Assembly: GCA_965224085.1 (NCBI GenBank) | Contig: CBDCYI010000011.1 | Coordinates: forward strand, 736,001 to 800,000 | Source: Candidatus Marinacidobacterales bacterium | GTDB taxonomy: Bacteria; Acidobacteriota; Vicinamibacteria; Marinacidobacterales; SMYC01 | Reading direction: 5' to 3' | Length of the DNA: 64,000 bases | Shown: one piece after another, positions 1 to 64,000 of the stretch | Numbering within the stretch: the stretch's first letter is position 1 | Layout of the letters: the number at the start of each line of letters is the position of its first letter | Program-made: the position numbers and the translations under genes | Notes under the pieces: generated by a model | Databases searched by the model: none | Seen by the model: only the letters and a program-made list of their open reading frames with translations | Told to the model about the DNA's origin: nothing

Positions 1-425
1 CCGTAGCTCGAAAGCGCATCGAGCGTCGTCTCGACGCGTCGCATCACGGCGTTGCTAGCGCTTTCCGCGCTCCGCTCCAATATCGCGCGCACGATGCCCG
101 TCGCGTCCCGAACCGCCTCGAGCCGCTCTCGCTCCTCATCTTCTCGAACGCCCGGTTGCGATTCCTTCGAGAACACGTCGCGATAGCTGTCGCCCGCCGC
201 TATGAGCGCATTGAAGGACAGCGGTTCTCTCCAGTACAACTGGTTCACGGCCCACGCGGACGCGTTGGGCTTCACGAGAGCTTTGACGCGCTCGGCGCCG
301 TGGGCGTCCCCGGCTTTCTTGAGCGCGGCCGCGAGAGCGTTTCGGAGGAAGACGAATTCGCTCAGCGGCGCTCGATAGAGCCTTTCGAGCTCGTCATCTA
401 TAGACTTGGGTATGGACTCTGACAT
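1..425 (-). CDS. Hypothetical protein, 3' end runs off the window
   Basis: Manual translation from ATG 425: MSESIPKSIDDELERLYRAPLSEFVFLRNALAAALKKAGD...KPNASAWAVNQLYW; open to the edge, 4 bp downstream of the preceding gene. Confidence 0.7.
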   Translation of the reverse strand, partial: MSESIPKSIDDELERLYRAPLSEFVFLRNALAAALKKAGDAHGAERVKALVKPNASAWAVNQLYWREPLSFNALIAAGDSYRDVFSKESQPGVREDEERERLEAVRDATGIVRAILERSAESASNAVMRRVETTLDALSSY

Positions 426-429
426 GCCG

Positions 430-1647
430 TCAGCGTGCGATGTCGTAGCTGTAAAGGGTGTCTTGATCGCGAAGGTAGAGCTTTCCGTTCGCGATCACGG
501 GATGAGACCAGCTGGGGCGGTTGGAGCGCGGAACTTCGAAACGTCCCTCCTCGCGATAGCCTTCGCGCGTGGCTGCGACGAGCCCCATGACGCCGTTTTC
601 TCCGAAGACGTAGAGATGTCTGTCCGCGTAAATGAGCGAGCCTTTACCAACGCTGCGATCGCGCCATAAGAGCTTGCCCGTCTCGAAATCGAGGGCGGTT
701 AGGATGCGGCTGTTGTAGCCGTACAGCGTATCGTCCACGAGCACTGAGCTCGCGTGATGGTTCTTCATGTCCCGGCTGAAATAGACCTCGCGAACCGTCA
801 AGTCGGTTGGACCGCCTTTTATCTCCAGTAGTGCGCAGCCGGTCCCGTAATCCGACGAGACGAACACGAAGTTGCCCCGGACGATCGGCGTGGCGACATT
901 CGCGGTGCGATTCGAGACGCGCCGGTAGTGCCAGAGAAGCGTGCCGTCGTCGACGCTTATGCCGACCACCCGCTCACCCGTGAAGAACACGGCTTGCCGC
1001 ACGCCGCGGATCGTGGCGACGACGGCGGAGGAGTAGCCCGCTTCGTCTCGCTCGCTCTGCCAGAGGGTAGAACCGTCTTGCTTGTCGAGGGCGACGATGG
1101 ACGCTCTCGAGCCACCGGCATTGGCGAGCACTCGGTCAGAAAGGACGAGCGGCGATTCGCTGATGCCCCAGGAAATGTTCCGGCCACCGAAGCGTTCTAG
1201 AAGATTCACGGACCAGTGGACCTTCCCGGTCGCCACGTCGAGAACCGTCAGATCACCCCTTCCGCCGAGTGCGTAGACGCGGTTGCCATCGACGGTGGGA
1301 GCGCCGCGTGGCCCGTCCCCGCGATTGTTGTGATAGTGCTGACCACTGCGTGCGCGCCAGAGAGCCTTGCCCGTTTCCACGTCGAGGGCAAACACATATT
1401 CGGTGTCCTTCGAGGCGCCGAGCGTGAAGATGCGGCCCCGGGATATCGTGACCGTCGAATAACCCACGCCGAGCCCCCTCGATCTCCAAACGAGCGGTGG
1501 CCCACCTTCGGGCCAGGAGCTCAGGAGGCCGGTTTCGCGAGAGATGCCGTCGCGCGCCGCCCCGCGCCACTGGGGCCAATCTTCGGCGAAGCTGGTAGAG
1601 GCGACGAGCGTTATCGAGAGCAAGCTGGATGCCGTGCAGATGCGCAT
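430..1647 (-). CDS. PQQ-binding-like beta-propeller protein (BamB-like)
   Basis: Signal peptide, DWPQWRG start, repeated ALDxxTGKxLW blades. Confidence 0.88.
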   Translation of the reverse strand: MRICTASSLLSITLVASTSFAEDWPQWRGAARDGISRETGLLSSWPEGGPPLVWRSRGLGVGYSTVTISRGRIFTLGASKDTEYVFALDVETGKALWRARSGQHYHNNRGDGPRGAPTVDGNRVYALGGRGDLTVLDVATGKVHWSVNLLERFGGRNISWGISESPLVLSDRVLANAGGSRASIVALDKQDGSTLWQSERDEAGYSSAVVATIRGVRQAVFFTGERVVGISVDDGTLLWHYRRVSNRTANVATPIVRGNFVFVSSDYGTGCALLEIKGGPTDLTVREVYFSRDMKNHHASSVLVDDTLYGYNSRILTALDFETGKLLWRDRSVGKGSLIYADRHLYVFGENGVMGLVAATREGYREEGRFEVPRSNRPSWSHPVIANGKLYLRDQDTLYSYDIAR

Positions 1648-1850
1648 CCCGCCATTTTAGCGCTCAATGGCCTTCCGCGACGGCGCCCATCATCGGTGGT
1701 GCGGAACACACCCGTGCGCTTGTCTGACCTCGATCGTCACAGGAGTACCACGCTAAAGCGCCGAAAAACAAGAGGTTGTTTCTTTCTCCGAGCGCTCTTA
1801 TCATCCCTAAACGCTAGGCGCTCATCGCGCCTTCAAGGAGGGTAGAGCCT

Positions 1851-3479
1851 TTGGACAAAACCGAGGCAAACTTCCGGCCCCTGACTCCCCTCCACTTTCT
1901 CGAGCGAGCGGCGGCGGTTTATCCCGATCACATCGCGGTTATCCATGGGGAGCGTCGCTACGACTATGCGGAGCTCTGGCGGCGCTCGCGAAAGCTCGCG
2001 AGTGCGCTCTGCGCGCGCGGCGTGGAGCGCGGGGATACTGTCAGCATCATTGCGCCCAATACGCCGGCCATCCTCGAAGCGCATTACGGCGTGCCGATGG
2101 CGGGCGCGATCCTTAACCCGATCAATACGCGCCTCGATCCCGACACCATCGCGTTCATCCTCGAGCACAGCGAAGCCAAAGTTCTACTCACGGACCGCGA
2201 GCTGAGCCCGACGGTAGAAAAAGCGCTCGCTTCCGTCGAGAAAGAGCCCGTCGTGATCGACGTGGACGACCCTCGCGGGAGCGGGGGCGATCTTCTCGGA
2301 GAGAAGGACTACGAAGCTTTCCTCGAAGAGGGGAGCTCGGAGGACGAGTGGCTCTGGCCGGAGGACGAGTGGGATGCGATCTCGCTCAACTACACGTCGG
2401 GTACCACCGGCGATCCCAAAGGGGTCGTCTATCACCATCGCGGCGCTGCGCTTTTAGCACTCGGAAATCTCATCGCGTGGAACATGCCCGTGCATCCCGT
2501 CTATTTGTGGACGCTTCCCATGTTCCACTGCAACGGTTGGTGCTTCCCCTGGTCTCTTGCTGTCAACGCGGGAACGCATGTCTGTCTGCGGCAAATAGAG
2601 CCTCGTGGCATCTACGACGCTATCAAACGCCACGGCGTAACCCATCTATGCGGCGCGCCCATCGTGATGCGGTTCATCATTGAAGCGGTCGCTCGGCACG
2701 GGCGCCCCTCCGAGAAAGTCGTGGAAGTTGCGACCGCGGCGGCGCCGCCTCCGGCAGCCACGATCGGAGCGATGGAGGATGCCGGTTTTAGAGTCACCCA
2801 TCTCTACGGTTTGACCGAGACCTACGGTCCCGCCGTCGTCAACGCATGGCATCGAGAGTGGGATGCGCTCGCGCTCGCCGATCGCGCCGAGAAGAAATCG
2901 CGACAGGGCGTTCGCTATCCCGTGCTCGAAGATTTGATGGTCGCGGACCCCTCGATACTGCCACTCGAGCCCGTGCCCTGGGACGGCGAAACGATGGGCG
3001 AAGTGATGTTCAGGGGCAACATCGTGATGAAAGGCTATTTGAAGAACCCGGCGGCGACGAAGGAAGCCTTCGCCGGTGGTTGGTTCCACTCGGGCGATCT
3101 CGGCGTGGTGCACGAGGACGGCTATATCGAGCTACGCGATCGCTCGAAGGACATCATTATTTCGGGCGGCGAGAATATCTCGACGATCGAGGTCGAAGGC
3201 GTTCTCTACAAACACCCGGCCGTCTTGGAAGCGGCGGTCGTGGCGCGCCCCGACGAGAAGTGGGGCGAGACGCCCTGCGCCTTCGTGACGTTGAGACCCG
3301 ATGCGGGTGACCCAGGTGATATCGACGCGCAGGAAATCATCGACTTTTGCCGCGAGCATCTTGCGCACTTCAAAGCCCCCAAGACCGTCATCTTTGACGA
3401 GCTTCCCAAGACCTCGACGGGTAAGATCCAGAAATATGTGCTCAGGGAGCGCGCCCGTTTGCTTGATTCTGAACGATGA
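1851..3479 (+). CDS. Acyl-CoA synthetase (AMP-binding)
   Basis: YTSGTTGDPKG, YGLTET, WFHSGD and PKTSTGKIQK motifs. Confidence 0.93.
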   Translation: MDKTEANFRPLTPLHFLERAAAVYPDHIAVIHGERRYDYAELWRRSRKLASALCARGVERGDTVSIIAPNTPAILEAHYGVPMAGAILNPINTRLDPDTIAFILEHSEAKVLLTDRELSPTVEKALASVEKEPVVIDVDDPRGSGGDLLGEKDYEAFLEEGSSEDEWLWPEDEWDAISLNYTSGTTGDPKGVVYHHRGAALLALGNLIAWNMPVHPVYLWTLPMFHCNGWCFPWSLAVNAGTHVCLRQIEPRGIYDAIKRHGVTHLCGAPIVMRFIIEAVARHGRPSEKVVEVATAAAPPPAATIGAMEDAGFRVTHLYGLTETYGPAVVNAWHREWDALALADRAEKKSRQGVRYPVLEDLMVADPSILPLEPVPWDGETMGEVMFRGNIVMKGYLKNPAATKEAFAGGWFHSGDLGVVHEDGYIELRDRSKDIIISGGENISTIEVEGVLYKHPAVLEAAVVARPDEKWGETPCAFVTLRPDAGDPGDIDAQEIIDFCREHLAHFKAPKTVIFDELPKTSTGKIQKYVLRERARLLDSER

Positions 3480-5172
3480 CAACGCCCGGGAGAGCGCCGG
3501 TGCGTACGCCGCCATCCACCGTGAGCTCTCCGTTCACGATTACATAGTCGATCCCTACGGGATAGCGATCGGGCTCTAGGATCGTCGCGCGATCCTGGAT
3601 TCTCGCGAAATCGAACAAGACGAGATCGGCTTTGTAGCCTTCACGCAGATAGCCGCGGTCCTCGAGGCCGATGATTTGCGCGGGGAGACCAGTGGAAGAG
3701 CGGATGGCGAAGGGGAGGCTCACGACGCCGCGCTCCCGGACGTAATGCGCGAGCTTTCTCGGATAGGTTCCGTAATAGCGCGGATGCTGCCCGGGGCGCG
3801 TTGTCATGGACACACCGCCATCGGTAGAGGTCGCGGTGTATTCCTGGCGCATGTAGTTCTCGACGTCGAAGCGATCGCCGGCGACCGGGCGGAAGAGCGC
3901 ACCGTGGCGTGCGTCATCCGTTCCCGTCATCGCGAAGTCCACCAGTGTGTCGATGACGCTCTTGCCGTTGTCGCGAGCGACTTCGGCGAGAGTCTTGCCG
4001 ACGAGGGACGGCTCCTCGGCAAAGACCACGATGATGTGGCGCGCAGCGCCTCCCTGCAGATCGAGCACGTGCTCGATATCGGTGATGAGAAGCGGACCCG
4101 TCACGGGATCCGCGAGATTTTTCTTCAAGTTCTCTTTGTGGTCAACGAAGATGCCGTCGGCGCGCCAGAGAGGTGCATCGAGCCCGCCGCTGCGATCGAT
4201 GCCCGGTGCGGCGAAGCCCCAGGACGGAATGACGCCGGTGGGACCACCTCCGAAAGTTTCATAAGGATATTGATCGAGATAAACCTGGACGCCTTCGCCG
4301 CGCGCTTGCTCGATGAGCCGAATGTCGATCGACGCGTGCCCCCACGTCGTCGGTCCTTTTGCTTTGATATGGCTTCCGACGACGCGGATCCCGGTTTCGC
4401 GGCCGATGCGGATGGTCTCCTTCATGCCGTCCGTTCCCGTGAGGCGCCAGCCATCCGCTTCGAGGATGCTCGGGGTCTGCCAGCGAGGAAGAGGCGACTG
4501 GCTTCGTTGATGTGCATAGTAGAAGCCGTCATATTCCGCGACCACCTGTGCGAGCGCCACGAGCTCTTCGGTCGTGCTGAAACGGCCCGGCCGATATTCG
4601 GGGCCGGCGCCGATGCCCCAAGCGCCGTCATCCATGCCCTCGCGCACGAGAGCCTGCATGCGACGCACCTCTTCGTCCGTCGCCACCCGTTCGTAGTCGT
4701 CCTCCATGACGACGCCGCGTACCGTACCGTGCCCGACCATCGGCACGATGTTCAGCGCGATACCCATCTTGCGGAACGCGGCGATCTCTTTCGAGATAGG
4801 CCAGAGGCGGTTGCGTCCATCAGGGCCCCCCACGACGGTCGTAATGCCTTGCGCCACGAGGTTGTGGGCTTTGCGTGCTTCGCGATCGTCGCCTGCGAGC
4901 GCGCGGTCCGCGTGCGAATGCATGTCGATGAAGCCGGGCGCCACGACGAAGCCGGACGCGTCGATCGTGCGCCGCGCTCGCATATCGCCGAGCTTGCCGA
5001 GGGCCAGGATCGTATCGCCGCGAATCGCGATGTCCGCGCGGAAGTCCGGGTTCCCCGTCCCGTCGAGCACGCGCCCGTTCCGGATGAGAAGGTCGACATC
5101 TTGGGCGCCGGCGGAGGCGGCAACGAGTGCGCTAAGAGCGATCGGGAGGACGTAACGCATGGAGCACCTCAC
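3442..5172 (-). CDS. N-acyl-D-amino-acid deacylase family amidohydrolase
   Basis: PGFIDMHSH, HPRYYGTYPR, DRGYLREGYKADLVLFD; signal peptide. Confidence 0.88.
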   Translation of the reverse strand: MRCSMRYVLPIALSALVAASAGAQDVDLLIRNGRVLDGTGNPDFRADIAIRGDTILALGKLGDMRARRTIDASGFVVAPGFIDMHSHADRALAGDDREARKAHNLVAQGITTVVGGPDGRNRLWPISKEIAAFRKMGIALNIVPMVGHGTVRGVVMEDDYERVATDEEVRRMQALVREGMDDGAWGIGAGPEYRPGRFSTTEELVALAQVVAEYDGFYYAHQRSQSPLPRWQTPSILEADGWRLTGTDGMKETIRIGRETGIRVVGSHIKAKGPTTWGHASIDIRLIEQARGEGVQVYLDQYPYETFGGGPTGVIPSWGFAAPGIDRSGGLDAPLWRADGIFVDHKENLKKNLADPVTGPLLITDIEHVLDLQGGAARHIIVVFAEEPSLVGKTLAEVARDNGKSVIDTLVDFAMTGTDDARHGALFRPVAGDRFDVENYMRQEYTATSTDGGVSMTTRPGQHPRYYGTYPRKLAHYVRERGVVSLPFAIRSSTGLPAQIIGLEDRGYLREGYKADLVLFDFARIQDRATILEPDRYPVGIDYVIVNGELTVDGGVRTGALPGVVIVQNQANGRAP

Positions 5173-5193
5173 AGGGTTGAGACAAGGACATGA

Positions 5194-5450
5194 TCAGTCG
5201 AATGCTTTTTCAACGACCGCCGCTCCGATGGAGTCACCGAGCGTGTTCGTCGCCGTGCGGAAACGATCGAGGAGCCAGTCGACCGAAAGGATGAGGCCGA
5301 TATATTCGGCAGGAAGACCCACCGCGTTCAAGACGATCAGCATAGTGACGGGCTGAGCCTCACGAATGCGTGGATCGCCAATGCGAGAAGTACCGTCAGA
5401 AAGTACCAGCCCGTCTGGCTGAGCACCGCCAGGAATCGGCGCGCGCAGCG
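5194..5450 (-). pseudogene. Dicarboxylate/amino acid:cation symporter remnant
   Basis: C-terminal LILSVDWLLDRFRTATNTLGD joined out of frame to a mid-protein piece GWYFLTVLLALAIHAFV; rest missing. Confidence 0.75.
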
Positions 5451-5602
5451 TTTCAGTACGCCCCGCCATTTGGTGAGAGGCACTGTCCCGTAATGTAGGA
5501 CGCTTCGTCCGAAGCGAGAAAAACTGTTTCAGTACGCCCCGCCATTTGGTGAGAGGCACTGTCCCGTAATGTAGGACGCTTCGTCCGAAGCGAGAAAAAC
5601 TG
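5451..5602. repeat. Perfect 76-bp tandem duplication of the SDR gene 3' end
   Basis: 5451-5526 identical to 5527-5602 (tttcagtacgcccc...gagaaaaactg). Confidence 0.95.
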
Positions 5603-6305
5603 CAACGGCCGCGATCTCGTCCGGCGTGGCCCAGCGCCCCAAAGGGATGTTGCCGAGCGAAGCGTCGCGCACCGAACCGGAGATGTGCTGGGTCATTGCC
5701 GTCTCGGTAAAGCCGGGAGCGATAGCGTTCACCCGAATCCCGCGCGAGCCGACTTCCTTCGCCACCGATTTCGTGAACCCGAGCACACCCGCTTTCGCCG
5801 CGGCGTAATGCGGCGCGTCCGCGAGCCCCGCGAGCGCAGCTGTGCTCGAAAGATTGATGATGACGCCACTCGCTTGCGAGCCCATTCTCTGGAGAGCCTC
5901 GCGCGTGCAGAAAAACATACCGTCCAGATGAACGGCCATCATGCGCCGCCAAGTCACGTCGTCCATCGAGACCGTAACATCCCAGTGCGTCGTGATGGGC
6001 TGCTCGCGAAAGCGCGCTTCGGCCTTCGCATTGAGCCTGTCCCACCGCTCCTTCGTTTGGCCAATACCAGCATTATTGACGAGAACATCCAGCCTCTCGA
6101 GACCGGCGAACATCGCTCTAACCTGCCCACTATCCGAAACGTCCGCAACAAGCGCGCTCTTTGCACCGAGCGTCGCTTCGGCGGCGACGCGGTCGACGTC
6201 GTTCACGTAGACGCGCGCGCCTTCGCGATCGAGCTGCCGTGCAATAGCCCGTCCAATCCCCGCCCCCCCTCCCGTAACAAGCGCAACTTTGTTCTCGAGT
6301 CTCAT
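5529..6305 (-). CDS. SDR oxidoreductase (FabG-like)
   Basis: TGGGAGIG, NNAG, YAAAK, ITGQ; likely start MRLENK at 6305. Confidence 0.92.
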   Translation of the reverse strand: MRLENKVALVTGGGAGIGRAIARQLDREGARVYVNDVDRVAAEATLGAKSALVADVSDSGQVRAMFAGLERLDVLVNNAGIGQTKERWDRLNAKAEARFREQPITTHWDVTVSMDDVTWRRMMAVHLDGMFFCTREALQRMGSQASGVIINLSSTAALAGLADAPHYAAAKAGVLGFTKSVAKEVGSRGIRVNAIAPGFTETAMTQHISGSVRDASLGNIPLGRWATPDEIAAVAVFLASDEASYITGQCLSPNGGAY

Positions 6306-6403
6306 AGGGAAGAGAGTATAACCGTTCAGCATTTCAGCATTCAGATGTTGGCTCCGAACTCCGAGCCACGCGATCCTGAATGCTGAATGCTAAGCACCCG
6401 AAC

Positions 6404-6436
6404 AAAAAAAGCCCGGGCCGAAAGGCCCGGGCTTTG
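6404..6436 (-). terminator. Rho-independent terminator after groEL
   Basis: Hairpin gcccgggcc-tttc-ggcccgggc followed by a T run on the minus strand. Confidence 0.88.
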
Positions 6437-6449
6437 CTGTTTGAGCGCC

Positions 6450-8141
<1,692 letters not shown>

Positions 8142-8149
8142 TCAAAACG

Positions 8150-8437
8150 TTATTCCACGACTCCGAGAACCTCGTCCTCTTTGAGGATGAGATATTCGTC
8201 ACCATCGAGTTTGACTTCCGAGCCCGAGTACTTGCCTACGAGCACTTTGTCGCCGACCTTTACCTCGAGCGGTACTTTCTTCCCGTCTTTCAGGGTTCTG
8301 CCGGAACCGACAGCAATGACCTTGGCCGTTAGAGGCTTTTCCTTCGCGCTATCGGGGATGATGATGGAGCCGATCTTCTTCTCCTCTTCATCCAACCGCT
8401 TGACGACGATATTGTCTTTAATTGGTTTGATCTTCAT
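8150..8437 (-). CDS. groES: Co-chaperonin GroES
   Basis: [19 protein letters not shown]; directly upstream of groEL. Confidence 0.98.
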
Positions 8438-8506
8438 TTCGCTCCTGTTCCTCCTTCGTTACAACGAAAATTGTCGACGCTCGGTTCGGAAGCTCGAGAA
8501 CGTCGG

Positions 8507-8953
8507 CTACCCACTGATTGGAATTTGACGGCTCTTCTCGCTGACCACTTTAGGTATCGTGACCGTGAGGATCCCCGCTTTGAACTCCGCTTTGACCTCG
8601 TCCGCCTCGACCGGCGTCGGAAGGTCGAAGGTCCGATGGAAGGCGCCATGGGACCGTTCCATCCGAAGAAACTGTTTTTCGCTCACCGCTTCTGCCAGTT
8701 GGCGCTCGCCCTGCAACGTGATGCGGTCGTCGTCGATACGGAGCTCGATGTCGTCCTGATTCACCCCGGGGAGCTCTGCTTTGAGGATCAAGTGCTGATC
8801 GGACTCGTAGAGGTCGACCGCCGGCGACCAAGCGCCGGTCGAGGAGAGCTCCGCGTCCCCGCGCGAGCGCGACAACGTCTCATCGATCAAGCGATTCACA
8901 CGCTCTTGCAAGGAGAGAAGCTCGCGGACAGGGTCCCAATGGGCAAATGGCAT
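8507..8953 (-). CDS. Hsp20/alpha-crystallin small heat-shock protein
   Basis: PAVDLYE, AELPGV, FHRTFDLP, GILTVTIPK. Confidence 0.95.
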   Translation of the reverse strand: MPFAHWDPVRELLSLQERVNRLIDETLSRSRGDAELSSTGAWSPAVDLYESDQHLILKAELPGVNQDDIELRIDDDRITLQGERQLAEAVSEKQFLRMERSHGAFHRTFDLPTPVEADEVKAEFKAGILTVTIPKVVSEKSRQIPISG

Positions 8954-8968
8954 TTTGTTGAGGGCTTG

Positions 8969-8995
8969 TTAGCACTCGACTCGTTCGACTGCTAA
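8969..8995. promoter_or_regulatory. CIRCE operator (HrcA)
   Basis: TTAGCACTC-N9-GACTGCTAA, one mismatch to the consensus. Confidence 0.93.
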
Positions 8996-9003
8996 CAGAA
9001 CGA

Positions 9004-9032
9004 ATACTACGCAAATTCTTAGTTTTTGTCAA
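9004..9032 (-). promoter_or_regulatory. Sigma70-type promoter of hsp20-groES-groEL
   Basis: Minus strand TTGACA-N17-TAGTAT just upstream of CIRCE. Confidence 0.85.
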
Positions 9033-9097
9033 GCAGGTATATGTTAACGTCGATAATGTAGATTTAGTCGAATCACTTATTCGCGGTTCTTTCGAAA

Positions 9098-10156
9098 TTA
9101 GGCATTTACTTCTTTGTTTTCTTGGCTAAGGGCTGATTCCAGCACCGAAAGGGCCTGTGTGACCCCGTCAGGTGGGACATCTTGATGGAGAACGGCGCGC
9201 ACGCCGCTTTTTCCCGCAGGCAGCAGATGGAGCCCCTGAGCGTGACAACGCTCCACGAGCTCGAACGACGAGACGGTGGTCACCCGGAATCGAATAATAT
9301 TGGTTTGGACGAGGGAGGTGTCGAGCTCGATCCCCGGGAACGCGGAGAGCCCCTCCGCGAGCGAGCGTGCCTTCTCATGATCTTCGACAAGGCGCCCGCG
9401 GTGGTTCTCCAAAGCATGGAGCGCCGCGGCCGCGATCACACCAGCCTGGCGGAAGCCGCCGCCGAACATCTGCTTGAACCTTCGCGCCCGCTTCATCGAA
9501 TCCTTGCTCCCGGCTAGAGCCGAGCCGACCGGGGCACCGAGGCCCTTTGAAAAACACACGCTCACGGTGTCGAAGAGGGCGGCGTAGTCGGATTCAGGAT
9601 GACCGCTCGCCGCCGAAGCGTGCCACAGGCGAGCTCCGTCCAGGTGCAGCGGGATCGCGTGCCGGCGAGCGACGCCGGCTACGGCGCTCATGGTGTCGAG
9701 CGGCCAAACGATGCCCCCGCCACCGTTGTGGGTGTTCTCGAGGCAGACGAGCTTCGTGGGCGCGGCAAGCGTGCTGGGGTTGAAGGGGTGGAGCGCCCGC
9801 ATCGCCTGCTCGAGCTGCTCGGCGGAGAAGATCCCGTTCTTGCCTGAGATCGGCCGCACGAGAAGGCCTGACAAACCGGCGGGCGCGCCGCCTTCGTTCA
9901 CGTAGATATGCGCTCCGATGTCGGCCAGGATCTCGTCCCCAGATTCCGTGTGGGCCCGGAGAGCAACCTGGTTCGTCATCGTCCCCGTCGGCATGTAGAC
10001 CGCGTCTTCTTTGCCGAGGATCTCCGAGGTGCGCGCCTCGAGCGCGGTTACGGTCGGGTCATCGCCATAAACGTCGTCGCCCACTTCCGCGCGCGCCATC
10101 GCGTCGCGCATCGCCGCGGTGGGTCGAGTCACGGTATCGCTGCGTAGGTCGATCAT
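9098..10156 (-). CDS. ltaE: Low-specificity L-threonine aldolase
   Basis: IDLRSDTVT, GTMTNQ, HLDGARL, SKGLGAPVGS. Confidence 0.93.
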   Translation of the reverse strand: MIDLRSDTVTRPTAAMRDAMARAEVGDDVYGDDPTVTALEARTSEILGKEDAVYMPTGTMTNQVALRAHTESGDEILADIGAHIYVNEGGAPAGLSGLLVRPISGKNGIFSAEQLEQAMRALHPFNPSTLAAPTKLVCLENTHNGGGGIVWPLDTMSAVAGVARRHAIPLHLDGARLWHASAASGHPESDYAALFDTVSVCFSKGLGAPVGSALAGSKDSMKRARRFKQMFGGGFRQAGVIAAAALHALENHRGRLVEDHEKARSLAEGLSAFPGIELDTSLVQTNIIRFRVTTVSSFELVERCHAQGLHLLPAGKSGVRAVLHQDVPPDGVTQALSVLESALSQENKEVNA

Positions 10157-10280
10157 GGTGAACGATCATAGCGCACTGGCGGGTGCTGAAGAACTGCCGC
10201 CGCCGATGTGTAAGAAAAAAGGAGAGGCGGAGATAAAATCTCGATCGCCTAATCCCCTCCTATCTCCACATCTCCCTGGC

Positions 10281-10991
10281 TCACGCCGCGCAGCACTGGA
10301 GCGCGAGAAAGCCAAAGTCGTGCACTCGCGTCGCGCCTTTTTCGGTCTCGAGGGCGAGATCTTTCAAGCCTGGCTTGTGGTCCGCGCTCGCGTGAAGATG
10401 GAGCTCCACGTTGCCGAGCGCGATGGTGCCGGGCTCGTCTCCGGATGGCGTCCCGAAGAGTGTCGTGAAACGGCGCGACGCTTCCACCTCGTTACGAACA
10501 TAAGCGCCGACGCGCTGTGCTCGGATCTCGCCGAGCAGCGTGCTCACCGGGAGACCGAGCGCGTCGTCGGGATAGTTCCAGCTCGTGGCATGCGGCTTTA
10601 TGAGCTCCACGGTAAAGCCGATCCCGTCCTCGGGGTAGATGAAGGCTTCGAACCCGTCATTCGCGTCGAAGATGCGATCCTCGAAAATTCGAACGCCAGC
10701 GTTTCTGACACGCGCTACGTCCGCCTCGATGTCGTCGCTCTCGAGCGCCAGGTGCTCGAGGCCCTCGCCGTGGTTCTGGAGGAAGCGGTTGACGCGGGAT
10801 TCGGGGTTCCAATTATGAACCATGTGCAGCCAGCACTCGTTTCCGAGAAGCACCCGCGAATCGTGCTGGAACCCCTTCCCCTGGTCGTTTCGGAAGTCTC
10901 TGGAAGCAAGGCCCACACGCTCCAGAACCGCGACGGCGAGGTCGTGGTCCGCGAGCGCAACTCCGATGTGTTGTAGACGTAGGATGGACAC
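10281..10991 (-). CDS. VOC family protein (methylmalonyl-CoA epimerase-like)
   Basis: LQHIGVA, FLQNHGEGLEHLA, TVELI. Confidence 0.75.
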   Translation of the reverse strand: MSILRLQHIGVALADHDLAVAVLERVGLASRDFRNDQGKGFQHDSRVLLGNECWLHMVHNWNPESRVNRFLQNHGEGLEHLALESDDIEADVARVRNAGVRIFEDRIFDANDGFEAFIYPEDGIGFTVELIKPHATSWNYPDDALGLPVSTLLGEIRAQRVGAYVRNEVEASRRFTTLFGTPSGDEPGTIALGNVELHLHASADHKPGLKDLALETEKGATRVHDFGFLALQCCAA

Positions 10992-11021
10992 GACAAAACC
11001 CTAACGGCTCGGCGTAGAAGT

Positions 11022-11909
11022 TCAAGGCGTCTGTTCGGACAAGGGTTTCTTCAAGACGCTGTCGAGCCCTTCGAGATCGGAATCTTCGGGAACAGCCCTG
11101 TTGGCGGCTTCGGTGACCGGTATTTCTGGCTCGCTTGTTCGAGGGGGTGGTGGGGCCTCTGAGCTCTCTGTAATCGGGGTGAGCCATCCAAGCGCGATGA
11201 AAGCCCAGAGCAGCTGACAAACTTCGAAGTCGCTGAGCTCGGAGTTGGCGCAAGCCTCTGCGATCGTTTTCGGGCCTCTCAGATCGGAGAGGATCTCGAG
11301 CTCTTTCGGGTCGAGCTTTGCGGCTCTCACGCTGTCGTCGATCCCTTCGCACGACTGGTTCACCGCATCGAGCGATCCGATCCCTTGCGCGATGCGTCGC
11401 CAGCTGGAAACGTCACGCACACCGTCGATGATGAGCTTTGGAAGAGCAATGGAAAGCTCGATCGTTTCTTTCGCCAGCTGCTTCTCCGCGAAGATGTAAG
11501 CGGCTTCGGTCCACTGAAAGAGGCTGAGGATGATGGAGCGGACTTGACCGATGACGCCTTGAACCAAGTCATGCGGTGTTATGACGCCGTTTTCGACAAG
11601 AACGGCTCCGAACCTGCGCTCGGGCGTGACGAATCGGCTGAGCTCCGTCAGATGTTCGAACCGGATCTTCTTCGCCTTCAAAAGGTGCGGACCCAGCCGA
11701 TCATCCGCGGAGGACGACTTCGCGAACACGATCGCGCCCTTGTGTACGACAACGGTTTTCTCGGCCTCTGCGCTCACGAAGCGCAGCTCGCCCGTTTGCT
11801 TCAGGCTGCAAATCCTTAGGAGCAGATCGGGCAGATCGTAGGCTTGAGCCCAGCAGTTGAAGCTTCCCGAGAGCGGGATGTCCTGATCGGGCGACATGGC
11901 GCGGAGCAC
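11022..11909 (-). CDS. DUF4388-like domain protein
   Basis: LPDLL...KQTGELRF...GAIVFAKSS...RLG..L...SLFQWTEA pattern. Confidence 0.75.
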   Translation of the reverse strand: MLRAMSPDQDIPLSGSFNCWAQAYDLPDLLLRICSLKQTGELRFVSAEAEKTVVVHKGAIVFAKSSSADDRLGPHLLKAKKIRFEHLTELSRFVTPERRFGAVLVENGVITPHDLVQGVIGQVRSIILSLFQWTEAAYIFAEKQLAKETIELSIALPKLIIDGVRDVSSWRRIAQGIGSLDAVNQSCEGIDDSVRAAKLDPKELEILSDLRGPKTIAEACANSELSDFEVCQLLWAFIALGWLTPITESSEAPPPPRTSEPEIPVTEAANRAVPEDSDLEGLDSVLKKPLSEQTP

Positions 11910-12093
11910 CTCCGAGATGGAAGAAATCTTAATTTTGCCGATTGAAGTAATTTTGTCTGATCTCGAGTCTCAGCCCAAACCTTGACACCACGCGGCGATC
12001 AGGAATTGGAGTGTCATCGATGCATCTCTCACGCTCGCCAGCACCGGTGTCGGCTGGGGACAATGTTCGATATTCGAATTTCTGGAGACGCTT

Positions 12094-12860
12094 TTATTCT
12101 AGCAAACGACTCGGCCGCTCGTCATGGTAGATTCGGCCACTCTTCATTACGAATAGCATCTTTCGCAAGGTGGAAATGTTCTCGGAGGGGTCGGATTCGA
12201 GGGCGACGATATCTGCGAATTTGCCGGGTGCTATGGAGCCGATAGCGTCTTCGAGACCGAGGAGGTCAGCGGGTGCGATCGTCGCCGCGCGAAGGGCTTT
12301 TAGCGGAGTCATGCCGGCTTCCACGTAATACTCCGCTTCTCGGACCGTGACGGTGGTGCCGTCGTTGGACTCGAAAGGGAATTGGTCGGTGCCGAGAGCG
12401 ATCGACACACCTTCTTCAATCGCTATTTGGAGCGATCGCCAGTGGCGGGCTCCCACCGTTTTCACCCGCTCGAGATACCAGCGCGGCGAGCCGATACGCT
12501 CAAAAAATGGCATCGTCGCGGGCTGGCGCACCACGATAGTCGGAACGAGCCACGTGCCGTGGGTTTTCATCTCACGCAGAACCTCGCGCGTGAGAAAGTA
12601 GCCGTGCTCGATGCAGTCGATGCCAGCCGCGACCGCGTTCATCATCGTATAGCCGAATACGTGATGGCGCGCCTCTTCGAGCGGGACGTGGCTCGCCGGC
12701 TGTCCGATCACCACGGCGAACTCACACTCCCAGTCGAGCTGTTCGCGCCCCAGCTTCATGAGAGCCCTCGTGCTCGAAAGTTCCGAGTTTGAAGGGCTCC
12801 TCGGATGCGAGCGCTATTTGGGAGAGCAGGACAAGAGCGACAAGCAATCGGCATAAGGAG
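12094..12860 (-). pseudogene. Chimeric remnant: fumarylacetoacetate-hydrolase fragments fused to an amidohydrolase C-terminus
   Basis: Out-of-frame EEPFKLGTFE start; LDWECEFAVVIG...FGYTMMN then switches to AGIDCIEHG...LGTD...GSIAPGKFADIV. Confidence 0.72.
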
Positions 12861-12874
12861 GGACAAGAACGGCG

Positions 12875-13192
12875 CTAGCGGTCACTCTTCGCCGGTGCCG
12901 CTTTCGACACCACACTTTCGACCTTGTCGCGCATCGACTGCTCACGGTCGGTCCTGGTCCCACACTTGATGTTCGTATGGATGCGCGGCGCCCCCATGTC
13001 GTGAACAGCTTCGTGGCACCGTTTTATCGCTGCGAAGACGTCGTCCCACTCACCCTCGACGTTCGTGCCGTAAGCGTGAAGGTTGTGCTCGAGACCGGCA
13101 TCCGTGATGACCTTCTGACAGGTGGCGATGTGGTCCGAGACCGAAACACCGACGCCCATGGGAATGATGCAGAGATCGGCAATCACTTTCAT
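12875..13192 (-). CDS. MTH1187/thiamine-binding family protein
   Basis: ADLCIIPMG, LHAYGTNVEGEWD, GTRTDREQ. Confidence 0.88.
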   Translation of the reverse strand: MKVIADLCIIPMGVGVSVSDHIATCQKVITDAGLEHNLHAYGTNVEGEWDDVFAAIKRCHEAVHDMGAPRIHTNIKCGTRTDREQSMRDKVESVVSKAAPAKSDR

Positions 13193-13219
13193 GACTGCAG
13201 TTTACCCAATGGGGACAGC

Positions 13220-14115
13220 TCACGAGGATCGCGTGAGGTTGAGAACCTGGACCTCGGGCTCCAGTTCGCCTCGAAAAGAGAACGTGGCGCTTACCTCGGC
13301 GACCCGCTTTCGGTAGAGCATGACGACGACCCAAGCAAACGCGAGGCACGTGCAACCCGCGAGCCAGCGGTCCACCTCTTGGAGAAGCCACAGCTCGAGC
13401 CGCGCAGTCGCATAGGCGTAGGTTGCCATCGCCAACAGATAGGCCGGCCACAGAAGCTTCACGTTTGCGTTACCAGGCGCGTAGGCGCACGTGAAGGGCA
13501 CTTCGTGATAGCCGAGAAGGAGTAGCTCGGCAAGGAGCACCGCGCAAAGAAGCCAGAACGCCGTGTGGGCGAGCCCAGCACCGGCTCCCCAGAGGATGCC
13601 GTAGACGGGTAGCGTCACCGCCACAATCGGCATCAGACCAAGAAGTGCCATCGCCTTCCGGACGCCCCGGTAGTAGGGCGTTTTGTCGTTCGTTTCCGTC
13701 ATCTGGAACAGCCAGTTCGAGCGGAGCTCCGTAGGGACAGCAAAGACGACGCGAAGGGCTACGAGCACGAAACAGTTCCTCCACCGATGGGAAGAGCGCC
13801 GAGGATGGCCGCGTCCCGCCGGTCGGGAAAGGCCGCTTCCCACGCGATGACGGTGATGAACCCGACCGCGGTCATCGAATAGCCGATGAAAAAGGGCTTG
13901 TCCGACCACGTCGGATTCGCAGCGAAGTGTTCGAGCGCGACATGTTCCAACACGGCATATTTTGGGAGGAGCCGAAGTGCTACGAACATGGTCGGCGCCG
14001 CGAATAGGGGAACGATCCAAGCGAGAGCATCCCCGACGTCGGCCTCCTCAGAAAGCAGATCGTTCTCGAAGAGCCTTCTAAAGAAGGTCTGCAGGAGTGT
14101 TTGAGCCGGCGTCAT
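13220..14115 (-). pseudogene. ABC transporter membrane protein, internally deleted and frameshifted
   Basis: N-terminus (FFRRLFENDL...AAFPDRRDAAILGALP) and C-terminus (NWLFQMTE...VPFTCAYAPG) in different frames, joined near 13770. Confidence 0.7.
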
Positions 14116-14876
14116 AACCGCATCGTTTCGATGAGCTCGTTCGCGACTTGGCGCACGTCTTTGCGAATCGCGAGCTGTGTGAAGACACCTTCGAGCGACG
14201 GTTCTTGCATCAGCGTGCGCAGCTCCGCTACGGCTCCTTCCGCCAAGACGCGCCCTTCGCGCAGGATGACGACGCGCGAGCACACTTGCTCGACGAGCTC
14301 CAAGACGTGTGAGCTGTAGAGAACAACTTTCCCCGCGGCCGCGAGCTCACGGACGAGCTCTTTGAGCACGAGCGTCGAGCCCACGTCGAGGCCAGACGAT
14401 GCTTCGTCGAGAATCACGATCTCCGGATCATGCAGGAGCGCTGCTGCGATCGACACCTTTTGCTTCATGCCTTTCGAGTAGGCCGACATCGGCGCGTAGC
14501 GGTCGCCTTCGATTTCGAACAGGTGCAGGAAGCGCTCGATCTTTTCTTCGAGCACGTTCGATGCGATCTCTCGCAGCCGTCCGACAAGCGTCAAATATTC
14601 CGGGCCGGTGAGATAGGTGTAGAGCTCCGGTGTCTCCGGTACGCAGCCGACCCGGCGGCGGTGCTCGAGCCCGAGCGCTTCGATGTCCCGTCCATCGTAG
14701 AGAATCGTCCCCTCCGTCGGGCTCGAAAGACCGGCGACCATCTTGACCGTCGTGGATTTCCCCGAGCCGTTCGGACCCAGATAGCCGAGCACTTCTCCTC
14801 GCGCGACGCGGAAGCTCACCTCACGCACCGCGGCTAGAGGCCCGTAATACTTGCTGACGTTTCGTAGCTCGAGCAT
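14112..14876 (-). CDS. ABC transporter ATP-binding protein
   Basis: GPNGSGKST, YSKGMKQK, ILDE. Confidence 0.93.
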   Translation of the reverse strand: MLELRNVSKYYGPLAAVREVSFRVARGEVLGYLGPNGSGKSTTVKMVAGLSSPTEGTILYDGRDIEALGLEHRRRVGCVPETPELYTYLTGPEYLTLVGRLREIASNVLEEKIERFLHLFEIEGDRYAPMSAYSKGMKQKVSIAAALLHDPEIVILDEASSGLDVGSTLVLKELVRELAAAGKVVLYSSHVLELVEQVCSRVVILREGRVLAEGAVAELRTLMQEPSLEGVFTQLAIRKDVRQVANELIETMRL

Positions 14877-14886
14877 TGCAGGACTC

Positions 14887-16852
14887 CTATTCGTGACGAA
14901 GCGCGTTGCAAGGACTCGAGATGGCCGCGCGACGAGCGGGATGGAGACACGCGGCGGCGGACACCGCTATGAGCAGGAGCGCGACTGCGGCGAGAAGCGA
15001 CGGCTCCGTCGCGCTCGTTTGCACGAGAAGCTGCAGCAATAGCTTTCCCACAGCGAGCGCGCCCGCCATCCCAAGCGTCAGGCCCAGCGCGAGCTGGCCG
15101 ACCACGCGCGCTCCGAAGAGGCGAAGGATGTCTCGAACGCTCGCACCGAACGCGAGACGAACGCCGACCTCATGCGTGCGCTCCGCTACCGTGTAGGCGA
15201 CGACGGCATAGAGCCCAATAGCGGACAGGACGAGCGCGATAGCGGCGAATAACAAGAAGAGCGTGCCGAAGACACCATGCCCCATCGCGACTGTTGGACG
15301 AGCTCGTCCATCGAAAGGGCGCCGTATACGGCGAGGCTGGGGTCGAGCGCGAGGACTTCTTCGCGGACGAGCGCTTCCACGGGCCCGCGGCCGCGCACGA
15401 GAAGCACGCCCGTTGCGCTAGGCTCGGCGCGAGAAGGCAGATACAAAACGGGGTCGAGCTCTCTCATCGATTGCTGACGGATGGTCGGAGAGATGCCGAC
15501 GATGGTGAGCCACGGCGCGTCGTCATCGCCCACACGCACCCTCTCGCCGATGGGGTTGTGATTCTGAAAGTGAAGCGAGACGAATCGCTCGTTCACGATG
15601 GCGCTGTCGTGGCCGGTTGTTCCGTCGATCGACGTGAAGACGCGGCCTCGTACGAGCCCGACGCCCAACGTCGCGAAGTAATGTGCGCCGACGCTCACGA
15701 TGGAAACTCTGGGCGCGGGTCGCGCTTCGCTCGGCTTACCTTCGATCGCCAGCGGACGCATGGGCGCTCCGGCGAAAGGTAGAGCGCTGGCGATGGTCGC
15801 GGAGGCAATCGGTTCGACGACCGTAAGGCGCCGCTCGAGCTTCTCATAAAACTGGACCCGCGCTTCCGGCGTTGGGTAGCGATCGGGTGGGAGCGATACG
15901 CGCTGCGACGTGAGTCCTTGGGTGTCCACGATGTGGTCTGCCTGATAGAGCGCCACGAAGCTGCGCATCATGAAGCCCGCCCCCGCGAGCAGAATGAGCG
16001 TCAAGGTCAGCTCGACGACGACGAGCGCGGACATCCAAGCGCGCGCGCGTGTGCCCCCTCCACGACGGTTACCCTGCTTGATGAAAGTGTTCAATCGGGC
16101 TCTCGAGAGGTGGAGCGCGGGTACGAGCCCGAAGACGAATACACTGGTCGTCGCAGCAAGAATGAGAAAAACGGCCACGCGCTCGTCCATCGTCCACTGA
16201 AACCAATAAGGCAAGTTGATGCCTTGGATGGTGCGGGCGAAAAGGCGCACCGCGTGGACCGAGAATCCGAAGCCTAGGACGGCCCCTGCGCATGCAAGCA
16301 CGGCGCTCTCTCTACCATCAACTGCCTCAGGATGCGCCAACGTGTGCCGCCGAGCGCAGCGCGCACCGCGATCTCGCGCGAGCGTGTTACCGAGCGAGCG
16401 AGCAACAGGTTCGCGACGTTGGCACACGCGATGAGGAGAACGAACGCGACCGCGCCCATCAAGGCGGGAAAGATCGCAAAATCGGCGGCCGTTCCGATGA
16501 ACGGCTCGATCCGCGGCGTGAGCCCAGCGTTGGTCTCGGGATGGGTCTCGCGAAGGCGCTCGGCGACGGTGTCGATCTGTCTTTGTGCGGAAGACAGGTC
16601 TGCGGTATCGACAAGTCGGGCGACGACGCGGAGCGTGCGCGCGTCGCGCGTGTCGGTGTCGAGCCCGGGTAGACGCGCAAGTGGCTGCTAGAGCTCGGCG
16701 AAATCGGGAAAGCGAAAGCCTTCTTTCGTAACGCCGATGATCGTCGTCGGTGTGCCGTCTACCTCGATGACGCGACCGAGGACAGCTGAGTCGGCTTCGT
16801 AGTGGGTCGTCCACACCCTATGGCCGAGAATGACGACGGGGGCAGCGCCGGC
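14887..16852 (-). pseudogene. ADOP/MacB-FtsX duplicated permease, 5'-truncated with frameshifts and a stop
   Basis: LLIACANVANLLLARS..RSREIAVR, ERTHEVGVRLAFGA spread over several frames; TAG near 16689. Confidence 0.85.
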
Positions 16853-17045
16853 TCAAGCGGTCGAGATTGAACCAATCGAACGCGGACTCGCTTCCGGGCT
16901 CAGAAGCGCTCGCGGTCGCCCAGAAGAGTGCCGCACTCGTCGCGAAATGCACGCTCAAGATGATCGCGATCACCGCGAGCACGAAGTAGAAGACGAGTAT
17001 GTTGCTGTTCTTCCGGGCGTCGTCCTGATGTTGAAAGAAGTCCAT
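16853..17045 (-). pseudogene. N-terminal fragment of an M48/HtpX-like protease
   Basis: MDFFQHQDDARKNS..LVFYFVLAV directly after lemA, fused to the permease remnant. Confidence 0.7.
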
Positions 17046-17066
17046 TCCCATTGGGCGCCCGCGCTG

Positions 17067-17654
17067 CTAGAACTTGACCTTTGGCGCCTCGCGCTGCTCC
17101 GCGACCTCGATCTCGAAAAGCTCCGCCTCTTTAAAGCCCATCGAGTTCGCGATAACGACATTCGGGAATTTTTCCCGCGCGATGTTATAGGCCGTTACAG
17201 CGTCGTTATAAGCTTGGCGTGAGAACGAGATTTTGTTCTCCGTCGACGTGAGCTCTTCTTGGAGCTGCAACACGTTCTGGTTCGCTTTGAGATCCGGATA
17301 GCTCTCCATCAACGCGAACATCCGGCCCATGGCACCGGTCAGAGCACCCTCGGCACCAACGAGGCCTTGGATGGCACCCGCGTCGCTCGGGTCGGCGGCG
17401 GCCGTCTTCGCTGCAGCTTGCGCTTGGTTGCGCGCGTTAATGACCGCTTCGAGCGTTTCACGCTCGTGTTTCATGTAGCCCTTGGCGGTCTCGACGAGGT
17501 TCGGAATCAAGTCGTAGCGGCGTTTGAGCTGCACGTCGATTTGCGCGAACGCGTTCTTGAAGCGGTTCCGCAAAGTGACGAGCCTATTGTAAATGCCGAC
17601 GAGGAACAGGATGAGGAGCCCCGCAGCTCCGAGAAAAATCAACGCACCGATCAT
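17067..17654 (-). CDS. lemA: LemA family protein
   Basis: IDVQLKRRYDLIPNLVE, ESYPDLKAN, RQAYND. Confidence 0.96.
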   Translation of the reverse strand: MIGALIFLGAAGLLILFLVGIYNRLVTLRNRFKNAFAQIDVQLKRRYDLIPNLVETAKGYMKHERETLEAVINARNQAQAAAKTAAADPSDAGAIQGLVGAEGALTGAMGRMFALMESYPDLKANQNVLQLQEELTSTENKISFSRQAYNDAVTAYNIAREKFPNVVIANSMGFKEAELFEIEVAEQREAPKVKF

Positions 17655-17893
17655 GGAAACTCCTTTCGAAAAAGAGAGAAACTCGGCGGCGCGAGCGTAA
17701 ATCGCTCGAGCGCCTACACATAGACGTTAGATGGTGTTTCTAAATGATGCGGAACGTGTAACCGTGCAACGCGGCCATTATCACTATTATAACATTTCGT
17801 GTTGCGGGTTACTAACGGTCGCGAATTTCACTCCCTAAAAGAGGGCGCGGGCTTGGCCAACGAGCTGCTTGGTGATCTCCCGGTGAAGCGATC

Positions 17894-18360
17894 CTACTCG
17901 TAGCCGTAAATGCTGGGTGGTTCTTTGTCGAGGAGGCGCAAATACGTGTAGAACTGTCCCCGGTGATGCCAATGCTCGTCGTAGAGGAAGTAAAGTACTG
18001 AGTTCCCGTGAATTCTCCGTACTCTGATTTCACCGTCCGCGACAACTCGGTATCGGAGACGCCCCCGAGTGCCGCTTGAGCCGCAGAGTGGCAGCGCTCG
18101 GCAAAGTCCTTTATGTCTCCGATGGAGCGGATTTCCGCGACCGCCGCCGCGCCGACCTCGCTCTCGGGCTCGAGCTCCCGCCCCGCCGCTGCGGAGAGCT
18201 CCCCGCTCTGGATAGCTTCAGCCAACGCCTTCTCGGCGGTACAGGAGCGCCTTAACGGTGCGCATGGTGTCTTTCGGTCGAAAATCGAGGTCTTCATCCG
18301 CAAGCACGCCGATAGCCCGCATCGTCACCCCATGCACCATGTCGAAGTAGCCCCACTGAG
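17894..18360 (-). pseudogene. DinB family protein, frameshifted
   Basis: DEDLDFRP...RTV in one frame and EHWHHRGQFYTYLRLL in another. Confidence 0.7.
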
Positions 18361-18598
18361 CTGAAAAAGCCTCTAAGTTCATCGATCCTCCAAGTAATAG
18401 TCGAAGCTAACAGAAAAATTGATAGTGGTCTATTTTCGAAACTAAGCCACCACCCGAATTCGTTTCGACAAGAGGTAGTACACTTGCGGCCAAGCATAGA
18501 AGGAGGGCCAATGAGAACGGACGCGCACGTCGCGGCCGCCATCCTAGCGCACATGCTTGCCGGCACAAATTAAGGAGTGAGCGCTCGCGCTCTAGACC

Positions 18599-18940
18599 TT
18601 AGCTGCCCGTCGAGGAAACGGACTCTGTGTCGTGACGCCAACGAACACAGCGAGGCGGGAGCGGAACTTCGGCGAGCACTGCGTCGAGCCCAATAGCAGG
18701 CTCCGTTCCCTCGGGCAGGAGTAGTCTCATCGTCCCCGTCGTTCTGCCGTAAATAACTACGATATAAGAGCCGCATTCAAGCTGGATCAACGCGCCAACG
18801 GACGGCTCCGGCTCCGCAAAAGCATCGAGTTCATCGGTCTCGACTGGGAAAAACTTGCGGAACTCAGGTTCTGAGAGATGTGCGGTGAGCACCGGGATCG
18901 TTTCGCTTTTCAGCTCTTCGGCTTTAGCTCGTCGCATCAA
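18599..18940 (-). CDS. Hypothetical protein, possible immunity/antitoxin
   Basis: 113-aa acidic ORF overlapping the stop of the upstream ORF. Confidence 0.55.
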   Translation of the reverse strand: MMRRAKAEELKSETIPVLTAHLSEPEFRKFFPVETDELDAFAEPEPSVGALIQLECGSYIVVIYGRTTGTMRLLLPEGTEPAIGLDAVLAEVPLPPRCVRWRHDTESVSSTGS

Positions 18941-19266
18941 TCTACTCTCTTGACTATCTTAATCGGTATTTCCACCTCTTCGCCAGGCACCCCCGAACGC
19001 ACGCCTTCAAGTCCTTCTGGCCAGGTCGCGTCCCCGGGTGCACCATAAGGCGCGGACGAGATCGTCGTGACGAACTCTATCCCGCTTCGGCCAACCGGAA
19101 GAGGGCCATAATATGCTTTGACTGCTGCGACCGCGCCCGCATAAATATTCCTTCGAGCCTTGCCCCTCAGTCGCCCCGAGCGCTCGACGAGCTCGTTCAG
19201 TTCAGCGTCCTGGAACCGGTGAAAAGGCCCGTAGCGCGGTGACGAGTCGGGCGTCATCGCCTGCAA
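18937..19266 (-). CDS. Hypothetical protein, possible stand-alone toxin domain
   Basis: 109 aa; YGPFHR...VKAYYGPLP..SGIEF resembles (from recall) polymorphic toxin tips. Confidence 0.55.
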   Translation of the reverse strand: MQAMTPDSSPRYGPFHRFQDAELNELVERSGRLRGKARRNIYAGAVAAVKAYYGPLPVGRSGIEFVTTISSAPYGAPGDATWPEGLEGVRSGVPGEEVEIPIKIVKRVD

Positions 19267-19270
19267 GCCC

Positions 19271-21394
19271 TCACTCAGGCCAGGCCATTCCGAGGTTCTC
19301 CATCACGAAGGCCCAGCGGTCTGCTTGCTCGGCGAGGATCATGCTGGTGGGCTTACCCGCCCCATGGCCTGCGTTTGTTTGGATACGGATGAGCATCGGG
19401 CGCGGCTCGTCGCCGTGTATCTCTTGGAGCCTCGCGGCGTATTTGAACGAGTGGCCGGGGACGACGCGATCATCGTGGTCCGCGGTCGTGACGAGGGTTG
19501 CGGGGAAGTAGGCTGCGGGACGGAGCCGGTGGTACGGGGAGTAGGCGTGGAGCGTTTCGAACTCCTCGGGATTCTCCGACGAGCCGTAATCGGAGACCCA
19601 AGCCCAGCCGATCGTGAACTTGTGAAAGCGCAGCATGTCCATCACGCCCACGGCTGGGAGACCCACACCAAAGAGCTCGGGCCTCTGGTTCATCACCGCA
19701 CCCACGAGCAGGCCGCCGTTCGAGCCGCCGCCAATAGCGAGCTTTTCCGGCCGGGTATAGCCCTCGTCGATCAGAAACTCCGCGGCGGTGATGAAATCGT
19801 CGAACACGTTTTGCTTGTTCGAGAAGGTCCCTCCTTGGTGCCACTCCTCCCCGTATTCTCCGCCGCCGCGTAGATTCGCTTGAGCATAGACGCCGCCGAG
19901 CTTGAGCCACACGAGGTTGCTGACCGAAAAGCGCGGTCGGAGGCTGATATTGAATCCGCCATAGCCGTAGAGATAGGTCGGATTTGTTCCGTCGAGCTCG
20001 AGCTCGCGCTTATGGGTCACGAACATCGGGATCTTCGTGCCGTCCTTGGATGAGTAAAACACTTGCTCGGTCACGAAAGCGCCGCCGTCGAACGCGATCT
20101 GCGGCGAGCGGAAGACGCTCATAGCACCCGTCTCGAAGTCGTAGCGATAGATCGTCGTTGGATAAAGGAAGGACTCGAAGGCGTAAAACATCTCGCGATC
20201 CTTCCGCTCGCCAGTGATCGAGCTTACCGAGCCGAGCGTAGGAAGCTCGAGATTCTTCATCCCGCTGCCGTCTCTACGGAACGTCGCGATGCGGCTGTGC
20301 GCGTCGGTCAGATAGGAGGCGACGAATTTCCCATCGATGATGCGCACGTCTTCGAGTACGTCGTCGGCCTCGGCGATAATTCCCATTTCTTTCGTGTCCG
20401 AGACGCCGGCTCGTATCGCGATCACCCGGTAGCGAGGGGCGTCGAGGTTGGTCAGAACGTAGAGAACGCCGCCGTCATTGCCGATGAACTCGTAGCTCGC
20501 GTCGAAGTCGTCGAGAAGCTTCACGACGTTCCCGTCGAGCCGCGGCTTTTCGGAGTCGACGAGATCGAGGGTGTACAAACGATTGCGCTCGTCGGTCCCA
20601 TGCCGGACATTGAAAATGGCGTAGTTCCCCGCATCCGAGACCGTGACGTCGAAACCCCATTCGGGTTCGTCCGGCCGTTCGTAGACGAGTCTGTCCTCGG
20701 ATTGCGGCGTCCCGCGACGGTGGTAATAGACCTTTTGGTTCAGATTGACGCCGCCCTGCGCCTCGTCGTCCTTGGGCTCCGGATAGCGCGCGTAGAAGAA
20801 GCCTTCGTTGTCGTGGGTCCAGGACGCGCCCGAGAACTTGATGAAGCGCAGGTGGTCGGGCTCGTCTTCGACGGTCTCGATATCGCGGACGCGGAACTCT
20901 TGCCAGTCAGAGCCGCTCGCGGCGACACCATAGGCGAGCCACTTGCCGTTGTCGCTGAGCGCGAGCATCGAGAGCGCGGCGGTGCCTTCCTCGGAGAGCG
21001 TGTTCGGGTCGAGAAGGACCTCGGGCTCCGCGTCGAGCGACTCTTGCTTGTACAAGACGGATTGGTTCTGAAGCCCGTCATTCTTGAAAAAGAAGTAACG
21101 CCCGCCTTTCTTGAACGGCGCGCCGAAGCGCTCGTAGTTCCAAAGCTCGGTGAGCTTGTTCACAAGGCGCGCGCGGTTCGGGAGCGCTTCAAGGTAGCCG
21201 AACGTAACTTCGTTCTGGGCTTCGACCCAATCGGCGGTGTCGGCCGCGTTGTCGTCTTCGAGCCAGCGATAGGGGTCTTCGACTTTGGTGCCGTGATAAT
21301 CGTCGATCTGTTCGACTTTCTTTGTCTTCGGATATTTCATCGGGCCTGCTTGAACCGTAAAGGCGAGAAGAGCGAAGAGTACCGCTCGGGTCAC
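19271..21394 (-). CDS. Prolyl oligopeptidase (S9A)
   Basis: DPYRWLED, GGSNGGLL, DHDDRV, AGHGAGKP; GTGA overlap with the upstream gene. Confidence 0.96.
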   Translation of the reverse strand: MTRAVLFALLAFTVQAGPMKYPKTKKVEQIDDYHGTKVEDPYRWLEDDNAADTADWVEAQNEVTFGYLEALPNRARLVNKLTELWNYERFGAPFKKGGRYFFFKNDGLQNQSVLYKQESLDAEPEVLLDPNTLSEEGTAALSMLALSDNGKWLAYGVAASGSDWQEFRVRDIETVEDEPDHLRFIKFSGASWTHDNEGFFYARYPEPKDDEAQGGVNLNQKVYYHRRGTPQSEDRLVYERPDEPEWGFDVTVSDAGNYAIFNVRHGTDERNRLYTLDLVDSEKPRLDGNVVKLLDDFDASYEFIGNDGGVLYVLTNLDAPRYRVIAIRAGVSDTKEMGIIAEADDVLEDVRIIDGKFVASYLTDAHSRIATFRRDGSGMKNLELPTLGSVSSITGERKDREMFYAFESFLYPTTIYRYDFETGAMSVFRSPQIAFDGGAFVTEQVFYSSKDGTKIPMFVTHKRELELDGTNPTYLYGYGGFNISLRPRFSVSNLVWLKLGGVYAQANLRGGGEYGEEWHQGGTFSNKQNVFDDFITAAEFLIDEGYTRPEKLAIGGGSNGGLLVGAVMNQRPELFGVGLPAVGVMDMLRFHKFTIGWAWVSDYGSSENPEEFETLHAYSPYHRLRPAAYFPATLVTTADHDDRVVPGHSFKYAARLQEIHGDEPRPMLIRIQTNAGHGAGKPTSMILAEQADRWAFVMENLGMAWPE

Positions 21395-24300
21395 GGTGCG
21401 CCTCCGTTCGTTGTCGTGACCGTTTCCGGTCGGTCGTCCCACCAGAACTGCGGCGGTAGCGACTTTCGCTCGGGCCAGATTTTCTCGAGGGTCGTCGTTT
21501 CGAAGAGCTCGCCGTTCTTCATGACATAGCGCAGGCTGTTCGTGTTCTCGATGTCAACGAGCGGGTTGCGCTCGAGCACGATAATGTCGGCGAGTTTTCC
21601 GGGCTCGAGCGAGCCGAGATCGGTCGAAAGGCCGATAGCCTCAGCGCTATGGAGTGTTACGGCTCGAAGGGTCTCGTGCTCGGTAAGCCCGCCCGATTGG
21701 AGCGCCCACGTCTCCCAATGCGCGCCGATCCCTTGGAGCTGGCCGTGGCTCCCGAGGCCACATTTTCCGCCGGCGCGCACGATCTTCATGCAGCCTTCCG
21801 CGATAGCCGAGTGAACGTATTCTTCTTTCGAAAACCACTGGCCGCGCCGCCGCACCATGTTGTCGAGAAGTTGATAAGGGATGAAGCGTGCGAGCTTCTC
21901 GTCCTGGGCGACGTCGGTGTTTTGAAAGAAGTAGTTCTCCGTCCACGGGCCGCCATAGGCGACGAGAATCGTCGGGGTGTAATAGGTCTCGGTCCTGGCG
22001 ACGTATTGCGCGATGTCGTCATAGATCGGGTTGATGGGAAGGCTGTGCTCGTGGCCGGAATAGCCGTCCGCCATTTGAGTGAGATCGAGCTTCAAGTCGA
22101 GGGCTCCTTCCGTCGTCGGGGTGAGCTCGTATTTCCGCGCCGCCTTCGCGACCCATTGCCGCACGATGCGATCGCCGACGACATATTGCTTGATGGTGCG
22201 CGCGTCATAGGCGTCGCGGTAGCGCTCGAGAAAGTGGTCGGTGGCTTCTTGATCATCGACCCCTGACGTCGCAAAGATGCCGGGGCCGGTGGCGTAGATG
22301 CGCGGCCCGAGAATCTCACCCGCCTCGACGAGGTCGGCGTAGGCGAAGACATCGTCCGTGGAAGTTTGCGGATCCCGCGTGGTCGTCACGCCATAAGCGA
22401 GGTTCGAAAGATATTGCCAGACCTGCGTCTGATGGACGCCGCGCGGCGCCCACATATGCGCGTGCGCGTCCACGAATCCGGGCATGATGGTCCGGCCCGA
22501 CACGTCGATGATCGCGGCGCCGGCCGGAATGGCAACATCATTGCCGATCGCCGCGATCCGATTGTCGGTGACCACGATGTCGGCGCCTTCGAGGATCTCG
22601 TCTCCACGCATCGTGACGATGCGCGCCGCGCCGCGCAGAACGACCGAGCCCGACGGTTTGGGGCGCGCTACGGTGACGGTTATCTCCACGGCCTCGGGCT
22701 CTTCGCCGATCTGCTGGCTGTAGAAGCGCCGCCCCTGTGACCACAACACCTTGGTGCCGTCGGCGGACCAGCTCAAATAGCTTCCGCCCCCGCGGGAAAG
22801 CTCACTCACCGGTACGGCCGCATCGCCCCCGGGCGTGATCTTGATCTCGAGCGTCTCCTTGCCCGCGCTCGGGATCGACACGAGGTAGTGCTTGTTTTGA
22901 AGGTCGACAAACGCGCGGCGGCCATCCGGTGCAAGAACGATCGCGTCCGCGCTCGGCGGATTCGGCCCGGGGCCGGTGCCCTGCACTTCGAAATGGGCTT
23001 TTCGATCGTAGCCGTCGAGACGGATCGAGCTCAAACCGTCAGACGTCGTGAGATAGACGCGCTCCGGATCGTCCGTGAAGTGAGGGAAGCGCCCTCCATT
23101 CGTCGAAGCAATGAGCTTCGAAGCGCCGCCCTCGGCTGGGAAGGATCTCAAATCCGTCGTACCCGTCCGGCGGACGCCTCCGATTTCTTCGTCCTGGTAA
23201 ACATGAGCATCTCCGGGCTCATTCAAGAACGAATAGAGCTGGTCGTCGCGCGAGCCTGTAATGAAGACGATACGGCTGCCGTCTGGCGCGTAGACGGGAT
23301 CGGCGTAGTAAGCCGCATGCTCCGACAGCCGCTCGGGATCGCTCCCAGGAGCCACACGGTAGATGTGCCCCCCATCGATATCCCAAGTGACGAACGTGAC
23401 GTAGCGGCCTTCGGGCGACCAGCTCGGCATGAACTCGCCCACGTCTAAATCCGTGAGGCGCTCGGGCGTTCCCATCGGAAGCGTCATCCGCCACAAGCGG
23501 TTGAAGGCGCTGAACACGAGCTCGTTCTCGTCGGGGGAGAGCGCGGGCCAGCGGATAATTCGTGCTCGCACCGTGGCACTGTCATCGACGCGCCCGTCGA
23601 AATGAATGCGCGGGCCGATTTCAGCGGCGACGTGCGCGGTGAACGGGATGTCCTCGGACGCACCCGTCTCGAAATCGATGCGGCGGATCTTGCCGTCGAT
23701 CGGCACGATGAGCGAACGGCCATCAGGATCGAAAACGTAGCTCGGCATCGTATCGCGCGACGCCCGCGACTCCTGGTCGTCCCGCGTGACGGGGTAGGCG
23801 AGCCAGCGTTCGGCGCCCGTCTCGAGATCCCGAACCCTGAGACCGGTCCCGGTGCGAAAACGCGTCGCGTAGACGAGATGGTCGCCGTCGGGGGAAAGTA
23901 CCGGCCGCATGGCGCTTCCTTGCGCGTTAGTGATGGTCGCCGTCTCGCTCGTTTCCCGGTCGAAGCGGACGATCTGCCAGATGGGGAACTGCGCGTTGTA
24001 GTTGAACGTCCCACGCCGTTCGCCGTAATAGATGAAACGCCCATCGGGCGAGGCTACCGCGCCGACCTTGTTGGGCGGCTGGACGCGGGGGGCGCCCGGC
24101 GAGGGCGGTGTTGGTGGTGGCGCCGGACCGACGCGAACCCCCGTGCCCCCGTCGCGGTGGTACATGAAAAGACCGAACGTTCTTTCTGGAGTGCGCTGCT
24201 TCGAGACGAGGATGTAATCGCCGTCCGCGGTCCAAGACGGTGAGGCCATGAGCTGCGGCCTCGATTTAGTGGGTTTGTCTTTACCCACTGCACGCGGATT

Positions 24301-24654
24301 TCCGCCATCCGCGTCAGCGATCCAGAGGTTTTCGACGCCGCTGCGGTCGCTCAAAAAAGCGATGGTGGTGCCGTCGGGCGAGAACCGCGGCTGGCTTTCG
24401 AAAGACATGCCGCCGACAATGCGCGTCGCCTCGCCACCCGTGATCGGGAGAGTATAGAGGTCGCCGAGCACATCGAATACGAGCGTCGTCCCATCGGGAG
24501 AGACGTCGAGCGACATCCAAGTGACCTCGTCGACGGTGAACGCGAGCGTCTCCGCTACTTCGAGCGGTAGACCTTCTTCTTTTTTGTCATCTTGCGCCTG
24601 CGCCCCCGAGAGCGCCCATACGGCAATCAACCCCATCATGGTCTGGCACTTCAT
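21391..24654 (-). CDS. Secreted amidohydrolase with TolB/PD40 beta-propeller repeats
   Basis: Repeated SPDG motifs, PGFVDAHAH, GSHGQLQG, GSLEPGKLAD; AGGAGG RBS. Confidence 0.9.
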   Translation of the reverse strand: MKCQTMMGLIAVWALSGAQAQDDKKEEGLPLEVAETLAFTVDEVTWMSLDVSPDGTTLVFDVLGDLYTLPITGGEATRIVGGMSFESQPRFSPDGTTIAFLSDRSGVENLWIADADGGNPRAVGKDKPTKSRPQLMASPSWTADGDYILVSKQRTPERTFGLFMYHRDGGTGVRVGPAPPPTPPSPGAPRVQPPNKVGAVASPDGRFIYYGERRGTFNYNAQFPIWQIVRFDRETSETATITNAQGSAMRPVLSPDGDHLVYATRFRTGTGLRVRDLETGAERWLAYPVTRDDQESRASRDTMPSYVFDPDGRSLIVPIDGKIRRIDFETGASEDIPFTAHVAAEIGPRIHFDGRVDDSATVRARIIRWPALSPDENELVFSAFNRLWRMTLPMGTPERLTDLDVGEFMPSWSPEGRYVTFVTWDIDGGHIYRVAPGSDPERLSEHAAYYADPVYAPDGSRIVFITGSRDDQLYSFLNEPGDAHVYQDEEIGGVRRTGTTDLRSFPAEGGASKLIASTNGGRFPHFTDDPERVYLTTSDGLSSIRLDGYDRKAHFEVQGTGPGPNPPSADAIVLAPDGRRAFVDLQNKHYLVSIPSAGKETLEIKITPGGDAAVPVSELSRGGGSYLSWSADGTKVLWSQGRRFYSQQIGEEPEAVEITVTVARPKPSGSVVLRGAARIVTMRGDEILEGADIVVTDNRIAAIGNDVAIPAGAAIIDVSGRTIMPGFVDAHAHMWAPRGVHQTQVWQYLSNLAYGVTTTRDPQTSTDDVFAYADLVEAGEILGPRIYATGPGIFATSGVDDQEATDHFLERYRDAYDARTIKQYVVGDRIVRQWVAKAARKYELTPTTEGALDLKLDLTQMADGYSGHEHSLPINPIYDDIAQYVARTETYYTPTILVAYGGPWTENYFFQNTDVAQDEKLARFIPYQLLDNMVRRRGQWFSKEEYVHSAIAEGCMKIVRAGGKCGLGSHGQLQGIGAHWETWALQSGGLTEHETLRAVTLHSAEAIGLSTDLGSLEPGKLADIIVLERNPLVDIENTNSLRYVMKNGELFETTTLEKIWPERKSLPPQFWWDDRPETVTTTNGGAP

Positions 24655-24688
24655 GGACTGGCCTCCTGGGTGCGATAATAAACGAAAT

Positions 24689-25855
24689 ATGGTCGTCACC
24701 GGGCTCGAGAAGCTTCTAGGCGCTGAAATCGACCGCGTTGCCGGAAAGACGGTCGGGCTCATCGCGAACTCCGCGACCGTAGACAGCGCGCTCTGTCATG
24801 CGATCGATCGACTCTACGCTCGAAAAGAGATCGAGCTCGCTTGTTTGTTCGGCCCCGAGCACGGGTTGCGGGCGAGCGCTCAAGATCTCATCGAAATCGA
24901 AGACGACGCTGACCCGATCACGGGCCTTCCGGTCCGGAGTCTCTACGGGCCGACCCGTGTTCCCTCGAAAGAGATGCTCGACGGTCTCGACGCCGTCATC
25001 TTCGACATCCAGGATGTCGGCTCGCGCTACTACACCTACATCTGGACGATGGCACATGCCATGGAAGCTTGCGCGCGCGACGACATCGAGCTCATCGTGC
25101 TCGACCGTCCCAATCCCATCGACGGCGTGCACATGGAGGGGAATCTCATCGAGGGGAGCCATCTTTCCTTCGTCGGTGTCTACCCGATCCCGAACCGGCA
25201 CGGCATGACGTCGGGTGAGATCGCACGGCTCGTGAACGACGAGTTCGGAGTGCATTGCCCGCTCACGGTGGTCGAAATGGACGGTTGGCGGCGCAGGGAC
25301 TGGTTCGACGAAACGGGCCTTCCCTGGGTGCTGCCGTCGCCGAACATGCCGACGCTCGACACAGCGACCGTCTATCCCGGAGGCTGTCTCATCGAAGGCA
25401 CCAATCTTTCCGAAGGGCGCGGCACGACCCGGCCTTTCGAGATCATGGGCGCGCCATGGATCGACGGAGAGAAGTTGGCACGCGCCCTCCGCGAAGAAGA
25501 TTTGCCGGGAGTGGTCTTTCGCCCGCTCTGCTTCCAGCCCACGTTCCACAAGTTCGAAGGCGAACTCTGCGGGGGTATCCAGCAGCATGTCGTCGATCGA
25601 GACGCCTACCTACCACTGCGAACCGGCTACGCGCTGTTGCGCGCTATCCGGAAGCTTTGGCCGCGAGAGTTCGCCTGGCGACCTCCTCCCTATGAATACG
25701 AGCTCGAACGCCCCGCGATCGAAATCCTCACTGGCAACAGCAAGATTCGCGAGCAGATCGACAACGCGGTGCCACTCGTTGATATCGAGAACGCATGGCA
25801 AGTCGACTTCGCCAGGTTCGAGAAGGTGCGCGAGCGCTATCTTCTCTACGATTAG
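24689..25855 (+). CDS. DUF1343/NamZ-like exo-beta-N-acetylmuramidase
   Basis: LFGPEHG, FDIQDVGSRYYTY, LDRPNP, SEGRGTTRPFE. Confidence 0.9.
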   Translation: MVVTGLEKLLGAEIDRVAGKTVGLIANSATVDSALCHAIDRLYARKEIELACLFGPEHGLRASAQDLIEIEDDADPITGLPVRSLYGPTRVPSKEMLDGLDAVIFDIQDVGSRYYTYIWTMAHAMEACARDDIELIVLDRPNPIDGVHMEGNLIEGSHLSFVGVYPIPNRHGMTSGEIARLVNDEFGVHCPLTVVEMDGWRRRDWFDETGLPWVLPSPNMPTLDTATVYPGGCLIEGTNLSEGRGTTRPFEIMGAPWIDGEKLARALREEDLPGVVFRPLCFQPTFHKFEGELCGGIQQHVVDRDAYLPLRTGYALLRAIRKLWPREFAWRPPPYEYELERPAIEILTGNSKIREQIDNAVPLVDIENAWQVDFARFEKVRERYLLYD

Positions 25856-25872
25856 AGAGGAGCGCATCCAGT

Positions 25873-26523
25873 ATGAGTCCGTCGACCCAACTCGCGTCGG
25901 ATGACCAAAAACGGGTCCGGATGCTTGCCCTCATCGCAGCTGGGCTCGGCGTGGCGCATGTCGTCGCCATGCTTCTCTACTATGGAGATTTTGTCGACGA
26001 CTACGTGCACGTCTCCTTCTTCGACCTGGACGAGGAAGAAAGCTTCGGGACTTGGTTCAGCGCGGTGATTCTGCTCTACGCGGGACGCATCCTGCTGCGA
26101 CACCCACGTGCTGACGGCGACCCCTGGCATCGTTGGTGGCTCTTGCTCGCGATCGGATTTCATATTCTGTCCATCGACGAGGTCGCGGCGATGCACGAAT
26201 ACGTCAACACCGTCGTCGAAAACACACGATGGACCACGTTCGGTGCAGCCATCGTTGCGGTTGTCGGGCTGGCCTACCTTCCTTTTTTGCGCGCGCTGTC
26301 CGCGAGGATTCGCTTCCTGTTCATCGTGGCGGCGGTCGTCTATGTCGGCGGCGCCGTGGGCGTCGAGCGTGCGACCGACTGGTATGATGTGCACGACCTT
26401 CTCAACACGCTTGCCTACAACCTCTGGACGGCGGTCGAGGAAACGATGGAAATGGCCGGCGTCATCGTCTTCATCTACGCGCTTCTTCTTCTCAAGGATG
26501 AACGAAAAGTGAAGACGTCGTGA
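25873..26523 (+). CDS. Integral membrane protein
   Basis: Several TM segments; LSIDE...HE and EETMEM motifs. Confidence 0.75.
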   Translation: MSPSTQLASDDQKRVRMLALIAAGLGVAHVVAMLLYYGDFVDDYVHVSFFDLDEEESFGTWFSAVILLYAGRILLRHPRADGDPWHRWWLLLAIGFHILSIDEVAAMHEYVNTVVENTRWTTFGAAIVAVVGLAYLPFLRALSARIRFLFIVAAVVYVGGAVGVERATDWYDVHDLLNTLAYNLWTAVEETMEMAGVIVFIYALLLLKDERKVKTS

Positions 26524-27466
26524 AAACACGGTCACCCCAGCGTTTCTTGTAACGGACTTGCGTGCCGAGATCATACGTAGAGACACCCGCGTCGCACAAG
26601 CGGCGGATTTGCTCGAGCTGGCACAGATTGCCGAGGGAAAGATCGGCGTAGCGATGATCGAAGCTGAACTGCAGGCCACGATACGTGTCGCCGAAAAGCC
26701 CACCGAAGATATAGGCGACGTCGGCGCCATCGAGGGTCGCGAAGAGGAGCCGGCGCGCACCCCTGTCGACGAGGCGGCGATTCATCTCGCGGTAAAACGA
26801 GCCCATCGGGTCGCCATCGATCCCGACGCCGCGTTGGCCTTTCCAACTCTTGCGCTCGATGGTCAAAAGTCTGTCGAAGGACGCGTCGGCCTCGCTGGCC
26901 TCTGCGTTATCTGCGACCTCGAATCGAATGCCCGCGCCGCGAGCGCGCTTTTCGGCTTTCCGCAGATTCTTGCGGAAGCCAGTCGAACGATTCGCGAGAA
27001 AACCGTCGACTCCCTTGGCTAGCCTTGCCACATAGCGACGCGTCGCCGCCCCACGCGAGAGCGAGAAGCGCTGGCTGAGCTCGGGGACGAGCTTCTGCCA
27101 GAGCCCAGAGCTGTCGCCGATCCCCGAGACGAGTGCTACGTCCCAAGAGTCGTCATCCGTGAGGGAGCTTACGAGAAGCTCGGCGAGCTCTGCGGGATTA
27201 CCGCCGGCGAGAGGTGATGCGAGCCCCCACATCGCTTCGAGTGGATGGACCAACCGCGTGCCGTCGTTGTGACGCGTGTGCGCGAGGGTCAAGTACGCGT
27301 CCTGCGAGCGAACGACAAAAGGCCTTGAAGCAGCAGAGAAGTGCTGTACCGCCGGAAGTATCCAGAGTGAGGAGGAGCAGAAATGATCGATCGCAGGCGT
27401 TGTGAGCACGACCTCGTCGTAGTGGGCCGCGTCTGCGGAGAGCTCTTCGAAGCTAAGGCGAGACAT
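26492..27466 (-). CDS. GNAT acetyltransferase (CelD/BcsL-like)
   Basis: FRKNLRK, IERKSWKG, LSLGNL, YDLG...YKKRW. Confidence 0.8.
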   Translation of the reverse strand: MSRLSFEELSADAAHYDEVVLTTPAIDHFCSSSLWILPAVQHFSAASRPFVVRSQDAYLTLAHTRHNDGTRLVHPLEAMWGLASPLAGGNPAELAELLVSSLTDDDSWDVALVSGIGDSSGLWQKLVPELSQRFSLSRGAATRRYVARLAKGVDGFLANRSTGFRKNLRKAEKRARGAGIRFEVADNAEASEADASFDRLLTIERKSWKGQRGVGIDGDPMGSFYREMNRRLVDRGARRLLFATLDGADVAYIFGGLFGDTYRGLQFSFDHRYADLSLGNLCQLEQIRRLCDAGVSTYDLGTQVRYKKRWGDRVFTTSSLFVHP

Positions 27467-27583
27467 CGACACGGCCGATAATACGCCACGCTGCAAAAAA
27501 CACGATGCGCGACTCCTCCAATGAGAAGCTTGCGAAGCCGTATGCGCCCGTGTGATTCTACGCGCCATGGGAGGACTCCAAAA

Positions 27584-28495
27584 ATGAAGCAGGCAAGAAA
27601 GACACAGTTTTTCGTCGCTGCGATCGCGATATTGGCCGGATGGTCAACCTTGGCCGCGGCGCAGGGACAGCGCGCCTTGACCCCGGAAGAGCAAGCCGAG
27701 CGGGAGAAGCGGTTTCAAGCCGAGCTCGTCATGCCTCGACCGGTTGAAGCGCTCGATTCTATCTGGATCGAGGAGCTGACCTGGGTCGAGATTCGTGACG
27801 CGATCGCCTCCGGGAAGACGAGCGTCCTCGTCCCGACCGGAGGGATCGAGCAAAACGGCCCCTACGTGGCGATGGGGAAGCACAACTACATTCTTCAGAC
27901 GGCGTGCGAGGACATCGCGAGAGAGCTAGGCAACGCGCTCTGTGCGCCCATCGTCAAGCTCGTGCCGGAAGGCGATATCGACGAGCCGTCGGGCCACATG
28001 CGCTATTCGGGCACGATCAGCGTCCAAAACGAGACTTTCGAGGCCGTGCTCGAAGACGTCGGCCGGAGCCTGAAGGTGCATGGCTTCGAGAACATCATTT
28101 ATATAGGCGATAGCGGAGGCAATCAGCTCGGCCAAGAGGCGGTGACTGAGCGGCTCAACAAGCGCTGGAAGGACGCGCGCGCGCATCACATCGGTGGTTT
28201 TTACGACAATAACGGGCTCATCAAATACATGAATGACGAGCTCGGGATAACCGAGCCTTCGAGTGACGGCGTTCACGATTCTTATTGGATCACGGCGCTT
28301 CAGATGGTGACGGACCCATCGACGGTCCGCTACGAACAGCGGGTGGCCGCGAACAAAGCGATGGTGAACGGTGTGAGCATCGCGGACCTCGACAAGACGG
28401 TTGCGGTCGGCAAGAAGCTGATGCAGTGGCGCGTCGACAAAACGGTCAAGCTGATTCGCGAATCGATTGGCGCGGGCCATGCGTCACAGCAATAA
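27584..28495 (+). CDS. Creatininase family protein
   Basis: EELTW, PTGGIEQNGP...GKHN, GDSGGNQ. Confidence 0.88.
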   Translation: MKQARKTQFFVAAIAILAGWSTLAAAQGQRALTPEEQAEREKRFQAELVMPRPVEALDSIWIEELTWVEIRDAIASGKTSVLVPTGGIEQNGPYVAMGKHNYILQTACEDIARELGNALCAPIVKLVPEGDIDEPSGHMRYSGTISVQNETFEAVLEDVGRSLKVHGFENIIYIGDSGGNQLGQEAVTERLNKRWKDARAHHIGGFYDNNGLIKYMNDELGITEPSSDGVHDSYWITALQMVTDPSTVRYEQRVAANKAMVNGVSIADLDKTVAVGKKLMQWRVDKTVKLIRESIGAGHASQQ

Positions 28496-28507
28496 GACGC
28501 GCGCTTG

Positions 28508-28577
28508 ATGTCACTTGCTGCCGGCTCCCGCCTCGGCTCTTACGAGGTGGGCTCTGCGATCGGTGTCGGTGGTATGG
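28508..28577 (+). pseudogene. Ser/Thr protein kinase 5' fragment cut in the Gly-rich loop by the IS110 element
   Basis: MSLAAGSRLGSYEVGSAIGVGGM|, matching the RLGxYEI...GxGGMGEVY start of Hanks-type kinases. Confidence 0.85.
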
Positions 28578-28592
28578 ACTCCCCACGCCGGA

Positions 28593-29888
28593 TCAAGAGA
28601 AAACCTTCTTCGTAGGAATCATCGTCGATTCGCTTTTTGTTGTGGACGTCCGCGAGGGGTCGTAAAGAGTTCTTTGTCGAAGCATCGCCATGGCGATGGG
28701 TAGAATGCGGTCCATGACGCCTCTGAGAGCTCTGGCATGGCTGTGGCCCGCGTCGCGAAGCCGATCGTAGTGCTTTTTAAAGTGTGGGTCGCGAAGCACG
28801 GCAGTGCTGGCCCAATGATGGAGAGCGTTATTGAGGGGCAAAGAGCGAGCTCTCCTCATCAGGATAGTTGGTCGCAACTGACCGCGCTTGCCGCTTTTTT
28901 TCGTGACGGGTGCGATGCCGCTGAGAGTCCTGAAGGCTTTGAGATTTCGTAGCCGAATGGGGTCGTGGGCATAGCAGAGCACGGAGGCGAGCACGTAAGC
29001 ACCGACGCCGGGCAAAGAGGCAAGAATGGCAGCGTCGGAGCACTGCTTGTCGTTCAGTGCTTGCAAGCGCTTGAACCACTTCTCGAGATGCTGGTCGGAG
29101 GCACGACGATGTTGTCGAACGAGGAGCAACTGCTGAAGGAGCAGTTCGAGATGCTCAGAAGTAGCTTTGGTGGTTGCATGCGCGACTCGGAGTGGTTTTT
29201 GATTGAGGGTATCGAGGATCTGCTCGGGTTTTACGCGTCGGATGCGGTGTTTTTTAACGAGCGTCTCGATGGTGTGGCGGCTAAGAGAGTTGGGGCTGGA
29301 TTCGAAGAAGAGTTTTAGGAGCTCGCAGAAAAACGCGTCGAGAGCCTTATTCTTTGGCGCGAGCGAGACGAGGTGAGGCCAACAACGAGTAAGGAGTTCT
29401 CGGATCTGCGAGCTGAGGGCAACGTGGTTTTTGACAAGTTGGTCGCGGGTGCTCAACAGCCCGCGCATAGCAAGGATCTCCGGAGGTGGAAGTTGCAAGC
29501 GCTGAAAGCGGTGACCGTCGGTTCTGAGCGAATCGGCGAGAACGAAGGCGTCGCGCCGATCATCCTTGGCGCCGCTCATAGAATGCCGGTCGCGGAAACG
29601 GTCGACCTGCTTGGGATTGATGGAGAAAATGGCGATGGCGTTGTCAAGAAAGAGCTCGACGACGGCTCCATGAGGCTTTTCGATCGCCACTGCGATGCGC
29701 TCGGTGTCTTGCGTGGTCAGTTCCAGAAGCCAGCCGATCGTTTCTGAAAGTCCTTCGCGGCTATGAGGAAAGCCGCGCTCCCCCATAAATTGTCCCCTGG
29801 TATCGACCACGCTGGCCAAGTGAAGCCATTGGCCCAGGTCGACACCGACGAAGAAGTCGTAGTCGAGCTGATTCCTGGAAGAACTCAT
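28593..29888 (-). CDS. IS110-family DEDD recombinase/transposase (431 aa)
   Basis: FVGVD, AIEKPHG, AKDDRRDA (DEDD) and GIAPVTKKSG (catalytic Ser); stop lies inside the inverted repeat. Confidence 0.95.
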   Translation of the reverse strand: MSSSRNQLDYDFFVGVDLGQWLHLASVVDTRGQFMGERGFPHSREGLSETIGWLLELTTQDTERIAVAIEKPHGAVVELFLDNAIAIFSINPKQVDRFRDRHSMSGAKDDRRDAFVLADSLRTDGHRFQRLQLPPPEILAMRGLLSTRDQLVKNHVALSSQIRELLTRCWPHLVSLAPKNKALDAFFCELLKLFFESSPNSLSRHTIETLVKKHRIRRVKPEQILDTLNQKPLRVAHATTKATSEHLELLLQQLLLVRQHRRASDQHLEKWFKRLQALNDKQCSDAAILASLPGVGAYVLASVLCYAHDPIRLRNLKAFRTLSGIAPVTKKSGKRGQLRPTILMRRARSLPLNNALHHWASTAVLRDPHFKKHYDRLRDAGHSHARALRGVMDRILPIAMAMLRQRTLYDPSRTSTTKSESTMIPTKKVFS

Positions 29889-30083
29889 TGCCGTCAGCGC
29901 ATGTGATGTTTCATCGGCCCCTGTACCGGCGCTCGAAGCGCAACTCCCCATTGGATGTCCATCACAAGAAAATTGCCGGCACGCGTGTCCATACCGGGCG
30001 CTCGGAGCGCAGGGCGAAGTATGGCGTTGCCGGCAAGCTGCTGACGAAATCGAAAATAGTTCAAGCTCATCGTGAGATTTGCT
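29889..30083 (-). ncRNA. Putative bridge RNA (target-binding and donor-binding loops)
   Basis: Nested stems (29892-98/30040-46, 29973-81/30028-36, 29902-08/29960-66), two gcgct-N3-agcgc hairpins; loop segments match the junction (GGTATGGAC) and the element end (TGGGGAGT). Confidence 0.85.
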
Positions 30084-30500
30084 CTACCACTGCAATCGAA
30101 GCTGGCGCGCGATGCCACCAGCTCGTGCTGGTTTTTTTCTCGGTTGTTTCGGGCGAAGCACGTCTGCGAGTTTTTCTCGAAGGTAGCGAACATAAGGCGG
30201 GTCTAGATATTCACTTCGCACTTCCTCGAGCACAGGTGAAAAATAGCGAAGGGAGCGAATGGGTTGTAGTGGCTCCTCATGCTCTTGTAGCTCCCGACGA
30301 GCGCAACCCAGAAGTAGGGCGCACTCGAATTCGTATAACGGGACGCCCTGGCGGTAGAGTCGCGTCGCCATGAAGCGATCGTCGCGCCGTGGTCGCTCAG
30401 GTGTGTTCGGAATAGAAACATAGATATCCAAAACCGCCCGGACATAATCGTTTTCTGTTAGAGCGTCGCTCGTGAGCGGTTTATCACTGAGCTTCGACAT
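30084..30500 (-). CDS. IS110 accessory ORF B, hypothetical (138 aa)
   Basis: GGAGG RBS, overlaps the upstream ORF; YVRAVLDIY...IRSLRYFSPVLEEV. Confidence 0.75.
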   Translation of the reverse strand: MSKLSDKPLTSDALTENDYVRAVLDIYVSIPNTPERPRRDDRFMATRLYRQGVPLYEFECALLLGCARRELQEHEEPLQPIRSLRYFSPVLEEVRSEYLDPPYVRYLREKLADVLRPKQPRKKPARAGGIARQLRLQW

Positions 30501-30889
30501 CCATCCACCTCCCGCGTCCGCCGCAGATACAGCATTTGGCATATCCGAAACTGTCAAGCTTCGTTTTCATTGAAAGAACCATCGAGCTCCGTGACCGGAT
30601 CTGTTCTCTGATTCCTACATTGCCCGAGTTACCGACGTGAATGGAACCATGATCCGTTACTTTTTCTTGGTGTCGTCGATACTCACGTTGCCGGTCCGCA
30701 CAATCTCGACTGTCCTTCGACACTTTCTCGATCTTTGCGGTTGTAGCCGCGACACTTTATTAGGCCGGCATGATAAGAGCACGCTTTACCGCAGTAGCAG
30801 TGTCCACGGTCACAGCTCTTGCAGATGTAGAAGGCCTCTGAACAGTTACGACAAAAACGCTGGTACACAACGACTGGTTTGGTGGCCAT
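30484..30889 (-). pseudogene. IS110 accessory ORF A, Cys-rich putative Zn-binding protein with a 1-nt frameshift
   Basis: CRNC...ICKSCDRGHCYCGKAC; removing one base near 30710 continues RDCADRQREYRR...VTDHGS...CCICG. Confidence 0.7.
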
Positions 30890-30947
30890 TTGAGACTCAG
30901 CAAGCGCTGGACTATGGCGTTTTCTCTTGATCCGGCGTGGGGAGTCC

Positions 30948-31921
30948 ATTCCGTACGGATCCTCGTGATGGTACTCGAGCCGGTTGCGCTCGGGACATCG
31001 TCTGCCGTCGTGCGCGACAAACGTGCACTGTCCCCCATCTCGCACCCATACGAAACGTTTCACCGCGGCGGCGATGCCGCGCACACCCGGTGACGTGTCG
31101 GCGTCTTCGACATTCGTTCTCGGGTTCTTCGTTTTACCGAAACGCTTGGCTTCGAGCCGCTCGAGCTTTTCGCTCACCGCCGCGTCGATGACCGAAGCGA
31201 GGTCACTACCGGGAATGAGCGCCTCGAGTCGTTCGAGTTTGTCGCGAAGCTCGGCGCTCGCCGTGAATGTTACTTGATAGCGCGCCGGTGATAGCGGCGC
31301 CACGGTCGGACGTTTTTCAGGTGCTGTCTCACGTGCCTGTGGCGGCTCATTCTCACCCGGCTCACCCGGCTCACCCGGCTCACCCGGCTCACCGTGCGCC
31401 TCTGCTCTTTCTTCACGTTGCTCGTCCGACGGCTTGGAAGGCTTGGACGATCCGGACTGGGCTTTCGGTTGCGGCTTCTTTCGAATCTTCGGTGGAACAT
31501 CCGGTTTCGGAGCCCATTCCGCCACGAGCTCTTCGAGCTCGCGTTTGCTCTTGTGAGTGGCTCTTGCCAAGACCTCTTCGCCATTGGCCTCGGTGAGATG
31601 TTTCGCGATCACGGCGATGCCACACAAGTGAAGGCGTCCATCCTCGAGCATTGTGAGAAGCGCGGGAAATCTGCGTGATAGCCGGGCGGCGGTGATTCGC
31701 CGATAGGCTTGCGCTTCCGATAAATGCAAAACGTCCAAGCAAAAGCGGAACATGGACGGCGCGGCTTCGCGAGCAAAGAGACGACGCGCATCGACCGCAG
31801 CGATATGCGCGACGAGCACGGCCTCGCGACACCGCGACTCCTTGAGGGCGTCCGATAGTCGAACAAGAAGCTCGTCATCCGATAATGCTGAGAGCCATTT
31901 CAATGTGTCCTTTGTAGTCAT
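30948..31921 (-). pseudogene. DUF222-like/HNH endonuclease truncated inside the HNH motif by the IS110 end
   Basis: LSDDELL...LSEAQAYRRI...VWVRDGGQCTF...RC....LEYHHEDPYGM|. Confidence 0.85.
31352..31393. repeat. 9-bp tandem repeat (ctcacccgg)x4.7 encoding GEP
   Basis: Direct read of the sequence. Confidence 0.9.
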
Positions 31922-32354
31922 GCTTTCTTATAACATGGACTTTTTGGACGCTCACCGCTAGCGAGTAACTAACACTATCGGATAGAAACGCTTTCGAAGT
32001 CTTCTTGAACGAAAGAGCACCGCTGTCGCTTCGTCAACGTGGGCAGAGACCCTATCAGCGCGAACGCAAGCTCTTTTTTCAAATCGCGTCGAGAACATTG
32101 TCAAGACAAAAATGAGCTCAACGCAATTTTTTTTTCAACTCTTCCCGGACAGAGCTGGAAACGATGCCCCCGCCCGCGATCTTGTAGCTTGCGTCGGTCG
32201 GGTAAGCAGTTGTGAATTTCCCCTTCGGCGCGGTAACGGGAGAACGGAGGTCGGATGATCAAAGTTCACTCGGGGCAAGTCCGCTAGCACTCGAAAAAAG
32301 CCGCCATCGTCGGGAACTCCTTGGTAGAATAAAAGTATTCAATCGGTAAGAAGA

Positions 32355-33014
32355 ATGGGAGTGCAACGTACACTTTGGGCGCTTTTTCTGCTCCTTTCCG
32401 CGACCCTCGCTTCGGCTCAATCGCTGGGAGACGTCGCGCGCAAAGAAAAGAAACGAAGGGAACAGAATCAACGATTAGGGGCCACGGCCCGTGTGATAAC
32501 CGAGGCCGAAGTTGGCCGGGGCCCGGACGTCGTCACGCGACCAGGAAGCGAGCTCGACAGCAACGCGGATGTCGGCCCCGCTGCTCCCGTCATGCCACCA
32601 GGAGCCCCGGCCCCCGACTTCTCGCTCCTTGACCGCTCCGGTCGTTCGTACTCTCTCGCGAACTTTCGCGGTCGGCCGCTGCTGATCGATTTCTGGGCAA
32701 CCTGGTGTGGTCCCTGCCGCAAGACCATGCCCGAGATCCAGACTTGGCACCGGAAATACGGGCGCGAGCTTCAAGTCGTTGGGATCAACATCGAAGGCAA
32801 CAGCCCGGACGTTCTCGCTTATCTCGACGAGGGTGGCTACACCTTCCCAGTGTTGTTCGATTTGGGAAACTGGGACTCGATCGTCGCGACGAGCTACGGC
32901 GTGAACTCGATCCCTCATACGTTTCTCATCGATCGGGACAGTCGAGTTTTGTACGCGGGTCATCCTCAAGGGCTGACCGAGGAGCATATCCAAGCAGCCA
33001 TCGCGGCCCGCTAG
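32355..33014 (+). CDS. TlpA-family thiol-disulfide oxidoreductase
   Basis: APDFSL, DFWATWCGPC, IPHTFLID. Confidence 0.9.
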   Translation: MGVQRTLWALFLLLSATLASAQSLGDVARKEKKRREQNQRLGATARVITEAEVGRGPDVVTRPGSELDSNADVGPAAPVMPPGAPAPDFSLLDRSGRSYSLANFRGRPLLIDFWATWCGPCRKTMPEIQTWHRKYGRELQVVGINIEGNSPDVLAYLDEGGYTFPVLFDLGNWDSIVATSYGVNSIPHTFLIDRDSRVLYAGHPQGLTEEHIQAAIAAR

Positions 33015-33051
33015 GAATCCGCCAGCCCCGCGACTCGGGGAGCTCGTTGGG

Positions 33052-33915
33052 CTACTGAGGGATCATCGACGGAGGAACTCCCGTGCGCTTGCTCCCCATA
33101 TTCTTCCACGCGTCGTAGCGCAGTCGGAGTGTCTTCATCGGGTTTGCGTTCTCGTGCGGCTCGATGTCCTCGTCGGTCACACTGATATAGACGTAGTAGT
33201 CGCCGTCATTGTGCGACCGTCCCACCGCGTCGTCTTGGTTCGCGATCGCGATATAGGCGACATGAGACGTCTTACCGTCGCACGGGGCCGCGGGCTTGGG
33301 CGCCTCCTCGCATGTACAGCGTTGGTCCCCGCCGGCTTTGTCAGCACCTTCCATCGCGGCCATGACGCGATCGGCGAGCGTTCCCTTTGCGCGGGTGAAC
33401 GCGAGCGCGGCGTCTCTGGCCACGTTGTCGCTGAACAGGATGTTTCCTTGAACTTGAAAGAAGATGTCCTCTCCGACCTCACCCGACACGTAGAGCGCGG
33501 CGGCGCGGTTGTTCTCCCCGTTGAACCCCGCCGTGCGGCCTTGCATGTCGACGATACCGAACTGACGGCGTTCCATTTGAGGCTCGCCCTTCGCGTTCTC
33601 GTGCTCCCGGAGAAGCTCGATGATGCGTTCGGGCGCCGTTCCCTTTTTCAGCTCCTCGTAGACAATCATCTGGTTCGAGCGTGTGTTGTCGACCCCGGCT
33701 TGACATGCGGCGACACCCATGCCGGGAACGATCACCGCCTGGACGTCCATCAAATCGCGCGACGGCCGGGGAGGGAAGCGGGCCTGAGGCACGCACGTTG
33801 CCGAGGCGATGATCACTTGTCCGGTGCTTCGGTCCACGGTAATGACCGACCACGTCGCGAAGGCAGACGTTTGCAGACACGACCAGGCAATAAGCGTCAG
33901 AACGGCAGTTTTCAC
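33052..33915 (-). CDS. DUF1028 (Ntn-hydrolase-like) secreted protein
   Basis: ATWSVI after the signal peptide, RQFGIVD, VQGNIL, GGDQRC. Confidence 0.82.
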   Translation of the reverse strand: MKTAVLTLIAWSCLQTSAFATWSVITVDRSTGQVIIASATCVPQARFPPRPSRDLMDVQAVIVPGMGVAACQAGVDNTRSNQMIVYEELKKGTAPERIIELLREHENAKGEPQMERRQFGIVDMQGRTAGFNGENNRAAALYVSGEVGEDIFFQVQGNILFSDNVARDAALAFTRAKGTLADRVMAAMEGADKAGGDQRCTCEEAPKPAAPCDGKTSHVAYIAIANQDDAVGRSHNDGDYYVYISVTDEDIEPHENANPMKTLRLRYDAWKNMGSKRTGVPPSMIPQ

Positions 33916-34014
33916 GACAACCTCCCTCGAGTTGGATCTTTTTTATTATTGCCATTATTGGCCGGGAGCGATCGGCGAAACAACGTGTCCCGGTTTCGCA
34001 TAAGCTTAGGGCCC

Positions 34015-34752
34015 GTGACGGATCCAAAACTCGACGAAGCCCGTGAGCTCCTGGAACAAGGCGCCCTTGAAGAGGGTCTCGAGCTAGTCGATGGGCTCGA
34101 GGGTTCTGAAGCGTCCTATCTCGCCGCCTTCGCGCTCTTCGGACTCGGCGAGCTCGAGACGGCGCTCACGATGTGCCGGCAGGCGTCCGATCTTGCAGAG
34201 ACGTGCTATCTCGAAGCCGTCATTTTTCTGTGTCTCGTGCGTGTGGACGAAGCGCTCGCTTCGGCGCGGCGCGCCGTCGAGCTCGAGCCCGACTGGGCCG
34301 ACAGCCACCACGTTTTGGGGCTCGTTCGGACCCAACGAGGCGAGATCGAACAAGCGGATCGGAGCTTCCAGAGAGCGTCGGAGCTCGCGCCGGACGACTT
34401 CGAGAAACCGTTTCGCCTCGCCCCTGAAGCGTTCGATCGAGCCGTCGAGGAGGCGCTCGGTCTGCTGCCCGAGGAATTCGCACAATATCTGGAGAACGTC
34501 GAGGTCGCTGTCGAAGAAGTGCCGATGGAGGAGTTGATGCAGTCGGGCTCTAGCTTCGATGATCTGGGACTCTACATCGGAGCGTCCATCCTATCGGACG
34601 ACTGGGACTTTCCCGATCGCATCCTTTTGTTCCAGCGGAATCTGGAGAACATCTCGCCCGACCGCGAGACGCTCATCCGCGAGATCCGCGACACGGTGCT
34701 CCACGAAGTCGGCCATCACATGGGGCTCGAAGAAGACGAGCTCCCGTTCTAA
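34015..34752 (+). CDS. TPR + zincin-like metallopeptidase
   Basis: TPR repeats, LGLYIG...DRILLFQRN...VLHEVGHHMG. Confidence 0.85.
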   Translation: MTDPKLDEARELLEQGALEEGLELVDGLEGSEASYLAAFALFGLGELETALTMCRQASDLAETCYLEAVIFLCLVRVDEALASARRAVELEPDWADSHHVLGLVRTQRGEIEQADRSFQRASELAPDDFEKPFRLAPEAFDRAVEEALGLLPEEFAQYLENVEVAVEEVPMEELMQSGSSFDDLGLYIGASILSDDWDFPDRILLFQRNLENISPDRETLIREIRDTVLHEVGHHMGLEEDELPF

Positions 34753-34864
34753 CCTGGTCGCATTTCGCCGCCTCCATTCCGAGTCTCCCGCTCGTTCCGG
34801 GTTGCGCGCATTCGCGTCGGGACGCGCTACAATACGCTGTTTCACGCCGACTAGGAGGTTCCAC

Positions 34865-36139
34865 TTGCTTTCGAAACAAGACGCCCTCGACTACCACAGA
34901 AGCGGTCGTCGCGGAAAGATTGAGATCCGAGCCACCAAGCCTACGCGCACCCAGCGAGATCTTTCGCTCGCCTACAGCCCCGGTGTCGCGGAGCCGTGCC
35001 TTGAGATCAAAGCGAACCCGGAGGATGTTTTCACCTATACGACCAAAGGCAACATGGTCGCGGTCGTGACCAACGGCACCGCCGTGCTCGGGCTCGGCAA
35101 TATCGGGCCGCTCGCGGCGAAGCCCGTGATGGAAGGCAAGGGGGTCCTCTTCAAAACGTTCGCGGATATCGACGTTTTCGATATCGAGCTCGACACGCCC
35201 GATCCTGACGATCTCATCCGGGTCGTCAGAGCGCTCGAGCCGACTTTCGGCGGCATCAACCTCGAGGACATCAAAGCGCCGGATTGTTTCTACATCGAGG
35301 AGACGCTCAAAAAGGAGATGGGCATCCCCGTGTTCCACGACGACCAGCACGGGACGGCGATCATCTCGGGGGCCGCGTTCTTGAACTGGCTCGTGATTGC
35401 GGAAAAGGACGTTTCCAAGGTCAAGCTCGTTATCAATGGCGCCGGCGCGGCCGGCATCGCTTGTGCGGACATCGCCGAGAATCTCGGCGTCTCGCATGAC
35501 AACGTTATTATGTGCGACTCCAAGGGCGTCATCTATAAGGGCCGCGGTGAGGGGATGAACCCCTACAAAGAGCGCTATGCCCACGACACCAAGGCGCGCT
35601 CGCTGGCCGACGCGATGGAGAACTCCGACATCTTTTTGGGGCTCTCGATCAAGGGCGCGGTCAGCAAAGAGATGGTCGCTACGATGGGGGACAACCCGCT
35701 CGTCATGGCGATGGCCAATCCCGATCCAGAGATCAGCTGGGAAGACGCTATGTCCGTTCGAGATGATGTCATCATGGCGACCGGTCGTTCAGACTTTCCG
35801 AATCAGGTCAACAACGTGCTCGGCTTTCCCTCCATCTTTCGCGGGGCGCTCGACGTCCGGGCGCGCGCGATCAATACGGAGATGAAGATTGCAGCGACCC
35901 ATGCGCTCGCCGACCTCGCAAAGGAAGACGTCCCCGAGGTCGTCATGAAAGCCTATGGTGTCGACTCGATGCGGTTCGGGCCTGATTACATCATCCCGAC
36001 GCCTTTCGACCCGCGGGTGCTCACCTGGGAGGCCCCAGCGGTTGCGAGGGCGGCGATGGAGACGAGGGTCGCGCGCGCCGAGATCGACATCGAAGCTTAC
36101 CCGGGCCAGCTCGAGACGCGCCTCGGCCCGCGGACTTGA
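34865..36139 (+). CDS. NAD(P)-dependent malic enzyme (MaeB-type catalytic part, no PTA domain)
   Basis: [44 protein letters not shown]. Confidence 0.92.
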
Positions 36140-36171
36140 AATCACGTTCTGACGCCTAGGGTCGCGGGCCC

Positions 36172-36888
36172 TTACGGCGCCGTCCACGCGCTTTCGGAGT
36201 TCGGACGTGCCGACCCGTTGCGGAGCTTGTGGTAGCAGGGAGCCAAAGTTCCTGCGGGGACGCCGATCGTGTAGAGCGAGACCATCGACCAGTTCAAGAG
36301 CGTCGTTGCGAGCGGACCGAGTTTTTGCCAATGGCGCCGGCCCGTCGTGATCGGCACGTTCAGTTGCACGAGCTTGCCCATCCTTCTGAGCGCACGAACG
36401 AGGGCGACGTCTTCCATGAAAGGAAGCTCGGGATAGCCACCCACTTGGTCGAACGCACTCCTACGGAGGAACAGTCCTTGGTCCCCATAGGGGATCCCCA
36501 GATGACGGGCGCGGAAGTTCGACGTCGCAGCGATGAGCTTGAGGCCCCAGCTGGCGTCCCGAATGCGCAAGCTAAACGCTCCGCCCACGGTCTTTTTATC
36601 TTCGAGCGCTACCATTACTTTATCGCGTGTATCGGGTCCGAGGACACAGTCCGCATGGACAAATAGGAGGACGTCGCCTGCGGCAGCTTGGGCGCCGCGG
36701 TTCATCTGTGGGGCGCGGCCGCGCTCGCCCGTGACCACCCGCGCACCATGACGTTCAGCGATGGAGACGGTCTCGTCGGTGCTGCCGCCGTCGGAGACGA
36801 TGAGCTCTGCTCCTGGCGGCAAGGCTTCGAGGGTTGTGGAAAGTGTCTCCGCTTCGTTCAGAGTAGGAACGATCACAGCGAGCTCCAT
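36172..36888 (-). CDS. GT2 glycosyltransferase (TIGR04283-like)
   Basis: IVPTLNE, SDGGSTD, GRAPQMN, FVHAD, PYGDQG. Confidence 0.88.
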   Translation of the reverse strand: MELAVIVPTLNEAETLSTTLEALPPGAELIVSDGGSTDETVSIAERHGARVVTGERGRAPQMNRGAQAAAGDVLLFVHADCVLGPDTRDKVMVALEDKKTVGGAFSLRIRDASWGLKLIAATSNFRARHLGIPYGDQGLFLRRSAFDQVGGYPELPFMEDVALVRALRRMGKLVQLNVPITTGRRHWQKLGPLATTLLNWSMVSLYTIGVPAGTLAPCYHKLRNGSARPNSESAWTAP

Positions 36889-36925
36889 CAGGCGAGCATT
36901 TTACAACATGCTATGCTGGCTTACG

Positions 36926-37927
36926 ATGTCATACCGAGTCACACTCATCCCTGGCGACGGTATTGGCCCCGAAATCACGAAGGCCGCGACCGCGATCCTC
37001 GAAGCGACGGGTGTCGCCTTCGACTGGGTCGAGCTCGAGGCCGGTATCCGCGCTTACGAAAAGACGGGAAACCCGCTCCCGCAGACACTTCTCGACTCCA
37101 TCAAAGAGAACAAAGTTGCCTTCAAAGGTCCACTCACGACTCTCGTCGGGGAAGGCTTCCCGAGTGCTACCGTCGCGCTCCGTAAAGGTCTGGACCTCTA
37201 CGCCAATTTGAGGCCGGTGCGCACGGTCGTGGGCGTCGAGTCGCGCTACGAAGACATCAATCTCGTGATCGTGCGGGAGAACACGGAGGACCTCTATTCC
37301 GGCATCGAGCACATGATCATGCCGGGCGTGACGCAAGGCATGAAGGTGATTACGGCCCACGCTTCCAGCCGCATCGCGCGCTTTGCGTTCGACTATTCGC
37401 AAAAGCGCGGCCGAAAGAAAGTCACGGCCGTCCACAAAGCCAACATCATGAAGCTCACCGATGGGCTCTTTCTCGACAGCGCGGGTGCTATCGCCAAGGA
37501 ATATTCCGGCATCGAGTTCGACGACAAGATCGTCGACAACCTCTGCATGCAGCTCGTCCTGAACCCGCATCAGTTCGACGTTTTGCTGCTTTCTAATCTC
37601 TATGGCGACATCGTCTCCGATCTTTGCGCCGGGCTCGTGGGGGGGCTCGGGATGGTTCCCGCCGCGAATATCGGGGAAGATTGTGCAGTTTTCGAAGCCG
37701 TCCACGGCTCAGCGCCCGATATCGCAGGGAAAGGGATCGCGAACCCGACCGCGCTCACCTTCTCGGGCGTACTCATGCTCCGCCACCTCGGCGAGGACGA
37801 AGCCGCCGACGCGATCTTGAAAGCCATCTTCGCCGTGCTCGAAGACGGCGAGGTGCGGACACGCGATCTCGGCGGAAAGGCCTCGACTCAGGAATATGCC
37901 GAGGCCGTGATCCAGAAGCTCGGCTAA
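36926..37927 (+). CDS. Isocitrate/isopropylmalate dehydrogenase family (NAD-IDH-like)
   Basis: IPGDGIGPE, RENTEDLY, HKANIMK, NLYGDIVSD, EAVHGSAPDIAG. Confidence 0.92.
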   Translation: MSYRVTLIPGDGIGPEITKAATAILEATGVAFDWVELEAGIRAYEKTGNPLPQTLLDSIKENKVAFKGPLTTLVGEGFPSATVALRKGLDLYANLRPVRTVVGVESRYEDINLVIVRENTEDLYSGIEHMIMPGVTQGMKVITAHASSRIARFAFDYSQKRGRKKVTAVHKANIMKLTDGLFLDSAGAIAKEYSGIEFDDKIVDNLCMQLVLNPHQFDVLLLSNLYGDIVSDLCAGLVGGLGMVPAANIGEDCAVFEAVHGSAPDIAGKGIANPTALTFSGVLMLRHLGEDEAADAILKAIFAVLEDGEVRTRDLGGKASTQEYAEAVIQKLG

Positions 37928-38094
37928 GTGGGCTCGACGGCGAAGACGCCGTGTGAGTAGGTTTTCTCGTCCAAGTCGTTGGTCGCCTGCGCCTGAAGAA
38001 GCCAAAGATTCCAGTAGGCAAGGAGCTCGTCGTCAGTAAGGTCCTTTAGAGCCAGGTCCTCCTCGCTGAGGAATTCGTCCCGGAGCTCGTTCAC
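37924..38094 (-). CDS. Small acidic hypothetical protein (56 aa)
   Basis: GTG start with AGGAG RBS 1 bp after the upstream stop. Confidence 0.6.
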   Translation of the reverse strand: MNELRDEFLSEEDLALKDLTDDELLAYWNLWLLQAQATNDLDEKTYSHGVFAVEPT

Positions 38095-38095
38095 G

Positions 38096-38899
38096 CTAAG
38101 ACTCCTTTTCAGAAACTGCCACCGATGTAGGAAGTACCGTTGCGGCGCGCTCGACAACCACTGCGTGCGCCTTAGTGAGCGACAGCTCCGCTATTTCTGC
38201 CGCGACGCTCGGCCAGAGCTCGTACCAGCGAGCGGCCGCTGCCACGTAAGACGAAAGCCTCACTTCATTGCGGCGTATGGAGTCCCTCCGTTCGCGGTCG
38301 AGCGCTGCCTCGAGTGGCTTTTGTCCTTCGGAAATCGACGAAAGAATCGGGCGTTCGACGAGTAGCCTCTTTACGAGTCCCGGGGATTTTTCTCCGAGCT
38401 TTAGCAAGTCACGAGCACTCCTGGAGTAGCGGAGCTGAAGCTCGGCATCCTCCATCAGGCGGGCCAACTCTCCTATGATGGCATAGTCGCGCTCTCGGTT
38501 TGTTTTCTTCATCTCCGCGAGCTCTGGAGGATCGAGAAACGGAATCTCACGTCCCGCTTGTTCTCTCCAGATACGCGCTAGGTCGGCCTCGGGAATGCGC
38601 GGCGGACGTGTGAAGAAATCCGTGCGGATGCGCAACGGGTCCTCGCGAAACTCCAAATGAGAGCTCCAGCCTCCAGCCATCCATCGAACGTCGAGCGGCG
38701 CACCGTAGCGATAGCGCGCGCCGTGCGCGTCGAGAACCGAGAGAACGTGCTCTAGCGTGCTTTTATCTTCACGGAGAATCCAATCCCCGTCTTTGCTCAT
38801 AATGGCCAATCGGTGCAGAACCACGGCCTGGCCGCTGCAGATGATCGCGCGCAGCGCGCCTTTGTTGAACTCTTCCGTGAGCTCCAGATAGAGGTTCAT
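38096..38899 (-). CDS. Putative nucleotidyltransferase-fold protein
   Basis: SGQAV...SKDGDW resembles the GGxA...TxDxD motif; K..R.RD C-terminal motif. Confidence 0.55.
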   Translation of the reverse strand: MNLYLELTEEFNKGALRAIICSGQAVVLHRLAIMSKDGDWILREDKSTLEHVLSVLDAHGARYRYGAPLDVRWMAGGWSSHLEFREDPLRIRTDFFTRPPRIPEADLARIWREQAGREIPFLDPPELAEMKKTNRERDYAIIGELARLMEDAELQLRYSRSARDLLKLGEKSPGLVKRLLVERPILSSISEGQKPLEAALDRERRDSIRRNEVRLSSYVAAAARWYELWPSVAAEIAELSLTKAHAVVVERAATVLPTSVAVSEKES

Positions 38900-38979
38900 T
38901 CAAGAGATGATGTCTCGTTTCTCGCTTGCTGACAACTCGCCGAGCACTAGGGCCTTTAAAACTGCTGAATTTTTTTAGG

Positions 38980-39008
38980 TTGCCGCCCTCGAAGCCCGTA
39001 GCTATAAT
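38980..39008 (+). promoter_or_regulatory. Sigma70-type promoter of the nuo operon
   Basis: TTGCCG-N17-TATAAT. Confidence 0.65.
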
Positions 39009-39180
39009 ATCTCGCTTGAAAGGCCTAAGAAGCGGCTTCGCGCTTTGAATTTGTTCAAACCAAAGGACTTTTCCAATTCACTAGGCCGGGCTCCGCGCTT
39101 GGGTTGCAGCTGCCCTGTGACGTTGGAATAATGAAAGATTGTGTACCTGTGAGTAACGGGGCGATGTTAGGCGACTGAAC

Positions 39181-39591
39181 ATGCTTGAATACGTTGGAGT
39201 CTTGATGTTCCTCGTCGTGGGCGCGCTGTTCGTGGGTGTCGCCATCGCGGCGTCCAGTCTCGTGCGACCCCACAATCCGACGCGCGAGAAAACGATGCCG
39301 TACGAGTGCGGCGAGACCCCAGTCGGCTCTCCTTGGGGTGTCCAATTCAACATCCGCTTCTACGTCTTCGCCCTCGTGTTTCTCGTGTTCGACGTCGAAG
39401 CCGTGATGCTCGTGCCATGGGCCGTAGTTGTGAAGGAGCTCGGGATGCCCGCGCTCGTGGCCGGCTTCATCTTCATAGGCATGCTCGTGCTCGGGCTTGC
39501 CGACGTCTGGCGCAAAGGTGACCTCGAATGGGTGCGCGAGGAAGAGCGCGAAGCCATCAAGAGCTCGTCTACCGGCACCAAAGCCGCCTGA
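39181..39591 (+). CDS. nuoA: NADH-quinone oxidoreductase subunit A
   Basis: PYECGE, FLVFDVE. Confidence 0.96.
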   Translation: MLEYVGVLMFLVVGALFVGVAIAASSLVRPHNPTREKTMPYECGETPVGSPWGVQFNIRFYVFALVFLVFDVEAVMLVPWAVVVKELGMPALVAGFIFIGMLVLGLADVWRKGDLEWVREEEREAIKSSSTGTKAA

Positions 39592-39609
39592 CCCTGCCGA
39601 AGGAGCGAC

Positions 39610-40137
39610 ATGGACCTCGTCAAAGCGCTAAACAACCAACAGTTCGTTCTGACCAAAGTGGATGCCGTAGTGAACTGGTCGCGCCAGTCGGCGCTCTGGC
39701 CGATGGTTTTTGGTCTCGCGTGCTGCGCCATCGAGATGATGGCGGCGGGCGCGACGCGTTTCGACTGGGACCGCTTCGGTCTCATCCCGCGGGCGACGCC
39801 CCGGCAGTCGGATCTCATGATCGTCGCCGGCACCGTAACCCACAAGATGGGTATTCGCATCAAGCGACTCTACGAGCAGATGGCGGATCCCAAATACGTC
39901 ATCTCGATGGGTAGCTGCGCCAACAATGGCGGTCCCTATTGGCAGTACGGCTACCACGTCGTCAAGGGAGTGGACGAGATCATTCCGGTGGACGTGTATG
40001 TTCCAGGTTGTCCGCCCCGGCCGGAAGCGCTTCTTTACGGAGTCATGGCGCTTCAGGACATCATCCGCGAAAGCTCGATCATGGACGATCCGCGCGAAGG
40101 CCGCCGCGAGCCTACCGCCGTGGAGGTGCCCGTTTGA
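39610..40137 (+). CDS. nuoB: NADH-quinone oxidoreductase subunit B
   Basis: [24 protein letters not shown]. Confidence 0.97.
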
Positions 40138-40691
40138 GCCTCGAGGCCACGGCCGTTCAGCAGAAAGTCGAAGCGAAGTTTCCGGGAAAGATCACTCGAG
40201 CGGAGCTCGAGGTCAAGGACCCTTTCTTGGTCATCGACAAAGATGCCATCATTGACGTCGCGACCTATCTTCGAGAGGAGCCCGAGCTCGCGTTCGAGAT
40301 GCTTCACTGTCACTCGGCAGTCGATTATCTCGGCGCGAAGGACCAAGAAGACCGTATCGAGGTTGTGCTACATCTGACGTCGTTGAAGCACCGGCACTGG
40401 ATCGTGCTGAAAGTCGAGCTTCCCCGGGACAACCCCAAGATGCACACGCTCGAGTCGGTCTGGCCGACGGCCAACTGGCACGAGCGCGAAGCCTATGACC
40501 TCTTCGGGATCGAGTTCGAGGGTCATAGCGATTTCCGCCGCATCTTACTCCCGGAAGATTGGGCCGGACACCCGCTTCGCAAGGATTGGGAGTGGCCTGA
40601 CGAGTGGCACGGCATCAAGGTGAAGCCGGGTGAGAAGTTTGCCGACCGGGCCCAGGGTGGCGAAGACATTGGCATCGGGCCGTTTGATTGA
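40134..40691 (+). CDS. nuoC: NADH-quinone oxidoreductase subunit C
   Basis: [20 protein letters not shown]; TTG start overlaps the nuoB stop. Confidence 0.95.
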
Positions 40692-40717
40692 GTCTGATTG
40701 AGTTCTGAGGCTTGAGC

Positions 40718-41896
40718 ATGAGCACAGAAGCGCAGTACAAGGATCTGGAGCCGGACGAGGCTTACGCATTCAAGCTCGAGGATCTCGAAGAAGACGAGAT
40801 GATCCTCAACATGGGCCCGCAGCATCCGTCGACTCACGGCGTGTTACGGATCGAGCTCAAGACCGACGGCGAAGTCGTCAAGGATGCGCAGCCGCATATT
40901 GGCTATCTCCACCGGAACTTCGAAAAGCACGCCGAGAACATCGACTATCAAGGCGTCGTCCCGTTCACCGATCGCCTCGATTATGTCGGCTCGATGGGCA
41001 ACAGCTTGAGCTACGCCGTCGCCGGCGAAAAGCTCATGGAGATCGAGGTCAACGACCGAGTCCAATCGATCCGGGTCCTCACCGCCGAGCTTCAGCGGAT
41101 CGCTTCCCATCTTCTCGCTCTCGGAACCTACGGGTTGGATATCGGCGCGTTCACGCCGTTTTTGCACGCGTTTCGCGAGCGCGAGAAAATCCTCGACCTC
41201 TTCGAGTGGCTTTGCGGCGCCCGGCTTCTCTACAACTTCAACTGGATCGGCGGCGTTTCGCACGAATTGCCTGACCAGTGGACGGACAGGGTAAAGATTT
41301 TTCTCGATCAGTTCGAGCCCGTCATCGACGAGCTCCATAATCTTCTGAGCTATAACAAAATTTTCACGAAACGCACGGCGACCGTCGGCATCGTCCCGCC
41401 AGAGTTGGCCATTGGCTACGCGCTCACAGGGCCGAACTTGAGAGGCTCCGGCATCAAGTGGGACACCCGCAAAGAAGATCCTTATTGCGGGTACGAGAAG
41501 TACGCGTTCGACGTGCCCGTCGGGCAGGGCCGCTTCGGGCCGATTGGTTCTTGCTGGGATCGGTACTACGTCCGTGTCGAAGAGATGCGGCAAAGCGTGC
41601 GCATCTTGCGCCAGGCGATCGAGAAGCTCCCGGCGGACGGAGACGTGCACGAGACCGTCCCGAAGCGCGTCAAGCCGAAGCCGGGCGAGGTATATGCCTG
41701 CACGGAAGCGCCGCGCGGCGAGCTCGGCTTCTACATCGTGAGTGACGGCGGGCTCATTCCCATGCGCGTGAAAGCTCGCTCACCGTGCTTCGTGGCCATG
41801 AGCACTTTTCGCGAGATCGCGAAAGGCGAGATGATCGCAGACATGATCGCCATCATTGGAAGCCTCGACATCGTCCTTGGGGAGATCGATCGCTAA
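40718..41896 (+). CDS. nuoD: NADH-quinone oxidoreductase subunit D
   Basis: NMGPQHPSTHGVLR, DRLDY, EAPRGE, DIVLGEIDR. Confidence 0.97.
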   Translation: MSTEAQYKDLEPDEAYAFKLEDLEEDEMILNMGPQHPSTHGVLRIELKTDGEVVKDAQPHIGYLHRNFEKHAENIDYQGVVPFTDRLDYVGSMGNSLSYAVAGEKLMEIEVNDRVQSIRVLTAELQRIASHLLALGTYGLDIGAFTPFLHAFREREKILDLFEWLCGARLLYNFNWIGGVSHELPDQWTDRVKIFLDQFEPVIDELHNLLSYNKIFTKRTATVGIVPPELAIGYALTGPNLRGSGIKWDTRKEDPYCGYEKYAFDVPVGQGRFGPIGSCWDRYYVRVEEMRQSVRILRQAIEKLPADGDVHETVPKRVKPKPGEVYACTEAPRGELGFYIVSDGGLIPMRVKARSPCFVAMSTFREIAKGEMIADMIAIIGSLDIVLGEIDR

Positions 41897-43035
41897 TGGC
41901 TCTGCAACGCCCCGCACTCGAAGCCAAGATCTCGAACTTTCTTTCGGTCCCCGTCGTTGCGGGTGCGGCCGGAGCCCTCGTCGTGTTTGCGCTCCTGCCG
42001 CAGATTGCGGAGCTCATCCGCGAGCAGCTCTCGGACAATCTTTCGCCCACGATGGCGAAAGTGGCCGCGACCACCATCGGAGTCCTCGCCGCCGTCTTTC
42101 TGATCACACAGCTACCCATCTTTCTCATTTGGTGGGAGCGTAAGATCGCAGCCCACATCCAGGATCGTCTCGGTCCGATGCGGGTCGGCTGGCACGGCGT
42201 CTTGCAGAGCTTCGCCGACGGGCTCAAGCTTCTCTTCAAAGAAGACATCATTGCGGATGGTGCCGATCGCTTTCTCTTCAAGCTCGCGCCGTTTCTCGTT
42301 GTTATGGGTGCGTTCTCAGCCTTTGCCGTGCTGCCTTGGGCAGACGGGCTCGTCATCTCCGACCTGAATATCGGTGTTTTGTACGTCATCGCGATCACGT
42401 CGTTCGGTGCGATCGGCATTCTGATGGCTGGCTGGGCCTCGAACAATAAATACGCGCTCTACGGCGGCATGCGCTCGGCGGCGCAGATGGTGAGCTACGA
42501 GATCCCGACGGCCATCATCATCCTCTCCATCGTGATCCAGGTGGGAAGCTTGAACCTACAGGACATCATCGCGGCGCAGCAAGGAGGTATCGGAGACTTC
42601 CAGAACTGGTTCCTCTTCCGCGCGTGGGGGTTGAACGTTATCGGATTCGTCTTGTTCTTCGTCTGCGGGCTCGCGGAGACGAACCGCAACCCTTTCGATA
42701 TCCCCGAGGCGGAATCAGAGCTCGTCGCCGGCTATCACACGGAATATAGCGGCATGCGCTTCGCGCTCTTTTTTCTCGCAGAGTACGGCGCTATGTTCTT
42801 CGTCGCCGGTGTCGCGGTCGTGCTCTTTCTCGGCGGCTGGTCCGGGCCGGTCTTTAGTGGGCCTCTCGTCTTCTTCTTCAAAACCCTCGCTATCGTCTTC
42901 GTTCAGATGTGGATTCGGTGGACGCTCCCGAGGCTTCGCGTGGATCAGCTGATGGCGCTTTGCTGGAAATATCTGATCCCTATCGCTTTCGTGGTCTTGA
43001 TGGGCGCCGCGGTGTTACAGGTTTCTGGAGGCTAG
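41896..43035 (+). CDS. nuoH: NADH-quinone oxidoreductase subunit H
   Basis: ERK...QDRLGP, SNNKY, PFDIPEAESEL. Confidence 0.97.
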   Translation: MALQRPALEAKISNFLSVPVVAGAAGALVVFALLPQIAELIREQLSDNLSPTMAKVAATTIGVLAAVFLITQLPIFLIWWERKIAAHIQDRLGPMRVGWHGVLQSFADGLKLLFKEDIIADGADRFLFKLAPFLVVMGAFSAFAVLPWADGLVISDLNIGVLYVIAITSFGAIGILMAGWASNNKYALYGGMRSAAQMVSYEIPTAIIILSIVIQVGSLNLQDIIAAQQGGIGDFQNWFLFRAWGLNVIGFVLFFVCGLAETNRNPFDIPEAESELVAGYHTEYSGMRFALFFLAEYGAMFFVAGVAVVLFLGGWSGPVFSGPLVFFFKTLAIVFVQMWIRWTLPRLRVDQLMALCWKYLIPIAFVVLMGAAVLQVSGG

Positions 43036-43038
43036 TCG

Positions 43039-43578
43039 ATGAAAGAATATTTCCTGGATCTCTGGGCCGCCGTGAGCACCACGGCTACAGGCATGGTCAT
43101 TACGTTCAGACATCTGTTCGTGGTTAACGAGACCCAGCAATATCTGTCCGAAGAAAAACCCGAGACTCGCTGGAACTCGGTCATCGTGCCCGAAGGTTTG
43201 CTGCAGGACCGCTCGCGCATGCGGCTCTACGTGAAAATGGAAGACTGCATCGGGTGCCTGCAGTGCGAAAAAGTCTGCCCGGTGGACTGCATCACCATCA
43301 CCACGGAAAAGCGGGCGAAGACGGAGCTTCCGATCTTTGCCGCCAACGGCCAGGGGATCAAACAGAGGGTCGTGCAGTTCGATATCGACATGTCGCTTTG
43401 CTGCTACTGCAGCCTCTGCGTCTATCCATGTCCCACCGACTGTATCGTCATGACGCCCGAATACGAGTTCGCCGAGAGGGACAAGACCAACTTTCTCTAC
43501 CGCTTCGCGAAGGATAAGGCTACGCCTCCGGCGCCTCCGGAAGAAAAAAAGGAGGCTGAGCCGGTCGCGGCAGGTTGA
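43039..43578 (+). CDS. nuoI: NADH-quinone oxidoreductase subunit I
   Basis: Two CxxCxxCxxxCP motifs. Confidence 0.93.
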   Translation: MKEYFLDLWAAVSTTATGMVITFRHLFVVNETQQYLSEEKPETRWNSVIVPEGLLQDRSRMRLYVKMEDCIGCLQCEKVCPVDCITITTEKRAKTELPIFAANGQGIKQRVVQFDIDMSLCCYCSLCVYPCPTDCIVMTPEYEFAERDKTNFLYRFAKDKATPPAPPEEKKEAEPVAAG

Positions 43579-43585
43579 CGACGCT

Positions 43586-44095
43586 ATGGAAGACCTAGCC
43601 CCCAAAATCATTTTCTGGGTTTTTGCCGCGCTCATGCTGGGCTCGGCGCTCATCGTGGTCGCGGGGAAAAACCTCGTGCGCTCTGCCTTCGCGCTTCTCG
43701 CGACCTTTTTCAGCGTCGCGGCGTTTTACGTGATGCTCGGTGCCGACTTTCTCGCCGGCGCGCAGGTTCTCGTCTATGTCGGCGGCATCCTGACGCTCAT
43801 TCTTTTCGGCGTCATGTTGACCAATCGGATTTACAGCCTGGAGTTGAACACACCGAAGTTTCAAGTCGTGCCGGGCGCGCTCGTTTCCGCGGCCGTCTTC
43901 GTGGTTCTCGTCACCGTCATTCGCATGACGCCTTGGAAGAAGGCGTCGATTACGGAAGATGGATGGAACACGACGGAAACGATTGGCCGATCGCTGATGA
44001 ATCAATATGTGCTGCCCTTCGAAGTGGCCTCGGTGCTTCTTTTGATAGCGCTTCTCGGCGCGGCGATGCTCGTACGTCGGAGGACGGATCTGTGA
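43586..44095 (+). CDS. nuoJ: NADH-quinone oxidoreductase subunit J
   Basis: QVLVYVGGI, PFEVASVLLL. Confidence 0.95.
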   Translation: MEDLAPKIIFWVFAALMLGSALIVVAGKNLVRSAFALLATFFSVAAFYVMLGADFLAGAQVLVYVGGILTLILFGVMLTNRIYSLELNTPKFQVVPGALVSAAVFVVLVTVIRMTPWKKASITEDGWNTTETIGRSLMNQYVLPFEVASVLLLIALLGAAMLVRRRTDL

Positions 44096-44397
44096 TTCCT
44101 CTCGAGTACTATCTCATCGTGGCAGCGGCTCTTTTTTCGCTGGGCTTGTTCGGCATGCTGACGCGCAAGAATGCCGTCAACGTGTTGATGTCCATCGAGC
44201 TCATCTTCAATTCGGCGAACATCAACCTCGTGGCGTTCTCGCGATTCGTTGCCGTCGATACCGACGGACAAGTCTTTGCGCTCCTCGTCATCGCGATTGC
44301 CGCCTGCGAAGCGGCGGTGGCGCTCGCTATCGTGATGTCTCTTTATCGCATCACTAAGGGCGTGAGCCTCGAAGATGCTTCGGTATTGAAAGGATAG
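44092..44397 (+). CDS. nuoK: NADH-quinone oxidoreductase subunit K
   Basis: LMSIEL, AACEAAVALA. Confidence 0.95.
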   Translation: MIPLEYYLIVAAALFSLGLFGMLTRKNAVNVLMSIELIFNSANINLVAFSRFVAVDTDGQVFALLVIAIAACEAAVALAIVMSLYRITKGVSLEDASVLKG

Positions 44398-44400
44398 GAC

Positions 44401-45936
44401 GTGGTTCCCCTCGACGCCGTCTCCAGTCTGAAATATTTCGTTCCAGAGATAGTGCTGGTCGTTACGCTGATGGGCGTTCTTGTTTTTGACTTGATCTCGA
44501 AGAATCGGGCTGCTTGGGAGCGGCGCGTCGTGATCGTCTTACCGTCGCTGTTCGGGCTCATGATCGCGCTCTTTTTCTCGGTGTACATTTACTTCTCGGT
44601 GAAGGGGCCGGACCCCTCGGTAGCTGTCGGCTTGTTCAGCAATATGGTTGCCTACGATGGATTCGGCAATCTTCTACGCATCCTTTTCATCGTCACCGCC
44701 ATCATCATCTTGCTTTTCACGCTCGAGTCCCGCGAGCTTCGCTCTGTCCATCACGGCGAGCTCATGGTGTTGCTGCTCACCGTCACCGTGGCCCTCATCT
44801 GGATGGCGAACTCCATCAACTTGATGATGGTTTACCTTGCGCTCGAGACGGTGTCGGTCGCCTCCTATATCATGGTCGGGTATTTGAAGACGGATCGGCT
44901 GTCGAACGAAGCGTCGCTCAAATACATTTTGTTTGGAGCCGTGTCGACGGGAACGATGCTCTTCGGGTTGTCGCTCCTCTACGGTCTCGCTGGAAGTCTC
45001 GACCTGCACGAAATCCGCGCAGCGCTCGCGAACGAACAAGCGGTCGCGAGCTCGGGACCCGCACTCATGGTCATCATCGTGCTCGTGCTCGCCGGTATCG
45101 GCTTCAAAATGGCGACGGTGCCGTTCCACTTTTGGTGTCCGGACGTTTACACGGGGGCTCCGACGCCGGTGACGGCGCTTTTGTCGGTCGGACCGAAAGT
45201 GGCGGGCTTTGCCGTCCTCGTCCGCTTCTTCTATGGCGGCATGGCTTCGCCGACCGGCGAAGAGACGTGGGCGATGGTCGGGAGCGTCGACTGGCAAACG
45301 ATCTTGATGGGCGTTTCCATTATCACCATGACGCTCGGGAATATTGCCGCCTTGCGCCAAACCAATCTGAAGAGGCTTCTTGCTTATTCGAGCATCGCCC
45401 ATGCCGGCTACATCATGATGGGCGCGGTCGCGCTTTCCGATCGGGGCATCCAAGCCATGCTCGCTTATGTCGTCGTGTACTTGTTCATGAATCTCGGCGC
45501 CTTCCTCGTTATCATCGTCGTCCATAACAGCACCGGTAGCTTCGACATCAAAGACTACGCGGGCACCTGGCGCCGCTCTCCCATGCTGACGATCGTCATG
45601 GGGGTCTTTCTCTTCTCCTTGATGGGCATCCCTCCATTCGCTGGTTTCCTCGCGAAGTGGTATGTCTTCGCCGCTGTGATCCGAGCCGGACTCGTGTGGC
45701 TGGCGGTCATCGGCGTTGTGAACAGCGCGATTGGCGCCTTTTACTACATCAAAATATTGAAAACCATGTTCATCGAAGGATCCGATACGCCGGAGCCTTC
45801 GTCGAAACTCGAGTTCCACCCCATTTACGCGGGTTTACTTTTCGTCCTCGTCGTGCCTAATATTATTGGCCTGCTGTTGTGGGGCTATTTGGACGACGTG
45901 ACGAAGATTTCCAAGACACTTCTCGATGTGATGTGA
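44401..45936 (+). CDS. nuoN: NADH-quinone oxidoreductase subunit N
   Basis: EASLKY, FKMATVPFHFWCPDVY.GAPTP, KRLLAYSSIAHAGY. Confidence 0.94.
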   Translation: MVPLDAVSSLKYFVPEIVLVVTLMGVLVFDLISKNRAAWERRVVIVLPSLFGLMIALFFSVYIYFSVKGPDPSVAVGLFSNMVAYDGFGNLLRILFIVTAIIILLFTLESRELRSVHHGELMVLLLTVTVALIWMANSINLMMVYLALETVSVASYIMVGYLKTDRLSNEASLKYILFGAVSTGTMLFGLSLLYGLAGSLDLHEIRAALANEQAVASSGPALMVIIVLVLAGIGFKMATVPFHFWCPDVYTGAPTPVTALLSVGPKVAGFAVLVRFFYGGMASPTGEETWAMVGSVDWQTILMGVSIITMTLGNIAALRQTNLKRLLAYSSIAHAGYIMMGAVALSDRGIQAMLAYVVVYLFMNLGAFLVIIVVHNSTGSFDIKDYAGTWRRSPMLTIVMGVFLFSLMGIPPFAGFLAKWYVFAAVIRAGLVWLAVIGVVNSAIGAFYYIKILKTMFIEGSDTPEPSSKLEFHPIYAGLLFVLVVPNIIGLLLWGYLDDVTKISKTLLDVM

Positions 45937-45962
45937 ATCTCGATTTGAAGGAGGAACGCTAG

Positions 45963-46220
45963 ATGTCTTACTACATCGCCGAGCCCTGCATCGGCACCAA
46001 AGACACCGCTTGCGTTGAAGTCTGCCCGGTAGACTGCATCCACCCAACGAAGGACGAAGACAACTTCGAAGAAGCCAAGCAGCTCTATATCGAACCGGAC
46101 ACGTGCATCGACTGCGGCGCCTGCGAGCCCGTCTGCCCGGTCACGGCGATCTTTCCTGAGGAAGAGCTTCCCGAAAAGTGGAACGAATACATCGCGATCA
46201 ACACAGACTACTACGCTTGA
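45963..46220 (+). CDS. Ferredoxin (7Fe/8Fe, FdxA-like)
   Basis: [30 protein letters not shown]. Confidence 0.95.
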
Positions 46221-46391
46221 TCTAGACGTCCAATCTGGTTCGAGGTCGGGGATAATTCCCGGTCTCTTTCGCTCTCGCACTGCGACTGACGGGGTGGTAG
46301 TGCACTTCGGCATTCCCCTCTTTTCGAGCTCGGTAGTTCTTCGAACGCGTGTCTCTTCCCGCGAATGCGGTACAATTCACGCGGAACTACC

Positions 46392-47837
46392 ATGAGGCGA
46401 GTCCCTTCGACAGCCATTCTCGCTAGCGCCGCGCTCGTCGTCGTCGCCTGCGTCAAAGACCCCGTCACTGGAAAACGCGAGCTCGTTCTCATCGGGGAGT
46501 CCGAAGAGATCGCGATGGGCCAGCAAGGCTCGGCCGATGTCGAAGCGAGCATGGGGCTCTATCAGGATGAGGAGCTCGGCGCCTATGTGGAAGAGCTCGG
46601 ACAGGGCATGGCGCAGGATTCCGAGCGGCCCCACCTGTCGTGGCAGTTTCGCGTCATCGATTCGCCCGTCGTCAACGCTTTTGCGCTTCCGGGCGGCTAC
46701 GTTTATCTCACGCGAGGCATTCTCGCTTACATGAACAGCGAAGCCGCGATGGCCGGCGTCCTCGGGCACGAGATCGGGCACGTGACCGCCCGCCATCACG
46801 TGGAGCAAATGTCGAAGCAACAGCTAGCCGGTCTCGGTCTCAACGTGGGCACGGTTTTCTTCCCCGAGGCGCGTCCGTTCGGCGACATCCTCGGCAGCGG
46901 CGTAGGACTCTTGTTTCTCAAATTCGGACGCGACGCGGAAAAGGAATCCGATCGTCTCGGAGTGCGTTACTCGCTCGGGCGGAGCTATGACCCGACCGAG
47001 ATGGCGCACTTTTTCGCCGTGCTCGCGCGCCTCGCTGGCCCAGAGCGCCAAGTTCCGGCTTGGGCCTCCACGCATCCCGATCCTCAGGACCGTGAGACCA
47101 CGATCCTCGCTCTTGTCTTGGAACAGGGCGCGGGACGGGCAGATTTGAGGACGGGAGCCGAGCGCTATCGGCGTTTAACGGAGGATCTCATTTTCGGTGA
47201 CAACCCTCGTGAAGGCTTCATGCGCGGCTCGCGCTTCTTGCACCCAGAGCTCGAGTTCCAGCTCGAATTTCCCGAAGGGTGGAAGGTCCAGAACACGCAG
47301 ACGGTCGTCTACGCAGCGGCTCCCGACGGGGGAGCCTCGATGCAGTTGACCGTGTCGCTCGTCCCGCCGGGCACGGCTCCGGAGACGCATGCCCGCGACT
47401 TTTTCCGTCAGAACAAGCTCGAATACGGCACCGGGGAGCGGCTTCGGGTGGGTCCTTTTTCCGCTTATCGCGCGCCGTTCCGGGCGTTGACGCGAACGGG
47501 CGAGCTCTACGGTGAAGCGGGCTTCGTCGCGGACGGGGATCACATATACGAGATCCTCGGCTTAACTAGGCGAAACGCCATCCGGCGCTACGCACCGGTG
47601 TTCCAAGACGCGATCGAAAGCTTCGATCGGTTGCGCGATCGGTCGGCTCTCGAGATCCAGCCGTCGCGCATCCACTGGGTGCAAGCTTCGCGCAACGTGA
47701 CGCTCCGGGAGGCTCTCCTCGAAGCCGGCGCGGATTCCGACGGGCTCGACGTTATGTCTGTGCTCAACAACCTCGGGCTCGATAAAAGCCTCACCAAGGG
47801 CCAGTGGATCAAAGTGCTCGAACGAGGCTCGCCTTGA
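46392..47837 (+). CDS. M48 metalloprotease lipoprotein (BepA-like)
   Basis: Lipobox, NAFALPGG, HEIGH, STHP. Confidence 0.9.
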   Translation: MRRVPSTAILASAALVVVACVKDPVTGKRELVLIGESEEIAMGQQGSADVEASMGLYQDEELGAYVEELGQGMAQDSERPHLSWQFRVIDSPVVNAFALPGGYVYLTRGILAYMNSEAAMAGVLGHEIGHVTARHHVEQMSKQQLAGLGLNVGTVFFPEARPFGDILGSGVGLLFLKFGRDAEKESDRLGVRYSLGRSYDPTEMAHFFAVLARLAGPERQVPAWASTHPDPQDRETTILALVLEQGAGRADLRTGAERYRRLTEDLIFGDNPREGFMRGSRFLHPELEFQLEFPEGWKVQNTQTVVYAAAPDGGASMQLTVSLVPPGTAPETHARDFFRQNKLEYGTGERLRVGPFSAYRAPFRALTRTGELYGEAGFVADGDHIYEILGLTRRNAIRRYAPVFQDAIESFDRLRDRSALEIQPSRIHWVQASRNVTLREALLEAGADSDGLDVMSVLNNLGLDKSLTKGQWIKVLERGSP

Positions 47838-48973
47838 TAGGGCGCGGGATCCGTCTCGGCGCGATTCTCGGCATACCCATTCGCGTCGATTATTCCTGGA
47901 CGGTCATCGCGGTACTACTCACCGCGGGAATGGCTGTCGGCCTCGGTCAGAGCTTTCCCTATCTCGGACTCTTATCGCGGCTCTTGCTCGGACTGTCGGC
48001 CTGCTTGCTTCTCTTCGCCTCGGTCCTCGCGCACGAGCTGTCCCACGCGGTCATCGCGCTGAGACACGACGTCGGCATCCGGAGTATCACGCTGTTCATC
48101 TTCGGCGGCGCAGCGGAAATGCTCGAGGAGCCTCGTAGCGCCCATGCGGAGTTCTCGATCGCGATTGCGGGGCCCGTCATGAGCGTAGCACTCGCGGGAC
48201 TCTTCGGCGCGTTGTACGCCATGGGCCTCGGCGTGCTTCCCCCGCCTTTCATGGACGTGATGGCGCGCCTCGCCGTATGGAACGTCATTCTTGTTGCGTT
48301 CAACATCGTTCCCGGCTTTCCCCTCGATGGCGGGCGCGTTCTGCGCGCGGTGCTTTGGGGAATCTGGGGTCAGCTCGCTCCAGCGACGAGGGTCGCGAGC
48401 GCCGTAGGCTCGTTTTTTGGAGCGCTTGTGATGTTTCTCGGGCTCATGTTCGTCTTCGTTTTCGACAACCTCATCGGCGGCGTTTGGTTCTTTCTCATCG
48501 GGATGTTCCTGCGCTATGCGGCGCGCTCGAGCTACCGGCAGGTGCTTGTGAGAGAGGCGCTCGAGGGTGTAACGGCACGCGACCTGATGACGAGCGACGT
48601 CCCTTGCGTTCCACCGGGGATGACGCTCGAGGCCGTCGTCGACGAAGTCATCCTGCCGCGAGGGGTCGTCGAGGTGCCCGTGGTAGATCGAGGCCTGCTT
48701 GTCGGGTTGCTCGCCTTTCAGAGTTTTCGAGGGAAGGGACCAGCGGCTCTCGAGAGCCTGACCGCGAGTGACTTGATGACCCGCGATTTCCTGGAAGAGA
48801 CGATAAGCCCCGACGAAGACGCGTTCAAAGTCTTGGCGCGGCTGGGCTCAGACGACCACCGTCTTGCGGTTGTGAGCGGCGGCGTTCTGGCCGGAATCGT
48901 GAGCCGGGAAGACGCGCTCCGGCGGCTGTCGCTCATCCTGGAGCTTCGCCAGCAGCGCTCCAATCGAGCGTGA
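47834..48973 (+). CDS. Site-2 protease (M50) with CBS domains
   Basis: HELSH, AGP, FNIVPGFPLDGG, C-terminal CBS pair. Confidence 0.92.
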   Translation: MIGRGIRLGAILGIPIRVDYSWTVIAVLLTAGMAVGLGQSFPYLGLLSRLLLGLSACLLLFASVLAHELSHAVIALRHDVGIRSITLFIFGGAAEMLEEPRSAHAEFSIAIAGPVMSVALAGLFGALYAMGLGVLPPPFMDVMARLAVWNVILVAFNIVPGFPLDGGRVLRAVLWGIWGQLAPATRVASAVGSFFGALVMFLGLMFVFVFDNLIGGVWFFLIGMFLRYAARSSYRQVLVREALEGVTARDLMTSDVPCVPPGMTLEAVVDEVILPRGVVEVPVVDRGLLVGLLAFQSFRGKGPAALESLTASDLMTRDFLEETISPDEDAFKVLARLGSDDHRLAVVSGGVLAGIVSREDALRRLSLILELRQQRSNRA

Positions 48974-48987
48974 GCTAGCAGCTAGTA

Positions 48988-49230
48988 CTAACAGAGAAGC
49001 GCTACCGCGACGCCCGAGACGATGGCGACGGGTACGAGGACGGGGAGCAGGGCTAGAACGACGAGACCGACGCACAGAAGAGCGGCCGCGGCGAGCTTGG
49101 CGGCGCCGCCCAAAATGGCCCCTAAGAGCTTGAATGGGATGAGCACGAGCGCTATGAGGAGCTTCAAAACGACTACCGCGACCGTCAGGATGAGCACCAA
49201 CCCAAGCACGGCAAGTATCAGAATCTCCAT
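48988..49230 (-). CDS. Small hydrophobic membrane protein
   Basis: 80 aa, almost entirely hydrophobic, fills the gap between two genes. Confidence 0.6.
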   Translation of the reverse strand: MEILILAVLGLVLILTVAVVVLKLLIALVLIPFKLLGAILGGAAKLAAAALLCVGLVVLALLPVLVPVAIVSGVAVALLC

Positions 49231-49294
49231 GACCACTCCCATCAACCTATACGGTCGCCAGCAGATTCCGGTTCCGTAGCGGACCCCGAGCGTC

Positions 49295-50743
49295 GTGAAA
49301 ATCGTCTTCGTCACGCCGGAGCTTGCCCCTGTCGCCAAGGTGGGGGGGCTCGCCGACGTCGCCGCGTCTCTTCCTAGGGCTCTAAAGCGCCTTGGGCACA
49401 GGGTTTACGTGATTGTTCCGCGCTACGCGGGGACTGAGATCGACATCGAGCGGGGCCGGCCCGTTTTGACCGGCGTTGAGCTCGAGGTCGAGATGGATGG
49501 TGTCCGGCGGATCGCGCGTCTTTCCCGCGCTCGCCTCAATGGTGTTGCGACCTATTTCGTCGAAAGCGACGACTACTTCGACCGCCGCGCCGTTTACGGA
49601 GACAGCGGCGGTGACTACGACGACAACCCCTTCCGCTTCGCGTTTTTCTCGCGGGCGGCTCTCGCGGCGACCGAAGCGCTTGGGCTCGCCCCGGACATGA
49701 TTCACGTGCACGACTGGCAGACGGCGCTTCTCCCGGTCTATCAGAGACTCGACGGCCGGTCGTCGCGGACGCCGGTCGTGCTGACGGTCCATAACCTTGC
49801 CTATCAGGGGATCTTTCGAAGGGAGCTCTTGCCGCGTCTCGGCCTTCCCGACTCCCTTTTTCACATCGACGCGCTCGAGTTCTACGGGGGGCTCAACTTT
49901 CTCAAAGGAGGGCTTGTTAGTGCGGAGCGGCTCACGACGGTCAGCCCGAGCTATGCCCGTGAGATTCAACGGGCGGAGCTCGGAGCTGGGCTCGAGGGGG
50001 TTTTGCGCACCCGTGCGGATCGGCTTACTGGCATCGTCAACGGCATCGAGCCCAATGATTGGCATCCGGGGAAAGATCCGGCGCTCACGTCTCGATTCGC
50101 CTCGACGCGGCTTTCGGGCAAAGCGGCGGGGAAGCTCGAGCTGCAAAAAGAGCTCGGTCTGACCCTGTCGCCTCGGATCCCGCTCCTCGCTGCGATCGGA
50201 CGTCTCGATCCTCAAAAAGGCTTCGAGCTTGTGCTCGAAGCTGTGCCCGCGCTCGTCGCAGAGGAAAAGGCGCAGCTCGTCGTGCTCGGCTCGGGGCGCC
50301 AGGAATTTCTCGACGCCTTTCGCCCTCTCGTCGCGCGTTTCCCGAAAGCCATCTCGGTGAATCGTGGCTTTCAGGAGGCGCTCGGCCGGCGCATCTACGC
50401 TTATGCCGATCTTTTCTTGATGCCGTCGCGCTACGAGCCTTGCGGCCTCGGCCAGATGATTGCGCTCCGCTATGGCACCCTTCCCGTTGTGCGCGCGACC
50501 GGCGGCCTTGCGGACACCATCCGCGACCTGGACGAAGACCCTGAGGGAGGAAACGGGTTTTCTTTCGAAGCGTTCGACGTCTCGGCGCTCCGAACGACGC
50601 TTCGGCGCGCGCTCCGCCACTACGAGAACGAGAAGCTGTGGACGCGCTGGGTGCGGCGCGCGATGCGCGAAGATTCTTCGTGGAGAAGCTCAGCGGGCCG
50701 CTATCTCGAAGTCTACGGGCAGGCGATTCGTGACCTCGGCTGA
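49295..50743 (+). CDS. glgA: Glycogen synthase
   Basis: KVGGLADV, HVHDWQT, PSRYEPCGL. Confidence 0.96.
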   Translation: MKIVFVTPELAPVAKVGGLADVAASLPRALKRLGHRVYVIVPRYAGTEIDIERGRPVLTGVELEVEMDGVRRIARLSRARLNGVATYFVESDDYFDRRAVYGDSGGDYDDNPFRFAFFSRAALAATEALGLAPDMIHVHDWQTALLPVYQRLDGRSSRTPVVLTVHNLAYQGIFRRELLPRLGLPDSLFHIDALEFYGGLNFLKGGLVSAERLTTVSPSYAREIQRAELGAGLEGVLRTRADRLTGIVNGIEPNDWHPGKDPALTSRFASTRLSGKAAGKLELQKELGLTLSPRIPLLAAIGRLDPQKGFELVLEAVPALVAEEKAQLVVLGSGRQEFLDAFRPLVARFPKAISVNRGFQEALGRRIYAYADLFLMPSRYEPCGLGQMIALRYGTLPVVRATGGLADTIRDLDEDPEGGNGFSFEAFDVSALRTTLRRALRHYENEKLWTRWVRRAMREDSSWRSSAGRYLEVYGQAIRDLG

Positions 50744-51200
50744 GATCGAGGGTCTCGCGCGTATCGACTGGGACTACCAACAGATGCACCACGCCCTCGA
50801 GAAGCGCTCCGTGCGTGTATTCGGACTGGCGACGAAGCGGCCCTACAGCTTCGTCGACGCCGCCGCCCGTGCGCTCGTCGACCTTGCCCTCACGAGGCCG
50901 GAGGGAGGCGACACGTTCCATGTTGGCTCCGAGGAGTCCGTCGCTTTCTCCCGTCTGCTCGACGCTGTGGGGCGCCTGCGGCCCGACGTCCGTTTCGAGC
51001 GCCTTGAGCTACTCGCGGACGCCGACCTCTCGATGAAGCCAAAAGACGCGCGCCCTGTTCTCGATGCAGCACGTCTCGAGTCGGTTATCGGCCCGGTTGA
51101 TTGGCGCTTCGTCGAAGAGGGGCTCGAGCAGCTCATGGATTGGTCCGCAGGGTTAGGACGATTCCGGAATGAAGCCTCTTGGCTTGATTCGGCGCAATGA
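50730..51200 (+). CDS. Hypothetical, resembles an extended-SDR/epimerase C-terminus
   Basis: FVDAAARA..., FHVGS, EEGLEQLMDW. Confidence 0.45.
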   Translation: MTSAEIEGLARIDWDYQQMHHALEKRSVRVFGLATKRPYSFVDAAARALVDLALTRPEGGDTFHVGSEESVAFSRLLDAVGRLRPDVRFERLELLADADLSMKPKDARPVLDAARLESVIGPVDWRFVEEGLEQLMDWSAGLGRFRNEASWLDSAQ

Positions 51201-51783
51201 CGCTTTCGACGACACAGATTGGGTCTTCGAGCTCAAACATGACGGCTTCCGCGCCCTCGCTTATGTCGACGCGGCGAAGTGCCGGCTCGTCTCCCGCAAT
51301 CAACATCGCTTCGACGAGTTTGACGCGCTCGCAACGGCGATCGCCAAGGTTCTGTCCGACCGTCGCGCCGTGATCGACGGAGAGATCGTGTGCCTCGACG
51401 CCGAGGGACGTCCCCGGTTTTACGAGCTTTTGGCGCGGAAAGGTAAACCTTGTTACTACGCGTTCGATTTGCTCTGGCTCGACGGAGAAGACTTGCGAGA
51501 TCGGCCGCTTCTCGAGCGCAAAGCGAAGCTGAGGGCGCTCGTCCCCGAAGAAGACTCGCGATTGCTCTATGTCGATCACATCGAAGCGAGCGGGGTCGCG
51601 CTTTTCGAGAGAGTCTGCGAGATGGATCTCGAGGGCGTCATCGCCAAGCGCAAGAAGGGACTCTACCGAGAGGGCACGACCTGGTACAAGATCAAGAACG
51701 CGGTTTACTCGCAGGCGGAAGGGAGAGGGGAGGTATTCGACCGCAGGCGATCGAGACCAGGCTTCACCGCGGAGGATGGCTGA
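51169..51783 (+). CDS. ATP-dependent DNA ligase adenylation domain (LigD-like, no OB domain)
   Basis: ELKHDGFR, IDGEIV, AFDLL, EGVIAK, WYKIK. Confidence 0.85.
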   Translation: MKPLGLIRRNDAFDDTDWVFELKHDGFRALAYVDAAKCRLVSRNQHRFDEFDALATAIAKVLSDRRAVIDGEIVCLDAEGRPRFYELLARKGKPCYYAFDLLWLDGEDLRDRPLLERKAKLRALVPEEDSRLLYVDHIEASGVALFERVCEMDLEGVIAKRKKGLYREGTTWYKIKNAVYSQAEGRGEVFDRRRSRPGFTAEDG

Positions 51784-51963
51784 CCCGAAACGATGCTCGA
51801 AAGAGCAATTTCGAAGATCAATATAGGAAAAGCGTAACGCAAAGACGCAAAGGCGCAAAGGAAAGAAAGGGGAAAGGCAAATCCGACGCCCCAGAATTTT
51901 CCGGGCCCCTGCATGAAGACTACGTTACGCTCCGTCGTCCACTCGACGGCGTTCGAGGCAAAG

Positions 51964-52167
51964 TCCGGACTCCGGCTGCTCGAATCCTGCCGTCTTCGCA
52001 TTAAGGATATCGACCTCGATCACCGAGAGATAATTGTCCGAAGCGGAAAAGGGGAGAAGGATCACTTGACGATGTTGCCTCTCAAACTCATCGAGCCGAT
52101 CAAAAACCAGCTCCGTTGGATGCAACGCGTAAACACGGCCGATTTGAAAAAGGGCGCCGGATTCGTT
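51964..52167 (+). pseudogene. intI: Integron integrase fragment
   Basis: SGLRLLE..RLRIKDID...VRSGKGEKD..TMLP...DLKKGAGFV, running into the IntI-specific region; next to the attC array. Confidence 0.78.
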
Positions 52168-52239
52168 AGATTCTCGTCGCTGGGAGATCCATTGCCACCC
52201 CCAGGCGGTCGCGGCGCCTCGGTATTTTACGTCGCAGAG

Positions 52240-52377
52240 CCTGATCGCAGTGTCGGTCCTGCTCATCGTCCTGATCGCACGGATCGTTGTAGAAGAGAAG
52301 ACCTGCGGAAGACGTTGCCGGGCTACAACGAGTACGTGAAGAAGGTACGGTACCGGCTTGTGCCATTCGTCTGGTAG
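52240..52377 (+). pseudogene. C-terminus of an ICMT/PEMT-like methyltransferase cassette
   Basis: EDLRKTLPGYNEYVKKVRYRLVPFVW followed by an attC. Confidence 0.7.
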
Positions 52378-52416
52378 TAGTATGCAGCAGCTTACTGACA
52401 GGTAGTGCGATTTGGC

Positions 52417-52536
52417 GCCTAACTACGCGATCGAGCGGGCGGCACCAAGACTTCGTGCAGCCGTGAGACCCTTGGTCGGTGCGTCGAGCCTTCGACGAGG
52501 ATCTTGCCGTGCCGCCGCTCATCCGGACTGTTAGGG
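52417..52536 (+). repeat. attC site 1
   Basis: GCCTAAC...gagcgggcggca...tgccgccgctc...GTTAGGG. Confidence 0.85.
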
Positions 52537-53513
52537 CGCAATGATCATGACGGTGCGTACTCGGACCCGCTGGTCGGAGACCTCACCCTGCCACCCGCGC
52601 CGAGCGGGTCGAGAATCTCGAAGTGGCCCAGGCGACGGCCGGATTCGAGCACCATTGGCCGTCAGTTATAGCAGATCACCCGCCAGGTGATCCTCCGGAT
52701 GGCTTTGGATCGGAGGTTTCGAGGTGTCCGGCCTGCGGGTGCTCACCTCCTCGGTGCACACGTGTGCACTCGAGCCGGGTTCGGGATAGCGCCTCACTCG
52801 CCTATTCCGTGAACGCGCTTCTAGCGTGTTTACTTCCTGTCGGTCGCACCAATTGGAGAGCCAGTCGGCAAAGCCGCTCTCCGGTTTGGGCGGTTTCGGG
52901 GACGGCGGCCCGTCGAAGATATCGGCGATGACTTCATCGCGCCAAGATTCGTCATCCTCGTCGTCGCACTCGGGTCGGTTCATACCTAGCGCGTTTCTGA
53001 GTCAGCCGGGCAAGCCAGCCGTGGAATTTCTCAGGAAAGAATACGTCGAGGGGCGGTTCGAAGGGCTAGGCGAGATCGCGACACAGTACTACGGTTACCG
53101 GCCTGATGATGAGGCGTTAGCACCTTACTTTTCGCTCGCGGCCGAACTCGACCTACCAGCACATATCCATACGCTCGGCATCGGAGCTCCGCTGCCTACG
53201 TTTCGGTCGTCAGCTGGGAATCCGCTCTTACTCGAGGAGGTGCTCGCGCGTCACTCTAATCTGAGGCTCTTCGTCGAGAATTCCGGTTTCCCCTTCACGC
53301 AGGAGTGGGTAGCGATGACTTACCAGTATCCGCAGCTCTACGGAGAGGTTTCGACCGCCACATGGATTGTCGATCGAAACGCCTTTTACAGACATCTTCG
53401 CACACTCGTTGAATCGGGCCTCTCGAAACGCATCATGTTCGGCTCCGATCAGATGCAATGGCCGGAAACCATCGGTATAGCGGTTGAGGCCATTCAATCT
53501 GCGGGTTTCTTAA

Positions 53514-53702
53514 CCCTAATCGCAAATAAACGTCACCGTGTCTGAGGTCTTTGGCCCCGTGAATAGCACCTTTTCCAGGTTCTGCATACACCGTGCAGAA
53601 TCACCTATAGTGGCGGCGAGCGGGTGCCCCAGCACGAGCTTCTCGCCTGCGCCCAGTGCGGCTGTTTCGCGTTTTCGTGCTTCGAAGATTTTGCGATTAG
53701 GG
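53514..53702. mobile_element. 189-bp MITE of the IS1380 type
   Basis: 13-bp perfect TIRs ccctaatcgcaaa/tttgcgattaggg, TTAA on both sides. Confidence 0.88.
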
Positions 53703-53706
53703 TTAA

Positions 53707-55215
53707 CCCTAATCGCAAAAAAAAGAGAGCAAAGTAGCGCGAAAGTATTGACAAAGGAGCCTCTGGGTTTATGTTTGGAGCGTTGCTTCCAAACAAAACC
53801 CCAAACGACCAGAGGCCCCTATAGTGCGCTTGAAACTATCTCGATTTCGCCGGAACTTCAACAAGGATCTTCCGATCGAGTTCACAGAGCAGAACCTGAG
53901 CTCGTTTGGTGGACTGGAACTGTTTTCACGATATTTGCGCCGGGTTGAGCTAAGCCGCCGGGTAGGAAAGGCGTGCAGAGGAAAAGGCATTCGGTCGGAC
54001 TACGGGAGCGTCCGACTGGTTCTGGTGTTGGTTGGGATGCTGCTCGTGGGAGCTCGTCGTCTAGAGCACCTGCAGTATGTCTGTGATGACCCGATGCTGC
54101 TTCGCTTCTGTGGGTTGAGAAGACTACCGAGCCGTCCGACGATCGTGAATTGGCTGAAGCAATTCACGGGAGAGCGGCTCAAGGGCCTATCGGAGTTGAA
54201 CGGTGTATTGGTCCACGAGCAGATCGAGCGATTGGGTCTGAACCGTCTGACGGTAGATATGGACGGCACCGTGGTTCAGGCAGGCAATCAGGTTGGATGG
54301 GCGTTTCGAGGATTCAATCCTCATCGCAAGAAGAATAAAAGTTACTACCCTTTGTTCGCTCACCTGGCTCAGACGGGCCAGATTCTCAAATCCAGAAATC
54401 GTCCTGGCAACGTTCACGACTCCAAGGGTGCCGATGCGTTTCTACGGGAGCTGATAGGCGAGCTACGGGGCCAGTTCGGTCGGTCCCGAAAGCTGGAATT
54501 CCGCACGGATGCCGCGTTTTTCAACGAAAAGATTCTCAAGAGGCTAGAGCGCTCCCGAAGCGAGTTCGCGATCAAGGCTCCGTTCTGGCCGTGGCTCGGC
54601 CTAAAGGAGGTCGTCGCTGGGCGCAAGCGATGGCACCGCGTGAGTGACGAAATCGATGGCTTCTCCATCAAACACTTCATCGAGCCCTGGAATATCACCG
54701 TCCGGATCGCGACCTATCGGAAGCGAGTTCGACATCGAACGCCGAAAAACTTCCAGCTCGACCTGTTTTCTCCAGACGACGGCTACTTCGAGTACTCAGC
54801 CGTCGCCACCAACAAATCGCTCACCGTCCAACGCCTTTGGTACTTCGCTGCTGGGCGAGGCGGCCAAGAGAAAACCTTCGCCGAATTGCGCAGCCAGTTC
54901 GCTCTCGACGTCGTGCCCACTAAAAGCTATGCCGCCAATAGCGCCTGGCAACAGTTGAACGTGCTCGCACACAACCTGTGTCGCAGCTTTCAGCTCGACA
55001 CCATCGCCGAAACGAAAGGCATCTCTCGAAAGCGTACATGCACCCATCTGCTGCACACCATCCGCACCATCCGCTTCCGCATCATCAACAAAGCCGGCCG
55101 CCTCGTTCGCGTTAGTGGTCGAAACGCGCTCCGAATGGCCACAAACTCCTCCACTCAGACACTCTTTGAAAGAATCGAACTCGCGCTAGCGTCATGAATT
55201 ATTGTTCAATTAGGG
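53707..55215 (+). mobile_element. IS1380-family insertion sequence
   Basis: Ends ccctaat.../...attaggg, TTAA duplication at 53703-06 and 55216-19. Confidence 0.9.
53824..55197 (+). CDS. IS1380-family DDE transposase
   Basis: LSSFGGL, VDMDGT, RPGNVH, RTDAAF, RGGQEK, ANSAW. Confidence 0.92.
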   Translation: MRLKLSRFRRNFNKDLPIEFTEQNLSSFGGLELFSRYLRRVELSRRVGKACRGKGIRSDYGSVRLVLVLVGMLLVGARRLEHLQYVCDDPMLLRFCGLRRLPSRPTIVNWLKQFTGERLKGLSELNGVLVHEQIERLGLNRLTVDMDGTVVQAGNQVGWAFRGFNPHRKKNKSYYPLFAHLAQTGQILKSRNRPGNVHDSKGADAFLRELIGELRGQFGRSRKLEFRTDAAFFNEKILKRLERSRSEFAIKAPFWPWLGLKEVVAGRKRWHRVSDEIDGFSIKHFIEPWNITVRIATYRKRVRHRTPKNFQLDLFSPDDGYFEYSAVATNKSLTVQRLWYFAAGRGGQEKTFAELRSQFALDVVPTKSYAANSAWQQLNVLAHNLCRSFQLDTIAETKGISRKRTCTHLLHTIRTIRFRIINKAGRLVRVSGRNALRMATNSSTQTLFERIELALAS

Positions 55216-55327
55216 TTAACTGCCGAGCAGAAGGCGGACATTTTCTACAACAATGCGGCTCGTTTCCTGCGTTTGAGCGAAGAAGAGATCAACACGCATC
55301 GTGGACATTGAAGTCTAAAGGAGGGCC

Positions 55328-55443
55328 GTCTAACCATGAGTTCGAGCGGACGGCACAGAGCCTTCGGCAAAGTATGAGGCATCCTGAAACGGTTAGGTCG
55401 CGGGGGCGCCTCCACCGTGCCGCCGCTCAACTCAACGTTCGGC
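55328..55443 (+). repeat. attC site 2
   Basis: GTCTAAC...gagcggacggcac...gtgccgccgctc...GTTCGGC. Confidence 0.85.
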
Positions 55444-55501
55444 GGACACGAGATGTTCGCTGCGTTTCTAATTCTGTAGGAGCACTGACGAAGAGCAAAG
55501 G

Positions 55502-55924
55502 ATGAATCCAGATCAAAGCAATGGGTTCACTCGGGTTCTCAAGAGCTGGGACGTGCTCGCGCTGTCGTTTGGCGCGATGATCGGATGGGGCTGGGTACTA
55601 CTGTCGGGAAACTGGATCGTACGCGGGGGCAGTCTCGGCACGGTGGTTGCCTTCGCGGTCGGGGGTGGCGCCGTAGTATTGATTAGTCTCTTGTACGCGG
55701 AGCTCGCTGCGGCCATGCCGAAGGTTGGCGGAGAGCACGTCTACACGCATCGAGCCTTGGGTCCCGGCGCGTCGTTCGTTTGTACTTGGGCGATTCTTAT
55801 GGCGTACGTGGGTATTTGCCTGTTCGAAGCCGTCGCACTACCCACCGCGCTCGTATATCTCGTCCCAGCAATTCGCTCTCCGACCTGTGATCTTCTGCAG
55901 CTGTCTTCTGGTCATTATCTTTGA
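55502..55924 (+). pseudogene. APC amino-acid permease N-terminal fragment
   Basis: LSFGAMIGWGW, YAELAAAMPKVGGE; ends after about 125 aa. Confidence 0.8.
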
Positions 55925-55961
55925 GTCTCCTCAGACCGCAGACGCAACGTGGCGTCAGGCT

Positions 55962-56079
55962 GCCTAACGTTGCGTTGAGCGGCGGCACTGCCGTAAGAGC
56001 CGCCGATGCCGACGCTCGTACAAAGTATCTCATGCCTTCACGAAGGCTCGGTGCCGTCTGCTCGAACGCTTTGTTCGGC
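55962..56079 (-). repeat. attC site 3, inverted relative to the array
   Basis: The minus strand carries the family pattern GCCGAAC...gagcagacggcac...gtgccgccgctc...GTTAGGC. Confidence 0.8.
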
Positions 56080-56114
56080 GGCGCCCTAAAGACGAGGTTC
56101 GCTTCTCCCTGTCC

Positions 56115-56355
56115 CATCTCTGAGGCTTATTTCCCACGGGCGGTGCCCAACTGGCTGGAGTACCGATCGAAGTACCACACGACGACGGCGCAATTGGCTG
56201 AGATCGCGAACAAGGCACAGCCGAAACTGCTCATCCTCTATCACCGTGGGGTGGGTCGCGCATCGGGCGACATCTCCGATGCGCAGTACCTCTCCGAGAT
56301 TCAACGGACCTATCGCGGTAGGACCGTCATTGGGAACGATTTGGACGTGTACTGA
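56115..56355 (+). pseudogene. MBL-fold (RNase Z-like) C-terminal fragment
   Basis: KYHTTTAQLAEIA.KAQPKLLILYH...GNDLDVY. Confidence 0.7.
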
Positions 56356-56456
56356 TTAGCCCATTTAATCGTTCGTCTAGGCAAACATACTCAGATTCTG
56401 GTGCCGACGAAAACAAAGTCGTCGTCCGTTAAGCTTCGGTGTTGCGATTCGGGGCT

Positions 56457-56589
56457 GCCTAACAACGGGATCGAGCGGTCGTGGCCTCTCTTTTCGAGTA
56501 ACGTATGGTGTGTATAGCAGGGAGTCGCTTCGAGTGAGCGTGTGCTGGGCCTCCAGGACTGGCCACGCCGCTCATCCCGCGCGTTATAC
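56457..56589 (+). repeat. attC site 4
   Basis: GCCTAAC...gagcggtcgtggcc...ggccacgccgctc...GTTATAC. Confidence 0.85.
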
Positions 56590-56640
56590 CGATGAACCAT
56601 TTGACTGACCGTTATCTTTGACGATGAGAGGAGCAATCTT

Positions 56641-57492
56641 ATGGGCACCACCCTAGTGATTGGGGCGACGGGTAAGGTGGGGCGCGAGGTTGTCGCGCAG
56701 TTGTCGGCGAAAGGAGAGCAGGTTCGAGCGGCAACGCGAGATCCAGCTGCTGCCAAGTTCCCCAAAGGTGTTTCCGCAGTGCGGGTATCCCTGGAGCGGA
56801 AAGAAGACTTACGAAACGCACTCGCGGGTGCCGACCGATTTTTTATGTTGGCGCCGGACGGCGACAAAGAGCCAGATACAACCGTGGGTCGGATCGTCGA
56901 GGAGTGTAAAACGTCGGGAATCGACACGATCGTACTCATGACTGCAATGGGCGTCGATCAGAGTGACAATCCGTTTTCGCGAGCTGAGCGTATCGTCTCT
57001 GAGAGCGCGCTGCGCCACACGTTCATTCGTCCGAACTGGTTCATGCAGAACTTCAGTATTGGCATGTTTGCTCAGTCTATCCGCGATTCAGGAGACATCT
57101 CTCTCCCCGCGGCAGACGCGAAGGTCAGCTTCGTCGACACCCGAGATATTGCAGCCATGGCTGTTGCATCGTTGATTGAAGGCGGGCATGAGGGCATTGG
57201 TTACACAGTGACTGGTAGCCGCGCCATGACACACACGGAGGTCGCAGACATCATCTCAAACGTCTCTGAAAAATCGGTGAGGTATACGAGCATCACGGAT
57301 GACGACTTGCGAGCGTACGCCGCCCAACAGGGGCACGCTCCAGCCGATATCGAGTATTTCGTGTCCTTCTTTCAACCGATGCGTGACGGATTGTACGAGC
57401 CTATTTCTCCCGATGTGTCGACGGTCTTAGGTCGGCCCCCGATTACCTTCGAGCAACACGTTCAGGAGTTCACGGCTCGTTGGCGGAGCTAG
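56641..57492 (+). CDS. NmrA-like NAD(P)H-binding oxidoreductase (gene cassette)
   Basis: GATGKVG, RPNWFMQN, VDTRDIA; bounded by complementary GTTATAC/GTATAAC. Confidence 0.9.
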   Translation: MGTTLVIGATGKVGREVVAQLSAKGEQVRAATRDPAAAKFPKGVSAVRVSLERKEDLRNALAGADRFFMLAPDGDKEPDTTVGRIVEECKTSGIDTIVLMTAMGVDQSDNPFSRAERIVSESALRHTFIRPNWFMQNFSIGMFAQSIRDSGDISLPAADAKVSFVDTRDIAAMAVASLIEGGHEGIGYTVTGSRAMTHTEVADIISNVSEKSVRYTSITDDDLRAYAAQQGHAPADIEYFVSFFQPMRDGLYEPISPDVSTVLGRPPITFEQHVQEFTARWRS

Positions 57493-57550
57493 CACGCGAC
57501 GCATATTTGAGGTGTGGGCCGTCGGAGTCGTGTCACATTTGTGAGTGACG

Positions 57551-57675
57551 GTATAACAAGGCGATCGAGCGGACGGCACAGAGCCTTGGGGTGGGTGACG
57601 GTTTGCGCAATCGGTAGGTAGGCGTGAGCTTCGGTCCGCGCCTACGCCGTGCCGCCGCTCAACTCCACGTTAGCC
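57551..57675 (+). repeat. attC site 5
   Basis: GTATAAC...gagcggacggca...tgccgccgctc...GTTAGCC. Confidence 0.88.
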
Positions 57676-57762
57676 ATGAAATTTCGGCACTGAAGCACCG
57701 CGCTGAACCGGAACAAGACGACGCGTTTGTGGCGACCTGGCCAACAGAGAGATACTGGGACT

Positions 57763-57996
57763 ATGAGTAAACCGGCGTTGGACATCGAGAGGATGAGCCC
57801 GGAGGAGCGTCTCGAATTGTTGGAGCAACTATGGGACAGCCTGCGGAAAGAGCCATCCAGCGTTCCTTTAACCGAGGCACAGCGGGAAGAATTGGACCGT
57901 CGTCTAGACGATTTGGAAACGGACATCGAGAGTGGAGCGCCCCTCGGGATTCCTTGGGATGAGGTTTTGCATCGCATTCGGAATCGCTCTCGTTGA
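57763..57996 (+). CDS. Addiction module antitoxin (TIGR02574-like)
   Basis: ERLELLEQLWDSL...QREELDRRL...IPWDEV. Confidence 0.88.
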   Translation: MSKPALDIERMSPEERLELLEQLWDSLRKEPSSVPLTEAQREELDRRLDDLETDIESGAPLGIPWDEVLHRIRNRSR

Positions 57997-58286
57997 ATCC
58001 CGTCATAATCCGACCCGCTGCGGCGGCAGAGATCGACGAGGCGCACCTGTGGTACGAATCTCAACGGACCGGCTTGGGCGATGAATTCCTTGCAGAGGTC
58101 AACGGAACGCTCGATAGGATCCGAGAAATGCCGGAACTCTACGCCGTGTTGAGACGAGATACACGTCGGGCGATGCTTGTTAGGTTTCCGTATTCACTGC
58201 TCTATCGGCTGGTCGACGACAATGTGATCGTGGTTGCCTGCTTCCATGGGAAACGCGACCCGAAGCGGTGGCACAACCGGACGTGA
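57993..58286 (+). CDS. RelE/ParE family toxin
   Basis: PAAAAEIDEA..WYE...FPYSLLY...ACFHGKRDP. Confidence 0.88.
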   Translation: MNPVIIRPAAAAEIDEAHLWYESQRTGLGDEFLAEVNGTLDRIREMPELYAVLRRDTRRAMLVRFPYSLLYRLVDDNVIVVACFHGKRDPKRWHNRT

Positions 58287-58287
58287 T

Positions 58288-58406
58288 GGCTATCTATGAA
58301 TTCGAGCGGACGGCACACAGGCTGCGGTCAAGGCATGAGACATTTTGAAACCCGTGCGGCTTCGGCAGCGACGTCGCCGTGCCGCCGCTCAATTCAACGG
58401 TTCTGT
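58288..58406 (+). repeat. attC site 6
   Basis: GGCTATC...gagcggacggc...gccgccgctc...GTTCTGT. Confidence 0.82.
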
Positions 58407-58423
58407 GGACTAGGCGATTGCTG

Positions 58424-58693
58424 ATGCCGTAACTCTCGCGCTTCTTTGGGATCGTGATCCGGATGTTTGTCGAGGTCGGTGGGAGTCATCACCTTGCTCA
58501 CCTGCACGCGTATTGTCAGGAGCACGTCGGAATCTATGGAATCGATCCGATCGAATTGATTGCCGGATCGCTCCCAAAACGTCAGGAGCGCCTTGTCCTT
58601 GCCTGGGCAGAGCTCCACAGGGACGAGTTGCTTTCGAGTTGGAAGACTTTGCAAGAAGGCCGCCCACCCTCTAAGATTGAACCATTGAGGTAG
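58424..58693 (+). pseudogene. DUF4160 protein with a stop at codon 3
   Basis: ATG CCG TAA then LSRFFGIVIRMF...HHLAHLHA...WAELH...IEPL. Confidence 0.8.
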
Positions 58694-58700
58694 CAATTCC

Positions 58701-58935
58701 ATGAGCCATGAGATCCACCGGGTCACCAATGTCGAAACGGTCGCGCCGTTCACGCTCCGCGTGGCGTTCGAGGATGGAACGTCACAAGTAATCGACTTCC
58801 GGCCTGTCCTGCACGGAGAACTCTATGGCCCTCTTCAGGATCAGGCGTTTTTTGATAAGGTTCGAATTGATCCAGAGGCTCACACGCTCGTTTGGCCGAA
58901 TGGCGCCGATTTTGACCCTCGCGCAGATTGCCACA
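58701..58935 (+). CDS. DUF2442 protein, 3' end frameshifted into the attC
   Basis: LRVAFEDG...TLVWPNGADFDP. Confidence 0.8.
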
Positions 58936-59047
58936 TAACAGTTCGTTCCCGCGGACGGCGCCGAGTCTTCGGGAGGGGCCAGGGAATACTGGTTGGTCTT
59001 CGCGTTCGGTAGATGAATCGAGGCGCCGCCGCTGAACCCAGTCTTTA
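58933..59047 (+). repeat. attC site 7, degenerate right end
   Basis: ACATAAC...gcggacggcgcc...ggcgccgccgc; no clean GTT. Confidence 0.6.
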
Positions 59048-59112
59048 ATCCCACCATCTGAACGATTCTGCAGGCTCCGAGCCTTGCTTGGATACCGCGT
59101 AGCGGTTTCGTT

Positions 59113-59404
59113 CAACAGCGGGATGTGGTCCGGTTGCGCGTTGCCTTCTATCAGTTCTACTCCTCACCTGTGTATGAGCATCCCTCCCAAGTACAGCGTA
59201 TCTCACACGATCGGTTTTCTGAAAGGGAAGAGTGCGGTACGCATCCACCGAGAATTGCTGAAAGAACGTCGTATGACGGGCTTGCATTTTTGGGCGAAGG
59301 GGTACTGTGTGAGTACGGTTGGCCTTTACGAGGAGCGAATAAGAAAGTACATCCGGGAGCAAGAAAAGCTTGAGTCTCGCCAAGGTGATCTCGACCTGAG
59401 TTAA
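59113..59404 (+). pseudogene. tnpA: IS200/IS605 TnpA fragment with an internal micro-inversion
   Basis: HLCMSIPPKYSVS...LKGKS...FWAKGY...YIREQE; GC hairpins at 59413-59491. Confidence 0.85.
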
Positions 59405-59504
59405 CGAGAGACGGCCCCAACGGGGCCTTCCCAACGTCATCGGCCCCCTCGGGGGGGCCTTCCTAAACCCACGCCCTATGGCGTGGTGGGTTAGTGTCTC
59501 ACTC

Positions 59505-60068
59505 GGGGATGGTTGAAACCCCTCGCCTTCAGGCGAAGCCTTTAGGAGGCTTGCGGTACGATCCCCGGATGAAAGGATATCGGAAATCATCGCACACGAC
59601 GTATCAATTAAACTACCATTTCGTATTCATCCCGAAGTACCGCAAGCCGGTATTGAGAGGAGATGTAGCACTTCGCCTGCGGGAGTTGATAAGAGAGATC
59701 TGTGCGACGCACCACATAGAAATACTGAAGGGCCATGTACGGCCAGAGCACGTTCATCTGTTGCTGAGCGTGCCGCCACGGCTGTCGCCGAGCCGAGTAA
59801 TGCAGGCGATCAAGGGGAAGACATCGCACAAGCTGATGCGTGATTTTCGAGCGATCCGCAAGAAGTTTTGGGGTCGGCACCTGTGGGCGCGCGGCTATTT
59901 TGTAGCGACGAGCGGAAACGTGACCGATGAGGTTGTGGCCAAGTACATCGAGCTGCAAGGAGAGCTGCCGGAAGACGACGAGTCGTTCAGGGTAAGCGAG
60001 TAATCCTCCGCCGTGCGCCTTTAGGCGACTTTAGTCGCCCGCGAACCCATCGCCTTTAGGCGATGGAG
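59505..60068 (+). mobile_element. IS200-like element (boundaries approximate)
   Basis: Subterminal hairpins tcgcc-ttca-ggcga and ccatcgcc-ttta-ggcgatgg around tnpA; cuts the neighbouring PhyH gene. Confidence 0.75.
59569..60003 (+). CDS. tnpA: IS200/IS605 Y1 HUH transposase
   Basis: YHFVFIPKYRK, EHVHL, LWARGY, YIELQ. Confidence 0.95.
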   Translation: MKGYRKSSHTTYQLNYHFVFIPKYRKPVLRGDVALRLRELIREICATHHIEILKGHVRPEHVHLLLSVPPRLSPSRVMQAIKGKTSHKLMRDFRAIRKKFWGRHLWARGYFVATSGNVTDEVVAKYIELQGELPEDDESFRVSE

Positions 60069-60852
60069 CGCACCCGCTCAGTCCCGTCGAGACAAAAGTT
60101 CAGCGCGATAGCGTGTCGTGGCCGCTCGGATTTGTTGGGCGGCGAGCCGTGGATCGTGAGCGGATGGTGGAACGACGCTTCGCCTTTCCCGAGCGTCATC
60201 GGAACGGGCGTGAAGGCTTCGAGCTGCGCGGTTGTCAACACCTTGCGGATCGCGTCCATATCCCCGGTGAGACCCGTGATCGGAAGAGGATCCCAAAGAT
60301 GGCTCTTCGGGACATAGTGCAGGGTCCCGCTCGCTTCATCGACGTCGTCGAGCGGGATCCAGCACGTCAAATGCGCCATCGGCTGGGTCCTCGTCCAATA
60401 CGAGTAGTCTTGATGCCAGGCGACGGATCCCCCGCGCGCGTCTGGCTTGACAAAAAGCTGGTCGTTCCAGAAGCGGACGGCGACACCGAGAAGCTGACTC
60501 GCCGGGACGGCGATGGCGAGGTTCCAGAGTAGGTCGTGAAAGGTGGGCGCTATGCGCCACGCCCCGAGTGCGTGCGTCAGGACCTGCTCGGGATGTTCGG
60601 ACTCGTTCGCGTGGAATTCGTGAAAGAGCTCGTGCCCGGAGTGCTCGAGGTCGAGAAGCGGCTCGAGCTCGAGGCGAAGCTGCTCGACCTGCTGGTCGGT
60701 GAGTACGCGAGTGCCGGTGCAGAAGCCGCGCGCGTGAAAGGCTCTGACGTCGTCATCGGAAAGGCGGGAAAGGCGTTCACTGCGTTCGCTGCGAGAAGTA
60801 GCGACAGATCGCTCAGCGGAGATGATTGATATGAGAGGTCGTCCGTACCCAT
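60056..60852 (-). pseudogene. Phytanoyl-CoA dioxygenase (PhyH) family, frameshifted and 3'-truncated
   Basis: HALGAWRI, WHQDYSYW, WIPLDD, FHHPLTIHGS in different frames. Confidence 0.8.
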
Positions 60853-60898
60853 GGCCGGTGCTATTTTATCCGGTTGCCGGACATGGCATAATTCTTAG

Positions 60899-62212
60899 AT
60901 GCAGCCTTCGCGAATTTCTTTGCTCGTGCTGCTCGCCCTCGTCGGGGGAGCGCTGTCGGGACTTCTTCTATTCGATCATCACGGGGTCGGTGCCGCCGGT
61001 ACCGCCGTCGACGCCATGTGCGGCACGGACGAACAGAGCGGTTGTGAGACGGTGTCCAAGAGCCGCTACTCGTCGATCGGGAACATTTCGGTGGCGGCCA
61101 TCGGTCTCGTCTTCTATGGCTCGGTGGTCTTCCTCGCGTCGCTCGCGCTCGTTGCCGGCGAAACGGTGCGAAGCGCCGCCGCTGGTCTCGCAGTCGCTCT
61201 TGTCGGGGCGGGAGTGGTGGCGGATCTCGGACTCTTTGGGCTCCAAGCCTTCGCGATCGGCGCCTTCTGCAAACTGTGCCTCGCGACTTATGGTGTGAAC
61301 CTCGCGCTGTTTGCGCTACTATGGCCGGCGATGCGCCAACTCGGCTCGGCATTTGCAACTCTTCTCGGCGGTGAGGGCCGTCGCGCGTTCGTCGTTTGGG
61401 CTCTCGGCACCTTCGTGGTGATGGTGTCTGTAGTGGCCGTTGAAAGCGCATTGGCCGGAAACGCCGATGCACAACAGCAGAACCTCCTCGGCTCACCCGC
61501 TCCAGTGAGCTCCGGGGATTCCGGTTCGGTTGCTTCTATCGAGGCGGAGCTCGCACGCGTTCGGGCCCAGCTGGGCGAGCTGCAAGAGACGCTGGACGAC
61601 CCGAAGAAGTATCAGGAATACCAGACGGCCAAGGCGATGGCGCAGTTCGCCTCCGAACAGGTCCACACGCTTACGCTCGACACCATTCCTTTCAAAGGTC
61701 CCGACGGCGCTCCGATCCGCGTTGTGGAGTACTCTGATTTTCTCTGCCCCTACTGCCGAAATCTCGCGACGGCTCTTTCGAACTATCTTCCGAATTCAGG
61801 CGACCGGGTCGCTATCTTCTACAAGAACTATCCGCTCGACCAGGATTGCAACCCCGGTCTGTCCCGAACGCTCCACGAAGGCGCTTGTGAGCTCGCGCTC
61901 GGTGCCGTCTGCGCGTCCGAGCAAGACAAGTTCTGGCCCTATCACGACAAGATCTTCGCCCAGCAGCCGCACAACGCTGAGGTCGATGACGTCGTTCGGA
62001 TCGCGGCATCTGTCGGCGTCGAAGAAGGCCAGATGCGCTCGTGCATGGCGTCGAGCTCGGCCAAAGACGAGCTCGCTGCCCAGATCGCGGAAGCCAAGCA
62101 CCTCGAGGTCAACTCGACCCCGACCTTGTTCATCAACGGCAAGCGCTTGGCTCAGATCGGGAGCTTTCTCCAGGCCATCGAGTCGGAATCGAAACGCCTC
62201 GGCCTCGAATAG
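60899..62212 (+). CDS. VKOR + DsbA/thioredoxin fusion protein
   Basis: C...SGCETVSKSRYS, FCKLC; YSDFLCPYC, STPTLFING. Confidence 0.9.
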   Translation: MQPSRISLLVLLALVGGALSGLLLFDHHGVGAAGTAVDAMCGTDEQSGCETVSKSRYSSIGNISVAAIGLVFYGSVVFLASLALVAGETVRSAAAGLAVALVGAGVVADLGLFGLQAFAIGAFCKLCLATYGVNLALFALLWPAMRQLGSAFATLLGGEGRRAFVVWALGTFVVMVSVVAVESALAGNADAQQQNLLGSPAPVSSGDSGSVASIEAELARVRAQLGELQETLDDPKKYQEYQTAKAMAQFASEQVHTLTLDTIPFKGPDGAPIRVVEYSDFLCPYCRNLATALSNYLPNSGDRVAIFYKNYPLDQDCNPGLSRTLHEGACELALGAVCASEQDKFWPYHDKIFAQQPHNAEVDDVVRIAASVGVEEGQMRSCMASSSAKDELAAQIAEAKHLEVNSTPTLFINGKRLAQIGSFLQAIESESKRLGLE

Positions 62213-62234
62213 CTCGCGATCATCGCCGCGCGGA

Positions 62235-63632
62235 TCAACTCGTCGCGCGTTCTCCGCTGAAATAATCTTTCGTGAGCTTCGCGACGACGCCGCCAAGCCC
62301 AATCAAGCCAATTAAATTGGGCAACGCCATGAAGCCGTTCAGGAGCGTGCCGATGGCCCATACGAGCGGCACGGGAACCACGGCGCCCACGAGGATGAGG
62401 ACCGTATAGATGAAGCGATAGGGAACGATGCCTTTAGTCCCAAACATGAACTCGAAGCACTTCTCGCCGTAGTAGCACCAGCCGATGAGCGTCGAAAAGC
62501 CGAACAAGAAAGAACATAACGCCACCAGCAAGCTCGCGTAAGGAATCTGGGTATCGAGCGCGGCTGCTGTGAGGTCGCCGCTCGATTGCTGGAATTCCGC
62601 GAGCTGCCACATGCCGGACGAAATAATGATGAACGCCGTCATGCTGCACACCACGATCGTGTCCACGAAGACTTCGAAGACGCCGACCAAGCCTTGCTGG
62701 GTCGGGTGGCTGACTTTGGCGATGCCATGTGCGATGGGAGCGCTCCCGAGGCCCGCTTCGTTCGAAAGCACGCCGCGGCTGATGCCCGCGGCGATGGCTT
62801 GGCTGACCCCAGCGCCGACGAAACCGCCGACGGCGGCCATGGGCGTGAAGGCGTTGGCGAAGATGACGCCGAAGACGGCCGGGATCTCGCCCGCATTCAT
62901 GACTACGTAGGCGAGGCCCATCAGCAAATAAACGACGATCATCGACGGGACGAGCTTCTCCGATACCATCGCGATCCGCTTGATGCCGCCAAGGAGCACG
63001 AGGGCGCAGGCCACCGTGATGAGAAGCCCGGGAACCAACGGGTTCACATCCAAGTTGAAGTTCTGCTGCGCCGCTTGGCGGAACGTTTGCGCGATCGTGT
63101 TCGATTGCGCCATGTTTCCTGTACCGAGAAGCGCCGTGGCCGCGCCGAAGACACAAAACGTATAGGCGAGGGGTTTCGCGAAGGGCCATCCTTTGAGCCC
63201 GTTGGTGATGTAGTACATCGGGCCGCTCGCCATCTCGCCACTTTCCGTCGTCACGCGATAATGGACGCCAAGGACGGCTTCCGAATACTTGGTCGCCATC
63301 CCCACGGCCGCGGTCACCCACATCCAAAAAATAGCGCCGGGGCCGCCGACGACGATCGCCGTGGCGACGCCTCCGATATTGCCGTTACCTACGGTGGAAG
63401 CGAGCGCGGTCGAGAGAGCCTGGAACGAGGTGATGGTGCCCTCTCCTTTGCCCTCTTTGCCGGCGAACATCCCGCTGAGCGCTTCCTTCACGGCGGTTGT
63501 GAAGTGACGGATTTGAACCAGTCCGGTTTGGTAGGTGAGGTAGCCTCCGGCGCCGACGAGAAGCGCCGGAAGGGCATAGGGCGCGTAGAGCCAGCCCGAA
63601 GCTTGATTCAAAAGGTTTGTCAATTGATCCAT
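62235..63632 (-). CDS. Alanine/glycine:cation symporter (AGCS)
   Basis: TVGNGNI.GVA, GGPGAIFWMW, SNEAGLGSAP, FVDTIVVC. Confidence 0.95.
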   Translation of the reverse strand: MDQLTNLLNQASGWLYAPYALPALLVGAGGYLTYQTGLVQIRHFTTAVKEALSGMFAGKEGKGEGTITSFQALSTALASTVGNGNIGGVATAIVVGGPGAIFWMWVTAAVGMATKYSEAVLGVHYRVTTESGEMASGPMYYITNGLKGWPFAKPLAYTFCVFGAATALLGTGNMAQSNTIAQTFRQAAQQNFNLDVNPLVPGLLITVACALVLLGGIKRIAMVSEKLVPSMIVVYLLMGLAYVVMNAGEIPAVFGVIFANAFTPMAAVGGFVGAGVSQAIAAGISRGVLSNEAGLGSAPIAHGIAKVSHPTQQGLVGVFEVFVDTIVVCSMTAFIIISSGMWQLAEFQQSSGDLTAAALDTQIPYASLLVALCSFLFGFSTLIGWCYYGEKCFEFMFGTKGIVPYRFIYTVLILVGAVVPVPLVWAIGTLLNGFMALPNLIGLIGLGGVVAKLTKDYFSGERATS

Positions 63633-63650
63633 GGTCGATAGATTCCTGGT

Positions 63651-64000
63651 TCAGCTGAATAGAGGCTTTATGGCAGTCCACAGAAAAGACAGAAAGATGA
63701 GCAGGATGGCGGCGGGAGACACGGTTCGGATCAGAAACCCCCACAAACCTGTATTCGGAAACCACGCGTTTTCCGCGGTGAGCTCCTCGATGGCTTTTGG
63801 AACGCCGAGACGATAGGCGACAAATATGGAAATCAGAAACCCGCCAATCGGAAGGGCGTAATTGTTCCAGACGATGTCCATCAGCCCGAGAAAGCTCCCT
63901 CCTAGCGTCGCGGAAAAGTTACTCAAGCTGGCGACAGCGCCGTTGCCGAGGGCTGAAGGTATCGAAAGAAAAAACGTGAAACCAATTAGCACAACAACAG
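63651..64000 (-). CDS. Sodium-dependent (NSS/SNF) transporter, C-terminal part
   Basis: SIPSAL...FLGLMD...LPIGG; 5' end is outside the window. Confidence 0.75.
   Translation of the reverse strand, partial: VVVLIGFTFFLSIPSALGNGAVASLSNFSATLGGSFLGLMDIVWNNYALPIGGFLISIFVAYRLGVPKAIEELTAENAWFPNTGLWGFLIRTVSPAAILLIFLSFLWTAIKPLFS

Follow-up and report, generated by a model that had tools for sequence, protein, structure and literature searches.

The locus raises the question of how an insertion sequence of the IS110 family comes to lie inside the glycine-rich loop of a Ser/Thr kinase gene, and what determines this choice of site. In the window, which is the whole stretch of 64,000 nucleotides that was analyzed, the element lies on the minus strand and the kinase gene on the plus strand. 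It is very likely that the element carries a bridge RNA programmed against the antisense of the kinase codons for G-M-G-(E/D)-V. The kinase side of the junction has the following features.

28508–28577, plus strand: Hanks-type Ser/Thr kinase gene, 5' fragment (MSLAAGSRLGSYEVGSAIGVGGM), interrupted in the glycine-rich loop (translation)
28571–28575: right target, ATACC on the element strand
28576–28577: CC core

A 23-residue N-terminus is all that remains of this kinase, and its reading frame then enters the element. Other kinases are cut at the same position of the glycine loop. On the element strand, the target reads 5'-AC(N)TC(N)C-CC-AT(N)CC-3', the antisense of GGN ATG GGN GAN GT.

Insertion Sites in the Same Genome

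The genome contains 11 right ends and nine left ends of the element. Six right flanks (the window, C4:1482119, C4a, C5a, C9a, and C11b) are clear kinase N-termini, which end in GxGGM, or in QCGM in C11b. Five left flanks go on as GEVY, GDVY, or GVVY into Pkinase domains. The GEV half of the motif, which the earlier note had read from the RNA and described as absent from the window, is found at the left ends of other copies. The match to the Pfam Pkinase model starts at the element boundary in C5:1765446–1766168 (model positions 13–259, 1e-52) and in C4:1685155–1685574 (positions 13–153). At least six kinase genes of this genome are split, and 27 of its G-loop sites are intact. Homology among the copies ends exactly at TGTACGC and GGGGAGT. 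The dinucleotide core CC flanks both sides of all full copies, and there are no terminal inverted repeats. The insertions are specific in site and orientation, with a duplication of the core.

Two subfamilies, A and B, are present. The three subfamily-B copies are 100% identical across 2637 nt and the subfamily-A copies are 99.7% identical, which shows a recent multiplication of the element. The guides of A read GGT..GGC GAA, and those of B GGA..GGC GAC. One exact guide site is left in the genome for A and none for B, and the genome no longer has an intact GMGDV kinase.

Some insertions lie outside kinase genes. C11c lies inside a 463-aa non-kinase ORF. The flank of the C4:1704400 fragment, ...FMADKM, was counted as non-kinase, and the flanks of C5b, C5c, and C5d are degenerate or unclear.

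The earlier note proposed that the element knocks out signalling kinases. What stands of this is the physical interruption of the genes. Instead of a purely selfish user of a safe harbour, the element could mainly be a reversible switch that is useful to the host, with precise excision and phase variation of signalling. Because nothing but the 2-nt core is duplicated on insertion, a clean excision would bring back the reading frame, and the precise excision of IS492, a member of the same family, appears in the reference list of PMC11208160. Against such a role, the interrupted kinases at C9a, C9b, and C5b have decayed to stops or short ORFs, and several copies are truncated or rearranged in a way that resembles permanent loss. 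A switch of this kind is unlikely.

Structure of the Element and the Window Copy

The element and its surroundings in the window are composed as follows.

28578–30918, minus strand: 5'-truncated IS110-family element of subfamily A (full length 2600 nt), from alignment to genome copies
28578–28592, minus strand: right end of the element, a conserved end with the last bases ...GGCGTGGGGAGT, the left donor arm
28593–29888, minus strand: intact IS110-family DEDD recombinase, 431 aa (Pfam and NCBIfam)
30084–30557, minus strand: accessory ORF, 157 aa (139 aa in subfamily B), predicted five-helix, conserved in relatives
30484–30889, minus strand: Cys-rich accessory ORF (MATKP...CxxC...CCICGRRG), from alignment of relatives
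30919–30952, plus strand: relic of a second copy, with an inverted 27-nt right-end remnant (30919–30945), core CC (30946–30947), and ATTCC (30948–30952)
30953–31921, minus strand: DUF222-like gene, 5' part, broken off after ...EDPYGM (codons GGA ATG G), with a weak Pfam match

The recombinase has the N-terminal DEDD/RuvC-like domain (PF01548, DEDD_Tnp_IS110, 6e-30, positions 1–155 of 155) and the C-terminal Tnp domain (PF02371, Transposase_20, 2.7e-11) of the IS110 family. It scores 161.8 bits against NCBIfam NF033542, "IS110 family RNA-guided transposase", whose cut-off is 140.

The extent of the element had been taken as 1.5 kb, between 28508 and 30083. The former position is the start codon of the kinase, and the latter is merely the stop codon of an internal ORF. 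Copies in the genome give about 2.6 kb (2600–2639 nt), and two further conserved ORFs sit between the left end and the RNA. IS110 elements are usually compact, with one gene and with the RNA at the left terminus. The layout here is different, as one or two conserved ORFs intervene. The distance from the left end to the recombinase is 757–780 nt or 1163–1327 nt, and the RNA sits about 570–1130 nt inside the left end instead of at the terminus.

The ORF at 30084–30557 is kept at 34–89% identity across 25 relatives in which it is open. The Cys-rich ORF is split by a frameshift in subfamily A (30686–30889 and 30484–30723) and intact in subfamily B. Its residues C18, C25, C28, C35, C39, C122, and C125 are invariant in an alignment of 27 sequences, and the protein is possibly zinc-binding. 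Neither accessory ORF gave anything above the cut-off with Pfam or NCBIfam, and the ESM Atlas returned only "hypothetical protein" clusters. AlphaFold2 models reached a pLDDT of 78.1 for the ORF at 30084–30557 and 72.6 for the Cys-rich ORF; Foldseek against PDB found no match to them at E ≤ 0.001.

The copy in the window is 2341 nt long and lacks the first 259 nt, which include the left end TGTACGC. It is 99.7% identical to G000:C5:1762845–1765444, which extends 259 nt more, to the left end. The right end is kept in 11 copies or fragments of the genome and in metagenomic relatives. Positions 30919–30952 form a 34-nt inverted match to 28571–28604 with one mismatch, and were counted as the right end C11:766945. 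The GEV codons of the window kinase are missing because the copy has lost its first 259 nt and abuts this inverted remnant, which lies in another gene. A deletion between two inverted copies probably produced the arrangement. A reciprocal junction was not found among the nine left ends of the genome. For the 3' part of the window kinase, the left-end fragment on C9 (747943–748786) is flanked by only a 16-codon kinase remnant and could not be paired with the window kinase. The window copy is a truncated relic that still encodes an intact recombinase and the putative RNA. Homology of the DUF222-like gene to its paralogues ends at 30950–30952, and its score with Pfam DUF222 is 20.2 bits, below the cut-off. 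This gene is a non-kinase site with the same right half-target.

Near-identical repeats can mislead assemblers, and this genome contains 2.6-kb repeats with 99.7–100% identity, so that the arrangement might be an assembly artefact rather than a real truncation. The joint at 30918/30919 does not coincide with any repeat boundary that other copies share, and both sides have unique junctions, the 27-nt remnant and then the DUF222-like gene. Contigs of one sequencing run (X4) cover 29403–30621 and 30623–30918 at 100% identity and end at the joint, which neither supports nor refutes an artefact. The probability of misassembly is very small.

Putative Bridge RNA and Its Guides

The truncated copy retains a region upstream of the recombinase gene that resembles a bridge RNA.

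29895–30050, minus strand: bridge-RNA-like structured region, target-binding loop followed by donor-binding loop (fold and covariation)
30012–30020, minus strand: left target guide ACUUCGC and core CC; other copies have AC(N)TC(N)C-CC in their left flanks
29989–29995, minus strand: right target guide GGUAUGG, complement of CC-ATACC, with a 7/7 match to the junction
29943–29950, minus strand: left donor guide UGGGGAGU, the same sequence as the right end
29920–29926, minus strand: right donor guide GUACAGG, complement of CC+TGTAC at the left ends of copies

The earlier note described the 195-nt gap upstream of the recombinase (29889–30083) as such a structure with two internal loops, each capped by a GCGCU-N3-AGCGC hairpin. 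Both the loops and the hairpins were recovered, and the strings it quoted are on the minus strand at 30020–30012 (ACTTCGCCC), 29995–29989 (GGTATGG), and 29950–29943 (TGGGGAGT). In the minimum free energy fold, the loops are closed by UUGCCGGCA/UGCCGGCAA and by GUGAUG/CAUCAC. The energy is −79.2 kcal/mol (z = −1.83), and nine of 200 shuffled sequences fold as well; on its own, the fold is modest evidence for a structured RNA. In an alignment of 40 RNAs, 29 base pairs are paired in 98.3% of cases, and seven pairs show compensatory changes, a number reached by none of 500 shuffles. The structure used in this count has four helices and comes from the fold and the alignment. The RNAalifold consensus was replaced by it, as it partly paired the donor guides together. 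At the level of sequence, the region upstream of the recombinase gene thus encodes a putative structured RNA with two internal loops, as in the IS110 family. A search of 27500–32500 with Rfam 15, which may hold no bridge RNA model, at E ≤ 10 gave three chance-level hits, none in the RNA region.

The target deduced earlier from the RNA alone, ACUUCGC-CC and GG-UAUGG, is indeed the antisense of GGT ATG GGC GAA GT (G-M-G-E-V), and ACTTCGCCCATACC is the putative target sequence of the target-loop guides. The left target guide reads in the sense of the left target flank. The right target guide equals the junction heptamer GGTATGG at 28571–28577 in all seven positions. The two bases after it, AC (29988–29987), fit a handshake guide for the right-end GT, in the position described for IS621 (PMC11208158).

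The donor guides match both ends of the element. GGGGAGU in the left donor guide equals the right end, and GUACAGG complements CC+TGTAC. TGTAC is the true left end, beyond what had been taken as the element. It had also been pointed out that the core is not cleanly covered by the left donor guide. This holds, with UG or UU opposite GG, and is no anomaly, because the left donor guide of IS621 is also one base shorter than its left target guide (PMC11208158). The joined ends would form TTGATC-17 nt-TACGCT, a putative junction promoter recognized by eye.

Relatives and Guide–Target Covariation

Relatives were obtained from pattern scans. In 400 genomes of the same phylum, a search with the recombinase at E ≤ 1e-100 found nothing besides the genome of the window; the clade is rare among species representatives. 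The metagenomic relatives are 47, with 61–90% protein identity. Tabulating flanks, as the earlier note had proposed, gave a clear outcome: all 33 right flanks of these relatives encode a kinase N-terminus ...GxGGM, and all 19 left flanks encode G(E/V)VY. An HMM built from kinases of the own genome has 26 matches in 25 metagenomic loci, all antisense to the element, and 23 of them start at position 12–13. The same HMM has no match in 33 loci at 36–43% identity. Two other genomes, L014 (61% identity) and L040 (85%), also have a kinase cut at HMM position 12–13 on the left side, and the guides of L014 fit its own flanks (CCATCCC vs. GGGAUGG). When the element and one CC were removed in silico, 17 of 19 loci regained an ORF with a kinase HMM match that spans the junction, beginning at position 1 in 16 cases and at position 2 in one.

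The proposed covariation between guides and targets proved significant. For the right target guide, the wobble base agrees with the flank in 24 of 40 distinct events; permutation gave 10.8 on average, and none of 100,000 permutations reached the observed number. For the two wobble bases of the left target guide, 32 of 56 comparisons agree, where 20.65 were expected (p = 0.00025). These permutation p-values are optimistic, as events from related copies are not fully independent. Across the 40 events, the right 7-mer has no mismatch in 23, one in 15, and two in two. Across 28 events, the left 9-mer has no mismatch in two, one in 17, two in six, and three in three. The target guides therefore match the flanks including the core with at most one mismatch in 38 of 40 events on the right and 19 of 28 on the left; perfect left matches are a minority, and the right wobble base is mismatched in 16 of 40. 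In the 40-RNA alignment, the variable positions of the 9-nt left and the 7-nt right target guides are exactly the three that correspond to degenerate third-codon positions.

The donor guides also follow the element ends. All four loci whose left end is TATACGC (L090, L098, L099, and L116) have the right donor guide GUAUAGG. The left donor guide is GGGAAGU in L098, where the right end is GGGAAGT. Covariation of guides with flanks and with ends, and conservation of the RNA structure, are thus observed.

More distant IS110 relatives at 35–43% identity (L015–L073 and L125–L157) served as an outgroup. They share the same RNA scaffold (E down to 6e-17), and the covariance model found a homologous RNA upstream of 84 of 91 outgroup recombinase loci. 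Their donor guides are mostly the same, GUGGGGAG in 41 and GUACAGG in 53 of 67 aligned loci. In contrast, their target guides differ and are of the kinase type in none of the 67, no kinase flanks were found, and the accessory ORFs are absent at E ≤ 1e-4. In about 28 of the 67 loci, a left-end-like TGTAC motif lies 33–42 nt before the RNA. In these loci the RNA is at the left terminus, unlike in the window element.

Expression was considered in nine listed runs, three of them "metatranscriptomic" runs from marine sediment with small shares. All these data are Logan contigs of relatives at 88–99% identity, and contigs cannot show transcription. In the single run on record as RNA, contigs lie over 29497–29920 and none over 29947–30128. 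For the two runs that span the RNA region, the assignment as RNA is a guess.

The kinase site could instead be read through protein–DNA contacts of the recombinase or an accessory protein, with the upstream region as a leader or a binding site. The RNA was not detected in those run contigs, mismatches in the left guide are common, and the clade has two extra proteins that the outgroup lacks, of which the Cys-rich one may bind zinc. Against this reading, the wobble-facing guide bases covary with the flanks and the donor guides with the ends, and there are compensatory changes in the stems. The outgroup keeps the scaffold and mostly the donor guides while the target loop and the sites change, and the recombinase belongs to a family with demonstrated RNA guidance (PMC11208160). 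Recognition by protein is highly improbable. The probability that kinase flanks move with the element in a larger duplicated segment or by recombination between paralogues is practically negligible: L079 and L080 have a common right flank with a different left flank and guides, which shows that copies do undergo some exchange, but the 40 right and 28 left flanks counted are all distinct in sequence, the homology of copies stops at the ends given above with CC on both sides, and removal of the element restores different full kinase ORFs in the 17 loci.

Proposed Mechanism and Comparison with Known Systems

RNA-guided insertion is the preferred reading, and the RNA is presumably made, bound by the recombinase, and directs the reaction. 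By analogy with IS621, a recombinase–RNA complex would pair its four guides. The donor loop (GGGGAGU and GUACAGG) would pair with an excised copy at its joined right and left ends. The element would then enter the kinase gene in antisense, between GxGGM and G(E/D)VY, by exchange at the CC core.

The pairing geometry agrees with that described for IS621 (PMC11208160, PMC11208158). As reported there, a DEDD plus Tnp recombinase is combined with a structured RNA upstream of its gene that has a target loop and a donor loop, here known from sequence. The left target guide shares its sense with the left target, core included, and the right target guide is complementary to the core and the right target. 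The two element ends are matched by the donor guides, the left donor guide is shorter than the left target guide, the 2-nt core is duplicated at both ends, and the two bases after the right target guide fit the donor end (handshake). There are also differences from these descriptions. The core is CC instead of CT, and the right target guide has 7 nt instead of four; longer ones are reported for some IS621 orthologues. The target is protein-coding DNA of a paralogous family instead of an extragenic repeat, and the RNA is behind one or two accessory ORFs inside a 2.6-kb element instead of at the left terminus.

ISPpu10, ISPa11, ISKpn4/ISPst6, and IS4321/IS5075 are described as targeting REP, attC, and transposon inverted repeats (PMC11187229). 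They likewise land on conserved multicopy sequences in a fixed orientation, with the difference that they target structured, non-coding repeats or sites of recombination. In the present case, the repeat arises solely from a conserved protein motif, and the guides either follow synonymous variation or tolerate it.

Homing endonuclease genes, inteins, and group I/II introns occupy motifs that are conserved in protein genes. Conservation of the protein ensures that their site persists and recurs in new hosts, and splicing at the RNA or protein level spares the host gene. The element described here differs from them, as it interrupts the gene and its site is recognized, presumably, through an RNA guide.

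In the literature search, no paper was found in which kinase genes or codons of the glycine-rich loop are connected with IS110, bridge RNA, or seekRNA elements. The word "kinase" occurs 0 times in the texts of PMC11208160, PMC11187229, and bioRxiv 10.64898/2026.10.21.760802, and supplementary target tables (e.g., Supplementary Data 2 of PMC11208160) could contain such sites. The boundary-finding pipeline described in bioRxiv 10.64898/2026.10.21.760802 looks up to 1000 nt from the recombinase gene. With a left end as far as 1327 nt upstream, elements like those described here could be missed by pipelines with this limit.

Implications

Bridge RNAs are intensely studied as programmable recombination tools. 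The element offers a ready-made system with a CC core and a 7-nt right guide for testing. Dozens of independent insertions, with known guides and mismatches concentrated at defined positions, form a natural experiment on mismatch tolerance. Two uncharacterized accessory proteins and an internally placed bridge RNA are further features of this lineage.

A wider scenario has only a small chance of being correct. The clade would set its target at the protein level; selection would keep the guide bases at fixed positions while the three wobble-facing bases diversify, and sister lineages would hit different paralogues. If so, the host could escape solely by synonymous recoding, leading to an arms race at third-codon positions. 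The accessory proteins would act as cofactors, either fitting a bridge recombinase to intragenic targets that are transcribed or controlling excision, and insertion would work as a reversible switch on one paralogue of a signalling family after another.

To date, extragenic repeats, attC sites, and transposon ends have been described as the natural targets. This natural lineage appears to aim its guide at the codons of a conserved protein motif, so that a whole gene family becomes the landing pad. Kinases are a large paralogous family in which the motif is conserved, and kinase-rich genomes therefore offer many landing sites. The guides vary between lineages only opposite degenerate third-codon positions, and each lineage thus appears tuned to a subset of kinase paralogues. 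It is an example of a transposon that removes members of a signalling family singly.

The Element and Its Copies in the Host Genome

The recombinase encoded in the window scores 161.8 bits with the NCBIfam model NF033542 (IS110 family RNA-guided transposase), against a cut-off of 140. An earlier note proposed a bridge RNA upstream of this gene, aimed at the codons (GMGEV) of the glycine-rich loop of kinases, and the strings it quoted are present in the window at the coordinates it gave. The features are as follows.

28508-28577, plus strand: 5' end of the interrupted kinase gene, reading MSLAAGSRLGSYEVGSAIGVGGM and then into the element (translation)
28593-29888, minus strand: IS110-family recombinase, 431 aa (Pfam PF01548, 6e-30; PF02371, 2.7e-11)
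29885-30095, minus strand: structured non-coding region, 211 nt
30919-30945: inverted right-end remnant, 27 nt, adjoining the window copy

A creatininase-family gene (27521-28495; PF02633, 1.7e-27), an ordinary context, ends 13 nt ahead of the start codon of the interrupted kinase.

The region has 13 matches within the host genome (6.87 Mb, 12 contigs). The earlier note had ended the element at 30083. In the BLAST comparison of window 27501-32500 with this genome, the sequence common to the copies reaches 30918, and extension from a 99.7%-identical copy on contig C5 adds 259 nt beyond the end of the window copy. The element is therefore larger than proposed. All nine left ends begin TGTACGCTTGC, with TG-ACGC in one copy, and all 11 right ends finish GGCGTGGGGAGT. 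The dinucleotide CC flanks the element on both sides. In a full copy, the left end is followed by a Cys-rich ORF and a second ORF; after these come the structured non-coding region, the recombinase and a right end of 15 nt.

Two lineages are present, diverged by 12.6%: subfamily A, including the window copy (full length 2600 nt; second ORF 157 aa), and subfamily B (2637-2639 nt; 139 aa). Three A copies are 99.7-100% identical, and three B copies are 100% identical across 2637 nt. Judged from the copies, the element has multiplied recently. One copy (C9a) has an internal deletion.

Insertion Sites

Read antisense, six of the 11 right flanks in the host genome encode typical kinase N-termini with GxGGM or QCGM as the last residues (window, C4:1482119, C4a, C5a, C9a, and C11b). 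Two are kinase-like but degenerate, C5b with an in-frame stop and C5d reading ...LYEVTATGGM, and three are non-kinase (C11c, the C4:1704400 fragment, and a DUF222-like gene). Five of the nine left flanks read on as GEVY, GDVY or GVVY; the other four (C5b, C5c, C5d, and C11c) do not, C11c lying within a 463-aa non-kinase ORF. The Pfam Pkinase scan gave 61 matches. Two of them (C5:1765446-1766168 and C4:1685155-1685574) start at model position 13, with the start falling exactly on a left-end flank. From these flanks and match starts, the uninterrupted site is ...GGN ATG GGN GAN GTN..., or AC(N)TC(N)C-CC-AT(N)CC on the element strand. It is the same as the 7+2+5 target that the earlier note had derived from the RNA.

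At least six kinase genes are split by the element in this genome. Intact GxG[GAS]MGxV sites number 27, none of them of the form GxGGMGDV. The A guides still have a single exact 14-mer, in a kinase gene on C5; the B guides have no exact 14-mer left.

When 185,579 species, each represented by one genome, were searched by pattern scan, 60 loci came up, of which only two are close relatives: L014, in an Acidobacteria MAG (61% identity), and L040, in a "Candidatus Marinacidobacterales" MAG (85% identity over residues 1-307). With an HMM built from 25 kinases of the host genome, these were the only two loci of the scan outside that genome where a kinase was present; in both, the kinase flanks the left side in antisense, and its match begins at HMM position 12-13. 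The flanks of L014 read ...AIGAGGM | GEVYRARDT..., and its guides AACUUCACCC and GGGAUGG face ACTTCGC-CC and CC-ATCCC. Among 400 genomes sampled from the phylum, no recombinase relative was found at E<=1e-100. A metagenome scan added 80 loci; 47 of these (L078-L124) are 61-90% identical, and the other 33 are 36-43% identical.

The kinase-coding flanks expected by the earlier note are general among the close relatives in which a flank is included. In the 47 metagenomic loci plus L014 and L040, the right flank encodes ...GxGGM in 33/33 loci having one and the left flank G(E/V)VY... in 19/19. Of the 47 loci, 25 are hit by the HMM, with 26 matches in total; every match is antisense, and 23 begin at position 12-13; the other three are a neighbouring kinase and starts at positions 8 and 17. 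The 33 distant metagenomic loci have no match. When the element and one CC are excised in silico, an ORF that matches the kinase HMM across the junction is regained in 17 of 19 cases, from position 1 (16) or 2 (1); the two exceptions are C11c and C5b of the host genome. At the level of DNA, these patterns show that the site and the antisense orientation are fixed and that the 2-nt core is duplicated.

In L014 (2440-2470) and L040 (2660-2690), the antisense left end gives an in-frame ATG or GTG (M-(P)-A-S-V-Q) ahead of GEVY..., so a kinase lacking the G-loop could in principle be translated. The host-genome copies have no such start ahead of the kinase remainder. The metagenomic loci L079 and L080 share an identical right flank, with the same kinase N-terminus, but differ in left flanks and target guides, a pattern suggesting that copies have exchanged sequence or that one site has been used more than once. 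Marine-sediment libraries (runs X1-X3, on window 28400-31100) contain contigs 88-99% identical to the element, some of which continue past the right end into kinase-like sequence (in X1, the loose end is at 28560).

RNA Structure and Target Guides

The 211-nt region folds into two internal loops, each with a GCGC hairpin, closed by UUGCCGGCA/UGCCGGCAA and GUGAUG/CAUCAC. The single-sequence fold (-79.2 kcal/mol, z = -1.83) is unremarkable alone. The kinase clade (L014, L040, L078-L124, and the host-genome copies) provides an alignment of 40 distinct RNAs with 86% mean column identity. A structure of four helices, the two loop-closing stems and the two hairpins (29 pairs), is 98.3% paired in it, and slid controls are 19-51% paired. 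Seven pairs are changed on both sides, a number reached by 0/500 shuffles. The comparison shows a conserved, compensated structure of RNA type.

In the 9-nt left target guide (LTG) and the 7-nt right target guide (RTG), the only variable columns are the bases facing the third positions of GAN, GGN and GGN. The remaining bases are invariant or nearly so in the 40 RNAs, with the sole exception of L123, which has ACGGUACCC. Guides and flanks were compared over distinct events, namely 10 right and nine left flanks of the host genome plus the other loci, de-duplicated on the 30-nt flank. The RTG heptamer has no mismatch in 23 events, one in 15 and two in two (n=40). The LTG 9-mer has none in two events, one in 17, two in six and three in three. 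The RTG wobble base matches the flank in 24/40 against a permutation mean of 10.8 (0/100,000 permutations as high), and the two LTG wobble bases in 32/56 against 20.65 expected by permutation (p = 0.00025); kinship makes both p values generous.

The guides of the subfamilies differ in just the wobble-facing bases: ACUUCGCCC and GGUAUGG in A, ACGUCGCCC and GGAAUGG in B. The right flank is ATACC in two of three A copies, and ATTCC in three of seven B copies and fragments and at the inverted relic in the window. The B left guide spells GAC (Asp), and three B left flanks begin GD (C9a, C11b, and C5d).

Donor Loop

One stretch of the donor loop, UGGGGAGU, is identical to the right end. Another, GUACAGG (29926-29920), is complementary to CC+TGTAC, in which TGTAC is the left end; the window lacks this end, and the earlier note did not know it. 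Four loci have the left end TATACGC, and the donor guide there is GUAUAGG; L098 combines the right end GGGAAGT with the guide GGGAAGU. The sequences thus show guides that match the flanks and the element ends on either side and covary with them.

GGGGAGU is followed in the RNA by UG or UU, not CC. The left donor guide (LDG) thus stops short of the core; the LDG of IS621 is likewise shorter than its LTG (8 against 9 nt, as described in PMC11208158). Once strands are exchanged, the AC after the RTG would be base-paired to GT, the final two bases of the right end. It occupies the same place as the "handshake" bases of IS621 described in that source.

The Window Copy as a Relic

The window copy is a relic. 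It begins at 30918, which is element position 260, and the joint 30918/30919 to the inverted right-end remnant is non-homologous. The remnant is followed by CC and ATTCC. Beyond ATTCC lies the DUF222-like gene on the minus strand, interrupted after ...GGA ATG G, and its homology to paralogues ends at 30950-30952. The simplest history would be two copies in opposite orientations, one inserted in the kinase gene and the other following ...TAC GGA ATG G in the DUF222-like gene, with a deletion between them that may have removed one left end, nearly the whole of the other copy and the 3' part of the kinase. Such a deletion would explain the absence of the GEV codons from the window. No reciprocal joint was found among the element ends of the host genome.

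A mechanical chimeric ORF (412 aa, 30683-31921) fuses the DUF222-like N-terminus to the Cys-rich ORF. Another subfamily-A copy (L003, C4:1482061-1483633) is truncated at the equivalent of window 30092, where it adjoins internal sequence of a kinase gene whose reading direction is that of the element. About 200 nt upstream, this kinase retains an intact near-target, ACTTCGCCCATCCC (1 mismatch), in opposite orientation.

Accessory ORFs

By tblastn, the Cys-rich ORF is found in 37 clade loci and the second ORF in 39 (single segments, 30-90% identity); neither is found in the distant loci at E<=1e-4. Among chosen homologues, 26/28 and 25/26, respectively, are stop-free. The Cys-rich protein has invariant C18, C25, C28, C35, C39, C122 and C125 and a predicted basic helical hairpin, and the second protein is a predicted five-helix bundle. 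Neither has a naming match in Pfam, NCBIfam, ESM Atlas, or Foldseek against PDB. The Cys-rich ORF is frameshifted in all subfamily-A copies including the window copy (30484-30889) and open in B (L077:3359-4087). Subfamily A has multiplied recently despite the frameshift; the ORF is either dispensable in cis or supplied by B.

The Wider Family

Of 91 distant loci (35-43% identity), 84 have a full-length match to a covariance model built from the 40 clade RNAs, located directly upstream of the recombinase and with E down to 6e-17. Among 67 aligned distant RNAs, none has the kinase-type guides AC.UC.CCC or GG.AUGG, and the donor guides are kept in 41 (GUGGGGAG) and 53 (GUACAGG). The donor module is thus largely family-wide, and the target module was rewritten in the kinase clade. 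A large outgroup set at 35-40% identity (L023-L063 and others, Acidobacteriaceae-type records) has another target loop, of the CCGCAACGC / AAUCGG type, and further outgroup sets have G/C-rich guides. The motif TGTAC(G/A)C lies 33-42 nt ahead of the RNA, the usual terminal position, in ~28/67 distant loci. In the kinase clade, the left end is 757-780 nt or 1163-1327 nt ahead of the recombinase gene, and the RNA lies 0.6-1.1 kb inside the element.

Mechanism and Comparison with IS621

By analogy with IS621 as described in PMC11208160 and PMC11208158, the structured region would be transcribed, and the RNA would bind the recombinase and pair with target and donor, directing strand exchange at CC. 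By eye, the joined ends would form TTGATC-17 nt-TACGCT, a candidate promoter for the RNA, and a consensus scan of the minus strand found no sigma-70-like site. The present system probably works like IS621. Among the features of membership with a clear outcome, it lacks only the compact layout with a single gene and a match to a curated Rfam model.

Kinase targets are not mentioned in the literature searched, including a term look-up in PMC11208160, PMC11187229 and bioRxiv 10.64898/2026.10.21.760802, whose supplementary tables may list such sites. What is new here is the class of target, the codons for a motif conserved among the proteins of a paralogous family, together with guide variation confined to wobble-facing bases, two clade-specific accessory genes and the internal position of the RNA.

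Follow-up and report, generated by a model that had tools for sequence, protein, structure and literature searches.

The window (the whole stretch of 64,000 nt analysed here) contains a truncated and rearranged copy of an IS110-family bridge-RNA element of ~2.6 kb, with the layout of the IS110 group. We consider it likely that this account is right in all of its parts together, namely what the element is, its bridge RNA, its target and how the inverted ends arose; this estimate leaves aside the role of ORF A and ORF B. Features are itemized in Table 1. In the orientation of the recombinase the order is ORF A, ORF B, ncRNA and IS110 recombinase, all on the minus strand, and the ORF positions bear out this layout as given in the preliminary description. 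A noncoding spacer of ~200 nt separates ORF B (30084–30500) from the recombinase. A complete element starts with a left end (LE) carrying a structured leader of ~290 nt, and continues through ORF A, ORF B, a bridge RNA of ~190 nt and the recombinase to a right end (RE) of ~20 nt. The left end is atypical for the IS110 group, being extended by the leader plus two genes.

Table 1. Features of the element copy and the adjoining genes, by position in the window. Assignments of RNA, guides, target and rearranged parts are predictions.
Feature	Position	Strand	Remarks
Ser/Thr-kinase gene, 5′ fragment (…LGSYEVGSAIGVGGM)	28505..28577	+	Terminates in target word GGTATGG
Target-derived ATGG	28574–28577		Core GG at 28576–28577
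Element RE, recombinase orientation (…GGCGTGGGGAGT)	28578..28604	-	Contains recombinase stop and TTGATC −35-like word
IS110-family DEDD recombinase	28593..29888	-	431 aa from MSSS; listed ORF extends to 29951
Bridge RNA core	29888..30049	-	Closing stem, target-binding module, donor-binding module
Right donor guide (RDG) GUACAGG	29920..29926	-	Reverse complement of core + left-end TGTAC
Left donor guide (LDG) UGGGGAGU	29943..29950	-	Same as last 8 nt of RE
Right target guide (RTG) GGUAUGG	29989..29995	-	Matches the window's own flank GGTATGG
Left target guide (LTG) ACUUCGCCC	30012..30020	-	Antisense of GGGCGAAGT (codons G-E-V) plus core
ORF B	30084..30500	-	138 aa
ORF A, C-terminal remainder (…VTDHGS…CCICGGRG)	30484..30723	-	Other frame; stop overlaps ORF B start
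ORF A, N-terminal fragment, Cys-rich	30683..30889	-	68 aa; ended by frame change relative to intact homologues
Retained leader, last 29 nt upstream of ORF A	30890..30918	-	Other ~262 nt of left end absent
31-nt RE fragment of second, inverted copy (‘right inverted repeat’)	30919..30949	+
DUF222/HNH-like gene, 5′ part (…LEYHHEDPYGM)	30950..31921	-	Interrupted at target-like GGAATGG

The recombinase has both domains of the IS110 family. The N-terminal RuvC-like DEDD domain matches the full profile of DEDD_Tnp_IS110 (PF01548; E 5.7e-30, residues 35–192), and the C-terminal Tnp domain matches Transposase_20 (PF02371; E 2.9e-11, residues 308–395). The protein scores 161.6 bits against the NCBIfam model NF033542, where the cut-off is 140. 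Translation probably starts at 29888, as against the ORF listed as 28593–29951. In the protein the words VGVDLG, AIEKP and AKDDRRDA can be read, and we take these to hold the D-E-D-D residues. An SG word (…VTKKSGK…) within the PF02371 match presumably provides the catalytic serine.

The spacer is predicted to encode a bridge RNA with two internal-loop modules, one target-binding and one donor-binding, each of which contains an inner hairpin GCGCUnnGAGCGC. The preliminary description had proposed an IS110 element whose bridge RNA is internal and lies upstream of the recombinase gene; both the profiles and the guides agree with this. The RNA terminates 0–10 nt before the recombinase start; we infer its ends, processing and transcription from the sequence. 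As is usual in the family, the sides of the two loops match target and donor. The guides follow one another in the order LTG, RTG, LDG and RDG at RNA positions 33, 55, 100 and 124, and none of 20,000 dinucleotide shuffles contained all four guide words together. Each loop's 5′ side is identical to the top strand and the 3′ side is complementary, which is the rule set out in the accessible part of Durrant 2024 (PMC11208160). The AC that directly follows the RTG is handshake-like, pairing with the GT of the RE. The left-end TGTAC matched by the RDG is missing from the window copy.

The proposed structure pairs 96.7% of cells, compared with at most 40.5% when it is slid. Compensatory changes occur at four pairs, in 15 cells, which was matched by 0/500 shuffles; the covariation is thin (4/39 pairs) because the stems are so conserved. 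The MFE z-score of the single sequence is only −1.85, and no Rfam covariance model matched the full copy L002 or its flanks at E ≤ 1.

The donor guides vary together with the ends of the elements that carry them. RDG GUACAGG or GUAUAGG accompanies LE CC^TGTAC or CC^TATAC, respectively, in 13/13 elements with a visible LE (L115 included), GUAUAGG being paired with CC^TATAC in L045, L046, L047 and L049. The LDG (GGGGAGU or GGGAAGU) tracks the RE, with GGGAAGU found together with GGGAAGT^CC in L047 and L049; a single locus (L050) breaks this covariation. The LDG pairs imperfectly with the core, placing UG opposite CC. For the target guides, the variation of the LTG among 31 relatives is located at codon third positions, and the LTG agrees with individual flanks at its fixed positions only. 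The six fixed positions of the RTG match the flank in 19/19 foreign loci, where its variable position is Watson–Crick in nine, wobble in three and mismatched in seven.

These matches place the predicted target at GGNATGG^GCGARGT, which encodes G-M-G-E-V of the glycine-rich ATP loop in Hanks-type kinases; written out, the insertion target would be GGNATGGGCGAGGT. The words of the target module (ACUUCGCCC and GGUAUGG) match both strands of …ACYTCRC-CC-ATNCC…, the antisense of GGN ATG G^GN GAR GT, and those of the donor module (UGGGGAGU and GUACAGG) match the element's two ends, right and left, at the CC core. The core is CC/GG, and the same target word is present at 11 ends in the window's own genome and 19 foreign ends (18 metagenomic loci and the genome locus L115). 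All foreign flanks read as kinase I-G-x-G-G-M ^ G-E-V-Y, and the flank adjoining the RE reads G-x-G-G-M at 7/11 own-genome ends. The RE is conserved as …TGGGGAGT^CC in 16/18 metagenomic right ends.

Own-genome searches revealed two types of copy. The window type is represented by one full and three partial or rearranged copies (the window's included) that are 99.8–100% identical, and an 85% variant by four full and four partial or deleted copies. Full copies are flanked by both halves of Ser/Thr-kinase genes, and in three of the five (L002, L003 and L005) the kinase reading frame restarts past the element, beginning EVYKAKD… or VVYRAKD…. The full copies have no terminal inverted repeats, a short duplicated core and site-specific insertion, as in the IS110 family. 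On the IS621 model, a recombinase tetramer bound to the bridge RNA would join the circular form (RE-CC-LE) to the kinase site, and insertion would interrupt the kinase after the Met codon and duplicate the core. The RE carries a TTGAC/TTGAT word 15–16 nt ahead of the core and the LE begins TGTACG/TATACG, so a promoter at the circle junction is possible; if rebuilt there, it could read leader, ORF A, ORF B, RNA and recombinase.

The copy in the window is bounded by an inverted match of 34 nt (28571–28604 and 30919–30952, 97%) with a perfect core of 31 nt (28574–28604 and 30919–30949). The perfect repeat, the long perfect inverted ends of the preliminary description, is real sequence and far beyond chance. 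It is absent from all other copies and is not a terminal repeat; by comparison with these copies it is probably the product of a rearrangement. Other genome copies align only to element positions 1–2345 (window 28574–30918). The five full copies compared extend ~262–300 bp past position 2345, to ...GCGTACAGG, and each right flank past that position runs into conserved sequence. The recombinase stop (28593–28595) does lie within the left arm as described. The outer AT was correctly suspected to be target sequence, but the target-derived part extends to the ATGG of both arms (Met-Gly codons), of which GG is the duplicated core.

Without a mismatch in 31 bp, the repeat encloses all four features, and subterminal repeats (STIRs) are ascribed to IS1111-group elements in the part of Durrant 2024 available (PMC11208160); it might thus be read as the true terminal repeat of a new IS110/IS1111 hybrid architecture. 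That reading, the one taken in the preliminary description, is exceedingly improbable for this copy and is refuted for the family as a whole. The second arm is found in none of the other genome copies (5 full) and in none of the 19 foreign right ends, full copies terminate ~262–300 bp further on at a sequence matched by the RDG, and the arm borders on another gene at a target-like word, as expected of an independent insertion. With the repeat removed from consideration, the remaining layout is that of the IS110 group, with a long left end containing the RNA and a very short right end; the mixed layout is not upheld.

The sequence shows a truncated window copy that runs directly into 31 nt of another copy, in inverted orientation, within the DUF222/HNH-like gene (DUF222 by a Pfam match at E 4e-4, below cut-off). 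If the source of the fragment at 30919 was a copy of the 85% variant, the match is 32 nt and one base is shared at the junction. The second copy, probably of this variant (RTG GGAAUGG), would have inserted earlier at GGAATGG in the DUF222/HNH-like gene, and a later deletion or other illegitimate join would have brought position 2345 of the first copy up against the second copy's final 31 nt. We infer such an event as the cause of the 30918/30919 join. An assembly chimera of two repeat copies, with no real rearrangement, is improbable. The assembly has 12 contigs and contains the element, whole or in fragments, at least 12 times, and repeats favour mis-joins; yet the join lies outside shared sequence, position 2345 of one copy meeting position 31 or 32 of the inverted one with an overlap of no more than 1 nt, and repeat-collapse errors do not usually yield such joins. 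Ten sequencing runs contain at least half of the sampled words of window 30500–31300 (best 0.90), a measure of word content only and so a hint.

The leader hairpin, ORF A and ORF B together constitute what is, from their distribution, a portable accessory module, common to two IS110 lineages and IS21-like elements. Intact ORF A homologues are 134–137 aa long with eight conserved cysteines, and the protein is Zn/Arg-rich. A one-base frame change near 30710–30712 splits ORF A in the window. The overlap of ORF A with ORF B that had been described is real for the C-terminal piece, which overlaps the ORF B start, and does not apply to the listed Cys-rich N-terminal ORF. ORF A has no match in Pfam, and as a CGNR/NinG-like zinc-binding protein it has no significant sequence or fold match (Pfam, Foldseek). 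The best Foldseek E-value is 2.5, DUF1470 (3h0n) superimposes with an rmsd of 2.2 over 41 columns at E 5.3, and a natural A-B fusion (P0135) matches NinG at E 0.0092, below cut-off. An atlas neighbour of ORF A is automatically named NinG-domain at 0.92, which is a lead only.

Five helices are predicted for ORF B, in which the motif IRS.(R)YF.P is invariant. The protein has no match in Pfam, NCBIfam, PHROG, PADLOC or a PDB sequence profile; the best Foldseek E-value is 1.3, and its atlas neighbours are all unnamed. ORF B domains with an HTH_36-like N-terminal fusion (E 0.0015, below cut-off) occur at some IS21-type loci, and these fusions have weak replication-initiator matches.

Both genes are present with all recombinases found of the window clade (58–94% identity) and also in a second IS110 lineage at 26% identity; on the recombinase tree the bearers of A and B form one clade of 19 (support 100/100) plus L096/L098. 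The 80 metagenome loci, gathered through ORF B so that the sampling biases the association, are arranged either as A-B-ncRNA-IS110 recombinase or as A-IstA-IstB-B. A search of the order that started from the recombinase gave a match in 11/55 genomes. Here A and/or B were present in 3/3 genomes at ≥62% identity and in 0/22 loci at ≤49%, this unbiased sample holding only three genomes of the clade, two of them with broken recombinases. The leader hairpin sits 121–145 nt upstream of ORF A and is found in 41/46 loci, the other five having a compensated variant missed by the search pattern. The A-IstA-IstB-B loci bear out the tie of such proteins to IS21-like elements that the preliminary description had mentioned. 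L091 and L092 have in common a 3,278-bp IS21-like unit, 99.7% identical in two contexts, that encloses A and B, and the inverted repeats of L078 likewise enclose both. The flanks of the IS21-type carriers are non-kinase, so the choice of target does not lie with ORF A or ORF B.

Conservation of this kind argues against chance cargo of one lineage. IS110 elements take up varied cargo through flexible, half-matched boundaries, according to the available text of a 2026 study (10.64898/2026.08.14.744561), and such an origin would fit the frameshifted ORF A of the window lineage and the lack of ORF B in L115. It is nevertheless very improbable. The pair, its gene order and the leader hairpin are retained across recombinases at 58–94% identity and in a lineage at 26%, and the pair recurs inside IS21-like elements; dN/dS of the accessory genes is below 1 (0.21–0.75); and fusion proteins exist (P0135, P0150, P0157 and P0158). 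Close recombinase homologues carry A and B rather than lack them, so the case named in the preliminary description as speaking against it, homologues without the pair, does not arise. The window lineage occupies four sites at 99.8–100% identity with its ORF A frameshifted, and L115 has no ORF B, so either protein may be dispensable. It is possible that ORF A is supplied in trans from the intact variant.

The natural fusions suggest that ORF A and ORF B work as a single unit. The regulatory or directionality role suggested in the preliminary description is putative. Our tentative proposal is that they form a nucleic-acid-binding pair acting on the element's own leader or operon, controlling how the transposition genes are expressed or processed. 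As neither protein matches a fold or family, this proposal is drawn from the Cys/Arg content, the weak HTH_36 fusion and gene position. The main alternative, which we think unlikely, is that the pair handles a transposition intermediate with the leader hairpins as its site, through a bias of excision or circle formation or through second-strand synthesis, priming or replication (restart), on a single-stranded circle in IS110 or a strand-transfer product in IS21. Recombinase and RNA by themselves bring about excision inefficiently (PMC13626964, accessible part), and a single-stranded circle has been proposed as the excision product (10.64898/2026.08.31.748434, accessible part). Service to two mechanistically different transposases points to a shared step, and the replication-initiator matches of the HTH_36-like fusions and the composition of ORF A lean the same way. 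Against this, all of the similarities are below significance, DNA or RNA binding by A and B is putative, and the window lineage has apparently spread carrying a defective ORF A.

Two small genes on mobile elements, often overlapping and without known family, might also suggest a selfish or addiction module (toxin–antitoxin-like or anti-defence) with no part in transposition. This is improbable: IS21-type elements separate the two genes by 2.3 kb of istAB, unusual for a toxin–antitoxin pair, a single-polypeptide fusion is hard to reconcile with toxin and antidote, and there is no PADLOC match. A broader and rather doubtful possibility is that leader hairpin, ORF A and ORF B are an undescribed portable helper adopted by both the RNA-guided DEDD recombinase and DDE IstA/IstB. 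Such a helper would control a step done poorly by the recombinase–RNA complex alone, the making or processing of the excised intermediate, or alternatively would switch on the operon from the circle junction.

IS1111-group elements have a long right end with a downstream RNA, subterminal repeats and targets such as transposon ends and attC. The window element has in common with them the recombinase family and insertion into a conserved multi-copy sequence. It differs in that its RNA is upstream of the recombinase, its right end is only ~20 nt, and its full copies have no subterminal inverted repeats, the terminal ATGGAC being target ATGG plus element AC. Membership of this group was considered and rejected; full copies have no inverted repeat, and there is no room for an RNA downstream of the recombinase because its stop lies within the last 31 nt. 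The IS21 family is defined by the IstA transposase plus the IstB AAA+ helper. The leader-ORF A … ORF B module lies inside IS21-like elements with TGT…ACA ends whose IstA has rve and Mu-transpos_C_2 domains and whose IstB has IstB_IS21; there A and B bracket istAB at non-kinase insertion sites. The window element has neither IstA nor IstB. Extra genes of this kind are not described in the part of the IS21 literature that was accessible.

The closest likeness is to IS621 and the IS110 group as presented in the available text of PMC11208160 (Durrant et al. 2024) and PMC11208158 (Hiraizumi et al. 2024). Both have a recombinase of DEDD plus Transposase_20 domains and an upstream ncRNA with target-binding and donor-binding internal loops, in which the 5′ guides repeat the top strand and the 3′ guides are its complement. 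They also share a core of 2 nt, the lack of terminal inverted repeats, a right end that is very short, and insertion at a specific sequence. The left end of the window element is longer than the right, with the RNA upstream of the recombinase and an RE of ~20 nt, as in the group layout of a long RNA-containing left end and a very short right end (Durrant 2024, PMC11208160, available text). In contrast to IS621, the RNA is located ~1.1 kb from the left terminus and not directly behind it, a structured leader of ~290 nt and two protein genes are intercalated, the length is 2.6 kb rather than 1.2–1.5 kb, and the predicted target is the kinase glycine loop, a protein-coding motif, in place of REP-like repeats.

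Since August 2026 there have been general descriptions of IS110 elements that carry additional genes (Hu et al., 10.64898/2026.08.14.744561, available text). Like these cargo-bearing ‘expanded’ loci, the window element exceeds 2 kb with extra genes, and the boundaries and off-target sites of both tolerate half-matches, as seen at the non-kinase sites in the window's genome. The cargo of the expanded loci is variable, plasmid-derived and enriched in resistance genes, whereas the two genes and leader of the window clade are conserved clade-wide and common to IS21-like elements; IS21, kinase and zinc do not occur in the main text of that study as available. If the helper proposal is true, this IS110 subfamily would be a natural multi-component bridge system with protein cofactors, aimed at the kinase G-M-G-E-V codons.

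Three open reading frames lie in the order given in the table, and an inverted repeat brackets them. On both points ORF order, domain matches and comparison of the repeat arms bear out the preliminary description. Its main point, that these are long perfect inverted ends of the element, does not hold. In a DNA search of the host genome (12 contigs, 6.87 Mb) the other copies align to element positions 1-2345 only (window 28574-30918), and the last 31 nt of the window element have no match in that genome except the left arm, reversed. Past position 2345 the five full copies compared have a further ~262-300 bp in common, terminating …GCAAGCGTACAGG; the repeat is a scar. The kinase frame picks up again after the end of three of the five (L002, L003 and L005), for example EVYKAKDTRLDRTVAIKVL, and the remaining two occupy non-kinase sites.

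Coordinates and sequences of the features discussed (window positions unless a locus is named; LTG and RTG, left and right target guides; LDG and RDG, left and right donor guides; LE, left end)
Feature	Positions	Strand	Sequence or remark
Cys-rich ORF (part of ORF A)	30683-30889	minus	first in order
138-aa ORF (ORF B)	30084-30500	minus	second in order
Recombinase ORF	28593-29951	minus	third in order
Inverted repeat	28571-28604 and 30919-30952		34 nt, 97%; 31 nt perfect
Window arrangement, part 1	28505-28577		kinase 5′ fragment
Window arrangement, part 2			element copy without its last ~262 bp
Window arrangement, part 3			second copy, inverted; 31 nt of its recombinase-side end
Window arrangement, part 4			DUF222/HNH-like gene, 5′ part, broken at GGAATGG
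LTG			ACUUCGCCC; matches top-strand left target and core CC
RTG			GGUAUGG; reverse complement of CC + ATACC, the window's own flank
LDG			UGGGGAGU; final 8 nt of the right end
RDG			GUACAGG; reverse complement of CC + TGTAC, the first LE bases, retained by full copies only
Kinase-loop target			GGNATGGGCGAGGT
Rearranged own-genome copy L007	G000 C4:1482115-1483633		element positions 1089-2607
Relative in genome G337	L115:1476-3486		~2.0 kb
Leader in full copy L002	L002:3815-4107		
250-aa protein with ORF B domain	L015:3662-4414		IS21-like group
Left flank of IS21-like carrier	L091:1-694		AAA+ IstB-type translation

From the copy alignments and the reading of the flanks, the window is therefore a composite of four parts: a kinase fragment, a truncated copy, an inverted 31-nt fragment and a broken DUF222/HNH-like gene. 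The second copy was probably of the 85%-identity variant type, because this variant agrees with 32 nt of the inverted fragment and its RTG is exactly GGAAUGG, equal to the word at the broken site. The 3′ halves of both genes (kinase and HNH) are missing, as is almost the entire second copy, and the simplest reading would be a deletion between two copies whose left ends faced each other. For the join at 30918/30919, recombination at the core-like GG/CC of pseudo-sites was rejected, the sequences being incompatible with core exchange. The join is left as apparently illegitimate, with homology of at most 1 nt. That it is an assembly error seems improbable; at least half of the sampled words were present in 10 of 24 sequencing runs, which, as word sampling, is only a hint. 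Within the DUF222/HNH-like gene a 9-bp unit, CTCACCCGG, is repeated four times in tandem (31352-31396), and is translated on the minus (coding) strand as GEPGEPGEPGE. Long perfect 'terminal repeats' around a member of a repeat family can be rearrangement scars, and call for caution in annotation.

Both full-length types were used as BLAST queries against the host genome. Four copies, 99.8-100% identical, belong to the window type (2,607 bp): one is full, two are partial, and the fourth is the window copy itself, which spans 263-2607 in recombinase orientation. The variant (2,644 bp) has four full copies and four that are partial or internally deleted. At least one other copy besides that of the window is rearranged: L007 is partial, beginning just upstream of the bridge RNA, and is flanked by an antisense kinase N-terminus on one side and the sense middle part of a kinase (…LNHPNIITIHD…) on the other.

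The recombinase matches the Pfam families DEDD_Tnp_IS110 (E 5.7e-30) and Transposase_20 (E 2.9e-11). With 161.6 bits it also exceeds the cut-off (140) of the NCBIfam model NF033542 'IS110 family RNA-guided transposase'. By every feature tested the element is an IS110 family member, with an extended left end that carries a conserved accessory module and with a protein motif as its target. Once the false inverted repeat is removed, what is left is an IS110-group layout, in which the RNA precedes the recombinase and the right end (RE) measures ~20 nt; nothing from IS1111 remains, so that the mixture of the two layouts proposed at first falls away.

The spacer that separates ORF B from the recombinase gene has diverged less between the two variants than have the surrounding genes. 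As a single sequence it folds into two stem-loop modules within a closing stem (MFE -75.7 kcal/mol, z -1.85). According to sections 6-7 of Durrant et al. (2024), the 3′ side of the loop pairs with the top strand over 4-7 nt, with the core forming part of the pairing. Four guide words were found in the spacer, arranged LTG, RTG, LDG, RDG (see table); not one of 20,000 dinucleotide-shuffled versions of the 162-nt core contains them all, and singly they occur at frequencies of 0.0009, 0.0018, 0.0042 and 0.065. In an alignment of 31 versions of the RNA (window, variant and 29 metagenomic loci) the proposed structure of 39 pairs in six helices has 96.7% of its cells paired, against 22-40.5% with the partners slid. 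Compensatory change is seen at four pairs (15 cells) and was matched by 0 of 500 shuffles. RNAalifold recovered the first module unaided but assigned wrong partners to the guide words in the second. Donor guides and element ends covary. For RDG and LE, GUACAGG occurs with CC-TGTAC and GUAUAGG with CC-TATAC (L045, L046, L047 and L049); for LDG and RE, GGGGAGU occurs with GGGGAGT-CC and GGGAAGU with GGGAAGT-CC (L047 and L049). Locus L050 is an exception. An Rfam scan of a full copy with its flanks gave no match at E <= 1. On the evidence of pairing and covariation, the non-coding RNA is a bridge RNA that reads out the target.

Variation in the target guides is confined to the free (third) codon positions of G-M-G-E/D-V, with the consensus AC-N-TC-N-CCC for LTG and GG-N-AUGG for RTG, and so it is a protein motif that the element tracks from one paralogous kinase gene to another. 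The six fixed RTG positions agree with the flank in all 19 foreign loci whose right flank is visible, where the free position is Watson–Crick paired in nine, wobble in three and mismatched in seven; the corresponding figures for the host genome are 8/10 (fixed) and 6/10 (free). All the foreign flanks translate as kinase, …I-G-x-G-G-M/G-E-V-Y…. In the host genome the recombinase-side flank reads G-x-G-G-M at 7 of 11 ends, the other four being the DUF222/HNH-like gene (…HHEDPYGM), two coding sites (…SGDM and …FMADKM) and one apparently non-coding site; GGNATGG is found at nine of the 11. Eight unoccupied GGNATGGGNGANGTNTA sites are present, compared with 0.2 expected from base composition. At the non-kinase insertions the RTG half is better preserved than the LTG half, which fits the 'half-match' tolerance described for IS110 elements in passages of two 2026 preprints (including 10.64898/2026.08.14.744561). 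By analogy with IS621, the recombinase-RNA complex would join the circle (…GGGGAGT-CC-TGTACGC…) to …ACYTCRC-CC-ATNCC…, a site that is the antisense of the kinase glycine-loop codons, and the element would land in antisense orientation within the kinase gene. In its choice of target the element exemplifies natural RNA-guided insertion directed at conserved coding sequence. Literature searches, judged by their listings, returned no report of an IS110 element with kinase-loop (Hanks/glycine-loop) targeting.

The 80 metagenome loci retrieved through ORF B fall into two layouts, either ORF A-ORF B-~200-nt spacer-IS110 recombinase, with recombinases 58-94% identical to that of the variant copy, or ORF A-IstA-IstB-ORF B. 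The neighbours in the second are true IS21-type genes (rve with Mu-transpos_C_2, and IstB_IS21), in agreement with the statement in the preliminary description that such proteins occur beside IS21-like elements. L091 and L092 have in common a 3,278-bp unit, 99.7% identical in two different contexts, that encloses both ORFs, and 43-nt TGT…ACA inverted repeats surround them in L078. The left flank of L091 places this IS21-like carrier inside another IstB-like gene. A second IS110 lineage (L086 and L096-L098), with a recombinase just 26% identical to that of the variant copy (L098), shares both the A-B-RNA-recombinase order and the kinase target, and has its own donor words, CAGATGT-CC and CC-CTATAG, written into its RNA.

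A recombinase-first search across the taxonomic order to which the host belongs gave matches in 11 of 55 genomes, only three of them with a recombinase at least 62% identical. All three carry ORF A and two also ORF B; the third (L115, from the same family as the window's genome) has lost ORF B. Its recombinase is 62% identical and has an internal stop, its bridge RNA follows directly after ORF A, and kinase glycine-loop halves lie on both sides. Neither ORF is present in any of the 22 loci with a recombinase at most 49% identical, nor in 12 loci (recombinase <=44% identical) from five other genomes of the phylum sample. Rows with A/B fall, in the recombinase tree, into a single 19-member clade (support 100/100) and the second lineage; they were gathered through ORF B and the remaining rows through the recombinase. 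Two changes are required to place A/B on this tree, and there may also have been a single origin.

Intact ORF A encodes 134-137 aa with eight conserved cysteines (C13, C18, C25, C28, C35, C39, C122 and C125), an Arg-rich helical hairpin and a VTDQGS motif; in the window lineage it is split by a one-base frame change. ORF B is predicted to fold as five helices (pLDDT 81), with A61, L64, R68 and the word I-R-S-x-x-Y-F-x-P invariant. With a threshold of E <= 0.001 its profile retrieved 1,732 representative proteins, of which 968 reach E <= 1e-10. Among the ORF B-family proteins, P0135, P0150, P0157 and P0158 (246-283 aa) are natural single-chain fusions, with ORF A N-terminal and ORF B C-terminal. 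In one IS21-like group (L015, L016, L101, L103, L104 and L106) the protein has 250 aa; the ORF B domain forms its C-terminal half, and the N-terminus has weak similarity to HTH_36 (E 0.0015) and to a phage replication-initiator (E 0.026). Neither ORF nor the fusions gave anything above the cut-offs in Pfam, NCBIfam, PHROGs and PADLOC, and neither ORF matched a PDB fold; PDB sequence profiles gave none for ORF A and one chance match (E 0.56) for ORF B. Prediction of an ORF A-ORF B complex gave a score of 0.00 (mark 0.32), which counts neither for nor against such a complex. The dN/dS of the accessory genes is 0.21-0.75. Compared with L003, the mosaic elements L035 and L036 have ORF B and recombinase 89-94% identical to the variant copy, but for ORF A the identity is just 52% and the likeness is to the window type, an indication that variants have exchanged the ORF A segment. 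That the pair is not chance cargo follows from the two-layout context, the second lineage, the recombinase-first search, the fusions and the dN/dS. Absence of ORF A/B from close recombinase homologues, proposed earlier as the sign of cargo, is the opposite of what the three closest genomes show. The secondary points of the preliminary description have thus stood where its main one fell, and have led further than expected.

The leader upstream of ORF A is common to all three kinds of element, that is both IS110 lineages and the IS21-like elements, and was seen in L002, L017, L075-L092, L097, L098 and L112-L114. The shared leader suggests that the IS110 clade acquired leader-A-B from an IS21-like element, or the reverse. 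It has CATCATC-type words, a GTCCAR word near the start, and a GC-rich hairpin (RRCCCCGRYYG…CRRYCGGGGYY) 121-145 nt before the start of ORF A. The search pattern picked up the hairpin in 41 of 46 loci and missed it in the other five, which have a compensated CCTCGG/CCGAGG form; further compensated variants are CCGG, CCGA/TCGG and CCAA/TTGG. In IS21-type leaders it lies between A and T runs, like a two-way terminator, and IS110-type (type-I) leaders hold words resembling their own junctions (GGATGG, AGTACAGG and GGCCATNGTCC). The window copy retains only the final 29 nt of the leader.

Our tentative reading, held at somewhat short of even chances, is that ORF A and ORF B bind nucleic acid as a pair and act on the leader or operon of their own element. 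The main alternative is that they act at the excised or junction intermediate. Its appeal lies in the reported inefficiency of excision when recombinase and RNA work alone (PMC13626964), but we consider it unlikely. A role as selectors of kinase targets was rejected because the IS21-type carriers lie in other, non-kinase genes. Whether acting on leader or operon or otherwise, the pair appears not to be strictly required in cis, because the window lineage, with its broken ORF A, is present at four sites with 99.8-100% identity; the intact variant, which the cell also contains, could provide the ORF A protein in trans.

Bridge recombinases are treated as two-component systems of a protein and an RNA. 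In a whole IS110 clade, and also in a distant second lineage, the stretch from the left end to the RNA has retained a structured leader and the genes of two additional proteins. The same module also serves IS21-like transposons, which makes the two proteins concrete candidates for cofactors of bridge recombination. Literature searches, as judged from the entries listed, found no report of a conserved protein pair in IS110 elements, of one common to IS110 and IS21, or of extra ORFs in IS21. PMC13626964 describes the natural excision and regulation of bridge-recombinase elements as an open question. Cargo-bearing IS110 elements are already described in preprint 10.64898/2026.08.14.744561, in the main text of which IS21, kinase and zinc do not occur. 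The RE contains TTGATC (TTGACA or TTGACC in relatives) 15-16 nt ahead of the core and the LE starts TGTACG or TATACG, so that the circle junction could rebuild a sigma-70-like promoter. A promoter rebuilt at the circle junction is reported for IS621 in section 5 of Durrant et al. (2024); in the present element it would be a putative counterpart, deduced from the RE and LE sequences.

What the first reader, a model, noticed from the sequence alone, without database searches (positions are those of the whole stretch)
28560..30965. Both element ends are right-target junctions from different genes, suggesting a symmetric donor that rearranges DNA
Seen: read outward, the ends are GGGGAGT-CC-ATACC (kinase, GGM|) and GGGGAGT-CC-ATTCC (HNH gene, PYGM|, 6/7 to the guide). 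The 3' halves of both genes are absent. The right donor guide GUACAGG (29920-29926) predicts donor GGGGAGT-CC-TGTAC, which is at neither end. Inference: if the junction is the palindrome ggggagtCCtgtacaGGactcccc, an inserted copy keeps a complete inverted donor that can attack a second target, causing inversion or deletion. Alternatives: recombination between two copies, assembly collapse, or ccgtacggaat (30948-30958) being a degenerate element end. TTGATC in the IR lies 17 bp from the predicted TAC..., consistent with a circle-junction promoter.
Basis: inference. Interest (0 to 1): 0.7.

Follow-up and report, generated by a model that had tools for sequence, protein, structure and literature searches.

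The report
Truncated kinase-targeting IS110 copy, rearranged
This is a damaged copy of a bridge-RNA-guided jumping gene that normally lands in the glycine-loop codons of protein kinase genes; its odd mirror-image ends come from a deletion that fused it to the tip of a second copy, not from a symmetric way of moving.

Summary
Window 28571-28604 and 30919-30952 form a 34-nt inverted repeat with 1 mismatch. Both outer junctions read GGGGAGT-CC-AT(A/T)CC. One abuts a 23-codon kinase start (…GVGGM|), the other a DUF222/HNH-like gene cut at …PYGM|.

The symmetric-donor reading does not hold. The genome carries at least 6 further full or nearly full copies in two subfamilies, A and B (~86% identical). 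All run 261-290 bp past window 30918 and end …GCAAGCGTACAGG|, next to kinase codons G(E/D/V)VY. Intact elements are therefore asymmetric: ACTCCCC… at one end, …GTACAGG at the other, with a GG core.

The window copy lacks the last 261 bp of its left end. It is fused, with 0-1 nt of microhomology, to an inverted 27-nt right-end tip of a second insertion. The best explanation is an illegitimate deletion between two convergent copies.

The underlying element is more interesting: an IS110-family bridge-RNA element of 2.5-2.6 kb with two conserved accessory ORFs. It targets GGNATGG|GCGANGT, the GxGGMG(E)V codons, in 13 of 13 metagenome loci, and its guide covaries with its target. No read-level check of the junction was possible.

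The parts
28508..28577 (+). 5' stub of a Ser/Thr protein kinase gene (23 codons, …GVGGM, plus the first G of the next codon). GGTAT is at 28571-28575 and the core GG at 28576-28577.
   Evidence: The N-terminal pattern L..G..LG.YE….G.GGM matches the kinase genes hit by other copies. Their 3' halves match Pkinase from profile position 13.
28578..30918 (-). A-type IS110-family element, 2341 bp, lacking the terminal 261 bp of its left end (LE). An intact A-type copy is 2602 bp.
   Evidence: It is 99.7% identical to G000:C5:1762827-1765185, a copy that runs on for another 261 bp to …GCAAGCGTACAGG.
28578..28604 (+). Right-end (RE) terminal 27-mer ACTCCCC…GAGAAAAC. It forms the left arm of the inverted repeat and overlaps the last transposase codons and the stop.
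   Evidence: The genome has 11 copies of this 27-mer, all preceded by …ATGG.
28593..29888 (-). IS110-family DEDD recombinase, 431 aa, intact.
   Evidence: Pfam PF01548 (E 5.7e-30) and PF02371 (E 2.9e-11). NCBIfam 'IS110 family RNA-guided transposase', 161.8 bits against a cut-off of 140.
29894..30049 (-). Bridge RNA. The target-binding loop lies within 29973-30036 (guides ACUUCGCCC at 30012-30020 and GGUAUGG at 29989-29995). The donor-binding loop lies within 29902-29966 (guides GGGGAGU at 29943-29949 and GUACAGG at 29920-29926).
   Evidence: A covariance model hits 53 of 60 loci of distant relatives just upstream of the recombinase gene. 31 of 34 pairs covary. Rfam has no match.
30084..30500 (-). 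Accessory ORF of 138 aa (predicted five-helix protein), conserved in the subfamily.
   Evidence: It falls in a family of 180 clusters, all 'hypothetical', with no Pfam match.
30484..30892 (-). Cys-rich accessory ORF. It is intact (137 aa) in B-type copies but frameshifted in A-type copies into a 69-aa piece (30683-30892) and a 79-aa piece (30484-30723).
30919..30947 (+). Inverted 27-nt RE tip (30919-30945) plus core CC (30946-30947). This is the remnant of a second insertion and the right arm of the inverted repeat.
   Evidence: The internal joint at 30918|30919 is found nowhere else in the genome.
30948..31921 (-). 5' part (325 codons) of a DUF222-family gene with an HNH-like motif, cut at …EYHHEDPYGM|. 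In this rearranged copy it reads in frame into the 69-aa Cys-rich ORF piece, giving a 412-aa ORF at 30683-31921.
31922..32313 (.). Upstream region of the DUF222 repeat unit (paralogue similarity reaches 32157) plus about 150 unique bp. Synteny with same-genus relatives resumes at about 32314.

Best explanation
**The element (shown from sequence).** It belongs to the IS110 group and works by a bridge RNA. It encodes a DEDD recombinase. Immediately upstream lies a two-loop bridge RNA.
- The target loop guides match GGNAT-GG-GCGANGT, the codons for the G-G-M-G-(E/D)-V part of the kinase glycine-rich loop.
- The donor loop guides match the element's own two tips, …GTACA-GG-ACTCCCC….
- Intact copies are 2602 bp (A-type) or about 2639 bp (B-type), asymmetric, and flanked by the GG core on both sides.

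**Inferred from the family, not shown here.** The element leaves as a circle whose RE-LE joint forms both the donor site and a promoter (TTGATC-17-TACGCT). The recombinase, guided by the bridge RNA, then inserts that circle at a matching target.

**The window copy (inferred).**
1. An A-type copy inserted at GGTATGG| in a kinase gene downstream of the creatininase-like gene.
2. A second copy (A- or B-type) inserted in the opposite orientation at GGAATGG| in a convergent DUF222/HNH-like gene. By paralogue sequence, only the GGNATGG side of that site matches the guides, so this was a one-sided ('half-match') off-target hit.
3. An illegitimate deletion with 0-1 nt of microhomology then removed everything between the two copies. 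It took the last 261 bp of the first copy's LE, the 3' halves of both genes, whatever lay between them, and all but 27 nt of the second copy.

**Consequences.** The remnant has two RE-type (LD-RT) junctions in mirror image and no LE tip. It cannot form the donor joint and should be immobile. It still carries an intact recombinase gene and bridge RNA, identical to those of the mobile A-type copy.
For: **Intact copies are asymmetric.**
- 7 loci carry both ends. All continue past window 30918 and end …GCAAGCGTACAGG|G.
- The genome has 11 right-end tips but 9 left-end tips. There are 4 orphan right ends (2 of them in this window) and 2 orphan left ends, so rearranged copies are common here.

**The target is the kinase glycine loop.**
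- 9 of 11 right-end flanks read GGNATGG and 11 of 11 read ATGG.
- 5 of 9 left-end flanks encode G(E/D/V)VY. Flank ORFs match Pkinase from profile position 13.
- 13 of 13 metagenome loci end in G.GGM-type codons, one of them GSVGM with ATGT in place of ATGG. 7 of 7 loci that hold a left end are followed by GEVY.
- The relatives L042 and L043 also sit in kinase genes.

**The guide covaries with the target.** At the N of GGNATGG the guide reads:
- A-type GGUAUGG; targets GGTATGG in 2 of 3 copies.
- B-type GGAAUGG; targets GGAATGG in 3 of 7 copies.
- L042 GGGAUGG; target GGGATGG.
The other target guide also changes between lineages, while the donor loop is invariant, as are the element tips.

**The RNA is conserved.** 53 of 60 distant loci have a full-length model hit just upstream of the recombinase gene. 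88.7% of cells are paired, against 31-36% with slid partners, and 31 of 34 pairs have double changes. The alignment was fitted to the model, which favours the structure.

**The second insertion was canonical.** The DUF222 junction is GGAATGG|ACTCCCC, at exactly the same phase as all other insertions.

**This is not a large-scale mis-join.** Window sequence up to 28499 and from 32314 onward lies about 410-440 bp apart in two same-genus genomes (G002, G003). Those genomes keep a kinase C-terminal remnant at that spot.

**The deleted parts are gone.** No DUF222 3' half sits next to a left-end tip. No match to the relatives' kinase remnant was found beyond one 48-nt match at 79%.
Against: - No reads could be laid across 30918|30919.
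- The ancestral arrangement (kinase and DUF222 gene convergent neighbours, each with an insertion) is inferred, not observed. The locus differs in every relative examined: G002 and G003 keep only a kinase 3' remnant, and G004 has unrelated genes.
- The DUF222 family is multi-copy and dispersed in the genus, so its former position is unknown.
- The subfamily of the second copy is undecided. The 27-mer is identical in A and B. Base 30918 (C) fits either the A-type internal base or the 28th base of a B-type tip.
- A joint with 0-1 nt of homology is uninformative about the mechanism.
- The two mirror-image copies could equally have arisen from one copy by replicative intramolecular transposition before the deletion.
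Confidence: 0.68

Rival explanations
1. A single aberrant recombinase event produced the structure. The resident copy's RE junction (LD-RT) was transferred on one strand to the half-matching DUF222 site. The second step failed because the other half of the site does not match. The broken intermediate was then repaired by end joining or template switching, leaving the inverted 27-nt tip and deleting the LE.
For: - A preprint on CazIS110-1 (10.1101/2025.10.25.684509; abstract and section 8 read) reports direct top-strand transfer of LT-RD or LD-RT junctions to a new target in two separate steps.
- A preprint on IS621 (10.64898/2026.08.31.748434; abstract and section 8 read) reports recombination at sites that match only one arm.
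- By paralogue sequence, the DUF222 site matches only the GGNATGG arm.
- The bridge RNA has a terminator-like hairpin plus U-tract after the target loop. This could yield the truncated target-loop RNA that the first preprint describes.
Against: - The internal joint (30918|30919) lies at neither a core nor a guide-matching sequence.
- A reciprocal exchange between these two inverted sites would flip the element and detach it from the kinase stub, which is not what is seen.
- The published one-ended products are single-strand junctions seen in vitro and by PCR, not fixed genomic structures.
- No second example occurs among the 11 right-end tips of this genome or the 13 metagenome loci.
Confidence: 0.12
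2. The joint is an assembly or consensus artefact, for example a chimeric long read or a collapsed repeat. The organism would then really have an ordinary full-length copy in the kinase gene and, elsewhere, an insertion in the DUF222 gene.
For: - The element is a 2.3-2.6 kb repeat that is 100% identical among A-type copies over most of its length, a classic site for mis-joins.
- No read-level check was possible.
- In metagenome contigs, pairs of loci share one flank but not the other (L104/L112 and L108/L114). This may reflect chimeric assembly across this repeat.
Against: - The breakpoint is not at a repeat boundary.
- The 27-nt inverted tip joined to position 2341 of the element exists nowhere else in the genome, so a simple collapse cannot create it.
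- Both outer flanks belong to one syntenic locus in relatives.
- The missing left end with a kinase 3' half, and the rest of the second copy with a DUF222 3' half, are not found in the 12 contigs. The genome is 95.3% complete.
Confidence: 0.08
3. One reading: the element has a palindromic donor junction (GGGGAGT-CC-TGTACA-GG-ACTCCCC). An inserted copy therefore keeps a complete inverted donor and can attack a second target, making both ends right-target junctions by design.
For: Both ends of the window copy are LD-RT-type junctions from different genes. The bridge RNA right donor guide GUACAGG is present.
Against: - Intact copies in this genome, in a second genus (L042) and in 7 metagenome loci all have one ACTCCCC end and one GTACAGG end.
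- The left end continues CCTGTACGCTTGC…, not the palindrome.
- Apart from the window copy, none of the loci examined repeats the inverted tip.
Confidence: 0.02

Closest known systems
IS621 and other IS110-group bridge-RNA elements (Durrant et al. 2024, PMC11208160; passages read)
   Same: - DEDD RuvC-like domain plus Transposase_20 domain.
- Short RE (15 nt after the stop codon) and long LE.
- A two-internal-loop ncRNA in the LE whose first loop varies with the target while the second is conserved with the element tips.
- A 2-nt core repeated at both junctions.
- A sigma-70-like hexamer pair that would be assembled across the RE-LE joint.
   Different: - The LE is about 1.3 kb instead of a few hundred bp, and holds two conserved protein-coding ORFs.
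- The bridge RNA starts about 1.1 kb from the LE tip instead of at the junction promoter.
- The core is CC/GG rather than CT.
- The natural target is a protein-coding motif of a gene family, not a REP-type repeat.
- No experiment has been done on this element.
IS1111-group elements with family-wide repeated targets (IS4321/IS5075 at Tn21 inverted repeats; IS1111-attC elements). I saw these only as citations and text in PMC11208160.
   Same: Orientation-specific insertion at one fixed position of a sequence that recurs many times in a genome.
   Different: IS1111 elements have 7-17 bp subterminal inverted repeats and carry the bridge RNA in the RE. Here the RNA is in the LE and intact copies have no long inverted repeats. 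The 34-nt inverted repeat is peculiar to this one rearranged copy.
Half-match and direct-transfer recombination by IS110 recombinases (preprints 10.64898/2026.08.31.748434 and 10.1101/2025.10.25.684509; abstracts and one results section each read)
   Same: The DUF222 insertion site matches the guides on one arm only (GGAATGG). The window holds two LD-RT-type junctions.
   Different: Those reports describe in vitro, PCR or insertion-read products of IS621 and CazIS110-1. Nothing in them predicts an inverted 27-nt tip joined to an internal position of the element.
Deletions and rearrangements between dispersed IS copies (general knowledge of IS biology)
   Same: Flanks from two different genes, loss of the DNA in between, and orphan ends elsewhere in the same genome (4 orphan right ends and 2 orphan left ends).
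   Different: The joint is not a homologous crossover between two copies. It is an illegitimate joint between inverted copies that leaves only 27 nt of one of them.

Membership tests
IS110 family (bridge recombinase elements) | [quoted passage not shown] | tested here: met
   PF01548 E 5.7e-30 (residues 35-192) and PF02371 E 2.9e-11. NCBIfam NF033542 'IS110 family RNA-guided transposase', 161.8 bits against a cut-off of 140.
IS110 family (bridge recombinase elements) | Structured ncRNA with two internal loops encoded in a non-coding end next to the recombinase gene | tested here: met
   A covariance model built from 4 copies hits 53 of 60 distant loci full-length on the recombinase strand, ending within about 200 nt upstream of the match. 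31 of 34 pairs have double changes and 88.7% of cells are paired, against 31-36% in slid controls (the alignment was fitted to the model). No Rfam family matched.
IS110 family (bridge recombinase elements) | Loop guides complementary to the target (both arms) and to the joined element ends (both arms) | tested here: met
   ACUUCGCCC and GGUAUGG match GG-GCGAAGT and GGTAT-GG. GGGGAGU and GUACAGG match the RE and LE tips. The N position of GGNAUGG covaries with the insertion sites of the A-type, B-type and L042 lineages.
IS110 family (bridge recombinase elements) | Same short core at both junctions; insertion otherwise scarless and orientation-specific | tested here: met
   Every complete copy shows …ATGG|ACTCCCC … GTACAGG|G…. 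The kinase reading frame resumes exactly (GxGGM|G(E/D/V)VY).
IS110 family (bridge recombinase elements) | Circular intermediate with a promoter rebuilt across the RE-LE joint | not testable with these tools
   Only sequence compatibility can be shown: TTGATC-N17-TACGCT in the A and B types and TTGACC-N17-TACGCT in L042. No circle or RNA data are available.
IS110 group, as opposed to the IS1111 group | Long LE holding the bridge RNA, short RE, and no 7-17 bp subterminal inverted repeats | tested here: met
   The RE is 15 nt beyond the stop codon, the LE is about 1.3 kb, and the RNA is in the LE. Intact copies have no long inverted repeat.
Transposon with terminal inverted repeats, or symmetric (palindromic) donor | The same inverted terminal sequence at both ends of every intact copy | tested here: not met
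   None of the 6 other full or nearly full copies in the genome, and none of the 13 metagenome loci, has the inverted tip at the far end. All 9 left-end tips read …GCAAGCGTACAGG (one of them with a 1-nt deletion).
DUF222 / HNH endonuclease genes (the right-flank gene) | DUF222 N-terminal domain and an HNH nuclease motif | tested here: inconclusive
   The window fragment scores 20.2 bits for DUF222, below the 24.4 cut-off. The intact paralogue scores 29.3 bits, above it. No Pfam HNH hit at E <= 0.1. There is only a weak match to the HNH region of IscB (E 0.018) plus the C…HH…N…C.CHN motif seen by eye.

The most novel reading that the evidence does not exclude
The remnant could be a domesticated, invertible cassette. 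Two identical LD-core-RT half-sites in mirror image flank an intact recombinase gene and bridge RNA. If this enzyme can recombine on half-matches, as reported for IS621, it could flip the 2.3-kb segment between the kinase promoter and the DUF222 promoter. In the present orientation the DUF222 ORF reads in frame into the element. More broadly, the subfamily may be a three-gene IS110 variant whose two conserved accessory proteins control guided insertion into kinase genes, reshaping the kinase repertoire of these Acidobacteriota.
Probability: 0.06. Interest if true: 0.75.

Novelty: new variant of a known kind. Interest (0 to 1): 0.4.

Why it matters
**For the finding itself.** The mirror-image ends are debris from a rearrangement, not a new transposition mode. 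No symmetric-donor mechanism should be built on them.

**For the field.** The underlying element is a useful natural case.
- Its bridge RNA is programmed against the codons of a conserved protein motif, the kinase glycine-rich loop GxGGMG(E)V. That motif offers about 94 GGNGGNATGGGN sites in this genome alone.
- It is found at that site in 13 of 13 metagenome loci and in at least two genera.
- The single-base difference between the A and B guides is mirrored in their insertion sites. This is natural evidence of reprogramming within one genome.
- It carries two conserved accessory ORFs of unknown fold inside the left end, which is unusual for IS110.
- I found no description of kinase-loop targeting in three literature searches. 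Subscription journals and ISfinder were not searched.

Tried and rejected
- **Read support.** No read evidence exists either way, and the word shares say nothing specific about the joint.
- **Rfam.** No family matched the full-length A-type locus at E <= 1.
- **Thermodynamics.** The fold of the bridge RNA region alone is not exceptional (z = -1.30). The case for the RNA rests on covariation.
- **Synteny to recover the ancestral locus.** G002 and G003 keep only a kinase C-terminal remnant, and G004 has unrelated genes, so the pre-rearrangement order could not be read.
- **Orphan halves.** C9:747940 is an A-type left-end orphan next to a short, frameshifted kinase remnant. It overlaps the window copy (element positions 1774-2359), so it is not the missing piece. 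Several DUF222 C-terminal fragments exist, but none adjoins an element end.
- **Pseudo-target at the breakpoint.** ACTATGGC at 30911-30918 resembles the target. However, the joint has the inner side of the 27-mer facing it, the opposite of what an insertion there would give, so this was rejected.
- **Second guide in the missing LE.** The A-type stretch CCAGUACAGGUGG there is not conserved in B-type copies or in L042, so this was rejected.
- **Wider clade.** None of 38 loci with about 31-43% identical recombinases has a G.GGM-type peptide beside the RE (a crude motif test). Kinase targeting seems limited to this subfamily.
- **Accessory proteins.** No significant match in Pfam or NCBIfam. The Atlas gave only unnamed clusters. 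AlphaFold2 models (pLDDT 77.5 and 73.0) had no PDB match at E <= 0.001.
- **Earlier notes of this scan.** Nothing relevant.

Full report
**1. What is in the sequence**

The window is G000:C11:736001-800000. Between 28571 and 30952 lies a segment bounded by a 34-nt inverted repeat with one mismatch. The arms are at 28571-28604 and 30919-30952.

The segment carries, all on the minus strand:
- An IS110-family recombinase gene at 28593-29888. Pfam gives PF01548 and PF02371. NCBIfam gives 'IS110 family RNA-guided transposase', 161.8 bits against a cut-off of 140.
- A structured 5' region at 29894-30049.
- Two further ORFs.

Read outward, the two junctions are GGGGAGT-CC-ATACC and GGGGAGT-CC-ATTCC. 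The left flank is a 23-codon gene start ending …GVGGM. The right flank is the first 325 codons of a DUF222-family gene ending …EYHHEDPYGM. Its paralogues continue GGDRSAKNIRL.C.CHN.

**2. Intact copies settle the anatomy**

BLAST of 28560-30965 against the organism's own genome finds two subfamilies.
- A-type includes the window copy. A second copy, at C5, matches at 99.7% identity.
- B-type is about 86% identical. There are four full copies plus variants.

Every copy that reaches window position 30918 continues beyond it. A-type copies run on for 261 bp and B-type copies for about 290 bp. All end …CTTC(C/G)GCAAGCGTACAGG|.

A motif census counts 11 tips of the ACTCCCC type and 9 tips of the GTACAGG type. 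Seven loci carry both. The intact element is therefore asymmetric, 2602 bp (A) or about 2639 bp (B), and bounded by GG on each side.

The window copy stops 261 bp short of its left end. At that point it is joined to GTTTTCTCTTGATCCGGCGTGGGGAGT-CC. This is the reverse complement of the first 27 nt of the element plus the core.

**3. The target is the kinase glycine loop**

- Flanks of the ACTCCCC tip read …GGNATGG in 9 of 11 cases and …ATGG in 11 of 11.
- Flanks of the GTACAGG tip begin GCGANGT-like and encode G(E/D/V)VY in 5 of 9 cases.
- ORFs that start at the junction match Pfam Pkinase from profile position 13 of 263.
- A 61%-identical element in another genus (L042 = G009) splits a kinase-TPR gene at …GAGGM|GEVYRARD….
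- A scan of metagenome contigs for the element tip returned 13 loci. All 13 flanks encode a G.GGM-type loop (one reads GSVGM). All 7 loci that also hold the other tip resume with GEVY.
- The genome holds about 94 GGNGGNATGGGN sites.
- A crude motif test found no such flank in 38 loci whose recombinases are about 31-43% identical. Kinase targeting seems specific to this subfamily.

**4. The bridge RNA**

The 156 nt upstream of the recombinase gene fold into two stem-enclosed internal loops. Each loop is capped by the same small hairpin, GCGCU-NNN-AGCGC.

- Loop 1 carries ACUUCGCCC. This is complementary to the plus-strand GG-GCGAAGT on the 3' side of the kinase site.
- Loop 1 also carries GGUAUGG. 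This is identical to the plus-strand GGTAT-GG on the 5' side, so it pairs with the other strand.
- Loop 2 carries GGGGAGU and GUACAGG, which relate in the same way to the two element tips.

Among four lineages (A-type, B-type, L042, L043), the variable columns are the loop-1 guide positions. Loop 2 and the element tips are invariant.

At the N of GGNAUGG:
- A-type has U, with sites GGTATGG in 2 of 3 copies.
- B-type has A, with sites GGAATGG in 3 of 7 copies.
- L042 has G, with site GGGATGG.

A covariance model built from these four sequences gives full-length hits on the recombinase strand just upstream of the gene in 53 of 60 loci of distant relatives. On that alignment, 31 of 34 pairs show compensatory changes. 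88.7% of cells pair, against 31-36% when partners are slid. The alignment is fitted to the model and includes 3 weak minus-strand rows, both of which should be kept in mind.

Rfam has no matching family.

These features are those described for IS110-group bridge RNAs in Durrant et al. 2024 (PMC11208160; passages read): a long LE holding the RNA, a short RE, a variable first loop and a conserved second loop.

The hexamers TTGATC and TACGCT would lie 17 nt apart across the joined ends. L042 has TTGACC and TACGCT at the same spacing. This is compatible with the junction promoter of the family. It remains an inference.

**5. Why the symmetric-donor idea fails**

But the left end continues CCTGTACGCTTGC… in every intact copy. 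There is no palindrome.

Only the window copy has an inverted tip. None of the 6 other full or nearly full copies and none of the 13 metagenome loci has one.

The stretch ccgtacggaat is simply the P-Y-G(M) codons shared by the DUF222 paralogues.

**6. How the window structure most likely arose**

Both outer junctions are canonical, in the same phase as all other insertions. So two site-specific insertions occurred, or one insertion followed by a replicative copy. They occurred in opposite orientations, one in the kinase gene and one in the DUF222 gene.

Judged from paralogues, the DUF222 site matches the guides only on the GGAATGG arm. That arm is 7 of 7 to the B guide and 6 of 7 to the A guide. 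One-arm ('half-match') insertion has been reported for IS621 (preprint 10.64898/2026.08.31.748434; abstract and section 8 read).

The internal joint …GGACTATGGC|GTTTTCTC… lies at neither a core nor a guide-like sequence. It shares 0 nt of homology if the tip came from an A-type copy, or 1 nt if from a B-type copy. Base 30918 fits either, so the subfamily of the second copy is undecided.

The simplest path is an illegitimate deletion between two convergent copies. It removed:
- the first copy's last 261 bp;
- both gene 3' halves and any spacer;
- all but 27 nt of the second copy.

Supporting points:
- Neither 3' half is found next to an element tip anywhere in the 12 contigs.
- The genome holds other orphan ends: 4 right-end and 2 left-end orphans in total.
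- One of these orphans is cut by a roughly 155-bp repeat present in more than 50 copies.

The outer flanks belong together. In the same-genus genomes G002 and G003, sequence matching the window up to 28499 and from 32314 onward is separated by only about 410-440 bp. That interval contains the C-terminal remnant of a kinase with a beta-propeller tail. This argues against a large-scale mis-join, and it shows that a kinase gene once lay at this position. G004 has unrelated genes there, so the locus is a variable spot.

**7. What remains open**

- I could not test the joint with reads.
- A single-step aberrant recombinase event cannot be excluded. An example is one-ended LD-RT transfer of the kind described for CazIS110-1 (preprint 10.1101/2025.10.25.684509, section 8). 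It does not predict the observed internal joint.
- The remnant has two identical half-sites in mirror image around an intact recombinase gene and bridge RNA. Whether they can recombine and flip the segment is untested. I give that a low probability.

**8. Extras about the element**

Between the left-end tip and the bridge RNA lie two ORFs.
- **Cys-rich protein, about 137 aa.** Its invariant Cys residues, in the deeper 39-sequence alignment, are at 25, 28, 35, 122 and 125, with 18 and 39 nearly invariant. It is intact in B-type copies but frameshifted in A-type copies.
- **138-aa protein.** It is predicted to be a five-helix bundle.

Both are retained at about 35% identity in divergent metagenome copies. 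L042 lacks the second. They belong to families of 98 and 180 clusters, all unnamed and without Pfam domains. The AlphaFold2 models have no PDB match at E <= 0.001.

In the rearranged window copy, the DUF222 ORF runs in frame into the first Cys-rich piece (412-aa ORF). The conserved hairpin-rich first 261 bp of the left end are gone.

**9. Verdict**

- The bridge-RNA reading and the predicted donor are confirmed.
- The symmetric-donor inference is not supported.
- The feature is a rearranged, probably immobile copy of an IS110-group element that represents a new variant of a known kind. Its distinguishing traits are a coding-motif target and three genes.

Interest is moderate. It rests on the element family rather than on the mirror-image ends.

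Noticed in passing
window 29967-29990 (minus strand); L002 2917-2938: The 3' side of the target-binding stem is followed by CAAUUUUCUU and scores as a terminator-like site. It could produce a target-loop-only RNA like the truncated species described for CazIS110-1.
   Followed up: partly
window 30683-31921 (minus strand): The DUF222 5' part, the 27-nt tip and the first piece of the Cys-rich ORF form one continuous 412-aa ORF. The element's genes may therefore be transcribed, and partly translated, from the DUF222 promoter.
   Followed up: no
window 30084-30892; L004 3019-3829: Two accessory ORFs lie inside the IS110 left end: a Cys-rich protein of about 137 aa and a helical protein of 138 aa. 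Both are conserved down to about 35% identity in metagenome copies. Their families have 98 and 180 clusters, with no name, no Pfam match and no PDB fold match.
   Followed up: partly
window 31352-31396: A 9-nt tandem repeat, CTCACCCGG x4, encodes (GEP)n inside the DUF222 gene. This stretch also tripped the read laying filter.
   Followed up: no
G000:C4:1703637-1703792 and more than 50 other places in G000 (none in the window): A repeat of about 155 bp, 98-100% identical across copies and MITE-like. One copy truncates a B-type element at element position 627.
   Followed up: no
L104 vs L112; L108 vs L114 (metagenome contigs): L104 and L112 share an identical kinase 5' flank but have different kinase 3' flanks. 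L108 and L114 show the reverse. This reflects either recombination between element copies in different kinase genes or chimeric short-read contigs across the repeat.
   Followed up: no
L039 (G002) and L040 (G003), the roughly 410-440 bp between the matches to window 28499 and 32314: Same-genus relatives keep only the C-terminal remnant of a kinase with a beta-propeller tail right after the creatininase-like gene. G004 has CapA-like genes there. The locus is a rearrangement hot spot across the genus.
   Followed up: partly
window 30953-32157; G001-G004: The DUF222 gene with about 240 bp of upstream DNA is a dispersed repeat unit in this genus (28 matches in G001). G000 holds many decayed fragments of it.
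   Followed up: partly
G000 genome-wide: One perfect, unoccupied A-type target (GGTATGGGCGAAGT) exists. About 94 sites fit GGNGGNATGGGN.
   Followed up: no
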